Shown here piece by piece: positions 1 to 64,000 of a stretch of DNA of 64,000 nucleotides. Made by a program: the position numbers and the translations under genes. Location of the stretch: the NCBI GenBank assembly GCA_965645245.1, contig OZ287067.1:2170001-2234000 (forward strand), read 5' to 3'. Within the stretch, counting starts at the first letter, position 1; each line of letters opens with the position of its first letter. Source of the DNA: Massalongia carnosa. Lineage: Eukaryota. The notes under the pieces are model-generated. The model searched no databases. It was not told the origin of the DNA and saw only the letters and a program-made list of their open reading frames with translations.

Positions 1-558
1 CATATCCTTTAACCTAAAGCCTGATTAAGTTAGAGCGAAAATCTGCCACGTGATTAGAAAGCAGCGTTAGCTTAAGTCAAGTTACCTAAACTATTTACAC
101 ACAAAAAGAAGATTATCTCGTTATGGTTGACGGACTACAAAGGAATGGAAAATCGAATGATTGCGGAGGATTGATAGCTATCTACCTAGTTGCTTCGATA
201 ACCGGATGGCCGAATGGGTCAGATGGTCGAATAGCGGAATGAGTGAGTGACCGAATGCGTACTTTGGGGGGGAACACATGATCGGATAGGCTTTGTTCAG
301 GTCTGGGGACAGTGATAAAAGGGGAGCAGATCTGATGGAATCATTCCGCTTGTGATGGTTGTTTTTCTGCATTTGACTTTTGGTTGTTTGAATTGGTGGG
401 GGGCCCTTTGCTGGGGTCATTTCGAAACCTTTACCTTAGAAGTGTCCTTCGGGTTGCTTGGTTCGACGCAGAGAGGGGACAAAAGGAAAAGAAGTATGAA
501 AGACTTTGGGCTTTCATTGAAACTTTGTCTGTCTAACCTGTTATATTTTTGGAGACAA

Positions 559-1420
559 CTATGCCCCCCCTCCGCCCAAACCGCTGGCCTGGCGCCCCAA
601 TTGCCCCCAAAACTCCTCTCTCTCTCTCAGCAGCTCCGTGCACCAAGCTTTCACTTCCGGCAGCCGAATCCGCTTCACTACCCCAGTGAACTCCCCCAGG
701 TCGAGTCTTCCCTCGTGGCTCCGCTCATATTCCATCATCTGCAGCACCAGCTCGATCTTGTCCACATCGTGTACGAACACTGCCTCCAGCGTTTGCGAAT
801 CCTCATACTCCTGCCACACTTCGCGGATGCCCTGCCCTTGCTCGAACCCCCCACTCGACCGGCCCAGTAGCGTTCCGGTCAGGAAATCCATAGTTTCGGA
901 TTCCCGGCTGTGCTTCTCGGCTACAGGAACGCCGTCAACGGGTGTAATGTCGCCGACAAGAGCCTCTGCCATGTCGTGCACGAGAGCCATTTTCATGCAA
1001 CGGGAGAGGCTTAAGCGGGAAGATAGGGAGGGCGGGGCTAGCATGGTAATTATGGACATGCGGTACATATGGTCTGAGATTGATTCCCCGGCGGAGATGC
1101 CGAAGCGGCGCCATCCCTCTCGTTTGGTTGTTTTGAGCCGTTCAATAAGATGTAGGAAAGGGAGTGTGGAGGTGGGGTTTTTAGGGGGGGGGAAGGGTAG
1201 GGAGGCGAGTACTATGATTGTTTGTCAGCCTATTGAGTGGAGACAACTGTTTCATGGGTGTCGAAAATGAAATGGGGGAGTAGAGTTCAGTACCTGTTTT
1301 CAGCGACCATGGATCTATGTTTGCCGATACTACAGCAGGTGGTGTAGATGAAGCTGCTTCATTAGACTGCGTATTGGACACATGCAATGAATCAGTTGTA
1401 TTTGATGGTGGATGTGACAT
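559..1420 (-). CDS. HD-domain 5'-deoxynucleotidase (HDDC2/YBR242W-YGK1 family), 2 exons
   Basis: Exon 1 1420-1294, intron 1293-1212 (GTACTG...GCTGAC...TAG), then FLHLIERLKTTKREGWRRFGI...ESISDHMYRM...MALVHDMAEALVGDITP...VHDVDKIELVLQMMEYE, the family motifs. Confidence 0.92.
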
Positions 1421-1937
1421 CTGCAGGATGTTTTTGAGGATATTTAACCTGTAGTGACTGAGAATGGAGACGGTGAGGCAGGGTATGGGGGTTAAATTGA
1501 TCTTATTATTTGCGTTTGCTCAATTTGGTCAGTACAGTTAGTGGTAGCCCGGATTTAGAACAAAGAAACGCTCGTGGAAATGAATGTTTGCTAATCTAGA
1601 GACACGCAATGTACTCTATATGCGCGTATCCCTGTGTTATCCACTACAAGAGTACCTTATCCTCGTCTATCGATAGGGATATTCTATAAGCGCTTATCCG
1701 TGTATCATTAGCCGCCGTGCCGCCGTATTTGTTTCACACTAGTCGCTCGGTCTAAATACGTCAAGGTAATCTATAACCTCCGTATCTGCTCTGTACGGAG
1801 TACGGAGTATAGAGTACGGAAAAAAAATGCGCAAACCTTCAATTGTAGTTCTTATGCCCCTGAATCTTGCTTAAAATCTCCTCCTTTGCAACAGAATCTC
1901 GAGCATCCCATGATGCGTCTGATTGTTGATTGCCAGC

Positions 1938-4191
1938 ATGACCAAACCAGATGTACCTGCATTGTCAATCTATTCCAAGTCGCAAGCTTCAATTTTCGTC
2001 ACAAACCTGCGACTTCTAGACTTGGATAAATGCCCTGACTGGCCACTGATTACGCCTCAAATCTTCTCAATTAAAGATGCCCAAAAGAACCAGAAGAACC
2101 GGATCCAATGCATTGAATGGGCGCTGTACCGCCTATTTGAAATGTGGGATCCTGAAGAGACCCGAAATGTTAGTCTTCTTTGCATCTACGGGATAGACCG
2201 CTAAGTTGATGTAGAAACTCCAGCCGTTTTTCCCTCCGCTACTGCCTCTTCAATCCATCAACCTTCGGGCTGCAATCTTTAGGTGTTTGAATGAGCTGAA
2301 GAAAGATGGGATTCTGCGCAGAGATGTTTCGATCAGGAAAACAATGCTTGACGAATGCAAAGGGGAGAAATTTGAAGAGGCTATAGCCGCGTTCTCAACA
2401 ACTGTATTACACAAGGTCTTGGCTGCTGATCAGGCTACCAAACCAAGCGTCGCAAGACAATTAGTGCTAGCACACGATCTCTCTGCTGAAGAGCAACGGT
2501 CCCTTTTGCCATTGGCGATAGCACATCGTGTCTCTTTGACGCGGGTTCTTCAGAAAAAGGCGTATTTACGAGCAAGATACCGAGAGTTTCAACGTCTTCT
2601 GGACGACAAAGAGCATGAGCTGCGGGGAAGGGCAGATGATCTGCAGCGTGTTAGCGAAAACAATGATGAAAAAAGTAATTCAGGTGGACAAATAGATGAG
2701 GTAAAAAACCATATTTTCACCCACTGGCAAGGGGATCCCAGGTGGATAGAGGTTATACTTGGCGAAGGAGATAAACCACATGACCCACTTCTTGATTTAC
2801 CATTCCCCAAGGTCTGGGCAAACGTTACTCATGGTGCCGCTGAAAATGTTGTTCATCGTCAACCAGGACTTCTTCAAGGGCTAGAGAGGAGAGTTAAAGA
2901 GCAGGAAGAGAGACTGCAGAAATGGAAAAAGTTCAGGGAAGACTTGGCGGTAACAACAATATCCACCGCTAAAGGGGGGGATTCAAGCAATAATCCAAAG
3001 CCTGCTCAAGGCTTGGATCTAGACTTCACCAGGCACAGCAACCTTATTCTAGGAAAAATTAGGCTTCAAGACCTACCCCCGGATCGCGAGTCTGTTTCTA
3101 ATATTGTGGTCGAGTACGAAAGACTCGTGAAGACCATGCGTGGAGAGCTTGCATACATTGACGAGGCAATGCAACGCCCGCGTGATGGACCTGGGCAATT
3201 ACAGGATTCACAACGAATCACTACAGAGGCCTATGGGTTGCTATCAGTCGCCCCGGTGTCGTCTGTTGGGTTTCAGGTAGGCAAAATATCGGAAGGATTA
3301 GTAGTGGCGAATGCGGATACTATGAACGCACCAACAAAGCTTCTCACTCGTTCCAAATTACCCCGATTGCCAACCCTAGCTAATAAAAGTATTCGAAATA
3401 TAAACAATGGCCAAGCAACCAGTTCTACCGTATCGATTGCTATGCCTAAATTAGAAGTAAACCAGAAAAGCCAATTATCAGTTCAAGGTCATTTACTCAA
3501 GGCAGACCTCAAATCAAAACAACCGATATCGATTCCCGAGACCGTCGAACCTGATATTGACGAAGAGGAAAATCTTGCGCAAGCGATAATCTTCTCGGCT
3601 ATGAACGCTCCATCCCCCATCAATCCTAAGCTATCCTTATCGGAACGTGCACGAAAGTCAATGGCTTTAGTGAGCGCAGAAGAGACCCGGGCAACAATGC
3701 AGCCGCCTCCCCCATCCCCGTCGCGGAAACCCCAACCCCTAGACATTCCAGCATCATTCTCCCCGGAAACCACTCTCAACCGTCGCGAAACCCTCCTCGA
3801 ACGCACTCGGCAATCCATGTCCCTCCTGCCGCCCAAACCTCGCATACCGCCCGCCCCAGACAAGCGCCGATCTTCCAAAATCTACCCCGCCAACCAGTTT
3901 GGCACGCCGGAGAAATCTGGTCGCCTCTCGATGACGGGACCCACACACTCAACCCCGCCGGAAACGCTCTTCGGCCACGACGCCAACTACGCTAGTGTGT
4001 TTAAAAGCCGGCCCAAAATTGCAATGAGCCCAACCCTGTCGCCTATGCCCGACGGCGCCGCTCCGGACGGCTTGGACGATGTGGTGGAGGAACATTTAGG
4101 AGAAGGGGGCGTGGAATTTGACGGTGAGCACCAGCATGATGCTGGAAGTTCGCCGTTAGCTAGAGTAAGGAGCGCGGTAGGGCGGTTCTAG
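1938..4191 (+). CDS. HAUS6: Augmin (HAUS) complex subunit 6-like protein, 2 exons
   Basis: FVTNLRLLDLD..DWP...IQCIEWALYRLF..WDPEETRN, intron 2169-2214, KLQPFFPPL..LQSINLRAA...IRKTMLDECKGEKFEE match the fungal HAUS6_N region; long disordered C-terminus. Confidence 0.85.
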
Positions 4192-5346
4192 CGCCTTTTT
4201 TCCTTCTTGATACCAGCGGTTCTATTGATACCCCATGATACATGTCTATCGCTATCCTTCTTTCTCCCCATCATTCACCTCCGATCTGTTTGGGGTTCTC
4301 GTAAAGATCCTGCAACGATAGGTCTTTTATACATATATACATAAAAAAGCCGGGAATGAACCTTTTTAGCCTAATGATAACTACCAGCCTTTTCATAACA
4401 CCAGGTGCGGTGCAGTGCAGGAAGGTCTCTCCCGTCAGAAATAAGCACGACGATTCCCATGGATAGGTTATTAGGCTACCTATGTACACTCTCCACCGTC
4501 TCCAACCTCCTAGGTTATGTGCTCATGCATTTGCTTACCCCTTATTCACAAGTTTTCCGATTTTTATGATTTCACTTGCATTTCGGGCTCGCAAAACGTG
4601 TTTGAATTCCGATTTAAATTGATGCTTGCTTTTGCTGCTGCTACCTATGTACATACATACATACGTACATACATACGGAGTATATTTCTCCTTTTCTCAA
4701 AAGACGAACCCCCCCCAGGGCCCGGGTAACGATCGGGCGCTGACTATTCCGAAAACGCAAAGAGGTCGTTCCCGCGAGGAACTAAGTGGTTATTATCAGA
4801 TATCGTCTTGGAGAAACAGGGTTTCCATCCAGTTACTCGATTTAATTCATTCCCCTGGCCGTCATCGAGACTTAATGGCTACTATCGCTTCTGGCATCAG
4901 AGATTGCGTGCTTGTCTCTCTCTCTCTACCTACCTACCTACCTACCTACCTGACCTTTCTGGTACCTTGATGGATGGATAGATGAACCGGAGCAAGGGGG
5001 GAAGGGGCGCGGTGTTTCATTTTATTTTTATTTTTCTGCAGTGATTTCAGGGCAGGGAAGGGTAATTCCCGGGGGAGTTGGAGGAGAAAGGAAGTATTGG
5101 AAATTGGAGTATTCCGATGAGGACGTTATGCGGTGTTAAAGGTTGCAGGGAGCCATCTAGCGTTCTTTGTAGATAAAGCGCGAGATGGACTTGGAGACGG
5201 AGAGAGATCCGAAATGAGGTATCGCTGTGATGATGATGGAGAACCATTCAGATAACTGAATCCTTTATGTCTTTGTTGTAGGCTCGATGGAGTTGCGTTG
5301 AAGAAAAGGAAACCTAATCGTGTATGCTCGGGTCCGGATGTGCTCT

Positions 5347-6130
5347 CTATTCACCACGCCCCCGTTGGATTTGGTGAATCGGCATGCATCCCCGTGCAGT
5401 CCACATCTGAGCACCAGGTTAGGGGCCAGCAGAAACGCTATGTATTTGCACGAATTAGAACTCACGATGTCGTACGGGGGAGGCGCAGGAGAGTCGTCCG
5501 CCGAAGCACAGCACCAGACTCCACTGGGAGAAAAGCAACCTGTGGCGAAATCCCCTGCACGAACAGCATATTTAGCAATCCAGAACATTTTGTGTCAAGA
5601 CCGATGAGCTCGCTTTTACTACCGGTTCCAGCGTTCGATGTTAGGGGGGGTGAGATGAACGAAAACGTACAGGGCCAAGCGTCCACAAGTTTCCAGCCGA
5701 ACTTATATTCCTCGTCAAGCATAATTTGCTCGGGCTTACCCGAGTCGCACATGACTAGAGCTTGGAAGAAAAAGATATCTGGTGGGCAGATGTGGTAGTT
5801 ATAATCGAGGGGATATAAGTTCTCGAAGTCGCGCATCCGAGGTACTGTGATAGCGGGCAATTTGGGCGTGGCCGGCTTGGGCGGCTTGGACTGCCCAGCT
5901 AGCGGATCTTCGAGCTCTTCGGAGTTTGGAGATGGGCACCAGATGAGAGGGTTACGTGCTTGTAAGCCCGTGGTCGGATCGATGTTGTTTGAACTGCATT
6001 CGTCGCTCGGTTGCGCTTTGGCATCCCACAAATCTAGATTCGGCTCAGTATCTCGAACCTTCAATTTTGTAAAGCACTCTACGGTCGTCAGGAAGATCGA
6101 GACAATACACAAGAAAACAGATGCCTGCAT
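5347..6130 (-). CDS. Small secreted cysteine-rich protein (WCC motif), 3 exons; candidate effector
   Basis: Signal-peptide-like MQASVFLCIVSIFLTTVEC; intron GTACGT...GCTAAA...CAG (phase 1, in AWP|W) and intron GTGAGT...CCTAAC...CAG (phase 0) give ...WDFATGCFSPSGVWCCASADD...DI|MWTARGCMPIHQIQRGRGE*. Confidence 0.7.
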
Positions 6131-8543
6131 GCTGACGGTGTTTGCCTGTAATTGTTAGTTGATAGTTTTTTGTTTGAAAGAAGAGCAGATTGAGGTTTCT
6201 TGTAGAGTTGCTGTCCCGTCCATGATTCTTCCCGTTGATCGGGCGGGAAGCATCTAGGTCTGCGATCTGAAACCGGCGCAGCTGACAGGGAGGCACGCAA
6301 GGCACTTTTTTAACGAGGGCATGATGAGGAACCTTAGTCCGAAGACATTGAGAAAAAGAGTCAAAACGACTATAACTAGAAAATGAATCGATAACGAAAC
6401 CGAGTAGTTGAAGACTAAAACGCTCTTGACTTATAGATTTTCTTGAATTGCATTACAAGTATTTTTTTTAGAAAACATACTTTGTAAAACGACAAAGCTT
6501 TTCAGGTCGCCCAAATCGGAAGCCGACTGATGGAAGGGAAAACGCGTTAAAGATGCCGGATCAGACCGGTAATAAAAGAGGACGCTTGACTGAATGGCTA
6601 ACGAAGTTCAACGCAAAGGGCGAGGCGCTGAACAAGAGAGAGACGACAACACATCATGGCGACGTCGGTGGGAAACGAATCCGTGGATTCTTTGTCAAGA
6701 GTGCCATCCCGAATTCTAAATCTGCGTCCTGCGCATTGTGGTTACATTTTGAAAGTAAGGTGATGACACACAGAGTTCGTGTACTCCGTACCCTGCACCA
6801 AACCCCAGCTCTTGTTCCACCTCCCGTCCTGTAAGATTGGTCAGTTTCGGATAGCCATCGCCGGCAAGTTGATCTTCAATCAGCCTCAGAGGTACCCTGT
6901 CCTTTCACTGAAGACTTCATCTCGCGCCGCGAGAAAGCCAAGTTGGGCGTGATTGACGAGAGCGAGGAATAATTCTGAAGGGGATATACGCATTCTTTCT
7001 CAGATGCCGTCCGACTGCAGGTGTAGATGAAGAAAATTTCAGTCTTCGGCTTGGGGTGGAGGGTATGCTCCCACCTTTTCTCGGTATTACCGGTTCCTTG
7101 GCCTGCATGACTAGCGCATTGATCTTTCAGACGATAATGGACAGGTTTCCAATCATGTACCTATCGATCTATTGGACGAAGCCCGCTCATTAGAGCACAG
7201 CAAGTACCGGCAAAGCCGACCACGCACGCGTGCGTAGGTAAGGTAGGTAGATAGATATCCAAACGTATCATGCCAGCAACAGGACAAGAACCATATGTCA
7301 CTTTGGAAACTATGACCAAGCCAGCTGGCACGAGCTACCCGCTAGCTGTATCTGCCGTTTAGCATAGTATTTCTGGGATTTTGGGGTTTGTTTGTTCCGT
7401 CCTTCATCATTTCTCCAGATGTCTCACATCCATCCATAGTACATTCTTCTGAGGCTTTTTGCCCTGATGATCAGTTGAGATGATTTACGTCTTGACCAGA
7501 TGAGGTGAAATGAATGGCATTGATCTATAGATGATTTTCTAGCTAGGTATGCCGCCAGGGGATAGATCAATAGATGTCTCCGAAGGAAGAAAGAATGTGG
7601 GGGATGAAGAATTTTTACCTGTGCCGCGGTGGCAATGTCATGTGACGGGCATGTGACGGGCCCGTTGACCAATGTTGGTTAATGCCAGTATAGCTGACAT
7701 TTGACAATTCTTTTGCCAACCCCTTCTTTCTCCAGCTACCTACGATGAGGCCTAGTCATATCCTGTATCTTAGTCCTGAATAGGTAGCCAGCCTTCCTCG
7801 GTGAACTTTTCAAATCCTTCCTTTTCTCTTACCAAGTCCTACACTTTTATTCTCAGTTCACTTGGCTCGCCTCAAATTCATCTCTTTCCCCTTCTCAATT
7901 CATCGCCATGCATGTAAAACTCAACGGAAAGGTTATCGGGAGTTGAAATCTTGTCCTCGAAAAGGACTTTTTTGGTACATTATCATTTGAGAGAAAGTGG
8001 ACATGGAAGCAAAAGACGTAACATTGAGTAAGAAGAGAGGCAGGTATGTCCAAGGGAAAAGTAAAAACTAGGATCTTGACATGGAAACCTCCCTCTTAGG
8101 AAACAAAGAATAGAAGCCTGCACACGAAAAGAGAAGTATAAGCGATCTCAATGAGATTGTAAATAAATAGGGTATGCAAAGGAAAGTGGAAAGACCAGAG
8201 AATGGATTGCGTTCACTGATGGTGGCAGTATTTCCCCTCATCGTCGTCGAGATGGCTTTTTTGGGAAAGGATAAAGGGGACCCAAGGCCACCTATAAATC
8301 AATTTCATTACATTTGTGGCTCATGAGATTTATATATGATCAAACAACCCCAGCTCCTCTCCGCCCTTTCGCTTCCGAGCCAAAATGATTGCTCGTTTCT
8401 CCAAGCTCCTCACCGGCCGCGATCAATGTGTATGATCAGGTACTAATTTCCCCTTCCTTTCGCACTCCCTTGCTAGGGATAAAGTAGCTAAAATTTCGGT
8501 TTACCCCAAAAAGCTTCTTCGTGCAAAAGCCAGAATTTACCAG

Positions 8544-10399
8544 TTAAAGACTGGCTTTGCCCAAGGGCTCAAAAGGCAGAATGGTGGCTAAGATGCCCGC
8601 GCCAAGGAAGAGTGCGCCGCTAACGTACACGGGGGCTGAGGTCGCGAGTTTGCTGTAGATGGCGATGATTGGTGCCATGATGCCGAAGATGCGGTTCGCG
8701 GACGCAGTGATGGCATTGCCGGTACCGCGATCTTTGGTGGGGAAGACTATTTTGGTATTTGTTAGATTATTAAATAAGGCTGGCTACGTCATGCGGAGAC
8801 TCAGGCAGGAAAGGGGCGAATTTAAGGGAGATTCGAACCTTCCGGTGTGTAAGCGTAGAGCACGGCGTACATGATGTTCGACATGAAATTGAAACCGCAG
8901 TTCCAGCCGAGCAGCGAGTTCGACGTTAAAGCCGTTGTTGATGCAAAGAGAAACACGCCTGTCAACACCGTGGAGAGGGCCAAGGCTCCTTTTCGACCGA
9001 ATCTGGGGACCTCGACTAATACTCCACCGATCAGGGCACCGGGAATGCCCATCGCGGCGATGATCAGCTGATTTCGATAGACGATGGATGTGGAGCTTTT
9101 TCAACTTGTTAGCAGGTTAGATTTCCCGTGGGATAAAAAACAGAGCGTCTGGAGCTTACCTATCGCCAAAGTGCGCGCCTCGCGTGGCTTGGATATATGG
9201 CAAGAATGCGTTGTACAGGGGAAATGCCAGGCCAATAAAGGCCCAGATCAGCGTGATCAACGACGTCGAATATGCGATTTTCTTGGTCGCAAAGAGCGCA
9301 TGTACGTGTGCGAGATTGACTTTTTCCAGTTTCCGAGCCAGTGCAGCAGCGACATCTGTTTCTTGGTGACCCGACTGATCCAGCGCTTGCAAATCCGCTA
9401 GGGTGAGGCTCGACGTCTTCCCGTTCCTCCTTGCCACCTCATGGACAACCTTGACGGCTTCTGCGTCTTTCCCACGGCCCATAAGGTATTTGGGCGATTC
9501 GTATAGCGTGAAGAATACGAATCGGCAGACGAACATAAGCATTGCAATACAACCCATAGCAATCATAAAGTAGCGCCAGCCAAAATTTTTCGATCTCGTG
9601 CATGTCTTATCATTAACTGAACATGTGCGATAGCCCAATAAGGGCCAAGCGATGAAAGTGGCTAGTAGCTGAGCAGCAGCCCAGAAGATGCTCAGTATCG
9701 TTAAGAGATATTGATGGGTTCCTGGCAAAAATTCTAGGAAGACCGCACTATCTGATTGCACCCTATCAGCGTCTCGTCAAGTCGCTGAAGTAAACATGAT
9801 ACAAGGCCACGCAGGAGCTTGACCATGGGTACCTTCGCCTGTCGTGACTTACCAACGGGCAAGTTCCCTCCCACTCCAAAACTCCACAAGGCCGCGAAAG
9901 CGCCAATCGCCGCGAAATTCGGCGAGCCTGCAGCGATGAGACCGAAAACCGAAGTAACGCCCAGTGTTAAGTTAAAGGCAAGTCGTCGGCCAAATAAATC
10001 ACAACCAAAACCCCAAAATATGGCACCGAATAGCAATCCAATGTTCTGCGCCAGCGACAGCAGAGGAGGTTTCGACGCGTTGAACTCGAGGGACACCGGT
10101 TTTAGAATGAGCGAGGTGATCACGGGCCAAAGATTATCTGACGCCCAGCCGAATCCTACGACGACGAACAGTTGCCATTGGTACCAGCCCATGCCAATTT
10201 CTTGAATGGCAGCATTCAAGAGATGTGCTTTGGCTTCATAGACCGGGTCTGTTGCGCCCTTCAGCACAGCTGGTGGTGCTCCATCATCCACGGCCAAGTT
10301 CGGCGAGTCTAAGACTACACCAGTCTCCTTGTATCCGCTCATATCTCCGTCGTAAGAGTTTAAGAGACTCTGAAGCTCAATAGAATCACGAAAAGGCAT
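8544..10399 (-). CDS. MFS transporter (sugar transporter/SV2-like family), multi-exon
   Basis: IGMGWYQWQLFVVVGFGWASDNLW, FWGFGCDLFGRRLAFNLTL, GVGGNLPV|DSAVFLEFLP, ESPKYLM, FGRKGAL, YAYTPE..FPTKDRGTGNA; ends GKASL*. Start could be the downstream Met (MSGYKET). Confidence 0.9.
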
Positions 10400-11051
10400 G
10401 AATTATGCGGCGGTAGCTCAGTTTATAGTTTGGACTGCAGGTAAGCATGCTAGGTCGAACAGCATGTTTCGTTAGCCTGACCATTGAGACTGCAGGCTTA
10501 TTACAGGCTGGTGGGGGATGGTGTGACAGTTTAGGGCGACAGCGTATTCATTCTGTACAGAGTACGAAGTACTCTTCTCTATAGTTGCAGAGGAGTGAGC
10601 CTGAAAAGCCATGGATTGCGCGATCGTAACGGCGGCACAGCGGCCATGACGTTATCTCGGTGGATAGTCGTAGTAGAAGCAAAGGGCCCAATGATTGTTC
10701 ATAACCTTTGACTTTGTTTTTTCTCCGTGCCGAGATCCAGGACTAGCCCTGAACCTTTTCTTTTCCTTTTCTTATTTCTTCAACGCAATTTACGTAATTT
10801 ACGTTGTAAACAATAATCTGAACTACATTTTTCAATTCAATAAATTATCAATCAGATAATAATTAGATAGTTTTCAATATTCGATTCGAACATTAAAATT
10901 TAGCTTCTAACAGCGTCAGCTTCGGAACGACGAAAAATCCTAGTGTCCGCGTTAATGACCGGAAGTCAATGACATAAACCGTTTCTTCCTTTTTCCTCAG
11001 GGGGAAGGTTCACGTGATATAGCTAGTTATTGACGAATTAAGGCAATATCC

Positions 11052-11340
11052 GATACTTTGTACGGATACCGTACAAGGTATCCACTGTAATAAACCCGCC
11101 GTACCCGGGTATTTTATCAGCATACCCGTACCACATTCGTGTAATTCTTACTCTTAGTAACAGCTAAAATATCAAAAAATTTTAGATTTTATATTTTAAA
11201 TGAAGAATATAAAATTTTTATCATGAAATTTTCAAAGATTTTGAAAATTTATTCCTAGAAATACCAAGTATTACCCGGATACTCGAAAATTGATACCCGT
11301 ACCGGATATTTACCCAGGTACAGGTATGTACAGAGTTGGT
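11052..11340. repeat. Hairpin plus clustered TACCCG motifs around an AT-rich core; possible DNA-transposon/MITE relic
   Basis: 14-bp stem with 1 mismatch (GATACTTTGTACGG/CCGTACAAGGTATC, 11052-11082); TACCCG(G/T) recurs on both sides of an AT-rich core at about 11160-11260. Confidence 0.35.
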
Positions 11341-11632
11341 TATACCTGGGGGCGTAGGCATCTACAGAGATACAATGTGCAGCAGTACTGTAACCTATTT
11401 AAGGAAAAACGGAAACGGCATGAGTCTGACATCATAGGTATGTACAAAATATATACAGAGTATATGAATCAAGTTTTCATGATTAAAAGCGCGTTGTCTT
11501 TGCAATCACGTTATCCCTCTTTCACTACCCCTTACGCTGTTTGACCGAGGCTACGGGCTTCAACTTCCCGCAAGCTTTTCAATTCATGTTCCAGGGCAAT
11601 ATGTCAGGAACATGTGGTCCAATCGTCGGCCT

Positions 11633-12219
11633 TCAAAGCTTTGAAGTGGCTAGTGGATCTATGTTTACCGTTCCATGCTCGCAAGTAGCGACTACAGCCC
11701 CATCTCTTAGTCTCCTCATAACACCTCGCAGTTGAGCTATCATAACCCTGATGAGTTAGTTTGGCTCTTTATTTCCTCGGATGCATGAAGCACGAGTATG
11801 CGGGGGAAGCAAATTCCCTGCTCACCCAATCTCCTCCCAACCTTGATCACTTCTGCCTCAATCTCCACTGTCTCCCCCTCCTTGACGTTTTCTAGATACA
11901 CGCAATCTAGCGTTCTACTTACCCCTCCAGAGTCCCACCACCCTTCCCATCGGATCAGCTCCAATGATATGCTGGTGCAAATGTCGAATATCAGCGCAAT
12001 TGCACCGCCATGTAAAACTTTCGAACGGTTGCAAAGCGAATAGGTGACGGGCAACCGGAAGGTGACTCGCGGGGTAGGAGTAAAGGTGGCCGAGACAAGA
12101 GAAAGGGCGCGGACGACGGGTGCGCTATGGCTCGGATTGTCTGGTTCCAGTGGAAGAGACGCCACATAGTTCTTCATTACATCGAGGGGATCTCGCGTCT
12201 CGGACACCGGGGGTGCCAT
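11633..12219 (-). CDS. PaaI/hotdog-fold thioesterase (ACOT13-like), 2 exons
   Basis: [43 protein letters not shown], intron GTGAGC...ACTAAC...[37 protein letters not shown]. Confidence 0.9.
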
Positions 12220-12735
12220 CTCGTGGGAAATTGAGATGGTGGTAAGTATGGTTGACTGAGAGCTGGGTTGAAGAAGATTTATATTCTACAACTTCGAGCG
12301 AACTGGCTGACACAGAATAGTAATTCAGTCCGTCCAAGTCGTAGACTTAACGCTTGGGCACAGTTTATGATTACTATTGTCAACCGGATCAGGGGTAAAG
12401 ATTGTGATCCTACTGGTCAGCATGAGAACAGCCAGTCAGTCATCAGTCTGCTGGTTGCATTGTGCTTCGTAATATATAGTAATCTCAAAAGCAGACGTCT
12501 CACAGAGCACTCTGTACTCTGTACTTCGTGCGAAGCAGCATATCTGTGCAGTTCGTCCAATCAGAGCTTCCTCGATTTGGCCGAATCGCGAAAGGGAAGG
12601 GCTTAGTTTCATAATCAGCCCACTGGTCGTAGGGACAACAGAGATTTAATCACGTGAGCATAGAAATAAACAACCATTGAGATTTCGTTCAGCCAAAGCT
12701 TCTTTGACATCCATTGCAAACTCTTTCAAACAAAC

Positions 12736-13791
12736 ATGGTAGGTACCGGTGTCTTCGCCTCTCTGCGTTTCTTTGTTACAGCTCGAAAATCAAGCCCTTA
12801 CGCCTTGAATCCTTCGTTTCCTCACAGCGGTCGATCATGTTGCTGCCTTCAGTTACTACGCTTTCATGTTCATGCTACCACTTCCTCCTCTCGACACCCA
12901 TATTACTACCCCCCTATTCTTAATCCTTCACCGGTTCCTAACAATCCAATCCATGCACTCTAATCACCCCAAAACTATGCAAACCCACAGCTCACAACTT
13001 TATAGGCATCCACCAACTACAAAGAAGCATTTGCGCTCTTCGACAAGCGCGGAAATGGCCGCGTGGCGATCGAGTCGCTGGGGGACCTTCTCCGCGCGTG
13101 CGGCCAGAACCCAACACTGGCCGAGATTGCCGATTTGGAGAAGGGGGTAGGTGGGGACTGTAAGCTTAACTTTTTGTAGACCGCGTTCTCCTGTTAAGAG
13201 GTAGACTTGCTGGATCAATCTGCAGTGAAAAGGGGTTGGGCAAGAACCTTGGGTTAAAAAAAAGAATACTAGGAGATATGGCTAACTATCGCTACACGTG
13301 AATAGTTGACTTCGATTCCTTCTCCAAAATCCTAAATCGACCGGGCGGGTTTCGCGATCCTGGTGAGCCGGAGGAATACTGCCGTGGGTTTCAGGTATTT
13401 GACAAAGATATGACGGGGCTCATTGGTGTGGGACAATTGCGATACAGTAAGCTCTGATGCTTCTTGTTCTCTGCTTTGCCCTATTTTACGTGCTATTTTA
13501 CGCATCTGATTGCTTTTTGAAAGCTATCCCTCGGAAAGATAGTGTTGCTAACAGAAAGTTCAGTTCTTACCAACCTTGGAGAGAAGATGAGCGACGACGA
13601 GGTCGACGAGTTGCTAAAGGCTGTGGATACGAGCAGCGGGGACATCAACTACACAGGTATGTCTTCATTCCCTTTTTGACTACTGCATCCGTGCTCTTCC
13701 GTTATATTTCTTGTTAGTAACATTCTTTGAGGAATTCATCTCTGACATGATCAACCGAACAGACCTTGTGCGGACCATCCTAGCCAACTAA
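12736..13791 (+). CDS. cdc4: Myosin essential light chain (EF-hand, Cdc4/Mlc1), about 5 exons
   Basis: ATG|GTAGGT then ASTNYKEAFALFDKRGNG...LLRACGQNPTLAEI, FDFDSFSKILNRPGGF...FQVFDKD, LTNLGEKMSDDEVDELLK, DLVRTILAN*. Confidence 0.93.
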
Positions 13792-14389
13792 AAGCCCACT
13801 GTTATATATCTGTTCTCCCTACTGAGCCCGCTTCCTACCTCTATCCCATACGCACCCACCCAGTCAATATTCCTACGACCATCATCCTCATCAACTTCCC
13901 TTATGGCGTTAGGCGGTGTCTTACACTGCGTGGGGATGGCATTAACGACAGGCAATGGTAGCATTTAAGTTATACCATGACGAGTTTTCAATTTAAATGC
14001 TTTTGCAGGATCGTCGATCGGTCGTCGCAGTTGGGCTATAGCGTCCCTACGTCTTTCTCCCCGTCCGAGAGATGCTTCAGCTCAAGCGCTTCAGTAGAAT
14101 CAAGAATGCAAATAAATACACCTTTCCTTTCCCCATCCTCTAACATTCCCTTCTCGCCCTTGACCCGCCTCTTACTCCCCCAACAAGCAACACATGCCAT
14201 GTACCATATTTTTTCCCTTTCCTGAGTTAGTATATATCTACCTTTCGAAACCTCGTCGTCGCTTCCAGCGCTCTCGTAGAACAAATCAAGGTGGGTGGAT
14301 CAAACTCTACAGCTCCGGACCCCCCCCCCACGGATGGATAGATTATCTATAGAGTACGGAGTAAAGACTACAGAAATCTCAAGCTCATG

Positions 14390-15118
14390 ATGATGATGAT
14401 GATGATGTATTCATACTCCGATATGTCACCGGCCGTAGGCCGGCCCATGCGGGCAAAGCTATCTAAGTTATGTTACATGGAAACCCGTTTTCAGGTGTAA
14501 AAACCATATCCCTTGATACCTGTCCGATGTGACACCGGGTCGACGTCGGACAGGAGATGCAGAGCGAAAATTATGTGAGAACTGTGACGCCTTGTGAGAT
14601 AAGGAAAAGAGAAGTGAAACTACTGTTAATTGTACAATAGTGTAGATGCCAGTGAGAATTGGGTCAGTAGACCTGTTTTCATTAGCCAAGTAGTTAATAT
14701 CTTTAGAGTTTTTGATGTTTCGGTCAGCTGTTGATAGTTGTTCGTGCCAGCGGCGCGAAACATCTGTTCTCTATTGTCAATAAGTCTACAGAACATAATT
14801 ACGTGTTCTGGAGTTTGTCTGTGCCAGCCACATGGGCAGGCCGGTGAGGTGACGGCGGGGACCCGTCGCTGGTAGAGGAAGTCAGCTAGACCGATCTTAC
14901 CGGTGCCTTTCTGCCTTTTTTAGCAGCGTGTGTATTTTCAGTCGTTTTTTGCTCAGTGGGACTGATTGCGCTATGGAGGGTTCGGTGACGTGATTTGATA
15001 TGCGCTCCACGAGTCGTTCCAGACTTTCAGCTGTCGTGCTTTAATTGTCTGCATTTGTTTTTGACGAGCCAACGCTGCTACGGAGACTTCGCGGAGATGC
15101 GCTGGGGAGGGGGCGGAT
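14390..15118 (-). mobile_element. 5'-truncated non-LTR retrotransposon (LINE, Tad1/I-like), copy 1, degenerate
   Basis: Homologous to 27958-28690; (CAT)n tail on the minus strand; flanked by 15-bp TSD AATCTCAAGCTCATG at 14375-14389 and 15119-15133; small internal deletions relative to copy 2. Confidence 0.9.
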
Positions 15119-15243
15119 AATCTCAAGCTCATGGTGTACCGAAAAAAATCCATTGAATCTATCCATCAATCAATTGATCGAATCACTCTCCACCTTTTAG
15201 TTTATGATTCTATCTCTAAATATGCCCTTAAATTTACACCAGA

Positions 15244-15398
15244 GGGGAGGTGGCCGAGTGGTTATGGCGCTGTGTTTAGGTTTAATCCGCTTCCGTTTCG
15301 CTGGTTCTTCGATTTCCCGAAGATTCTTGATTAGAACGGACGGATGCGATCCCAATCCGCAGTTCGAAAGAGCGTGGGTTCGATCCCCACCCTCCTCA
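15244..15398 (+). tRNA. tRNA-Leu(UAG) with 76-nt intron (15281-15356)
   Basis: Acceptor stem GGGGAGG/CCTCCTC-A, A-box TGGCCGAGTGG, anticodon stem CTGTG/CGCAG around TT-TAG-G, variable arm TTCGAAAGAG, T-arm GTGGGTTCGATCCCCAC, downstream T runs. Confidence 0.9.
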
Positions 15399-16609
15399 TT
15401 GATTTTGAGTGTTGATTTGTTTTTTGGGGGGAGGGGGTTTCGACTTTTTATATTTGATGGGCTCAGAATGAACGAATAAATTTAATCTCATTTACTTATA
15501 TTATTATTATACAGGCAGGTTGTTGCTTTTTCGGATCTTACCGATTCAGTCAATTACGTCCCAAGAGGGTTTCTGTTTCAACATCTGTTTCGTTCCTCTC
15601 TCAACGCTGTCCCATTACACGATCCCCCGCTGGATCTTCAAGTAACCGCTCGAATAAGTACTCTTGGCATTCCAATCCTACAGAACGTATCGATGGACTA
15701 ATGATTCACTATTCAAGTGTGACAGACTCTCGTTCTGCACTGATGTTTCCAAACAGATAAGAATCGTTGTATCGATCTCTAAACTGTACTTTTCCCATCT
15801 ATTCCACACCACTCTAATCTAGCCCATTCCGTTCCGAGCTATTCCCCTTTCTCCAGCTTACCGTAAGTTCCATCTTGCCCTAACTCCTCGGCGCCATCAA
15901 CCCCCTACCTTGCTTCTTGGCGGGTGATGCGATGAGTGGGTGAGTCAAGGGGGGCGAAGGTGATGAACGGGGGAATAGAAACCTTGCTTATAGCGAAAGG
16001 GAGGGGGGTTTAATAGGCGCCATGGTTTCTTCTCTTTGGTGGGACTGAGTGATGATGTTGAGGATAAGGAAGTAATGAGATGTGCTAGAAGGCGAAGTTT
16101 TCCGCTCTGATTTGGTATGTGTATCTTGATGAGAGGAAGTTGTAGCTTCAAAGCATCTATCGATGTTGTTGTTGTTGTTGTTTTTGTTGTTATAGTGGTG
16201 GTAGTGTGGATTATTTTCTCGTTTCTTTCCTGGCCAGTCACATATATACTTTTTTATTACACACATACACATCCCCTTCAGCAAAAATCACAGGAGAAAA
16301 CCCACAAAACCGATCCTCATCAAACATCTCTCTCTTCCACATGCTCCCTTTCTTGTTTCTCGTTGCTAGTTTCTCGGGCTCCCCCCCCCCCGGTTTCGGA
16401 AAGAGCGACCAGGGGGGCAAAGATAGGGATTAAGTAGGTAGGTAGGTAACTAGATCGATCCGAATTTATGATACTTGAACTAAAAAGATAAGATTTAGTT
16501 AGGAAAGGAAAATAGCGACATGTAGCCCCTCCCCCCTTCCTCTTCTCTGGCACTATTTGGAGGAAAGGGGGGTATTGTATGTCCCATATGTATGTGTAGA
16601 TAGGGAGGA

Positions 16610-16637
16610 GAAGAAGAAGAAGAAGAAGAAGAAGAAG
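16610..16637. repeat. (GAA)n microsatellite within a purine/pyrimidine-tract low-complexity region (about 15.9-17.4 kb)
   Basis: gaagaagaagaagaagaagaagaagaag read directly. Confidence 0.9.
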
Positions 16638-17495
16638 CCAAGTGACGGAGAAGGGGGGGGTTGCGCTTCACCTCCCTTTCTCCTTTCTGTCTTCCTTCCT
16701 TCCCTCTCGTTTCTATTATGTATCATCTATATTATGTATCTCTTCCTTTTTCTATTTCCACTAGCTTTCTTTCATCCCCCCCCCCCCTTTTCTTTCCGTC
16801 CCCCCCTTCCCTCCCCTTCCCTCCCTCCCTCCCTCCCACCATTTTTTCCTACCTGTTTATCATAGCTTCCAATTACGACTAAAGTCATCATGGACCCTAG
16901 CTAGGTAAGAAGTATTACCTATCTATGCAAGAGCCGCCAGGTAAAAAGAACAAAGTACATAACCCAGGAACGGAAGGACCAAGAACTAGAAACCGAGAAC
17001 CAGCCAGATACAGAACCGAGAACTGAGGAGACGAGAGAAAGAAGACCTCCAAAAACCCAAAAAAAAACAAAAGTACCCAGGTATTCAGGGTATCTACTCT
17101 AAATAGATATCCCTCCCTAAAAAAAACCAACCAACCAGGAATATTGTAATGTATGTATGCAATGTACAAAAAAAGGTTGCAGTATGCGAATAAACGAAAG
17201 AATGAATGAATGAATGAATCTTTCCTTTCTTTCTTTCTGTTCCAGGACCTAGAATCCAGAAACGGGAGGAAGAAAAGAAAAGAAGCAGGGCGCGAAGGGG
17301 GGGGCGAAATCGAGTCAAATCAAGTTACCTAAGTGGGGGGGGGGGTTAGCCTAGGGGGCTTGGGGCTCTGAGGCTTGATCAAGGCTGAAATTTGGAGTGA
17401 AACCCTATCATTATCGTTATGGTTATCATTCTAAAATGCCTGCCTACCTTACCTACTCATTCCCAAGGTCCCCAACAAACGCAAAACTCCCCGGC

Positions 17496-18110
17496 CTAAT
17501 CCCCACTCTCTGGCAGCCAGCCCAACGCCCTCACGTCGAGCGTGTACCCGCGCCCGTCCCACCCCCACACCATGCCGTTCCAGCCACAGACCGTGTTGGC
17601 GACCGCGCGCGCCCTCACCGCCTCCATGCGGCGCTTCTCCTTTTCCTCCTCGTCCTCCTCGTCCTCGCCCTGCTGGCGGTTCTCAAGCCACCATACGGCG
17701 CGCTCGAAGCGTTTCGCCTTCTCCAACCGTTTCGTGTGAGTCTCTCGGCGCTCGACCTCCCGGCGGGCCATCTGGGCTTCGCGCTCGCAGCGCTCGACGA
17801 TTTCCAGCACCATGACCCGCTCCTGGCGCGCGAGCTCGCAACCATTGACGAGGCGGCGCTTTTGCATTTCGAGGACCATAGCCCGCTCCTGGCGGGCGAG
17901 TTCGGCGCCGTCGACGACGACGGGGCGTTTTCGCTTCGGCGAGCCGGGGAGGCGGGCTGGGCGCAGTTTAGCCAGGAGAGCTTTAAAGGTGGTGCGTTTG
18001 CTGCGAGGGTTGGGGGGTGGCCTGGTGGTTGGGGGGATGGTGCAGAGAAAGGGGAGATTCGGTTTCTTGATGTAGCGTTGGGGGAGCCTCGGTTGGGGTA
18101 GTGCGGACAT
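17496..18110 (-). CDS. Hypothetical protein, 204 aa, with an internal 22-aa duplication and charged coiled-coil
   Basis: ATG-initiated single ORF after a CT-rich leader; VVDGAELARQERAMVLEM and LVNGCELARQERVMVLEI repeats; no family recognised. Confidence 0.5.
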   Translation of the reverse strand: MSALPQPRLPQRYIKKPNLPFLCTIPPTTRPPPNPRSKRTTFKALLAKLRPARLPGSPKRKRPVVVDGAELARQERAMVLEMQKRRLVNGCELARQERVMVLEIVERCEREAQMARREVERRETHTKRLEKAKRFERAVWWLENRQQGEDEEDEEEKEKRRMEAVRARAVANTVCGWNGMVWGWDGRGYTLDVRALGWLPESGD

Positions 18111-21100
18111 TTTTGAGGAGGCGGCGGGGACCGGGTGAGTGGAGAAACGTTGGTGTGAGAATGAGGAGGTTGTTGATGGGAGGGAGGTTTTCGATGTTGC
18201 GAGGTGTAGATCTCGGCTTGATAAGAGTTGGTGAAGTTAATGAGAAGAGAGGATTATACTGTTGTATGTATATATATACGAATGTTGATTGAGAATTGTG
18301 GAAATAATTGAGATTCAGCGAATCTAATGCCTGGTTCAGAATTTGAAGTGAAACGATGGCCGAAGTACTAAAAAGAGACGATCGATGGACTGGATATAAA
18401 TACGAAGTAATGGCAAGAGTGATGCTATGCGTTTTGGAAAAAAAACCGCAAAACTCGAAAGAGCGAGCTGCCACCAAGTAATTTGCACATGCCAACTGCG
18501 AAGCTCGCTTCTAGCAATGTTGAAGAAGTCCCAACAATTCTGACGACCCGACGTCGCGGGCAAGTCTGGTAGTCAAAACCTGAGCGGAATGGATAGCTTC
18601 AAACCTTTTTGAGAATTGGTATTTCTTATTCGGCGTTGTTGTCGGATTTGGATGAATTGAAAGTCTTCACATGCTGAGCCCCGAGAGAATGGAACCTGTT
18701 TCTCGTACCTGGTCCTCGGTCGCGCTCGAATGCTAGGTTCGCTCTATCGCAAGGAATAATGGCAGGCGCATCCATCCTGACGCCAAGCGTCACAACCCTT
18801 GATTCTAGATCGCAGGGAAGCTCGAAATGAATCTTAGATGCTTCGTCATTGCGTGCGAAAGGCTGCGTATATATAGTATTAGTATTTTATGAATATGCGT
18901 ATCCTGCAAGTGAACGAGTGAAGAGGAACAAGACCCTAACAAAAGGCCTCCACGACGACCGATGGTGGGACTTTTGCATGAAGAGATATATACAAAGTAT
19001 AATATATTTCCATTTGCTCTGTCTATTTAAGTTTAACAATAATCAGTGATAAGAACTCGACAATGATGTTCGAGAAAATTCCTCATCAGGTATGATAGCA
19101 ATCAGTAAGGGACAGAAACACTGGAGGGCAGTATGGGAGATCAAAAGTTGACGTTGACAAGCGATATATAGCCTCTCCGCTTCGTCAATTTAGCTGATGT
19201 GTGTTCCACCGCATGGGGTAACAGTCTATACTCCCATAACAAGAAGCTCGTCGCCCAAGCAAAAGAGCGCATTGCATCACCGGCAAGCCACATCCCACTC
19301 TTCCTTTCTCTCTTTCTTTCTTTCTTTCGTTCTTTCGTTCTTTCTTTCTTTCATCTTCGTTCTTCTTGTTCTTCCCGTTCTTCTCTTTCTTGTTTCACGA
19401 AATCAACGCTGTCTTCGACCGCATATACCTACATACCTCGGGTAGATAGTCATCATCTCATCCTACAGCAAAAGCAACATACAACGCTGTATTTTGTACG
19501 CTGTATCAGAACTCTGTACTAGTACTCTGTATCAATTCTGTACCGATGTACTCTGGACATGAACCCCAGATCCTGTGACGACCTCCATCGAGATCGCCGC
19601 AGATGTGATTCACGCCAAATTGCATCTAGATGTACGATTAGTCATCATCACCGCTATCGTTATCGACGATCGTTTCTCCCATCGGATAAACGCGCCGCCC
19701 ATCGATGGAATACGAAAAGACCTTTCCGTGCTTTGACTTATTCCCAAGACCAGCCTTTTCACGATGCTGTGGTGAGTTTTGATGCTCTGTGCGATGGGCA
19801 AGGAGGGTCAGCGAGGAAAAGGCGAGTGGCGCCAGGCGCAAAGGCAGGGCAAAGGAACAAGAAGCCGCCCATTCTTCGTTGGCTGACGATGGATAACTAC
19901 ATACCTACCTACCTAGGTATATAGTTGTCGGTGCTTCCCCCGGAGGAATACAGTATCCATCGCTACAGTACTCGGTACAAGACGATGGACCATCATCTTC
20001 CTTTACCTTGCCCTCTTCTAGAACCCGTGAACACGTGAAGCAAATAAACTACCGACTAAAACTACCAGACCGAAAGCCCTCCGTCATTCACAGGCGCATC
20101 CGGAGGTTCATCCGGTGGGTCGATGACGGCACCTTTTCTGCCAATCATCAATCAGCAATCATCAATCATGGCATTTGGATTTTTCCACCCTCGACGCGCG
20201 CAATTACCTGGGACTGGAAAACCTTTGCGTCTTATTTTTTGCCCCTTGCTCCTTGTTGCGTTCCATCCTACTCTCAGTTCCCAGAGTATATTCATCCCCA
20301 AACAGAACGGCCTGATCTCGTCGCACTTCCTAAGCTGTAAGTGTGTCTTACAAACGCCATCGTTCCATCCCCTTACACCCCATCCAACTTTTATTCCTCG
20401 CCCTAGCGTGCCGGATTGGGTGACGTAAAAAGAATGCTTTAAGCCTGCCACGTCGGAGGTAACTCCGCCAGCCACCATCGTCCAGAAATATGATTGGATG
20501 AGTCCGCCACACTCACGCCTTGAAAGATCCATTTCCCCCAATTCATCATTGCTTTTGTGTCCTTTACTTTGCGCAAATAATCCCCCTCCCGACCAACATG
20601 TTTCTTGGACTATCACTCCATCCCCGGTAAGAGTGAGTGTTGAGAATTCCCAGTTCCTATCTCTCATTCCTCCACAATGGAATCTATCGATCAGCGGGTC
20701 AGCATTCTTCTCACTCACAATCATAGTGCCTACAGGAGTAAATCCAACCAACCCGAGAAGCGGGCGATAAGATCAGGACTGCGGAACGCCAAATGCTGGC
20801 CGATTCAAACGCGCTCGAACAAGATCAGTGAGTCATGAACAGCAGCCGCGTGGTTGACTGGCAGAGCCGTTAATTGTACCTACAAACTCTCTAACACAAC
20901 CGGTAGGGTCTATATCACATGGTCAAAAGCATCATCTAATCGCCACCAGTAATACTCGACATAAGTTGGCCAAAACATGTCGCATGCTGCTCATCATCCG
21001 TCCGACGAACCGCTAACATGCTCGTTTCGTCCATGTGACGTCTATCGCTCATCGCCGAGTCATCACATTGCGTCGGGCCTGCAACAGACCGTCCAGAGTC

Positions 21101-21153
21101 TAGCGTGCAATCACGGAAAGAGTTTGAGACCTCGCAAGCCTTTACGATTGCGT

Positions 21154-23510
21154 TCAATCATTAAGTAAGGTGCTGATATTCATGGAGCGCTCGCCTATCA
21201 TCGGTCTTCGAACTTCTCCTCCGGAGGCAAAGATCAATCTTTGCCACTGGTATGGCCAATCCAAGGCTATAGCCGGATCAATATGGGGAAGCACCTGGTC
21301 AAGCGGCTGAGTGTAAGACAGCCTAGTACAGGCGTCCAAAATATCATCCAGGCCAAAATCCTGAATAGGCTCCATCATGCTGGCAATATTACCGGGAAGC
21401 TCAACGTTACATTCGACCGCTGTGCGACGAAAGAGTTCTTGTAACGGGCCACAAATGGCAAATCCAATCCGAGTTCGTTGCATCGTTTGCAAGCAAAACT
21501 GTAAAGTCTCCGAAGCCGGGGGATCGTCCGGTGACTGCCGAACGAGCGCATCGCTCAAATGCAATGTGCAGAAGGTTACAAGGGGAAGTTGATATCGGGA
21601 GGAGTAGAGTCGGCGTGAATGTGCGAGTATCTCGATCCCGGCACGGGCATGGGACACGATCAACTCACGGAGCCGTTGCACATCTGGCTCTGCAAAATAA
21701 CCGCTTTGCAACAAAGGGCTAAAGTGCTGAACCAGAGCGGTATGGTACAGGACGCTAATTAAACATTAGCATTCTTTGTTAAATTCTGTGTCGCCTGAAG
21801 GCATCATACTGGAGGTACAGGACAAAAGGTAGAGGTCGGTCACTTATGTCAATGTTTAGAATGGGCGGCGGTAAGCTTTCTTTCCATTCTAGGTATTTCC
21901 TATATCCTTCAATAATGCCCTGGGCGGTTATCTTACCTCGGGTACCGCAGTACAGTTTGAGACTCTCTTGAATAATGCGGAATAGTTTGGTTTGGCTGCA
22001 AGCTGTCATGATGGCATTGCTGGGTCTCGATGGAAGCTCGTGCTCGTCACCCAAACGCCTGTAAAATTGCCACACGGCATCATTTCTGTCCATATGTACA
22101 TGCTCAAAGGACGCGAAGTGAATTTCCGAAGTATGTAATGGCAGGTATGTAATTCCGGTACAGAACCTAAGAGTTATTAACCGATCAGTTGCCTCATGTC
22201 GCAGGCGTCGAGCTCGAGCTTACGTATAGAGATTCTGTATTCCCCATTTGGATAGCTCCAAGGCCTCGAACGAGTGCTTTTTCCCATCGATTACTTTAAG
22301 ATAATCTACTGCTGACCTGAGATATCCTATTGCGCTTTGAGCCTTTCCCGCGCTCAAGTCAGTCAAGTACATGATAGCAAAGGTCTGTACGGATGTTATG
22401 TGGTGGTAAGTGTTCGGAGTCAGGCACATGCGCGCTTGTCCCATGAAACCCTCCCGCAACGTCGCCACGTCGATGTCCCTGATGACGATGTCATCGCATT
22501 CTTCGTTATCGAGGAGATGACACGCCATTGCGCAGATGGCGTTGACCAATGAAGACGAGCAATACGTATCTTCGTACGCCAGGAAATCTTGCATGAATTC
22601 TACTTCGCTGAAAAGCATGTGGATGGGATGGACCCACGTAAAATATAGGTCGAGGAGGTGCCCGAGGAGCGTTCGGCTCGAACTGACCTTGGTCCACTGG
22701 ATGCTTGATGAACTGTTGCGGTACAAGGCGCCTCCGTGATAGTTTCTTTCAATCCTCTTCACTACATCAATCAAGCTGCGCTGGGGTGCCAGTATACTTT
22801 GCATGCTCAACGAGACCGGGTGCTGCTGAGACAGCCAATTGGCAATGGAGTGGTGAGACTCGCCAGCTCGGAGCCTCTTGATGATCTCCTTGTCGTGGCC
22901 GTTGTTACCGATGGTGTCCAAAATTTTGATTTGCCAGCTACTTGCTTCTTCGAGGCCTTTGTTCCGGTGCTCAAGCGTCATGGCGGCTTCAGCCATCTCT
23001 CTGTTCTGATCCTGCAAGATGGTATTATCACCACGCAGATTCTCAATCTCTCGTATGAGATCGTCCTTATGTGTTTTAGTGTGCGGGTCGTAAGCGCAGG
23101 TGAGCTTGCGTTGAAGGCACCTGCCACAAGGATCGGGCTTGGTCCCGTCACACTACAGAATAGAGAAGGTGGATCGTCAGTATCAATCGCATCGTCCCTG
23201 ATTGGCAAGCAATCGCCCGCCCCAAACGAACAAAGTGTCCATGTGTGTAATCTAATCGTACCTTTTGCCTTGCATGCCTGCATTCGTTGCACGCCATCAA
23301 CGAGACATTACCCGCAACTCGTCGCCTGCGTGGAACATCACCACCGCTGCCCCCACCCCCTCCTCCCGCCGCGCCATTGCCACCGCTAGCTCCCCCACTG
23401 GTGCCACCGCTGGTGCTCGATTCACCGATAAATTCGCCGTGTTTTGATGGCGATGAGCTCGAAGACTGATTCTGGGGATTAGACGGCGCGAGCGCTCGAA
23501 ACGTCGACAT
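21154..23510 (-). CDS. Zn(II)2Cys6 transcription factor with fungal-specific TF domain (NirA-like), multi-exon
   Basis: ACNECRHARQK, intron 23261-23153, CDGTKPDPCGRCLQRKLTCAY; middle homology region WTKVSS...HLLDLYFTWVHPIHMLFSE..F..DF...YCSSSLVNAICA; further exons to ...ISTLLND*. Confidence 0.9.
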
Positions 23511-26084
23511 GATGATGTTGTGGTGGGCACGAACAGCTATCAGAATTTATCATGGGAGTGGGAAAGGCGGAGTGCATGTGATGGAAATTCGGATGGGAGC
23601 CGGCGAGTAGATCCAGGGCTTGAGATATGCATGGTCGCATCACAACATTCACACTCCCCATCGGTGATATTCATACTTCCATTGGCTCGTTCGCCACCGA
23701 CGAGGGCAGCGTAAGGAAACCAGGGCAGGTATACTTAGAGATGATACCTATGGTTTTGGCTTTGGGGGGTTCAAGTGGGTAACCAATAACAGCAGCTAGC
23801 TAAAAACCTACGGCTTTCCCTTCTAGGCTAAAAAAGCGAGCCCACCACGGGCGTTTTCCCCCGCGAGACCATGCGCCAATGAATACCGGATACAGAACCG
23901 TGGACGAAGCCCCAACCAGCCCGAAGCAACTTGGGATGGCAAACAAGCACATACTCGATTGCTACCCTTCCGCTCCGCACTGGGGGTGTGGAATCTTTGC
24001 ACGCTCCATCCCGGAGCCGGCGTGTTTTTTCCATCGGACGGGTATGTGTTTAGGCTTACAACTAGGCCGAAGGAGTGGGGGCTTGTGGTGTGGCGACGCG
24101 TCACGTGATGTCGAATAGCCCACAAGTGCGATTGATCTGTTGCATCTCTACCGCCATGGTCAAAGCATCTATCGAGAAGATTTATACCGAGTTCTTCGAT
24201 TTCAGGCATGGGCGGATGAAGGCATGGAAATTCGCCCAATGGAGATGAGGACAATGTCCATCCGGGACGAGGCAAGGGCGCTGGGGTCCCCTCACGTGCC
24301 CTCGTTAGGTACCTTGTATAGGTACTTTCCTAACCCACCCAGGCAGAGGCGTGGCACTTTAGACTGGCACGGTTTGGATCGATCGACGATCATCTGCGTT
24401 CTTTGTCACTGCACCCGATCTCGATGGTTCTCCGAAACGGCGATGTGCAGGGATGGAACGTGGCGCGATTTGGGCTTTTCATACATGAGATCCGAACATG
24501 ATCCACGACGTACTCTGTATGGTCACAAGATACCGATTCTCAATGGCGCTGTCAGTGATTCACGGGACATCATGATGCATTCGGTAAACCATGGACCTTT
24601 GCATTGTGCGCATTACGGCCTTCGCGATTGTTGCAAGAGGCGGCGAAAGCGAAATTCCTGAGCGAAGTCCTGAACGCGCTCCTCCGCCAAATACCTATCA
24701 AAGTTGACACACTGCGAAGCACGAAAAGTATATGTATACACCCGCTAAAGATAAATAACAAATCTACCTTTTAACCCAAAGTATAGAACCTGAATGCAGC
24801 AATGTGAATCCCCCACTGAAGTCTTCCTCTATGATCTCAGCACCAAGAGAACTTGCTGATATACACCAACTCCAGTTCCATCATAAAAAATACCAGCCGG
24901 AGGAGCTCGTGTATGTCGCCGTCCAAGTCTCCTGGATCTCTGATACATTCATATAATGCTTGAAGGTTGTCTTGGAGCGAAGAAGCTTTCCAGCCGCAAA
25001 TCAAAACGCGGTGAATGCGTATTTTCACATGCCCCGCTCAAAGAGTGCATCGTAGTGGTAGAGCAATGGCATTTCATCCTTGTTGGCTAAAGCTGGCTTG
25101 TCCACCTGATGCGGCTGCTCCAGGGGAATCATCGGTTTTTGTGGCTTTTGCTTGATCCACCGTTTCATCTATTTTGAGTATTTTGCCTCGTGTCTCACAA
25201 TCAAATGTACGGTAGACTTCAGTTTTACGGTGGTGGCGGCGTGGTCAATCGCCCTGTGGGTATAATATTTTTAGCTTTATTGCTGCATTTCATCCTGAAA
25301 GAGAGTCGACTTACCGCATTAGTTCTCCTGCTTTTGACAACCCAGCAATGGAGGGCTTGAGCCGGTCATGGATTCTGAAGCTAGATGCACTGCGGTATCT
25401 GACTCAAACAGGTACGGTTTTGATGGTTTAGCTCATGGACGCTCTCTGCAATGTTTTCGGTTTTCGGAAACCGCAAGGCATCGTATGAGAGAGACTGAAC
25501 AGATGCAAGAAAACAACGGCACGTCCAGCGCTGGCCCGGGCCTCTCGCCTTTCCCACCTCATTAAGTGCCAGTCGGTATGCATAGCGGTCGTCGAAAGAC
25601 CTAGAACACGGACAAATCCGGTCTAATCGGTTCGGGGTGTCCTGTATGGATCCTGCAATTGAACTCAATACTTGATTGGACGATGGATGGATTACTGCAT
25701 GGCAAAGTCAGATTCCCATGCTCACCAGATGGGAATCCAGCTCCTCCGCCCAGAGCTCTTCACGTAGCTGATAACACTTAACCATCTACCCATGTAGGGA
25801 AAGTGATTTAGGTCGTGCATGTCCTTTTTTTGGTAGGGAAATATCTTTTTCGATCCTGTGGACAATTTGGGTAGCAGCGACTCATGCTGTAGAGGCAGTC
25901 CCCGATTGATTTTGTGCCTTTTCTGTAGTTGAGAAATCGCCAGTCTGAGCGCCTTGCCTTAACACGTGATCCAACCATCCTCCATCGAACCTTTCCTATT
26001 CTGTAATTCGGTGCTTTCTCCCTCCATTCCTCAAGCAGTCTTCACCCGTCGATCGTTACCTGGTTGAACCCAAACCCCCACCAA

Positions 26085-26753
26085 ATGTCCTCCCTGCCGT
26101 CCCCCCGCGAACCGCACCCCTCACCACCCCTTCTCGACTTGTCCCTACCCCCAAAAATCCATACTTACCACTGCCTGTGCAGCACCCTCCTCCTCGCCTC
26201 CCCCTACGCCCTCACAGCCCTCCCTCTCCGTGCCCACCCCGCCAAAGACGCCGCGCGTATCCTTCCCCTGCCAGAATTTCGCTCATCGTCTTTCTCTCCC
26301 GTTCTCAATACCGGTGCCGCCGCCGCCGCCACCGCTCCAACCATCGCTACCACCACGACTGAAGAACCAGCAGCCACAAAGGCGGGAAAATCGTACCCCG
26401 GCGTGGACGACGAGAAAAAACACCCTGCGGCGGCGGCGGTGGTGGTGGCGAGCGGAGAAGAAGAGGGAGCCGGACCGTCCACATATTGGCCATCGCTACT
26501 CGCTCCCAGTCTGCGCCTGGCGCGCAAATGCGTCGTGGTCAGGCGCGAAGACGGGTTCGAGAAGAGGCGAGTGTGGAGGTGCGCGCGATGTGGGGTGGGG
26601 GTCGGCTACGAGGTTGAGGGCGTAGGCGTGGGCATGGAGGTGGGGACGGGGACGGGAAGCGGGGCAAAGGGGGGAGGAAGCGGGAGTGGGGGAAGGGTGC
26701 TGTTTTTGCTGGAGGGGGGCTTGGTGGAGACGGGGAAGTGGGACGGTGATTAG
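26085..26753 (+). CDS. STEEP1/CXorf56 (UPF0428)-like zinc-binding protein
   Basis: IHTYHCLCSTLLLA....L..LP.R and VVRREDGFEKRRVWRCARCGVGVGYE motifs separated by a low-complexity insert; first ATG at 26085. Confidence 0.75.
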   Translation: MSSLPSPREPHPSPPLLDLSLPPKIHTYHCLCSTLLLASPYALTALPLRAHPAKDAARILPLPEFRSSSFSPVLNTGAAAAATAPTIATTTTEEPAATKAGKSYPGVDDEKKHPAAAAVVVASGEEEGAGPSTYWPSLLAPSLRLARKCVVVRREDGFEKRRVWRCARCGVGVGYEVEGVGVGMEVGTGTGSGAKGGGSGSGGRVLFLLEGGLVETGKWDGD

Positions 26754-27957
26754 GATGGATAGGGGATAGGGGAGGGAGGTGAGGTGAGGTGAGGTTTTTA
26801 GGTTTTTGGCTAGGGGGGGGTTACTTTGGGATAAGGGGGATAAGAAGGGGGAGGGAAGTTAAGTTAATGGTGATGAATCGGAGAGACAGCGGAAGAAGGG
26901 GTACGGATGAGCGTGAGTCTGAGGGTCAAAGAATCTATTCGCTACGTTTCCGCCAAGGAGGGGAGGTTGGATAGGAGTTGAAATCTTTCCCCCCAAATCG
27001 CGCAATCCCACCTCCAGGTAAAGAATCGCGAAATCTATTCTTGCTCTCCTTCGTCCGCGTCTCGGTTTTTTTCCGATCGCGAATCCGCTGGTTCTTTGCA
27101 TGTCTTTTTTTTTTTATTCTTTTATGATTGAAATTCATAGAGGGAGGAGGGGTTGAAATTGAATGAAAAGGAAAGGGAAAGGGGAGAGGAGGGGAGGAGG
27201 AGGAGGAGGGATCAATAAAGGAAAAAAAGTAAATCAAGATAAATAGAAAGAATACCTAATAGGAAGAAGAAGATGATGAAGAAGGGTTTGAATGATTTTT
27301 TTTATTGGGAAAGAAGATGAAGTACGTACATTAAAACTTCATTTTTCTGTTTTATTTAATTTTTGACATGGAAAAAGGGAAAGAATGAAAAGAAAAAAAT
27401 TAATACCTAAATAAATACCGTGAAAAACAGGAGAAACAGGGGAAACCCTCAAGAACGAAGAAAGAAGGAGATAAGTAGTAGATAGATAAGAGATAGAAAA
27501 CGAGTCAGGAATAACTATCTTATCCAGACAAGCAAAGATTTAAAAAAAAAAGGTGACTGAAATCGATCATTTGTTTTTTTTGTAAATTTCTTGTCTCAAG
27601 TTCTCTCCTCTCTCTTTTTCATTCCGTTTTTTCTTTCGGGGATAGAAAACCACCCTACCTACCTACCTACATATCTAGGATCATCAAGTCTGAAGAAGTT
27701 AACTCAAACCGCCACTCACCTACCCTACTTCTTTATGAGAGAGTTTAGGGGAGGGGGCGATACATAGAAGGATAGACAGCGTAGTGGAAGATCAAAACAA
27801 ACAAAAGATCCTCGAGAGAAACTCGACGTAATACATAGATAGATATGTAGATAGGAAAAGCGGGACTTGGGAATGATGGTGATGAAATTGAAAAAAAAGA
27901 AAAGAAAAGAAAAAGAAGAGACGAGGTGATATTTTTCTTCTTCGTTATATCATGCTT

Positions 27958-29193
27958 GATGATGATGATGTATTCATACTCCGATATGACACCGGCCGTA
28001 GGCCGGCCCATGCGGGCAAAGCTATCTAAGTTATGTTACATGGAAAACCTTTCACAGGTGTAAAAACCATGTCCCTTGATACCCGTCCGATGTGACTACG
28101 TGTCGACGTCGGGCGGGAGACGCAGTGCAAAAGACGTGTGGGAACTGTAATGCCTTGTGAAAAGAGAAGAAAGAAAGAAAGGTTCAACTATTGTTGATTT
28201 TACAATAATGTTGATGCTAGTGAGAATTGATTCAATAAGCCTGTTTTCATTAGCCAAGCAGTTAGTATCTTCAGAGTTTTTGATGATTTGGTCAGCTGCT
28301 GATAGTCGCTCGTGCCGGCGGCGCGAAACATCTGTTCTCTATTGTCAATAAGTCTGCAGAACATGATTACATGTTCTGGAGTTTGTCTGTGCCAGCCACA
28401 TGAGCAGGCCGGTGAGGTGACGGAGGGCACCCGTCGCTTGTAGAGGAAGTCAGCTAACCCGATCTTGCCAGTGCGGATTTGAGTTGTTAGAGCGCTTTCT
28501 GCCTTTTTTAGCTGCGTGTGTATTTTCAGCCGTTTTTTGCTCAGTGGGACTGATTGTGCTATGGAGGGTTCGATGACGCGATTTTGATATGCGCACCACG
28601 AGTCGTTCCAGACCTTCATTTGTCGTGCTTTGATTGTTTGCATCTGCTTGTGTCGGGCCGTTGCCGCAACGGTAGCTTCGCGGTGCCACGCCGGGTAGAC
28701 TTCGAACCATGGTGGGTGTGCCTTTGGTGGTTGAACTATTTTTGAGTCGATCAGTAGGCTTTTGGCCCAGATGTGTTTCAGCTCTCCCGGGGTGGGCTTT
28801 TGAAGTCGTTTGCGACCTGCCTTGCCTCGAAGTTTGTCAGCTATTTTGTTGCATGCGGAGGAGATGATCTTCAATTGGCCTCCGGCTCGGAGCCGGTGCC
28901 TTGCCTGTGCTTGTAGCATGTCGAGATGCGTGTCTATGGGCGCTATGAATGTCTCTGCTTCTAGTACTGAGATGGGAGTGGCTTTAAAGGCACCGGCTAT
29001 GGTGCGAAGGCAATTGTTTTGCATGACGGAGAGCTTGCTCGTTGACGTTTTTGACTTTTTGACTTCTTTGGGCATGTGCCATACGGTTGACCCATATGTC
29101 ATGGCCGGACGCACCACGGCACTGTAAACCTGCCTTGCCTTGGCGAAGGTGGCACCCCAGGTTGATGTGGAAATTTTTGTCAATGCCATGGAT
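27958..29193 (-). mobile_element. 5'-truncated non-LTR retrotransposon (LINE, Tad1/I-like), copy 2
   Basis: 13-bp TSD TTATATCATGCTT at 27945-27957 and 29194-29206; (CAT)n tail; carries the 3' part of ORF2. Confidence 0.92.
28200..29189 (-). pseudogene. C-terminal fragment of LINE ORF2 (RT thumb region plus CCHC zinc knuckle), open frame but lacking RT core and endonuclease
   Basis: RQVYSAVVRPAMTYGSTVW, QNNCLRTIAGAFKATPISVLEAE, LTTQIRTGKIGLADFL, SPACSCGWHRQTPEHVIMFC; no RNase H visible between thumb and knuckle. Confidence 0.85.
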
Positions 29194-31580
29194 TTATATC
29201 ATGCTTTATGTTATGAAATAAAATATATATTACCGTCTCTTCTATCTCATCCATCCCTCTATTCGTTACCCTCCCCCTCCCCCTCCCCCTCCCCCTCCCC
29301 CAACAAGCAAATTCTTGCTCTCTGCATGAATGAAACAATACTAATTAACTTGCTGCTGGTATCCTCGATCTTGAGTATTCGCTTTCGTGGCCGGGAGTTT
29401 AGAGTTAAGGGTAGAGGGGGAGGGTTGAGGTGGGGGTGGGCTATGTTGCTTGCTCTAATTTACAGGATGAAGGGAGGAGGAGGAGGGGAGCGGGAGATTT
29501 TTGAGAAGGGGCTTGTTCTTTTATTTTAGAAGGGGAGTTGCGTTGTGGGGGGATGGAAAGAAGCGATTGAGGAGCTGGTATGTACGTACCATCCAGAAGA
29601 GAAAAATGCCGAAGATAGGAGATCTGATCTGATGAGCCCCCTCCTACCCCCGCCCACAGAAAAAACCCCGGAAAGCGGGACCCGAAAAATAAATTCATGA
29701 ACGGGAAGGGAAGTATCATGCTCATCATCAAAAAGAAATTGGCTGATCGGGCTTGATTGGTCGATTCAGGGAGTATGTATGTACGATAAGTACTGTGGCA
29801 AAAAACTTGCTGGATACCATAGTACAAAAGGATAGGTAAATAGGTAAGGGAGAACGAATGGGGCCGAAACGCGGGATTTTTAAAAGAAACAATAATAATA
29901 AGTAGCATACATAACTACTCCTCGTTTCCTTCTTCCTAAAAAAAAACAAAACAAAACCAAAAAAAAACGAGGAGACAGACTAGACGTTTCGTCCGCGCCT
30001 AGTATCCCGTTCTACATACAAAACTCCTAGGCTGACCTGGTTCCCGGTTTGCGCTAATTAGGTACATATTTTTTCTTGTTTCCCCTTCCCAAAAAAAGAA
30101 GCCATGTTCCTACCTGCTGTAGATCTACCTCATAGCTTAACCACTTGGATATATATGAAATCCCCCTTACTGAAGACTCTCGCCTAGTTAATTGCAATAA
30201 AGCGGGACCAGTAGTTGTATAAGCTGGGCTCTGACGGAGAGACCATGGGCGATGGGAGAGAGTATTTGGAGAAAGTTTAACCCTTTCTGATTGAATTGTG
30301 GTTCCTGCATTTTTTAGCTGTTCCTGAGGGCCCAGGCCGTCTTTTGAGGGATAATTGTTTTCGATGATTGCTAGCTTTCATGAGGGCTGGCTTGCTTGCT
30401 TGCTTGAGGGTTAATGTGATGATGCTGAATTGGGGATTTTTTCTTAAAAGAAGGGGTTTTAAAGTTAAAATAGTTTGATGAGGCTTCTCCGGCGAGCAAT
30501 GAACGGTTTGAGCAAGTTGAGATGTCAAGGTATTTCCTCTATGATAAAGCCAGTTATTGGATTTATCCAGGCATCGCTGAATAAAAGAGTTACTGGGCCA
30601 GGAGCTTAATGAGTCAGAGGGATCATGCATCAAATCCTCAGCACATGCACGGATCTCTGCACGATCAGCACTGAAACTGCTAGCCCATTGTTTGTTGCTT
30701 AGTTAGATATTCTCAGGAAACCGGATATCGATAACGATAAGTAGTATTACTGAAATCAACTGCAAAGAAATGATTTTGACTGTTGACGATAAAGAATCGA
30801 AGCTTTTTCGAAATGAGAACGTGGATGAATGCGATGAAGAAATCAGGATGGAAAGCCAAGGACGATGCAAGGCATACAGAATGGCTGGAAGGAGAAGAGT
30901 CTGAAGGCAAATGAGCAAAATCAGACTCTGCCAGATATCGAGCGACTCATGGAGAGGCAATATACCTGCAATATTGCCCATCATGTAGCAGCTGTCGACC
31001 GACGCGAGAGAGACCCGCCTGGAACCTCCAATATGTGAAGTAGCCTTGTTTCAGCTCATTGTTTGTTTAGCTAAGGCGAGTCGTGGGGTTTAGGCTTTCA
31101 ATAACTAATAAGTTCATCGTTGCTTTTGTCTACCATGGCCACCAGCACTATACCATGAGCGTGGACCCAGGGCAGAATCGTTCTCCTTGCCTAAGCAGTT
31201 GCCTAGCTTGAGCAATGAGTACATACCGTCAGCCCCCGTTCGGGCCTTACACTGGCCATGTGGACTTGTTGCACTGACGGGACCTAGACTGGAGAATACA
31301 TGGTTGCAATACATGTAACAAGGGCGAGTATTTGCAACATTAACATGTTTCAAATCTCGAAGTCTGACTGAAGCAGGTTCTGAGTAAGCCCGATCGCATA
31401 ATTATTTATTTTTGACTTTTGAGCAACTCTGTTAGTCCAAGCTGGTGGGATAGCTGATGGAAATCAAGATGCGGAATCGTGGTGTTATATTTCAAGCTCA
31501 ATCTCGTATAAGTAACCATTAAAGCTTGGATTCTTCCGAATCAGAAAACTGTTTCGTACAATTGATGCTTGCTTAGCAAT

Positions 31581-32522
31581 ATGAATTTCCACTTCATCTT
31601 TGCTCTTCTTCTACTATTGCCCCAGATTACCGCCCATGTACTTCCGCGCGATTCAACAGACCCGGGCTCATATCTGGAAGCGTTCGTCCCCCTCGATTCA
31701 AATAGCATCGAGTCAGGTCAGTACTCTGCTTGACAGCATTCGAATACACTCGCAGAGAGCTAACCGGGGAACGCTATAGCGCCTCTCGACCTCACCGATT
31801 ATAATCAGATAGAAAGGAATCCGGTTGAGTCATTTGAAACGAACGCAGTCGAGTCGTACAGATCTTCAGCTAATCCGGACTAGCTGCCTATGTTCGTGGA
31901 TTCAAGCACAGCCGCAACCTCCTGTCAAGATGGTATGAACAACAAGATTCGCTCGGATAAGAGAAGGGCGTCAAAGTCGGATATCAGTAGTGTAGCTCTG
32001 ATCGACGATGATGAAGACAACGTCGAGAGTTCTTGCCCGGTTGACTCCATGGTAGCTCCACCAATACCGAATAAAAACCAACCACCGGAAACGCTAGCAA
32101 CACCGGAAAAACCTCAGCTACAACCTAAGCTCGGAACACTAGGAGATGACAATAACAATGGCTGCAAGCCCGAACACCCTATACGGCTCTGCTCTAGAGG
32201 CAAACCAACAAGCCGCTCTAGTGACACTGGGTATTGGACACTTGTCTGGGACTGCGATCCTTGTGGGTGTATTTTCTGCATACGTTCCCCACGTCAGATT
32301 CCGGACGGAAGTCAATTGTAGGATCGGTTAGTCTCTAATGATTATTGATTTCCAATTAGGGATGGGTCATTGCGCTCCTAATAAGGACTGGTGCTGTCAA
32401 CTTTATATGGTAAGTTGACGTTTCTGTGTATCACGTGAGTTGGTCTAGGAGAGTTAACTCGATCGTAGGATACTCAACCACGAACGCCAGCGCTTCAGTG
32501 CAAGGAACATAACGCTCAATAG
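31581..32522 (+). CDS. Small secreted cysteine-rich protein (WCC motif), 4-5 exons; may be a pseudogene
   Basis: Signal peptide MNFHFIFALLLLLPQITA; introns GTCAGT..GCTAAC..TAG, GTGGGT..TAG and GTAAGT..TAG give ...CKPEHPIRLCSRG...WDCDP|WMGHCAPNKDWCCQLYM|DTQPRTPALQCKEHNAQ*. The in-frame TAG at 31881 is either the acceptor of a 60-nt intron (31824-31883) or a nonsense mutation. Confidence 0.65.
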
Positions 32523-33225
32523 TAATCTAGATTAGCCCAAGAGACCTCAAAATAGGCTTAAATAAGCATCTCTAAAATGCCTCAACTATCCGAAATTTGC
32601 AATACGAGAGCCGCAAGTAGAACTATTGTTGAAAATTGTGCATATAACGTAGATCCTCGCATAGTCGGGTGTTCTCATAAGTAAAGCCTCCTTGATAGCT
32701 AATAGTTATCAGTTTTGACATTCTCGTCCCTTGGCAAGTTGGCGGTTTTCGTCCGAACCGGCGTTTCCCAGCCCTTGAAGGAGCATCTTAGCCCTTCAGT
32801 TTCCCCTGTTTCTTAATTTATATCTGAATCACTATCACTCTATTTTCCTGTAAAGCAATTCAGATCCATAGCTCCGTCTCAGCAGATTGCCTAGGAGTGG
32901 AGCTGCTCCTCCCTCTCTTAACTGTCTAAGAATCCATTACGAAATGAACTAACCTTTGAAATCTAACGATCAAAGAGCGACGATCTTCTTTTATACCTTA
33001 TTCACTAGAGTTTCAAAACTCAGATAGGATAATATGCTAGGATGGTTGTAAGATTATCCCTCCGTCTGGCCGTTTGGCAGCCACCTCAAATAGGCTTAGT
33101 TTTTTACCGTAAGGCTGAGTCGCGAACATCAAAACTTTTACCCCTTTATTTCGCCGCATAGTAAATAAAGAGATAAACATCACTTAAAAATCACCTTAAC
33201 AGCTAAATTTATTGAATAAATCATC

Positions 33226-35063
33226 ATGAGAGGCATAGAAATTGAGGTTCCTGATCAATCAGATACTTTGCCCCCCTCAGTGCTAAAAGAACAGTCAAAA
33301 AGAAATAAACCAAGCATGAAAAGCATCATTGATTCTATTCCCCCTCCGTCATCAAGTTATTCTCCAATTTCAATCCCATTCCGATCACCCCAACCCTACG
33401 AGACATTGGGCTTGATAAAACAGACTCCCTACAGTTTATTCTCTCTCTTTTTCAGCTCTGATTTATTGAGAATTGTAGCCGAAAACACCAATTTGAAAGC
33501 AAATAAGAAGTATTCCCGCGACAGTAAGGAGCAACGTCGATGGCACGACACGTCAGCTGCTGAAATAGGAGCTTTTTTGGGAATTCTTCTATATATGGGC
33601 CTAGCTCGTATGCCTCGTATCACCGACTATTGGAATACCACTTCAAACTTTGCCATTCATGAGATGATTACCCAAGCCATGAGTCTCAAAAGATGGGAGC
33701 AAATCAAGCGATTTTTGAAGATATCCAATCCCTACGAGACCATTGATACTCGAGGCCCTGATTGGTGGAAAAAGCTGGAACCATTGACCACAGACTTTCG
33801 AAAACCATCAAAGAAATACTGGATTCCTGGAAGCCATTTGTCAGTTGATGAGCAATTGATTTTATTCAGGGGATGAAGTTGCCACACCATGCAAATAGCC
33901 ACTAAGGCGGCTGGTGTAGGCTTCAAAATCTATAGTCTATGTCAGAATAATTACCTTTTTGACTTATTATTTACCTCCAAGGTGAGTCAAAAGATGAGCT
34001 GGAAAATGAGCTAGAAAATGAGCTGAAAATAAGCTAACTAACTTTGATAAATAGGTGTCAAAAGTTAGTGAGTTGAAAACAGCTCGACAATTACATTTTT
34101 CAGCCAGCAAATGGAATTTAACCCCATCTTCCCTGATTGTCATTCAACTGTGTCGGAATTTACCTTCTTATGAGACGTCAAAATACGCCGTGTTTCTTGA
34201 TAATTTCTTCACCAATATCAGACTTTCCAAAGCATTGAAAAGCATTGGAATTGGGGCTTGTGGGACGGCCAAATCGGGATGTGGATTTCCAGCTGATTTA
34301 CTACGTCTCCGTGCAGCTGCCACAAAGAATAAAGACTAGGGGAAAAAGGCTATAACCACAGTTAAAGAAGACAGAAAAATCATTGAAGAAGGGGACATTC
34401 TATGTATGGCTTGGGTGGATTTAAACACCGTACAATTCATGACCACCATTCATACAATTGAGGAAATGGAGACGATAATCTACAAGAATGCTCGTCGACG
34501 TCATGGAATTCCCACAGATTGCAGAGTCATCGTTGACGAAGAAGAAAAGCTCTCATTTCCCATGCCCATCGTGGAATATAAGCAGCACATGGGCGGGTCA
34601 GATGGGAATGCTCAGCAAAGATCGTACTATTGTCCTGAAAGATCTGATCGATGATACTGGTGGCCCTTATTCATCTTTCTTTTAAAAGGAGTCGTGTTGA
34701 ATGCCTTCAAATTGTGGATCACTCTTTATCCTGATTCAAGACTCAGTCATTCGGAATTTCAAAAGAAAATAGTTCAAACCCTACTAACCAATCAAGGGGG
34801 TATTCTACGAAAAGGCGTCTCAGCATCATCAATTTCAGATGAGGTAGTATGTAAATAAATGGGAGCATTTATCTAAGAAAGCCTATTGTTTGGCTTGCAA
34901 AAGGCAAATGCCCACGCTCAAACGCCGCCGGCCACTTGCCGAAATAGAAGGAAATTGCACCAAAAGAAGACGTGCAAGTCAGACCATCTGGCAATGTAAG
35001 AGCTGTGGGCCTTGCTGCAAAAAGGAAGCATGTTGGGACATTTTACATATACATAGATCATGA
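33226..35063 (+). pseudogene. piggyBac-family (DDE_Tnp_1_7/PGBD) transposase with one intron, three in-frame stops and a frameshift
   Basis: LFSLFF..IVAENTN, EIGAFLGILLYMG, MSLKRWEQIKRFL, LSVDEQLILFRG*, intron 33982-34054, VFLDNFFT, GIGACGT, YKQHMGGSD, YWWPLF, C-terminal Cys-rich domain; stops at 33874, 34337 and 34652; 4-bp TAAA duplication near 34853. Confidence 0.9.
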
Positions 35064-35089
35064 GGGGTAATTGAGGTGTTGTACCCATT

Positions 35090-36405
35090 CACGCGGGTGA
35101 CAAATAAATTGCAACGTGTAAGCGAATTTACCCCTGAATGCCCCATCAAAACACCCTCCTTTTTTCAACTTTTTATCTCATCATCAATGTCTCGACCCAA
35201 AAAGCCTCATTATGATACTCCCACAAAGGCCAAAGTTCAAGGAGCTTATCAATTTCTCATCTCACATGCAATTCCATTCGATCCACGGGCCATTTTTCAG
35301 GAATTTGGCGTGGCCGAGCGCGCGGGCTATAACATCATCAAAAGCGGAGCTTCTTCTCGCACACGTCACAATTCTTCTCTCGTTGAGACTCGGGGTCGAA
35401 AGCGAAAGATTAGTGATGATCAGCTGAAGGAGGCAGATCACATTCTGCAGGATCAAGATCTACAATTGGAAGGAAAACGCTACACATGGGATGCTTTAGC
35501 ACAGGAGATTGGGGCCGACGTGATGGGACGTACAATGAAGAGAACTCTTACAGCTGCCTTGAATTATCACAAATGTCTAGCCTGTGTCAAAGGGTGGCTG
35601 GCAATGGCATCAGAAGAAAGAAGAGAAGAATTTGCTACAGTTATGTTAAATAAATATCCTCGGTCCGAAGACTGGCATCGCGTACAATTCAGCGATGAGA
35701 TTCATTTTGGCTACGGGCCTGAAGGACAGTTACGAATCATTCGTAAGCCCGGAACAAGATATCGTTGGGATTGTATTCAGCATCGTGATGCACCACCTGA
35801 GAAAGATCGTAAAAGAAAGCACTGCTGGGCAGCAGTTGGTTACAATTTCAAGTCGGATATCTACTTCTACGATGTGCCCAGCAATAGCAATGGAAAAATG
35901 ACTCATCAGGTGTATATTGACGCTATTCTTGATCCCGTCGTCAAGCCCTGGTTGGAGCGTGGAGATGACTTCGTACTTGAAGAAGATGGAGACTCTGGTC
36001 ATGGCACGGGCAAGAGACGAAACGCGGTCACAAAGTGGAAGTTAGATCACGATTTAGAGCACTATTTCAATTGTTCTTCATCTCCTGATCTAGCTCCCAT
36101 TGAAAATTGCTGGCAGCCCGCAAAGCAGCATGTTCGTAAATTTCCTCATTGGGACGATGCAAGTTTGGAGCAGCTGATTAGGGAGGGATGGGCTCGAGTC
36201 AGTCAGGAATTTATCAATGAAAGGGTGTTATCCATGCCCAAAAGATTGAAAGAGGTGAAAGATGCAAAGGGGGCGATGACTGGTTATTGATCTCATGTAA
36301 TTTAGATGAATTTTATCAGCTATGCAGATGATGGTTGATGATGAGATGAAAATTTGAATAAAAAAGGGGGGGTAAATTCGCTTACACGATTTTGTCACCC
36401 GCGTG
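35090..36405 (+). mobile_element. Tc1/IS630-like DNA transposon with CAC-terminal tripartite TIRs and 5-bp TSD (CCATT)
   Basis: Perfect 15-bp terminal IR CACGCGGGTGACAAA (35090-35104, 36391-36405), 20-bp inner IR (35115-35134, 36369-36388), third 22/24 IR block; CCATT directly abuts both ends (35085-35089, 36406-36410). Confidence 0.88.
35187..36290 (+). CDS. Tc1/mariner-IS630 superfamily transposase (DDE_3-type), intact 367-aa ORF
   Basis: N-terminal HTH-like region with RGRKRKI; catalytic motifs WHRVQFSDEIHF, FVLEEDGDSGH, SSPDLAPIENCW; C-terminal SMPKRLKEVKDAKGAMTGY*. Confidence 0.92.
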   Translation: MSRPKKPHYDTPTKAKVQGAYQFLISHAIPFDPRAIFQEFGVAERAGYNIIKSGASSRTRHNSSLVETRGRKRKISDDQLKEADHILQDQDLQLEGKRYTWDALAQEIGADVMGRTMKRTLTAALNYHKCLACVKGWLAMASEERREEFATVMLNKYPRSEDWHRVQFSDEIHFGYGPEGQLRIIRKPGTRYRWDCIQHRDAPPEKDRKRKHCWAAVGYNFKSDIYFYDVPSNSNGKMTHQVYIDAILDPVVKPWLERGDDFVLEEDGDSGHGTGKRRNAVTKWKLDHDLEHYFNCSSSPDLAPIENCWQPAKQHVRKFPHWDDASLEQLIREGWARVSQEFINERVLSMPKRLKEVKDAKGAMTGY

Positions 36406-37432
36406 CCATTATCGTCAGAAAGGGAAAATGCAGTAAATCTGATTGGTCAGATTAAAGTTATTAGTCATTACCCGGTGACGGTGCGTGTAAAACTGTGGCT
36501 GCCAAACGGCCAGACGAAGGGATAGCTTTTGTGAAATTAAATTTTTCTTTGAGGTCATTGTAACACTAAATAATATTGACATTGAGGATAGAGAAATCTG
36601 TGCTTGTGGGCATTTTCTTATCTGATTTCAATCATTATTTCTTTCTTAGATCGTTGAAGCGGGAGATTTGAAAATCTTCCTGGAAATAAGACGTGCACTT
36701 CGGTGATTGCGGGGGTTCGATAAGCTATAAGGATCTCTTAAGCATTTAGACAGAAAACCCTGGACCTTTCAGCCTCAAACCTCTCTATTTAACTTCATGA
36801 CAAAAACCTGTTCACCAACATTTTAAAAAATCTTGCATGCTATGGTTAAAACTATGAAAATTCAAACTAAAGCTGCTGTCTGGGGCTTGGAAATGGTAAG
36901 ACGGCAAGATCGCACCTGACCGCTGGGCGTGTCCTAGCAGTTTTGACAAATGAGTTGGAGTGGACCGGCGGAATTGGGGAAGACCTGAGAGAATTAAAAT
37001 GTAGATCTAACCATAGAGGCGAGGAATGAAAGACATGGATCGTTTTGCGCTTTGCTGTTTCTTTTCAATCTTACCTCATCATGCAGCGTCGGTTTTTTTA
37101 TTTTTATTAATTCATTAAGCGTATGCATCCTAAGGATATGACGCTGTGACTGCTATTTATGTACATAAACAACAGTCAGGAAGTGAAACCTTGGCCCCCA
37201 GGGTAAAACCACTCCCTTGTTCCATATTGAACGCAACGAAATCGTTCTTCTACCACGCGGTGCATACACCCAGATCTTCACGCGCTAGGAATCCTGTAGA
37301 CTCGATGAACTAGACAGTGTATCTCCACACGTTCGACGAACGTTCTCTCTCTTTAACCGTTTTGACTCAATGAAGAAAGACTGGCCGTGATCGAGGGCAG
37401 ATCGTGGTGTCGTATAAATGAAGGTGTGAAAG

Positions 37433-37517
37433 CGTGGCTATTCCGAATGAATGGGCTTTTTCGATGTGGTGAAAGGCTTCCGCCTGAGGGGTGTGGCCAT
37501 TCCGAATGAATGGGCTT
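37433..37517. repeat. Short direct repeat (about 26-bp unit, two copies about 59 bp apart)
   Basis: GTGGC(T/C)ATTCCGAATGAATGGGCTTT twice, each followed by TTTCGA(T/A)GTGGTGAA. Confidence 0.75.
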
Positions 37518-39231
37518 TGTATGCTTTCGAAGTGGTGAATGATCAGTAGAGACGTTGATCATTCAAACGGCCACCAAGGTGGACTTCCGCGTTGGCGATG
37601 ATCAGATATTGGCCACCTCCGAGGAGGTGTTGATAGCCTGCACCACGTAGAGGTTTCTGACCTAGCAGGCCATGCAGCGTCGGTATGCGGGCGAGGGAAA
37701 GAGTCTACCCTTTGCATTAGCAGGACGCCTGTATATGGTGCTGCCGCTGTACCATGGGGTATCCCTGTATAAAACTGTCTCGTTGTAGCCTTATTGTCTG
37801 CTATCTATATTTATTCTTTTAACCAGACTTGAGCTAATCCAGCATAGATCCGGCGGTCTGACATATTCTTAACCCAAAAACTGGAAGTTCGCTCCAGTTG
37901 GCCACCAAATCATGGGTATCCGAAGGTCAAGAAAAGATATCATGGTTTTTATCATGCTAGCTATAAGCCCGTGCTGTTGACTCGGTTTGCTGCTGCTCGG
38001 CACAGAGGTTATCAAAATGATAGAAATTATCATGAGAACCAATATTTGCCATCAGCTGACGATGCCACTATTATCTTGATGCCATATTGTCGTTATGCAT
38101 AGATGTGTTGTTCGATGGCGTATAAATCATACTCTAGACCTTGAACCAAAGCTACCATACAAAATGATTACCTTACCCATATCATACTCATACACGCAGG
38201 CCTTGATGCTCTTGGACGATTCATCTTTTTGGTGAGAAAAGGACATTTGAATGATAGCCAGACTTAACGCCGTTAGATGGGTAGCTTGGAACCTACCATT
38301 ATCAGTGTAAGGCCCTTAGTAGGTCTTGTAGATTACCAAAGGCAAAGCGGTATCTGTCATTCATTTAGCACCTTCAACATACCAAGTTTCTATAGCTTCG
38401 TCGTTCACACACTTTGCTCCAGCACCAGCCATGGGAGCTCCAGCTTAAAGACGAAAGTTATGGAATTCAAAAACTCTATAACATTATGGGTAACCTTGGG
38501 CGCGACTAGCGTTGCAGTCCTGGTGCCCACCGCTGTGAGCATCAATGCTCGCTAGTTAGCTTCCATCCGTGAAAAAAACCGAACATGTTAGATGAACTCA
38601 ACGTCTCATAATGCTTTGGTACTCCGCCTATCATGCTACTCAAAGCGTGTCGAAGGGTCGGGGTGATAGCTTAAGAAGCATTCTTTTAACGCACCCTACA
38701 TAAGAAAGCTCAACGTCTCTACCTCTTCACCTAAGGTATGCTCTGTGATGATGATCTCACATTACACCCCTGGAAATAATGAATACTTGATATCTAAGTC
38801 TTTTTAGATAGATTAGATGAATGATTCAACCATCCTTTGCACTATTCGCGAGTGACAGGCTGCACTACTTTTAGGCAGTTATGATTCACATAAATACTCA
38901 GTGGAAATCGCATTGGGGCTATCTAATGTTGCACCGCAATCTTTATACATTTCTCGACTAATTTTAGCGGCTATTTCAAGAGGACCTAGCCTTGTAGGGC
39001 TGGATTTTATCTTCCTTTACGCGAAATCTAATCAGTGTATCGCTAGGTTGCCCTTTTACGAAAGAGTTATTGGTCCATCGATTATTTTTACTGGTACTTG
39101 CGACTGACTTCACGGTGCGTCTGGTCGGCGAAAACGTCTTTCATAACCCGCCCAAGCTTCAGATAACCTCAAACGCTGCCAATGCGGTCAATGCGGTAGA
39201 GCTTTACTACGCAATATAACTCTTGCCCAAG

Positions 39232-42051
39232 ATGCGTCTAGACGTAAAGGTAGGTATTTGACCTTCTCTCCTTTAAGTTCGCAAGAAGTCGACCAAGCTG
39301 AAACCAATGCCTGTAGAAGCAACTGTTTGCGAGATCTGAGAGAGTGAAGGGCATTGATTTTCATCCCACAGAGCCATGGGTAGGCCATTTGAGTGCATCG
39401 AGTTTTCTTATGCTAACAATTTCCAAGATTTTGACCACTTTATACAACGGTAAGGGCTCTAGACCGGCAAGTCTGCCAAAATCGCTCTAGAGGGAGGCTA
39501 AGACGGAATCCTCCAGGTCATGTATACATATGGTCGTACGAAACGCAGGTATGGAGGGAATATGGTCCTATATCGTACTGAATTCTTACTCGAAGTTAGG
39601 CAATTGTAAAAACCTTTGAGCTCACCGACGTCCCTGTACGGGCTGGTAGGTTCATAGCTCGTAAGAACTGGATCGTTTGCGGTTCCGACGATTTTCAAGT
39701 CCGAGTTTACAATTACAACACCTCCGAGAAAATAACCTCCTTTGAAGCTCATCCTGACTATATACGCGCCATCGTTGTTCATCCGACTCAACCTTTTGTT
39801 CTGACCGCATCGGATGATATGACAATAAAGTTGTGGGATTGGGATAAAACATGGAAATGCGTGCAAGTATATGAGGGTCATAGCCATTATGTTATGGGCC
39901 TAGCAATCAATCCAAAGGATACCAATACTTTCGCGTCTGCATGTCTAGATCGAACAGTCAAGATATGGAGCTTCGGATCTGGTCATCCAAATTATACTTT
40001 GGAAGCGCATGAAACTAAGGGTGTCAACCACGTCGACTATTACCCACAAGCAGACAAACCCTATCTACTCACTACTTCAGATGACCAGACAGTCAAAATC
40101 TGGGATTACACAACCAAATCCTTGATCGCTACTTTAGAAGGGCACACAAGCAACGTCTCCTTTGCCTGCTATCACCCTGAATTACCAGTTATTATATCCG
40201 GCTCAGAGGATGGTACTGTCAAAATATGGCACGCAAATACCTACAGATTGGAACAGTCATTGACATATGGCTTGGAGCGAGCTTGGTGTGTCAGTTACCA
40301 ACGGGGTCGACAAGGGGTTGCTGTGGGTTTTGACGATGGAGCCGTTGTGGTGAAAATGGGGCGAGAGGAGCCAGCCGTGTCAATGGACAACTCGGGTAAG
40401 TTGATCTGGGCGCGGCATAGCGAGATTCTTTCTGCTGTGATTAAAGGTGGCGACATAACCTTGAAGGATGGCGCTCCTATAAGCCTTCCCTCCAAGGATC
40501 TAGGAAACTGCGAGATATACCCTCAAACCTTGATGCACTCTCCTAATGGTCGATTTGTTGCTGTATGCGGGGATGGCGAATACATTATTTATACTGCTCT
40601 TGCGTGGCGGAATAAGGCGTTTGGTCCCGCACAGGATTTTGCCTGGGGCTCAAAAGACAATAGCAATGATTATGCCATCCGAGAATCGGCTCTGAACGTT
40701 CGGATATATCGCAATTTCAAGGAAAAAGGGGGCGGGATTGATATTGGGTTTCAAGCTGAAGGCTTAACTGGCGGTGTACTCTTGGGTGTCAAAGGCCAGG
40801 ATGGTATTGGGTTTTTCGATTGGGAAAGCGGGGCTCTAGTGAGGAGGATAGAGGTTGATCCGAAAAACGTACGTTACGTTGCTTGAGATATTTCTCATCA
40901 TCGATACTGAACTAAACTAGGTGTACTGGTCCGAGAGCGGGGAGCTTGTTGTCCTAGCCTGTGAAGAGACATTTTATGTTTTACGATTCTCTCGCGAAAA
41001 TTACATCGCTGGCCTAAACGCAGGTCGAGCCGACGAAGATGGTGTTGAAGCTGCGTTTGAAGTCGTCACGGACATCAACGAAAACGTTCGGACGGGTCAA
41101 TGGGTTGGTGATTGCTTCATATACACGAATTCTACGAATCGGCTGAACTACCTTGTCGGCGATAAAACCTACACAGTTTCTCATTTTGACCAACCTATGT
41201 ACCTACTGGGCTACCTTCCCCGCGACGGAAAAGCGTACGTTGCCGATAAAGATGTCGCTGTGACCTCCTATGCGCTTTCTCTGTCAGTTGTGGAATACCA
41301 AACCCTTGTACTTCGCGGTGACATGGAAACCGCAGCTGAACTCCTCGAAGATATTCCAGAGGATCAGAAGAACAAGGTTGCCCGCTTCCTTGAAGGCCAG
41401 GGCTACAAGGAAATGGCCCTTGACGTAGCTACAGACCCCGAACATCGCTTCGACCTTGCCTTAGCCCTTAACAATCTTCCTATTGCCCTTGCGATAGCCC
41501 GAGAAGCCGATGTAGAGCATCGCTGGAAAACAGTCGGCGACGTCGCACTTGCCGCCTGGGATCTCGCGCTCGCCGAGGAGTGCTTTGTCCACGCCAAAGA
41601 CCTGGGTTCACTGCTCCTGCTGCACACCTCCACCGGTAACGCAAAGGGATTGCGCGCTCTTGCTCAGCAAGCCGAAGAAGCAGGATCGCACAACATTGCT
41701 TTTTCGAGCTTGTGGCAGATTGCAGATGTAGATGGATGTATCAATTTGCTATTAAGAACTAAGCGTATGGCAGAAGCGGTACTTTTCGCGCAAAGCTATA
41801 AACCCAGTCGTGCAGCGGCGTTGGTTGGAGAGTGGAAAGCAGGGCTGGAGAAGGCAGGGAAGGGTAAGGTGAGTCGACTGTTGGGAGTGCCCCCAACGGA
41901 CGACGGGGGTGATGAGGACCTATTTGAGGACTGGGCGGAGTATCTTAGACTTGAGAAGGAAGGTGAGCGGCGTCGTAATGAGCGCAATTTGATAGATTTG
42001 GGGAATGAGGATGAATCGAGATTTGCGCCGGAGGTGGAGAGTGAAGCTTAA
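39232..42051 (+). CDS. SEC27: Coatomer subunit beta' (COPI), about 6 exons
   Basis: MRLDVK|KQLFARSERVKGIDFHPTEPW|ILTTLYN|GHVYIWSYETQ|AIVKTFELTDVPVRAGRFIARKNWIVCGSDDFQVRV..., WD40 repeats, YWSESGELV, FLEGQGYKEMALDVATDPEHRFDLAL. Confidence 0.97.
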
Positions 42052-42530
42052 ATAGCAAGTCTCCTTTCTAGCTCTCGGGTGAAAACCTTGACCAAAAATT
42101 CCAATAACGGTTTCTTCATACACTTCAAAAATGTTGGATGGATTTTAGGTGATCTGGGAGTCTTCCCCTTTTCCGGCTGCAGTTGCCAGTTTTGCAGCTT
42201 GCGGCTAATATCGAGGACACATCAATAGTAAGCCCAGGGGAAGTGCCGTTCATCTTTCATCATCATACTTTAGCCAGTAAACATTCACTTAACAGGTTTT
42301 GCAGATTCAGTTGCGGTCTCCTAAGATTCAAATCATTCAATCTGGCAGTCTCAAGGCGCTTGAAATATTCCCTTGTTTCTCTTTTTCTTTTCGTTGTCAT
42401 TGCGCTAATTCTGGCGCTCCCCACTCGCTTTTCCAAAGCATCTACCATATTCTCCCAAATACGCCCTTTCATCTCCAAACCATCTATCAGACCAACCCCG
42501 ACTACGTTCCAACCACTTTCTACATTTTCA

Positions 42531-44915
42531 ATGGCACCGAAAGCGTTTAAGACGCCTCCACAAGCCCCACCTGTGTTCACCGGTACATCCCAGTCTATCA
42601 TTGCGGATGCGAAACGACTTATTGAACAATCACGCAAGGTTCAAGACACCATAGTAGCAGAGGTGACTTCTGATGATTCGTTTTTCAAGAAAACCGTGCT
42701 GCCAATGGCCACAGACGAAAACATCATGTCGCTTGAATCGCACATCCTTGGCTTTTACCAATCCGTGTCTGCAAATCAAGATCTGCGAAATGCATCCACG
42801 GAAGCGGAGAAACTCTTTGACGATTTCTCTATAGAATCCAGCATGCGAGAAGACATATACAAGCTTGTCGAGGCAGCATTGAACAAGGGCGAGAAACTCG
42901 AAGCTGAATCCCAAAGACTGCTGGAGAAAGAGCACAAAAGTTACATTCGTAACGGGTTGGGGATACCCGCAGGACCAGGGCGCGATCGGTTCAAGGACAT
43001 CAAGAAGCGTCTTAGCGAGATTTCAATAATCTTCCAGAAGAACCTCAACGAAGAGAATGGGGGCATCTGGTTCACATCCCAAGAGCTGGAGGGAACACCA
43101 GAAGACGTGTTGGTAGGACTTGCGAGAGGTGAAGGAGAGCACGATGGGAAACTGCGGTTGAGCTTCAAGTATCCAGATCTATTTCCTGTATTAAAGTATG
43201 CAACAAGCGCTGTAACGAGGAAAAGGGTTTTCATCGAAAATGGTAGGTGCTCTTCTTCCAGCACCAAACTTAACATCTAACCTTACTTATCCAGAAAATA
43301 AACTGAATCAGAATGTTCCACTCTTTCGTGAAACCATTCTTTTGAGAGATGAGGCTGCCCGGTTATTGGGGTATCCGAACCATGCTACCTTCAAAATCGA
43401 AGATAAAATGGCGAAGACGACGAAAACCGTAGATGATTTCCTTGCAGACCTTAGGAAAAAACTGACGAAAGGAGGCTTATCGGAGAAGAAGTCTCTTACA
43501 GCGCTGAAAGAGCAACATTTAAAGGAAAGCCAAGCCGAGGGGAGCTTCGATGGAAATTTCTATCTGTGGGACAACAAATTCTATGACCGTATGCTTCTCG
43601 AAAAGGATTATGCTCTTGATCAGGAAAAGCTCGCCGAGTACTTCCCTTTGCAAACGACGATTCGTGGCATGCTTGGAATATTCGAGCAACTGTTTGGCCT
43701 CGTATTCGTCGAGGTCACGGGCTCAGATCGTTCAACAATTTCACCAACCGGAAAGGGCGAAGACGTCGTATGGCATCCAGATGTCCAACTTTTCACAGTC
43801 TGGGATGACGAAAGCGAGGGTTCTGGGTTTGTTGGGTATTTATATCTTGATTTGCACCCTAGGGAAGGTAAGTATGGACATGCAGCAAATTTCAACATTC
43901 AGCCTGGCTTTATCGATCCCAAGGGGAATAGAAGATACCCTGCGACTGCGCTCGTGTGTAACTTCTCAAAACCAACGCCTAAGAAGCCTAGCCTCCTTCA
44001 ACACTCAGAAGCTACAACTTTGTTCCACGAGCTAGGGCATGGTATACATGATCTGGTTTCCAAGACCATCTACTCGAGATTTCATGGTACCAATACTGTG
44101 CGAGATTTCGTCGAAGCGCCCAGTCAACTGTTGGAAAATTGGTGCTGGACACCCAGTCAACTCAAAGCGCTAAGCCATCACTACTCCTCCATATCGCCAG
44201 AATACGAAGCCGCGTGGCGGGAACAGGCTAATGGCCAGCCTAAACCCGATGAAAAGCTTCCAGATGAGCTAATCAAAAACCTCATCAAAACCAAGCACGT
44301 TAATGGCGCCTTAGCCAATCTGCGCCAGCTTCATTTTGGAATTTTTGACATGAAGGTACATGAACCAGGCAGTCATGCTGAACTAGAGGCGCTCAAAGTA
44401 ACAGAGTTATATAATTCTTTGAGAAAAGAAATCACGCAGCTAGATGGGCCGGAGGTGCTGGGAGAAGGCTCGGAATGGGGTAAAACCTTGGGTTATCTTT
44501 GACAAAACCGAGCTAAACTATGGGTTGTCTAGGACACGGCCAAGCAAATTTTGGGCATCTAATTGGTGGCTACGACGCCGGGTATTACGGTTACCTCAGG
44601 TAATTCCTACCCTTGTCCTTAATATTAATCATTCCACCAAGTCGTATCCTCCCTTGTACCTGTTTCCACGTGCCTTAGAACCCAATACCAACTCTAACAC
44701 CCGTGCTCGTCTCCAATAATAGCTCCCAAGTCTACTCAGCCGACATGTTCTACACCGTCTTCGCCTCCTCTCCCATGAACCCTACCGAAGGTCGCAGGTA
44801 CCGCCACACGGTCCTCGAACGCGGGGGGAGCCAAGACGAGATGCGTACGCTCGAGGACTTCCTGGGCAGGAAGCCAAGCACCGAGGCTTTCTATCGGGAG
44901 TTGGGCATTAGCTAG
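42531..44915 (+). CDS. mepB: M3 family metallopeptidase (thimet oligopeptidase/saccharolysin, MepB/Prd1-like), 4 exons
   Basis: YLDLHPREGKYGHAANF, TLFHELGHGIHDL (HEXXH), RDFVEAPSQLLENW, FGHLIGGYDAGYYGYL|SQVYSADMF, GRRYRHTVLERGGSQDE; introns near 43243, 44480 and 44600. Confidence 0.94.
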
Positions 44916-47900
44916 ATTTTGGTTTGGAGGCGAACAATGAGGACGCGGAAAGCAAAGAGGAGGAATGAGCAACGTGGTGAATTATTCATGTCAGGTTTAT
45001 TTACATTCTATTACCATAGCCCTTTTCCATCATCTTTTCTTTAATTCATAACCTCAGATCGTGAATTTCTTATTCCTGGAGTCTTATTCAATTCCATCAA
45101 GATTCACATTCTGCAATTACTTGCCTCTGCCCATTGGCAAGTTTTCACATCTGCATGTTTTCAACCGTTCTCATCGCCAACTTCTGCCATATCTCTTGTC
45201 TCTTGTCTCATATCTTCAAGTCAACCCCCTTATTCCAAGCCTTATACCATCGCATCTCCTTCCGCTAAATGGCTTTTTCAAAAACGATGCTAGGTCAAGG
45301 TTATGAATAAGATCGATACTAGGAATAGATTCAATCACTATGGGTATCTCGAGTTTTCTTTTTCTTGCTTTCATTTACTACGCATATTATGAGTATATGG
45401 CATGTAAAGGCGGAGTTCATAGTTATATATCCGACTGTCAAATTGGCAAGTGGTATCACCATCTTACCATAAGTCTTAGTGATTCTTCGACAGCTTTGAG
45501 CACTATTTTTTTCTTTCTTTCTTGTCCTCGATCTTTTAAGAAACCTTGGAAGATTAAAAGTGAAATTTTCCTTAACTAATTCCCTTTCTGGTTCTGGTTA
45601 ACGCATTGGTAATCTCAGTGTCATCTTCAAGCGCTCGGCTGAGGCGGCTTACCAATTGCGTCGCCAGAGAGGAACTGTTACATATAAACGGCTTCCAGAT
45701 CCTCCAGGCCAAGGTCGCCGCTAGGGCGACTAGTGCAGCAAAGAGTCCAATTATCTGGTCAAACTATGTGGTTGACTATGCTTCGTTGATTCAATTGATT
45801 TGCATAAGTGGCATTTAAAAAAGGGCCACGGTGAGGATATCAAAGCCTTATTGGATAGGAATATGAAAGAATAGCCGAGATCTTTCAAAGATATTCCAAC
45901 GGCGAAAGATGCAGGGTCCTAAATAGCAACATCGTGTTTCGGGTCTGCATGCCAGATAAAGTATCTCCTCTCACTCCAACGAAGGGACGGAAGCACAGGA
46001 CAGGACAGATAACGGGCGGACAACGGATATCGAGAGTAATCTTCGTTCAGAGAACGCCAACATCTCCATACCCGCAAAAGATGTCACTAGCCTATTATAA
46101 GAAAACAACCGGGTAGGAAGGAATAGTACCCACAAGCCAGATAGGACGTTTGCAGGAGAAGCCAAGCTGTTTCAAACTTCACCCAGAAAAAACTAACTCT
46201 GCCGTAATCGATGGATTTGTGGCGATGTCTATAGAGTAGGCATGCGAAACTCCCCATAGCAAGGCCTCTGTTCATGGAGGTAAAGCTATTGCGGTGATGA
46301 TAATTTGGCATATAGACATCGAGGCAAGGAAAAGACAGGGCGAAGCCCAGCATTAAGTAGTACCGGGGGAAGTTTTTTTTTTCAAAGGTTCAGGCTGTTT
46401 GTTGCGGCACACTCATCATCTCGTCGAGACAAGGCGAGATGCGTTCATGCGATTTTTAAGTCGACGATGACGGTCTGCTCCAAAGCGTGAACAGCCCCTC
46501 AAAAATGAAAGTTTCAGATTCTGGATCTGTTGATTTGCATTCAAAAAGATGACCACCAAAGAGCTTCCATCTCCAACTCTCAACCTGATCGCGACACGAA
46601 CAAATGCGCTTTTTTTTTTTTTTTTTTCCCTAACATAGGACTATATGCCTATAATATGAGAAAAGGATGTAGTATGTGTATATGTAGCAGCACTCCAGAG
46701 ATCCAGGGTTCTTTCCCCCCCTTTTCCTCGGGTAAAGCGTTTTTTGGGATGGGGGGGGGAAGTTCCTTGTTTTCTCGTCCCGGCCAGCCCTCAAACTCAT
46801 ACAAGAGCGGGTTGCGCCTGATCTTTCCGATTACGCGCTAGAAGAGTCGATTCCCTTTTCCTGTAGAGTTCCTGCGCTAGTCAGTCCGTGTGTACACCTT
46901 TCGTCGATTCTCAGAGCTCCAAGCCGACTGTTGTTACTCTTTAAACTACGGCTTTCGAGACCTTTAAATTCAACTACAGTCACACTTTCGGCTGGGGTTT
47001 TGCAGAGCCAGGGACTCTTGTTCAGGCTAGACTTGTTGGCGGACTGGGATGAGCTCGCTCGGTTTCGCTGACACGCTCACTCTACGATTCCAACCATCTG
47101 TCGTTTATGGAGAACGTGCTGGATTTCTATCAGGAATTGATTGGGTCCTTTTCCTTTCGACGATTCCACAAAATCATATCATGATAGATGTGCATAGGGG
47201 ATGGTTTTCTGGCTTTAGACGTACCGCCACCGCCGCCGAGTAGGAGAGACTTCTTTCGGCATAATATGGTTATTTATTTAAAAGGGATAGAGAGATACAT
47301 ATTGCATATTATATATATACGCACAACCCGCACTTACTACTATCCCTTTCCATTGGCGACCCACGATGCGATAATCATTTTTTTTCTTTTCTATTAAACG
47401 ACGTCCTCTCAGTTCCTAGAAATGGTCGCTAGTCTCGTATGCTATATATTTATAAAATCAGGAAACTATGCACATGCTTCTCGGGATTCTCGATCCTTCC
47501 GCAGTCTGCCGACGAATATTGTGGAGAAGCGTTGCGAAACAAGAAGATCCAGTCCGGAAATAGGGACTCGAGATTATAGCATGCCTTTTTTTCTGGATGT
47601 TTTTTCCCTTATCTTCTAATCATCCTAAAGATTTTAGGGGGTTTCAATTATCTCCTTATGCCGGTTTTTAATCTCTCAAATAGCACCTGCGTTTCGCTTA
47701 TGAATGCCATCAAAAGCGACTTGTTTTTTTTTTTAATTCCCCGCTTGGTTTCAACGAATCCATCTCATCTGATAGGGATTTAGTCAAATGAAATCGACGA
47801 AACAGAAATTTAATTCGTGAAGCGCTGTTCTCTTTGCTTAGGAGCCTAAAAATCCCGATAGATCAACTGACAGAAAAGTCACTATAACTACCATGCAGGA

Positions 47901-50709
47901 GAAATGAAACATAGTGGCAAAAGAAGCCGTGGAACCGAAGATTGCTATAACGGAAAAGCAAAGATTATGGAACATGCTAAGGCCGAGCTGACTCCAGTAC
48001 TGAATCTTCTCATAGCTCTCTATTATCATTCCTCTTTATATTTCCTACAAACCGTCTAGTCAAGAGCTAAGGGGTCTTCGCTGCTACTAGTGACCAACTC
48101 CCAAGAGCCTATTTGAGTAAGAGAACGCCTAAAGGCATAGTGGCCGCAAAAGACCGAATCGGAAGAATAATTTAGAAGGTTCTCCGCGATCTAGCTTCCT
48201 ACACCTCGATGGAGACGGCCTTGGGCCTCTGGAACACCAAGAAGATCAATCATTGAAACATTGAAGTCGACAATCCCAAATCATTTCTAATCGAGGCTCT
48301 CGTGGACTTTCGACGTCGATCTCTTCTATATCAAATCGATATTCACCATTGTACCTCATAGTGCACCTCTGCACGAATTTAGCGGCTAGGACGCTTCTTT
48401 TGAGAGCGTGGACTGCGGCTTATCAATCGGCGCGCAAGAGGTTGATGGCAACGGGTAGGAGATATAGGAAGACACTAAGTCGGTCGAGGGAAAATGAAAG
48501 AAGGTGATCCAGGATGCGACGCCGCAAGGCAACTGGTGAGGTTGGCCGTAGCACGAGCGAGATTCATAATGATTCGGTACGTTTTCTTGTACGAGAGCAA
48601 AGTATGTGGATGCGTGGCCAGCGACCATATGTACTAAATGGGGAACTGGAAACGTGGGGACATCTTGCAGCCACCAAGAGAATGAAAGTGTCGGCGTACC
48701 TAAGGAAGGACGCTTTCTCAGAAGCTTTCTGCGCTAGGAAGAAGCTTTCCGGAGAGCGTTGCTTGAGGCGCATTGGCAACGAAGCTGCTGTCCCGTATAA
48801 TAGGGGCTCTCTCCTGCGGGAACATTGGCAGAAGATGAACTTCGCACCGAATCGAAGTGTCTCAAAGCTAATGAGTCCTCACGGGGGTCCTTGCGAATAC
48901 AAAGGAAAGGATCTTAGGATGAGTATGCAGTTTGTGGCTACAGCGCCAGTGCCACCTTTCTCTCCGAGTCCGGCAAAAAAACAAAATCCTTTGCCGATTT
49001 CAAGTGTCTTTTTTTTATTGCGAATAGACATTTCTGTTGGAATAACCGCTTAGCCCTGTAGGCTACCATGACTGGTAGTTATAAGTAGTCACTTCCGTTG
49101 TAATTTCAACATTATGCCGGTAATTGTTTTATTTAAAAATTCCTTGAGCTGAGGAGCCAACTGCAAAAGCTATGAAGCATGTCGTCAAAGATCGACGATG
49201 TATGGATGGCGCCATCGAGGATCGACAAACCCGAACGCAAGAATCTCAGAAAACTAACAGGAAGAATCCCCGTCTTGGCTGAACACTCGAGCTGCAGGAA
49301 GGCTTTCTCTATACCGGAATCTCACTTGTTCGCCTAAGTTTGTTGGTTTTTGTTTCTTTGAAGAATTTCAATCAACCTGTACTCCGACTATAATGCATTT
49401 TACGCCGGAAACTGTAGGCTTGCTTTAGCGATGTCAGCAAAGGGGTTTCCTGGTGGATCGTTTTGGGAGGTTGTTGCCTTTATACATCGTTCAGAAATCT
49501 CAAGATTTTCCTCAGTAGAGAGATATCTGGGAGAAAGAGTGTACAATGTGCACATGCCTTTTCAGGTCGTCTTGCGTAATCTGGTGTCTTCAACAGGGAG
49601 TGGGCGAAGGAAAAACGAGAGGAGATATATAAAGTGACTGTTGCTGTTACTGGATGATGTAGTTAACGTTACGATAGCCATTATTTACTTTATGAACGTT
49701 ACTTTTCTATTTCTTTTTATAACTAACGCTTCATATGATACTGCTGCATTCATCTAAGATTGCGCGTTTCAACCCACAGAATTCCTTAGCAATCGGCGAG
49801 TTCTGACAAAAGAACCCAAGAAAAGCGCTGAACCAGTTTTCGTGATCGAGGATTACCATCGACCGCTTTCTCTGCCATGTTACTCAATCACGCCCTGGAC
49901 AGAGATGTGGAGAAGACCTTCAAAGGAAACTTGCAAAACGGGTTCAAGCCCTCACAAAAGTCTACCAACGAGGTACCTCTCTCCTTTTCCAAAAAAAAAT
50001 TTTTAAAAAAAAATTCGGCAGCCTAATCCTAGGACGAGGATGAGATTGTGGGATTCATATATACCCTTGCTTCCTTTTTATTTTTATTGTTTCAAACCCC
50101 CCCCAAATCACTTCCTTCCACGTAGTTAGGTACATGATAGTTCCTTCTCTCCCTTCCTCCCCCCTTCTTCTCCTTCCCTTTCTCTTTCCAAACACCAAAG
50201 ACAGAAAAGCGAAGAAAATAAAAATAAATCACTTTCGTACCTAACCGTTCCAAGCCCGAAGAGAAAGACCCTTCTGTCGAAAACCGCTCAAGACTGTATC
50301 TGTTTTTACGAAACCCCCCTCTCCCCTTTCCTTAATCGGCGTCTATGCTCGGGGGGTAAGAGAATTGAGTGAGAAATTTGCTGGAAAAAGGAAGAGTTGC
50401 GGTGGGTAGAGAGAGAATTAGCTTTGGGACGAGAAAAGCGGTTTTTTGTGGAGGGGAGGGGTTTTATTATTTCTACCATATAAAGATATATATTAAAACG
50501 AGGGTGGTGGTGGTTTGCCTCCCCGCCCCTCTCCTTGAATTGAATATAAAATAATATAAAAAACGACTTTTTTTTCAGTTTCCGTGTTTAGTGTTAGGTA
50601 GGAAGGGAATTACGGATATACCTACATCACGCTGCTTTTTTCCCCCTCTCCCCACCTCAAGACCTGCTGAAAAAAACATCGCTCCGTTAGCCAATCAATA
50701 GCCGCAAAT

Positions 50710-51645
50710 CTAAACTAGATATATCGCCAACGCCACGATCCCAACCCCCACCATGTTAATCCCTACCACCAGTGGAATCTGCGCTACAGCGGGACTGTGA
50801 TTCGCCTTTGGGGCTGGCCCGCCAGTGCTGCTGCTGCTTGGGGTTGAGGTTTGCGAGAGGTGCTTCGATGTGCTGGGCGAGGATGTTGGCGAGACGGTGG
50901 CAGATGCGGTAGCGGAGGCGGTGGCAGATGCGGTGGCAGATGCGGTGGCAGATGCGGTGGCAGATGCGGTGGCAGCGGCGGCGGCGGCGGATGCGGTGGC
51001 GGCGGTGGTCGCCGCGGTGATGGCGACGGGGAGGAAAGTCATATCTGAGGCACCCAGGGTTTCGGTGCGCGGGCTGACAGTTTCAGCGGCATTGCCGCGG
51101 AAGGTTCGCGTGCAGACGGCGGAGGTGCTGCCGTAGAGCTTGCAGTCCATAACTGCCGGGCTGGAAAGGGGGGGTTGGTTAGTGCCTTGGTTCTTCTTTC
51201 CATCTAGCAGGTTCACGAAGAAAGGGGAAGATGAAGACGGGGAGGGTCGCACAGAGAGCTTTCAGTGAACTCATAGTGTACGGTAGAGGGCCCTTCTACC
51301 AACGTGAACGGCTTAGGGAAGCTATCGTGATGGTAGGTCAGCCATTGCCTTTCCATTGTGGGCCAGATGCCTTTTACCCGCAATTAGTATCGGATGTAAC
51401 GGGACATTGGACGACGTAGGTCGTTGCCGATGGGCCCTAGGAGCCAAGGTCAGAGTCGTCTCGATGATAATAGAAAGCTATGAGAAGCATAAGGGATCTT
51501 GTACCACGCCTGCAACAGATCCGACTAGATTTTGGCGGTTTACGCCAGGAATGAACAAAGAGACGGTTTCTGTTGCTGCACTGGATGCTGATATTGGGAA
51601 TACGAGCAAGGCTATCAAGGACAGTATGGAGAGATAGTGATTCAT
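50710..51645 (-). CDS. Secreted, probably GPI-anchored Ser/Thr/Ala-rich cell-wall protein, 4 exons
   Basis: Signal peptide MNHYLSILSLIALLVFPISA; TVSLFIPG...LVGSVAGV|GPSATTYVVQC....NCG|FPKPFTLVEGPSTVHY|..MDCKLYGSTSAVCT...FLPVAITA; (ASAT)n stalk; hydrophobic C-terminus. Confidence 0.82.
50895..50975. repeat. 12-bp coding minisatellite (GCGGTGGCAGAT)n encoding (ASAT)n
   Basis: Tandem gcggtggcagat units inside the cell-wall protein gene. Confidence 0.85.
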
Positions 51646-54013
51646 GACGCGTTTTGTTTTATTCAAAATCAAAAACTCTGAAAAGAGTAAAGCGGTTGTA
51701 GCAAATCAAAGATGGAGTTGTTGTCAAATGGAACAAGACCTCGATATGGTGGAATGAATGAAGACTTGTTCGTGACGGACGTTGAACTGAAAACACAACC
51801 GAATTTTTTCAACCAGATTTTTCAACCAGACTAAACAGCACTAACAATAGTGCCATGGTGCCCACGATGCAAAACAGCCGCCTGAGCTGGGTCAAAACCG
51901 ACGTCTACACAGTATCCTTTGAAACGCCCTGATTGGTAAAGGATTACCGAGTCATTTGCTGTCGGCACTGGATGGATGTGCCGATCAGACGCTAACTCTG
52001 GAATAGCTAGGTAGAATCGTGCGGATCTTGGCAATTCGCCCAAACGGGAAGAAAAGTGAAGCCACTCGACAAGAACGAGATGGTTTGGCCACACATCACC
52101 ACGTGGGCGCAGGTACCCCTATGAAAAACACCCAAGATGACTAAGTAGATCCGCCCGCCAAGCACGCCGTCCCCTACCACGAAGAATGAACCCAGGCACT
52201 CAGGAAGGTCAATGACTGGTGTGACTGACGCAGGCGCGAACCTCCCAGGTGGGTGGAATCTTAATCATTATCGCCGAAGCGCCTGTGAAGTGACGAAGGA
52301 TCCAATAAGATCATCAACACCAGATTAGATCGTAACTTGCGGTAATCGCCTCTGGAGCAAGGAACGAAGGCTTGGAGGGGTCTTGATAATGGCTTCACGC
52401 GTGGGCTTGCCTGTTTTCCTGTTGGGGTGAGCACGGAGCATGGGCTTTTGGACCTGAGATAGGTGTTCGTGTTCGTGTTCGTTTCTTTTCCCTCGTGGGC
52501 TTATACTGGGCTGGACAAGTGGTAGGGATTTCTGATCAACCCTCTGTATAATCTCCTCATTCTTCCAATTAAAGGATCATGGAATGTGGTGATCATCGTT
52601 ACGATTTGACATTTGAATTGGTCTGTCAATATTGTAATCCTAGGGGTTCATGGGGTAATTGTTCTGTGTACGAAGTATGACTTTGGTGACGAAGTCCTAC
52701 CAGGCAAAAGGCACAGACTAAGCTCTACTAGGCACTCGGTATCGCTAGTTATGTACAGAGTAGTTGTTCGTGCTATTTTCCCCCAATATCCATGATCCCA
52801 TCAACAACGAAAGTGTTTGTAACTTCAGTTAAGGAACTTCCATCACGGAAAGCCATACCTACGGCTCCCCCTGGAAGTGGGAAATACATACCATCATAAG
52901 TTCTACCTATGAAGTCCTAGTTAATCAATCTAATGCAGCTTAGACGCAGGAGAATGCAGGATTCTTTTCCTTTACAAGCCGTTGACCACGATGATTGGTC
53001 GGGTATGTACAGAGTATTCTGCCCCCACAGAAGACAAGGTTGAACGCAAGGTCTTTTTCCATAGATTGTTCCGGGGCTCTAGTGTCTGCTGGTCGATTTG
53101 TCATGGTAGGGGTGAAGCTTAAAAAGACGTGCATAGGGCAGATGCACAAAGCCACTTGTGTCAGTGCCAGTCTACGATGCATGACTATGTCAACCGGTGG
53201 ATTTGGTTCTCGATTTGGGTCAGCCTTCTTTTGCTCAACGACTTCAGTTCTAATTGCGAGTTTTTCTCCTTTTCTGGTGCTCAATACTCTCCATAGTCCG
53301 CCACGGATCATTAGCAGATCTCATGTTTGTTGATAAACTAGTAATGCATTGGAAGCCAAAGCCACTGATATTCTAGGTATCTGCGTGATAGATCAAGATT
53401 TGCAGCTTAAAGGGCCCATGTATTAACCATGAGTACCTTCAGTTTCCTTGAAGACGTCAAGGCCGACGATGTAGCATAGCTGCCTCGCCAAAAAGGTCCA
53501 AAGAAGCGGTGCTCAACCCAAAGGAACCGACCTAGCTATTCAAGAAATCGCGTGGGGATCTTTGAGTTCAACCCACGATTTATGCAGCCTTGCAATAAAT
53601 ATGCGTAGCTACTATACACCGCTCGATCCTATGCGAGCTAGCCGAGTAGAATGCATGGCACAGAGAGTACTATGGTAGGCTCACAATGCTGTGTGCTCTG
53701 TAGGGTAATCTAAAACTCGAGGGCATTGTGACATGTATGCTTATCCCCTACCGTTGACAATAGTCAAAAGACTCATCAAAGAGATTCTCACTTTTCTTAA
53801 TAGCTTACTTTCCCAGAGGCCTAACGATCATATTAGATTCAAGTAAAGAAAGTCAATGCATAACTGATGCAACGTCGAGAAGCATGAGAGTCAAAATGTG
53901 TATTAACATAGGTTGACCTATATCATTGGGGTGGTGGCAGGATCACGCGGCTCACCAGGATTCTAATTGAATTTTTCGTGGAGTTGCAGGGAGAAAGACC
54001 ATTTTAAAAGGTA

Positions 54014-54058
54014 ACAGAGTACAGAGTACAGAGTACAGAGTGACAGAGTACAGAGTAC
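54014..54058. repeat. (ACAGAGT)n heptamer tandem repeat
   Basis: acagagtacagagtacagagtacagagtgacagagtacagagtac. Confidence 0.85.
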
Positions 54059-55202
54059 ATGTACGGAAAAACTCAACGTTGCTGACGCCGCATGATGTAG
54101 ATAGTACTAGGGTGGTGTGTTCTAGACTACACAGTAGATATGTGCTAAATAGAGCTGTAGTGGGATGGGCATCCTGCTACCGCCAACGTTCAAATCCCCC
54201 CTTTTTGTTTCTCTACCCCATTGGAATACATGCAGTAGTGGTAGGATTAGTAAGCAGGCGGGAATAAGGTGCTGTGCAGTTATAATGCACTGGTTTGCTG
54301 CATTCCAACATGTCTTGCATGATTAGCCTTATTCAACAGCATCCGGCACCAATGAGAACATATCGTCGGATTGGTACATACGTAGCCTTAAGACCAATTC
54401 TGGAATCCTCGAAGCAAGGGAAGAGCTTGTGCGTGTTTACTCTGTCTTCTGTACGGTATCAGAAGCTGAATGGGTTGTTCACGCTGGATCTATTTCAGCC
54501 ACATACCTGTCAAAGGTCTGTCGTCCTTGAAACCGCTTAAGGATTATAGATACTTTTTTTTTTTGGGTTCCATCCCTGTCTTCTAGATGTATTGGTGTGA
54601 TCCTACCTGCAAGCCACAGCATGCACCGAAAATCAATACGACAATGAAGTGGTAAGACAGAAGAGGGTCGCGGGACTCCCAAGCTGAACTTGCTTGTCGA
54701 TCTGCCGTTATCATTTACTCTGAGCCGGTTAGACCTTTTTCACCCTCCAATCGCGATAATGCGGGTCAAGATATTGAGCCTGCTTGCGCTTCCAGTTCTG
54801 GATATGATCTTGAATAGAGATTGTAGGACTGGTGCAATGTCCTCCATGCAGAACATAATCCATTCCTAAAAGGAAATCCTTTTAGGAATTCGATGCATTT
54901 GCTTTCTTCTAATTTGTCCCTTGATGGGCCAATAATATTTGGTCCTCAGCCTTCCCAGCCAGGCCGATACTGTTATAACTGCATGCATACTGTCGACGAG
55001 TCTTGTCGGCGAAACTCAATCTCGAATCTGTGGCAAAACCTTTCCCAGGGGGCGATGCTATTAAGATGACCTTCTAGCTCTTTCAACTTTGCTTCACCAC
55101 CAAGCGGCAGCGGCAAGCCCTCACTCTTTGAACGCCCAAAGACTTGATCTCAAGGCTCTGTTATATTTGACAAGGCGCCTTGGTTCACGAATTCTTATCG
55201 CT

Positions 55203-56660
55203 ATGGCTACTTCCAAGGAAATCAAATATCAGCTTGCTCACTTCGATCAGGACAGGTCGCACGCACTTATCGCATCACATGCGATATGCCTCACCCTTGC
55301 TGGCGCCTTTGTTGCCCTTCGGTTGATTTCGCGGCGAATGGCGAAGGCATCAATTCAAGCTGATGATATCATGATCATTGTGGCGTTTGTAAGCTACCCT
55401 TTATGCAAAACAAGATTGTGGTGGATAAGCTTTTCTCGAAGGATTCTTTAAATAAACTGCCTTTTGTGTATTTCCTACCTATAATTCTACCGAAGCTGAG
55501 CTTACGGGTAGATACTGATTAATACTCACTAGATTCTTGCGGCGGGGGAAGTCACCACCACTATGATGTGTAGGTCTTTCATTGTTCATCCACTTTCGCT
55601 ACTCTAAACGGCATTCCACAGGCGTACGAGCTGGAGGGGGAAAGCATGCCGTTCGTCTTTCTGATCCTAAAATATATGCGAAGGTGTGTTCGATTTCCGC
55701 CCATCGCCTTTTCCCATGTAAGCTAATAGATCTGTCCAATGAAGTCAACTTTAGCTACAGAAGCATTGTATGTGCCGGGAATTGCTGCAGTGAAATTCTC
55801 TGTACTGTTGCTCTACGGCCGCGTCTTCCCCGATCGCCAGTTCCGTGCCATTCTTTGGGGCGTTGGTGGCTTCATATCCATCTACAGCATTATCCTCTTC
55901 TTCAGCGTCATCTTCCAATGCATTCCCATTCGGAGGGCGTGGGATTTCACCGTACCGGCTACATGCATCAACCTGGGCCTCGAAATCTTGATTATGAGTG
56001 CTTTGAATGCAGCTACGGATTTTGTCACTCTCTGCCTACCTTTGCCACTGTTGTGGAAGCTTCAGGTGCATAAGCAGCGGAAGATTCAGCTTTTTGCTGT
56101 GTTTTTGCTTGGTGGCTTGTAGGTTGGCCCCAGTCTGCAAAACGAAGTGTCACCATAAATGTGCTGATCGCTTGGGTCAAGCGTGTGTATTGTGAGCTTA
56201 TATCGCACCACTAAGGTGCTTTCTTCAGCCTCTATGTCCGGGTGGCTATTTCCGGCTAACCATTTCTAGGTACATACCATCAGCCTTGATGATGCGCCAT
56301 GTCAGTATCCTTCGAACCGAAATGGATACCGCTGGATAGAATCTAATATGAATACAAGGGTCCGACGTGGACGGAGCAATCTGGTCCATAGTTGAAGTCT
56401 GCGTTGGAATCATCTCCGCATCGCTTCCAGTCCTCCGCCCTATCTTCAACGAATTCGGCAACCTCCATTCAAGACTCAACACACCGCAGGGATCCCGCCA
56501 TCCTCAAAGCACTAATAGTCTCATGATGAGGTCGTCTAAGACCTCATGGCCGGGTGTAAAACATTCAAGGCCGAACACCAGCGATGAAGGGATATTGTTT
56601 ACACATTTGCCTAGTTCAACGGATGTGGAGAGTAACAGAGGAACTGGAACCCAGTATTGA
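55203..56660 (+). CDS. PTH11-like integral membrane protein (fungal rhodopsin domain, no CFEM), about 7 exons
   Basis: FVALRLISRR......ADDIMIIVA, GGGKH, VKFSVLLLYGRVF, IFQCIPIRRAWD...TC, NAATDFVTLCLPLPLLWKLQ...RKIQLFAVFLLG, WSIVEVCVGIISASLPVLRPIF; introns restore a continuous frame. Confidence 0.9.
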
Positions 56661-56969
56661 GATTTTCAAAAGGGGAGTTATATGATCTTAATGAAGTAGT
56701 CCATTAACTGTATAGAGACTTTATAACGACAGTAATCACTTAACCATTGATGCTGAAGACTAAATATAGCTTAAAAATATGAAACATGACTCTTGAAGCT
56801 ACAAATCCATCACCGAAGGTTTAAGAATGCTGCTGTTGTTAACCCCCCTTCTCAGCGCTGCTGCCCTGTTGAAGATCCTAGTCACGTGATCATAAAGCCA
56901 TCTCGGGACCGGAAATGAGGTAAATAACCAATGTTACAACACGCACGATAGTCGACTGTAAACGTGGGC

Positions 56970-59477
56970 ATGAGCGCTTTTTCTCCTCGATCGGCGAAAA
57001 GGCAAAAGCTATCTAGCCCGGAATCACCCAGCTTACCTTCGTCTACTCGGTCTTTGCGATCAAGAAAGTCAGCTCCGGGAGGAAATCCATTGACTAGGCT
57101 TACCAAAAGTTCTCCCAGTATCAATAGCATTACAAACGGAATAGCAGTGACTCATGTGGAGCAAGGCCCGTCAAATAAGTCTCAGAGCAATGGCCATGTA
57201 GATGCACGCAACACACCCTTAAGTCACCAATCACCCATAGCGCAAGAGGACGCCGCCGATATAGAGGTGGGGGTCGGAGCTACACCAAAGGGGCAGCGCA
57301 AAGGAGATTTGAGCAATGCGTCAAGGAGAAATACTGTGGAAGCGGATTCGCAGACCGATGCTTTTGACGTCCAGGATACACCGTCAAGGCGAAAGAGGAA
57401 GAGATACAAGGCTTCCCCGGTATCTCAAGGGCAGAACGATAGTGAAACGATGGACAAAGCTCAGGGCACCGCTTGCTCGTCCGTTGATGTGCAGCAGCCT
57501 CTCCCTGGGATTAAGAAGGGCAATGGGAGAAGTTCTGAAGCGCCAAACCAACCAGAAGACAACGCAGTCACGGAGAATGGTCCTGATTCTAGGCAATCAG
57601 AACACCAGCAAACCTTGCCTGATACTGGAGACGCAAGCAATCGTGTGGAGGGGCAGCCTAGAGGGAAAAGACCTGATCAGCTGTACAATGAGCTCTCGGA
57701 AGGCAGAACACGTCGGAAATCTCGACGTAATCCAATTGAGATAAAGAAAGCCACAAAAACTGGCCCACCTCCAACTACTACACCTAGGTCTGGTCGAAAA
57801 CGAGGTCGCCCACGAAAATTCGTTCCAACGGCTGGGGCCTCACAAGATGAAGCGAAGGATGAGTTGAGCTTGGAGCAAGGTCTAGCAAAAAACGCAACGC
57901 CCCATGCCTCGATGACTTCTCCTCAAGTGAGCGAAGGTTCCGTAGGCGATGAGCTGGGTTCTGGATTCTTAGCACCCGCTGTACTTAGTACTCCGGTGAA
58001 GGAAGGTCGTGATACTACAAAAGCGATGAAGCATGTTGAATCCCTACTTAATGCAGATACCTCAATACCAACCGCAGACCCCATATTAGACGAAGAAGCT
58101 CCACAATCCTTTAAGAGCGCTGCTGCAGGACTTCAACGCCTCCTATTGAAGGACGACACAAGCTCGTTGATGACTCTCAAAGCAGAGCTTCTAGACGGTT
58201 TGACTGGCAAGCGACGTCTTCCGCTCGTGAATCTGGACCAAGAATACAAAAAAGTACATCAGCTTGTGGAGCAGACCGTGTTGGCTGGAGAAGGGAACTC
58301 GGCGCTGATCATTGGTTCTCGGGGCACAGCCAAGACGACTCTTGTGGAGACTGTAATTTCCAATTTATCGCATGACCATCGAGATGTATTCCATGTGGTC
58401 CGACTTAATGGCTTCATCCACACCGACGACAAACTAGCCCTACGTGAGATCTGGCGTCAACTCGGCCGAGAAATGGAAGTCGAGGACGACAGCATGGGGG
58501 CAAGAAACAACTACGCAGACACCTTAACATCTCTGTTGGCGCTCCTTGCCCACCCTGCCGAAGGATCTGGAGAAGCGCCCCACCAGACTGCGAAATCTGT
58601 CGTTTTCGTGCTCGACGAGTTCGATCTGTTCGTCTCCCATCCCCGGCAAACGCTCCTGTACAACCTTTTCGACGTAGCCCAGTCACGCAACGCGCCCATC
58701 ATCGTCCTCGGGCTCACAACCCGAGTCGACGTGGTCGAGAGCATGGAAAAACGCGTCAAGAGCCGCTTCGGACAGCGCTACATTCATCTCTCCCTCCCCC
58801 GCACCCTGGCTTCCTTCCGCGCCATCTGCAAGTCTGCTCTCATACCCCAGTCCAACATTTCCTGCCGTCTGTCCCACTCTAATTCCCAACCTCTCTTCGC
58901 GGCATGGACGGCCTACGTCCATGCCCTCTTCGCGCACGACCCTGCCCTTCAATCCGTCCTCGAAACCCTCTTCTCCCTCTCCAAGTCCATCTCCGCCTTC
59001 CTCACCGCCGCTTACCTCTCCATTTCCACCCTCTCCCCAACCCACCTCCCCTCCTTTCCCCCCCACCCGCTCCTCCACCCCCCAGACTCCAAACTGCACC
59101 TCCTCCCCTCCCTCCCCGACGCCGACCTCGCCCTCCTCATCGCCGCCGCCCGCCTGGACATCATCCTCGACGCCGACAACACCTGCACCTTCGGCATGGC
59201 CTACGACGAATACGCCACCCTGGCTGGAAACTTCAAGGCTGCCAGCAGCGCCGCGGGGCAGACGGCCGTGGGTGGAGCCGCGCGCGTCTGGAGCCGCGAG
59301 GTGGCGAGGGAGGCGTGGGAAAGACTGATTGCTTTGGAGCTCCTGCTGCCTGCAACCGGGGGGGCGGCCGGGAAGGGCGGAGCGGGCATGTGGCGGGTGG
59401 ACGTTGCGCTGGAGGAGATCGCGCCCAGCGTGCCGGGCCTGGGAGGCGCCATGGCAAAGTGGTGTCTGGAGATCTGA
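56970..59477 (+). CDS. ORC4: Origin recognition complex subunit 4 (AAA+), single exon, with N-terminal AT-hook
   Basis: LVEQTVLAGEGNSALIIGSRGTAKT, VVRLNGFIHTDDKLALREIWRQLG, FVLDEFDLFVSHPRQTLLYNLFD, EKRVKSRF; AT-hook RKRGRPRK. Confidence 0.96.
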   Translation: MSAFSPRSAKRQKLSSPESPSLPSSTRSLRSRKSAPGGNPLTRLTKSSPSINSITNGIAVTHVEQGPSNKSQSNGHVDARNTPLSHQSPIAQEDAADIEVGVGATPKGQRKGDLSNASRRNTVEADSQTDAFDVQDTPSRRKRKRYKASPVSQGQNDSETMDKAQGTACSSVDVQQPLPGIKKGNGRSSEAPNQPEDNAVTENGPDSRQSEHQQTLPDTGDASNRVEGQPRGKRPDQLYNELSEGRTRRKSRRNPIEIKKATKTGPPPTTTPRSGRKRGRPRKFVPTAGASQDEAKDELSLEQGLAKNATPHASMTSPQVSEGSVGDELGSGFLAPAVLSTPVKEGRDTTKAMKHVESLLNADTSIPTADPILDEEAPQSFKSAAAGLQRLLLKDDTSSLMTLKAELLDGLTGKRRLPLVNLDQEYKKVHQLVEQTVLAGEGNSALIIGSRGTAKTTLVETVISNLSHDHRDVFHVVRLNGFIHTDDKLALREIWRQLGREMEVEDDSMGARNNYADTLTSLLALLAHPAEGSGEAPHQTAKSVVFVLDEFDLFVSHPRQTLLYNLFDVAQSRNAPIIVLGLTTRVDVVESMEKRVKSRFGQRYIHLSLPRTLASFRAICKSALIPQSNISCRLSHSNSQPLFAAWTAYVHALFAHDPALQSVLETLFSLSKSISAFLTAAYLSISTLSPTHLPSFPPHPLLHPPDSKLHLLPSLPDADLALLIAAARLDIILDADNTCTFGMAYDEYATLAGNFKAASSAAGQTAVGGAARVWSREVAREAWERLIALELLLPATGGAAGKGGAGMWRVDVALEEIAPSVPGLGGAMAKWCLEI

Positions 59478-60022
59478 CGACATGGGCCGCCGAAGGGGAA
59501 CGAACACCTCGATCTCTTTTATCTTCCCGGTATTTGTTATCATCCTCATCAACTTCTTCTTCACAACCACCGTTATCGCCACTGGGAAATCTATCTATCT
59601 ATGCATCCTCCCTCTCCGTTTTCCCCTCTCTCCCCACCCCGTACGTACCCAGTCCCCGCCATAATCAGCTACGGAAAAGATCGAGACACGGAGAGCAAGA
59701 TTCAAGTACGTAACTATGTAACTACTTAGCTAGGCTAGGCTAGGCTACAGTGCCGAAACGGAAACGGGAAAGGAATAGGAAAAGGCGCCTTCAGCGGATT
59801 GGGGTATGGGGGGAAGGGGGAGGGTTATTAAAGAGTATATATATGGAGATGGAGATTTACGGGTGAATTTGGGATTTGGGGTTTTTCTGGGGTTTCTGGT
59901 ACGGGGTACGGGGTGCGGGGATTAATGGAAAGCTGTGTTTATTAACAAATATGTACGTGTGTAGGTATGATATCCCATGTTCTGGTTTTCCGGACCTCGA
60001 CCCGGCAAATCGCCCCACGGTT

Positions 60023-60188
60023 TTACCACATGAAGCGCTGCACCTTCCCCGGTTCCTGCGGCCACCCGAACCCCCAGCGAAGAAACACGTAGCCGGTGGC
60101 CCAGTTGAGGGCCAGGAACCAGAGCGTTTCAAGCCAGAGGCGGTGGTCGTGGTGGGCGTAGAGGATCGCACGGATAGTGGTGTTCGGG

Positions 60189-60231
<43 letters not shown>

Positions 60232-62000
60232 GGGTGCTGGGCGGGGGCTGCGGACGGGGGCTGGGGAGGTGTATGCGCCACAGCAGCCACGGGATGATGA
60301 AGTAACGCGGTTCGACCAGTGGGGCTGTGATGAGGGAGAGCGCGGTGGCAAGAAACCAGACGAGAACGAAGCTCACGCGGCTGCCTGCAGCGGGGTTGGA
60401 GGACGAAGGCGGCAGGCGGAGCTGGTGGTTGTCTTTGGTTTCTGTTCTCATGGGAGATAGGGGGGGGCCGGGTTCCTGCGCATATGGGAGGCCGCCGAGC
60501 GAGGTGATGGCGGCCCAGGCGCAGAGGGTGTAGATTGGGACAGCGGCGTATTTGAGGAGGGGGTGGCGGAGCAGGAGGCGGAAGACGTAGAACATGTAGT
60601 GACGGTTGTCGGCGAGGGTGAAGGGGTGGATGATGGTGTTGTAGTGAACGACTGGAAGCATTATCGCTGTGAAGGATAGGAAGACTGGAATTCGCGGAAA
60701 CTGGCTTGAACCGGAGCGAAGGGTTTGGGGGAGTTTGCGCTGGGGGACGATGCTGTTTAGGAGATAGGGGTATAATAGCGGGAAAGAGAAGAACATCAGG
60801 TATGGCCAGATGTAGAGCATTTGCGACAAGTGAATCGAGGCCACATGGTTTTCCTTGTCGCCTGGAGATATGAGTGGGTTTGCTTACATGTGGATGTGGG
60901 GGGGGGGGGGGGGGGGAATACCTAATACTACACCGTTGTTCCATATCACCAATACCGCAAACGCACCCAAGATGGTCAGATGAGGGGCCAAAGACAATAG
61001 TACAGTTGGAAGTCTAGAGAGAGCAGCGACTAGAACCGATAAGCTAGATTTTGCATAATCTAGATACTCTGTTAGCCATTATGATTGCTTCATTATCCAT
61101 TTGGTAGAGACCTTCCAAGCACGCCTGGCCGACCAGTGGATCAAAGATATAGGAATGCTGCCAACTTCCAATCATTATATCGAAGAAGGTAGGCTTCTCC
61201 GGGAACTCTCTCCCCGGATGCCCCCTGGTCAAGGTGCGGCAGAGTTCGAGGCCTCCGAGGAAAACCGAGACCCAAAAGATGTTCGTTTGTCTGAGTGACA
61301 GTGAAGCAAGGCTGACAAGTAGAAAGGCTTTGTTTGCAGACTGGGAATGAAGACGATATGCCATAAGAACAGAAAGAGCGGATATAACGTCGGTGTAGTA
61401 TAGGCTATAGAAGAAGAAAAGAGGAGGAAATAGACAGATATTGAAAACACAATGGTTCAGCTCCACCATTGACCACTTCGCCAGCAACTTGGAATCCGGC
61501 TGCTTAACAGTCTTAAATGCATCATGATAGGACGATATTCTCAGAACGACGACTTTGCGGATTTCGTGGGCAAGCAGCCCGGAAGCTAAGATGTTCGTAT
61601 AACGTAACGTTGACGCGTTAATAGCTGGGAAGCGGCCGAAGACATTGACAACGGAAATCCAGATATAAGAAATGATATATCTTGCATGACATCAGCTCAG
61701 GAGCTTCATGAACGAGGCATGCCCATAGGCTCAGGGCAACGCACAGGCCGGGAGGTGTGGTAATTTTTGGGTTCCAGTACCCCCATTGACCTTGTAGGTA
61801 GGCCTGCGCTTGGTGAACGTGAAAGAACTCATCCTACGCTGGCCTTAGCTTGATAGCGAGATTTTGGTATCACTTAAGCCCACAAGATATGGCTCTGGTA
61901 CAACGGCATTGACTTTGGAGAGCCAGACGCCCGCTATCACAACGATGAGGGATGGAACAATCACATGATTGGTCGCCCGATTGTAAAGATTTTCCATCAT
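60023..62000 (-). CDS. ALG10: Dol-P-Glc alpha-1,2-glucosyltransferase (DIE2/ALG10), about 5 exons
   Basis: [22 protein letters not shown]...[91 protein letters not shown]. Confidence 0.94.
60191..60230. repeat. (TGA)n/(TCA)n microsatellite encoding poly-Ser in ALG10
   Basis: About 13 TGA units in frame as [13 protein letters not shown]. Confidence 0.9.
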
Positions 62001-62217
62001 GTATCATGTCATCACAGCACAAAGTAAGGTGTTGTTTACCTGAGAGTCGCAAGCTATCTTCTTCTCGACATATTCCTAACAGAAGAGTGTTGACGACTTT
62101 AGGGGCAAGCCGATACAAGGATATCATGTGACTTGTTCGTACAGGACGTCATATCCGCATGTGTACTTTGTACTAAGTTCCACCTCCAACCATCATAGGG
62201 AAGGCAAGATTATCAGT

Positions 62218-63142
62218 ATGGAGCGTTTGATATCGCCAGGTCTAACTCCACCTGAAGTTGCATTTCTATGTGAAATGGAACTAGTCACCGTTGTACCGCG
62301 CCAACGACTCGAAGCACTAGAACTCCTCGGGGTGAGTGGCACCCTCATCGACTGAGCGTCCTCTCTCGGCTGTAGGTATATATTACAATCACTACCACTC
62401 CCACTCCCCATCACCTTTCACGAAGAGATTAATTTTGGCAAAAAATCTCATCACTAACGAAACCCTAGGGCTCAATCCCCCCTCTTCTTCCCCCCTACCG
62501 CACCTCCATTCCCCTCTGGCTCGCTCTCCTTCTTAAACGCCAACGAAGAGCCAATATCGTCCCCCCACCCTGGCTCTCCCCTCCCTCTCTAGACGCAATC
62601 CTCAAGCTCGAAACGACACTCACACCCTTTACCCCGCCGCCCTCCCAACCTCCATCCCTTTCCAAGTTCACCCTGTCACCGCCCTTTCTACCTAGCGCGA
62701 CCGCTGACGCGCCCTCGGATGCGCTTCCATATCATTGGCTAGAGTTGGGCGAAATGCTGCTGGATGCGGCGGTGGATGACATCCCAGAGCCAGACAGCGT
62801 ACGCCGGCTAATGCGGGATTTACGGGAAGTGCGCATGGCAAAACTAAGGGCCGGGGTGGCGGTGTTGGAGGGGGGAAGAGAAGTCAAGATGAACGGAGTA
62901 GGGGCGATGGAGGTAGCGGAGGGAAGGGCGTTTATCGTAGGGGTGGTGGATGGACTTCGGTGGGTTAACAGTTTCGTTTCGCGGCTGTTAAGAGGAGTGT
63001 GGGAGTACGAGAATGGCTAACACGAACTGGTGGCAGGAGAATCGGCGCGTCGAAGGAGCTTTCGCGAAAGGAGCGCGAAGCCGAGGAGAGGGAGAATGGG
63101 ATCGGAGCGGGCGATGACGATGACGATCTCATGGACATGTAA
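62218..63142 (+). CDS. PSF2: GINS complex subunit Psf2, 3 exons
   Basis: [32 protein letters not shown]|..[55 protein letters not shown], |[14 protein letters not shown]...DDLMDM*. Confidence 0.95.
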
Positions 63143-64000
63143 GGTGCTCTAGGTTTTCCGGGCTAGAAATGAATCATGAAGGGGAATATTCAAGGTGTTT
63201 TCAGCCTTTCCCGTCAGCCGCTTGCTAGGAGTTTCTTGAGCCCTGTTAGTTTATTTGTCACAAGCACCGCCTCCCGGAAGCTTCCTCAATAAAGAGGTGT
63301 TCAGACCACGGTTCCATTAACCCACTTTTGTTCTTTTGAGCTTCTTCTTATCCTCACATATCTCCCCATATCTCCCCTAAAATCCTCACTCCCAGAAAAG
63401 GGGCATGTCCTGGGTTTCCAGTCCATTCCTCTCACGAGACGAAACCGGAGGGATGAGCATAGAGAGGAGAGGAGGATGGAGAGGGTTTTTGGCGAGGGTA
63501 AGATGGAACATAAAAGAAGGAGAGGGGGGGAATAAGGACGAGGATATTTGGAAGATTTCAAGGTTCATCACTGTTTCTCCTTACCTATATACTTACCTAT
63601 CTATTCATCCATCCATCCATCCATTTATCCCATTTTCCAACCTTTAGATTTTTCTTTCCTTCTTTTCCATCACTCTCTCACAAACACCCGCATAGAAACG
63701 CTGGACCCCCAACCAACTCCACTAACGAACGAACGAACGAACGGGGAGATTTAGTATAGAACTCGAGGACATGGTCTGTTGTTCTTCGATTCTATGTCTA
63801 TTCATCTATTTATCTGATCGTCTAACTCCATTCACGCTGATTGAAGAACTCGCCCTTTCAAACGCCGCTCGTCTTGACGCAAAACCTACGACATCATGCA
63901 TGATGAGTGATGAAATGTAAAATTCCGTAAAAATAGAAAAGGGATTCTGCACGCCAAGCCCTTTTTCCCCTCGTAAATACAGTTTAATACTTTATTTTCC

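Follow-up and report, generated by a model that had tools for sequence, protein, structure and literature searches.

Classification schemes and annotation software recognise Tc1/mariner elements by a diagnostic hallmark, the duplication of TA at the insertion site, and to our knowledge all characterised elements of this group act with a 2-bp stagger at TA. In Massalongia carnosa, a 64-kb stretch of contig OZ287067.1 (the window) contains a transposon whose transposase resembles those of Tc1, but both of its ends are adjoined by CCATT instead of TA. The locus therefore raises the question whether CCATT is a genuine target-site duplication, and whether it was made by a Tc1-type enzyme. The analyses described below indicate that the element is very probably an ascomycete cut-and-paste DNA transposon with a Tc1-type DDE transposase, belonging to a large clade that uses a 5-bp stagger and not a 2-bp stagger at TA.

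The element extends from 35090 to 36405 (1316 bp) and is located within the 3' part of a piggyBac-like repeat (Table 1). The sequence CACGCGGGTGACAAA at 35090-35104 recurs inverted and without mismatch at 36391-36405 (15 bp), and beyond it the inverted repeat continues imperfectly, with insertions and deletions, for up to about 98 bp (35090-35187 and 36335-36405). Neither end is touched by TA. The perfect 15-bp inverted ends, the TA-free junctions and CCATT on both sides had been described in an earlier note on this DNA and were confirmed. Its range of 35085 to 36410 gives the flanks correctly and includes both copies of the duplication in the element. The transposase reading frame is uninterrupted, as had also been reported, and contains the motifs FSDE, EEDG and SPDLAPIE. 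Ends bounded by TA were considered and rejected: the nearest TA is found six bases beyond the left end and four beyond the right one, and the sequences separating the element from these TAs are not inverted repeats of each other. CCATT is neither bounded by TA nor part of the element, two outcomes that the earlier note had named as speaking against its reading. A second or a miniature copy of this transposon family was not detected within the 64 kb of the window.

Table 1. Features of the transposon and its insertion site (positions in the window)
Feature	Positions	Strand	Remarks
Target-site duplication, left copy, CCATT	35085..35089	.	joint 35084->36406, 1321 bases skipped, five letters fitting either side
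Left terminal inverted repeat	35090..35187	+	terminal 15 bp perfect, imperfect to ~98 bp; lacks one A after 35101
Transposase ORF, 367 aa, Tc1-type DDE_3 domain	35187..36290	+	catalytic D170, D267, E306; private Q167, T282
Right terminal inverted repeat	36335..36405	-	terminal 15 bp perfect; lacks 9 bp near 36388 present in other copies
Target-site duplication, right copy, CCATT	36406..36410	.	same empty-site joint

Related elements were collected from metagenome contigs, and 30 distinct ones form the sample. Not included in the counts are six loci without convincing family-type termini (L003, L008, L010, L012, L034, L047), L011, whose contig begins at the element end, and L045, whose flanks are themselves inverted repeats. 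Perfect 5-bp flanking repeats, with sequences differing between loci, are present in most relatives (20 of 30), and four of five positions match in two more. Given a chance rate of 1 in 1024 per element for a perfect 5-mer, 20 or more cases among 30 would be expected with a probability of about 2e-53. As controls, the right 5-mer was slid by 1-10 bases, which yielded 0-2 matches per offset, and 5-mers were paired across loci, which matched in 10 of 870 combinations. Among two miniature copies, one has CCAAG on both sides. Classical DD34E Tc1 elements at the same loci were flanked by TA in three out of three cases. TA occurs inside the duplication in only three of the 20 perfect cases of the family (CCTAC, CTACC, and GTACG). 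An inconsistent pattern in the flanks of relatives, against which the earlier note had cautioned, was therefore not observed.

Eight of the 30 relatives lack a clean 5-bp repeat. At L002 the 5-mer is displaced by one base, L059 shows a perfect 6-mer, L053 matches at three of five positions, and no flanking repeat was seen at L019, L020, L021, L054, and L070. The reading frames of L054, L020, and L070 contain seven, three, and one in-frame stop codons, respectively, the first being decayed. Those of L019 and L021 are open, so that mutation is a possible cause for only some of the missing repeats, and the stagger may be variable within the family. A sub-group in which the last two catalytic positions are separated by the classical 34 residues (L041, L049, L054, L068, L070) has family-type ends and no readable duplication; only L054 and L070 are complete, the former being the decayed copy and the latter having a broken frame besides its stop codon. 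L017 is possibly flanked by TA. In a tree obtained by a quick search, with long outgroup branches, every locus with a 5-bp duplication falls into one group of 40 rows (SH-aLRT 98), and the TA-flanked controls are placed outside.

The family is abundant: one search gave 259 matches, another 457 cluster representatives at E<=1e-30. Members are named 'Tc1-like transposase DDE domain' in NCBI and UniRef. Curators making fungal consensus sequences from such a family would have noticed the flanks. It is therefore conceivable, although we regard it as rather unlikely, that the biology is as described here and that the family with its 5-bp duplication is already catalogued, for example as 'Mariner/Tc1' from Aspergillus or another ascomycete in Repbase or Dfam. 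Against this stands the literature: the element and its relatives appear to be without a published description, since the full-text literature searched yielded no element of Tc1 type whose duplication is 5 bp long or free of TA. Such a duplication is likewise absent from the available portions of PMC4188875, PMC9977792, PMC5751038, PMC2836289, PMC2817418, and PMC7386202. In the last of these, as far as its available text goes, TAA and TAAA of Fot elements are given as new duplication types beside TA, which also argues against an existing record of a 5-bp type.

The sequence of a single insertion alone cannot decide if flanking 5-mers were made by a transposase. They could represent a short direct repeat that was already present and served as target, or they could be sequence of the element. 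The question is answered by public contigs of three runs, in which 35084 is joined straight to 36406: two contigs of X2, one of X4, and one of X5, the shorter side of the latter comprising 90 letters. In run X6, this joint was not found. The 1321 skipped bases correspond to the element plus one CCATT, and therefore the contigs represent the unoccupied site with a single CCATT, as the earlier note had predicted; the joint also settles the element boundaries. A pre-existing repeat is at odds with one CCATT, not two, in the unoccupied form. Nor do the 5-mers belong to the element, since each locus has its own, and an origin of the 5-mers other than transposition is most improbable. A chance match of the CCATT flanks, finally, is excluded by the empty-site joint together with the 5-bp repeats in relatives. 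The suggestion of a fungal Tc1-like lineage with altered stagger and a non-TA target thus gained support from the joint, from the 20 relatives, and from the TA-flanked Tc1 controls.

The window protein matches Pfam DDE_3 (PF13358) with 3.3e-9, above the curated cut-off, and no other Pfam family. Of 31 aligned relatives, 29 match DDE_3 and 13 match PF01498 (HTH_Tnp_Tc3_2), the window protein falling short of E 0.001 for the latter. When a profile of the 31 relatives was compared with PDB sequences, a single match at E<=1 was obtained, Sleeping Beauty SB100X (5cr4), with E 3.3e-19 over the whole catalytic domain and with the DDE residues aligned. An AlphaFold model of the transposase (pLDDT 79) has two helix groups, 13-53 and 77-125, and RGRKRK at 69-74 is located between these two predicted helical DNA-binding halves. 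The best Foldseek match of the model is again 5cr4 (E 7e-11, 28% identity, TM-score 0.73 on target), followed by Mos1 and SETMAR. Across 31 sequences D267 and E306 are invariant and D170 is nearly so (at least 90%), and all three align with the triad of Sleeping Beauty. Judged by sequence and predicted fold, the transposase is of Tc1 type (IS630/Tc1/mariner) by descent, and because the TA hallmark is lacking, the element was filed as a variant.

Transib elements create 5-bp duplications and have CAC-type ends. The 5-bp duplication together with the CAC start of the window copy could suggest a Transib/RAG-like element, or another 5-bp-duplicating superfamily, with only superficial likeness to Tc1, but this is extremely improbable, since the transposase is unrelated to RAG1/Transib by Pfam, sequence, and fold, no such match being found in Pfam, the PDB sequence profile search or Foldseek at E<=0.001. 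The CAC termini emphasised in the earlier note do exist in the window copy, but they are not a trait of the family: relatives start with CAC, CAA, or CTC, a CT start being confined to a few, so that it is the likeness to Transib that is superficial. CAC...GTG heptamer-like ends are not conserved here. Terminal inverted repeats with 5'-CA ends, on the other hand, are found in the window copy and most relatives, and the ends closely resemble those of a TA-flanked Tc1 element next to the family member in L062.

Comparisons with known systems place the element close to Tc1 and Sleeping Beauty. Shared with that family are a length of about 1.3 kb, a single ORF of 340-370 aa, a bipartite helical N-terminus (predicted here), a basic GRKRK-like linker, and 5'-CA...TG-3' inverted ends that lead, as in Tc1, into a G-rich block and then a run of A; the catalytic domain is alike over its whole length at the identity to SB100X given above. 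The differences concern the duplication, which is 5 bp here and usually without TA, a CCNGG-like target, and the spacing of D267 and E306, which are separated by 38 residues (34-43 across the present family) in comparison to the classical 34. In addition, the second catalytic Asp is followed by DGDSGHG and a four-residue insertion, in contrast to DNDPKH in Sleeping Beauty.

Among fungal elements, impala belongs to the Tc1 family. Zator elements duplicate 3 bp, unlike the 5 bp found here. Their transposase (Zator/TP36 type) was reported to be without Pfam similarity in the part of PMC5751038 available, while DDE_3 is matched in the present case. Fot and Fot-like pogo elements are also fungal members of the superfamily whose duplication is not simply TA, and they illustrate that shifts of the stagger can occur in this group, but according to the available text of PMC7386202 their duplications are 3-4 bp with TA retained, and their transposase is of the DDD pogo type (Pfam DDE_1, not DDE_3). 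Intruder (DD38E) has the same 38-residue spacing and is, in the available text of PMC7731502, an animal family; the shared spacing is probably a coincidence, because the present family spans 34-43.

The target is non-random and CC..GG-like. The 20 sites with perfect duplications, several of which derive from related metagenome samples, resemble CCNGG, with TA favoured 2-3 bases outside. C is found at position 1 and at position 2 in 15 of 20 sites each, A at +7 in 15, and T at +6 in 12, each bias having a binomial P<=1e-3. The logo is asymmetric, A at +7 occurring in 15/20 sites versus T at -3 in 7/20 (Fisher p 0.025); a symmetrised logo was derived from the base counts. These features are consistent with a mechanism in which a transposase dimer would use its putative N-terminal helix-turn-helix halves to bind ends of the type CA(C/A)GCGG and would excise the element. 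The two 3' ends would then be joined to phosphates that lie on opposite strands of the target at a distance of 5 bp, preferentially at sites of roughly TAS-CCNGG-STA, and repair of the gaps would produce the 5-bp duplication. The stretch directly following the second catalytic Asp, at about residues 268-279, is a candidate seat of the changed stagger and target choice, and the clamp-loop region may contribute. In Sleeping Beauty, modelling and mutagenesis implicate both regions in target choice, according to the available part of PMC8934666. On balance, we favour the view that a large Tc1-type clade, widespread among ascomycetes, abandoned TA and the 2-bp stagger and now integrates with a stagger of 5 bp at CCNGG-like palindromes that have TA steps on either side, that it would be the first IS630/Tc1/mariner lineage without TA in its duplication, and that the segment following the second Asp is a candidate determinant of this change.

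Since TA is used as a hallmark, members of the clade would be misbounded or rejected by tools that demand it. The 2-bp stagger, at a TA that is sharply bent, is explained by solved Mos1 complexes and models of Sleeping Beauty. If a close relative uses a stagger of 5 bp, matched proteins would be at hand to ask which loops determine stagger and target choice, and the clade, if the interpretation is correct, would constitute a natural experiment in how the distance between the two strand-transfer sites of a DDE transposase is set. Vectors of the Sleeping Beauty type are restricted to TA sites. Once its activity is shown, a small relative that has a single protein and follows a different target rule could be of interest for applications.

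The family looks recently active: a cluster of 99% identical proteins contains 43 member sequences, and 649 of 1277 X2 contigs aligned to the stretch are at least 99% alike. That it is mobile is inferred from the polymorphism and from the similarity of its copies. The earlier proposal of possible present activity applies to the family rather than to the window copy. That copy has an open reading frame and perfect 15-bp ends, but 'intact' is too strong for it, and its activity is uncertain because of R167Q, K282T, and insertions/deletions in both repeats. It has gained these few private changes since landing and may depend on other copies for transposase. Q167 (position 35686) and T282 (position 36031) are R and K, respectively, in nearly all other aligned copies, and residue 167 is nearly invariant and located three positions ahead of the first catalytic Asp. 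The A missing after 35101 in the left repeat is present in nearly all other copies and was seen in eight contigs of X2, three of X4, and one of X6. At the 9-bp gap of the right repeat, loose contig ends behind 36388 were detected in X2 (three) and X4 (one).

Inspection of the window sequence confirmed that CCATT abuts both ends of the transposon and that TA adjoins neither of them, as had been proposed in the earlier note. The structure described there also stood, but its extent, 35085-36410, had to be corrected, since CCATT lies just outside both ends and both copies of the duplication had been counted in. For the 15-bp terminus, CACGCGGGTGACAAA, no third match was detected in the 64-kb window with up to three mismatches tolerated. 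Within the extended inverted repeat, one 20-bp block is perfect and another block shows 85% complementarity. The positions of all features are listed in the table.

Features of the transposon in the window, its host repeat, and related loci
Feature	Position	Strand	Size	Remarks
Transposon (window copy)	35090-36405		1316 bp	sequence inspection
Terminal inverted repeat, perfect	first 15 bases; 36391-36405 (inverted)		15 bp	left: CACGCGGGTGACAAA
Extended inverted repeat, imperfect	35090-35187; 36335-36405		~98 bp in all	with indels
Target-site duplication	35085-35089; 36406-36410		5 bp	CCATT, abuts both element ends
Transposase ORF	35187-36290	+	367 aa	open frame
Difference from other copies	35686			G in other copies of all four runs; R167 there, Q in window copy
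Difference from other copies	36031			A in other copies; K282 there, T in window copy
Difference from other copies	after 35101			extra A in other copies
Difference from other copies	near 36388			right repeat, 9 more bases in other copies
piggyBac-like host repeat	33055-36524			30-bp inverted ends, 33055-33084 and 36495-36524
DDE_Tnp_1_7 transposase pieces of host repeat	33220-33876; 34055-34339; 34340-34654			different frames
Miniature copy, non-coding	L063 4377-4776		400 bp	CCAAG on both sides
Miniature copy	L078 507-1081			flanks without match
Family member	L062 73-1481			duplication ACAGG
TA-flanked DD34E Tc1 element	L062 1487-2766			

If the element inserted precisely and duplicated 5 bp, the joint at the empty site should skip 1321 bases (1316 + 5), and five letters should fit either side. 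Contigs of four public sequencing runs (X2, X4, X5, and X6) were compared with positions 34300-37200, and exactly this joint, 35084 to 36406, was found in two X2 contigs (shorter side of 23 letters), one X4 contig (49 letters), and one X5 contig of 181 bases (90 letters), the last differing otherwise only by a 6-base gap upstream. The single CCATT expected in the empty host site was thereby recovered in three runs; the joint was not seen among the X6 contigs. Five more X2 contigs lead from 35089 directly into a diverged form of what follows 36410, which indicates that the host is a repeat with other copies devoid of the insertion. Short-sided joints in metagenomes may stem from repeats or other organisms. 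The joints detected here come from copies of the host repeat without the insertion, so a repeat origin is expected, and the sides in X4 and X5 are long.

A database search yielded 259 relatives, the named ones all from Ascomycota (Bimuria, Clathrospora, Macroventuria, Botrytis, Pseudogymnoascus, and Acephala), and 457 of 1.84 billion cluster representatives searched with a profile were hit at E<=1e-30. DNA of 80 related loci was taken from metagenome contigs, and element ends were determined in two ways: by local alignment of upstream sequence with the reverse complement of downstream sequence (36 loci with near full-length matches; redone with wider margins for 25 loci), and by a motif-anchored scan that took in the window as well as all 80 loci. 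Family-type ends, C-A/T-A/C/G-G, mostly CAAGCGG, CACGCGG, or CTCGCGG, with an A run thereafter, were recognized in 33 elements, of which 30, window copy included, were kept after removal of the duplicates L007, L023, and L032. Not counted were L011, whose contig begins at the element end, L045, whose flanks also form an inverted repeat, and L003, L008, L010, L012, L034, and L047, whose ends were unconvincing. L017 might be flanked by TA. A scan for short pairs of ends revealed two miniature copies, of which that in L063 has family-type ends.

Identical 5-mers abut both ends in 20 of the 30 elements, and four of five bases match in two more. These 5-mers vary by locus (ACCCC, CCTAC, CTACC, GTACG, ACAAG, CCGAC, CTCGC, GCCGT, CCTGG, etc.) and are therefore target rather than element sequence. 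Sliding the right 5-mer by 1-10 bases left 2, 1, 0, 1, 0, 0, 0, 0, 0, and 0 matches, and pairing left flanks with right flanks of other loci gave 10 in 870; the probability of at least 20 perfect 5-mers in 30 by chance, at 1/1024 each, is about 2e-53. Eight elements lack a clean 5-bp repeat: the 5-mer is shifted by one base in L002, a perfect 6-mer is present in L059, three of five bases match in L053, and no flank match was detected in L019, L020, L021, L054, and L070. In-frame stop codons are found in L054 (seven), L020 (three), and L070 (one). Decay accounts for only some of the misses, since the frames of L019 and L021 are free of stops.

Classical Tc1 elements in the same loci served as controls (L073, L080, and the second element of L062). 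They show 34-residue spacing, DNA(S/R/P)xH-type motifs, and CAG/CAC-type ends, and all three have TA on both sides; thus, the method recovers TA duplications where present. In a maximum-likelihood tree built by quick search from 44 translated sequences, to be read only coarsely, all loci with 5-bp duplications fell into one group of 40 rows (SH-aLRT 98), and the three controls were placed outside on long branches. The ends of the TA-flanked L062 element, a CA start, a GTGGGTGG-like block, and an A run, closely resemble those of the 5-bp family, which fits common descent. At L062, a family member lies five bases from this TA-flanked element, a pair useful for comparing both kinds of ends.

Several lines of evidence place the transposase among Tc1 proteins. 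In the window protein, Pfam detected only DDE_3 (PF13358; E 3.3e-9, 37.2 bits with a cut-off of 28.6); among the 31 relatives in protein alignment A1, DDE_3 was detected in 29 and HTH_Tnp_Tc3_2 in 13. The A1 profile matched a single sequence in the entire PDB at E<=1, the Sleeping Beauty SB100X catalytic domain 5cr4 (E 3.3e-19), in an alignment that starts at profile position 130 and reaches the C-terminus, with D170, D267, and E306 aligned to the Sleeping Beauty triad. With Foldseek, 5cr4 was also the first match (E 7e-11, 28% identity) of an AlphaFold model based on A1 (mean pLDDT 79), followed by Mos1 transpososomes and the SETMAR transposase domain; IstA, retroviral integrases, Mu, and TnsB appeared with E above 0.001, and RAG1 was absent from the 18 matches at E<=0.001. 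By descent, the element is therefore Tc1-like and not Transib-like. It belongs to the Tc1 branch of IS630/Tc1/mariner, although the TA-duplication hallmark fails. The main idea of the earlier note, a Tc1-like lineage with altered stagger and a non-TA target, is supported by the empty-site joint, the 20 duplications, and the TA-flanked controls.

In the passages covered of the literature on fungal and ITm transposons, the duplications given for Tc1/mariner are all TA, and no 5-bp or TA-free one is described for this group. In the sections consulted, Trem elements have a TA duplication (PMC2836289), TA serves as a criterion for Tc1/mariner (PMC4188875), Tc1-OP1 is flanked by TA (PMC9977792), and TAA and TAAA duplications of Fot and Fot-like pogo elements are called new types (PMC7386202). 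A 5-bp, TA-free duplication in a Tc1-type group is somewhat more likely new than not, a reserve due mainly to Repbase or Dfam, which may already annotate such a family.

The elements carry a Tc1-type transposase gene between inverted ends and insert precisely, with a 5-bp duplication and a biased choice of target. According to established DDE cut-and-paste chemistry, a transposase dimer would pair the element ends, cut the element out, and attack one phosphate on each target strand, the two lying 5 bp apart; gap repair would then produce the duplication. Among the 20 perfectly duplicated sites, read in the direction of the transposase gene, C predominates at duplication positions 1 and 2 (15/20 each), G at positions 4 and 5 (10/20 each), and T and A at the second (12/20) and third (15/20) base thereafter, with binomial probabilities at p=0.25 of 4e-6 for 15/20 and 9e-4 for 12/20. 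The symmetrised target, approximately TAS-CCNGG-STA, is provisional because sites are few and several come from related samples. The logo lacks symmetry (A at +7 in 15/20 versus T at -3 in 7/20, Fisher p 0.025), and the window site CCATT agrees with its CC half only.

By analogy with Sleeping Beauty, a candidate seat of the altered stagger would be the segment after the second catalytic Asp. Three places in that transposase, including positions after this Asp, adjoin target DNA in a model, and their mutation alters target choice or integration (PMC8934666). At the matching positions of the family, Ser is invariant and Gly nearly so, and an inserted loop of low model confidence comes next. Around the second Asp, the window protein reads DGDSGHG plus extra residues instead of the DNDPKH of Sleeping Beauty; this 4-residue insertion raises the spacing of the last two catalytic residues to 38, compared with 34 in Sleeping Beauty. 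Confidence of the model is low at 271-280, the inserted segment, and at 181-200, between the first two catalytic Asp at the place of the Sleeping Beauty clamp loop, where the family sequence is quite unlike that of Sleeping Beauty. The N-terminus is modelled as helical groups 13-53 and 77-125 with a basic RGRKRK between them. The animal Intruder family shares the 38-residue spacing, probably by coincidence, since in the family studied here this distance ranges between 34 and 43, which also speaks against a simple link between spacing and stagger. A sub-group with spacing 34 (L041, L049, L054, L066, L068, and L070; motif LEEDNDSGH and a short loop) keeps family-type, CACGCGG-like ends. Neither a 5-bp nor a TA duplication was recognizable in its two complete elements, L054 with its seven stops and L070 with a single stop plus a broken frame.

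The family looks young and multi-copy: the best database relative (362/367 identical) represents a cluster of 43 member sequences, 649 of the 1277 X2 contigs matching 34300-37200 are at least 99% alike, and a 5.4-kb contig of X6 (record 24), a run with another organism label, carries a copy about 99% identical in a different flank. This copy, with 14 differences over 35090-36361, may reflect close kinship or horizontal transfer. The window copy deviates from nearly all other matched copies at four places, one of them R167, three residues before catalytic D170 and conserved to at least 90% in A1. It is uncertain whether the window copy supplies active transposase or is mobilised efficiently, despite its open frame.

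The piggyBac-like host repeat is probably dead, as its transposase pieces lie in different frames. Its CCC/GGG ends are not bordered by TTAA. X2 contig depth falls at about 36531, in agreement with its right end. Within 37016-37200, contig depth goes up again, with many loose ends from 37185 in X2 and X5, which suggests that another repeat begins there. Farther downstream, a long open frame (39600-40886, + strand), with abundant WD-repeat-like sequence, has the look of an ordinary eukaryotic gene and may resemble that of the coatomer beta-prime subunit.
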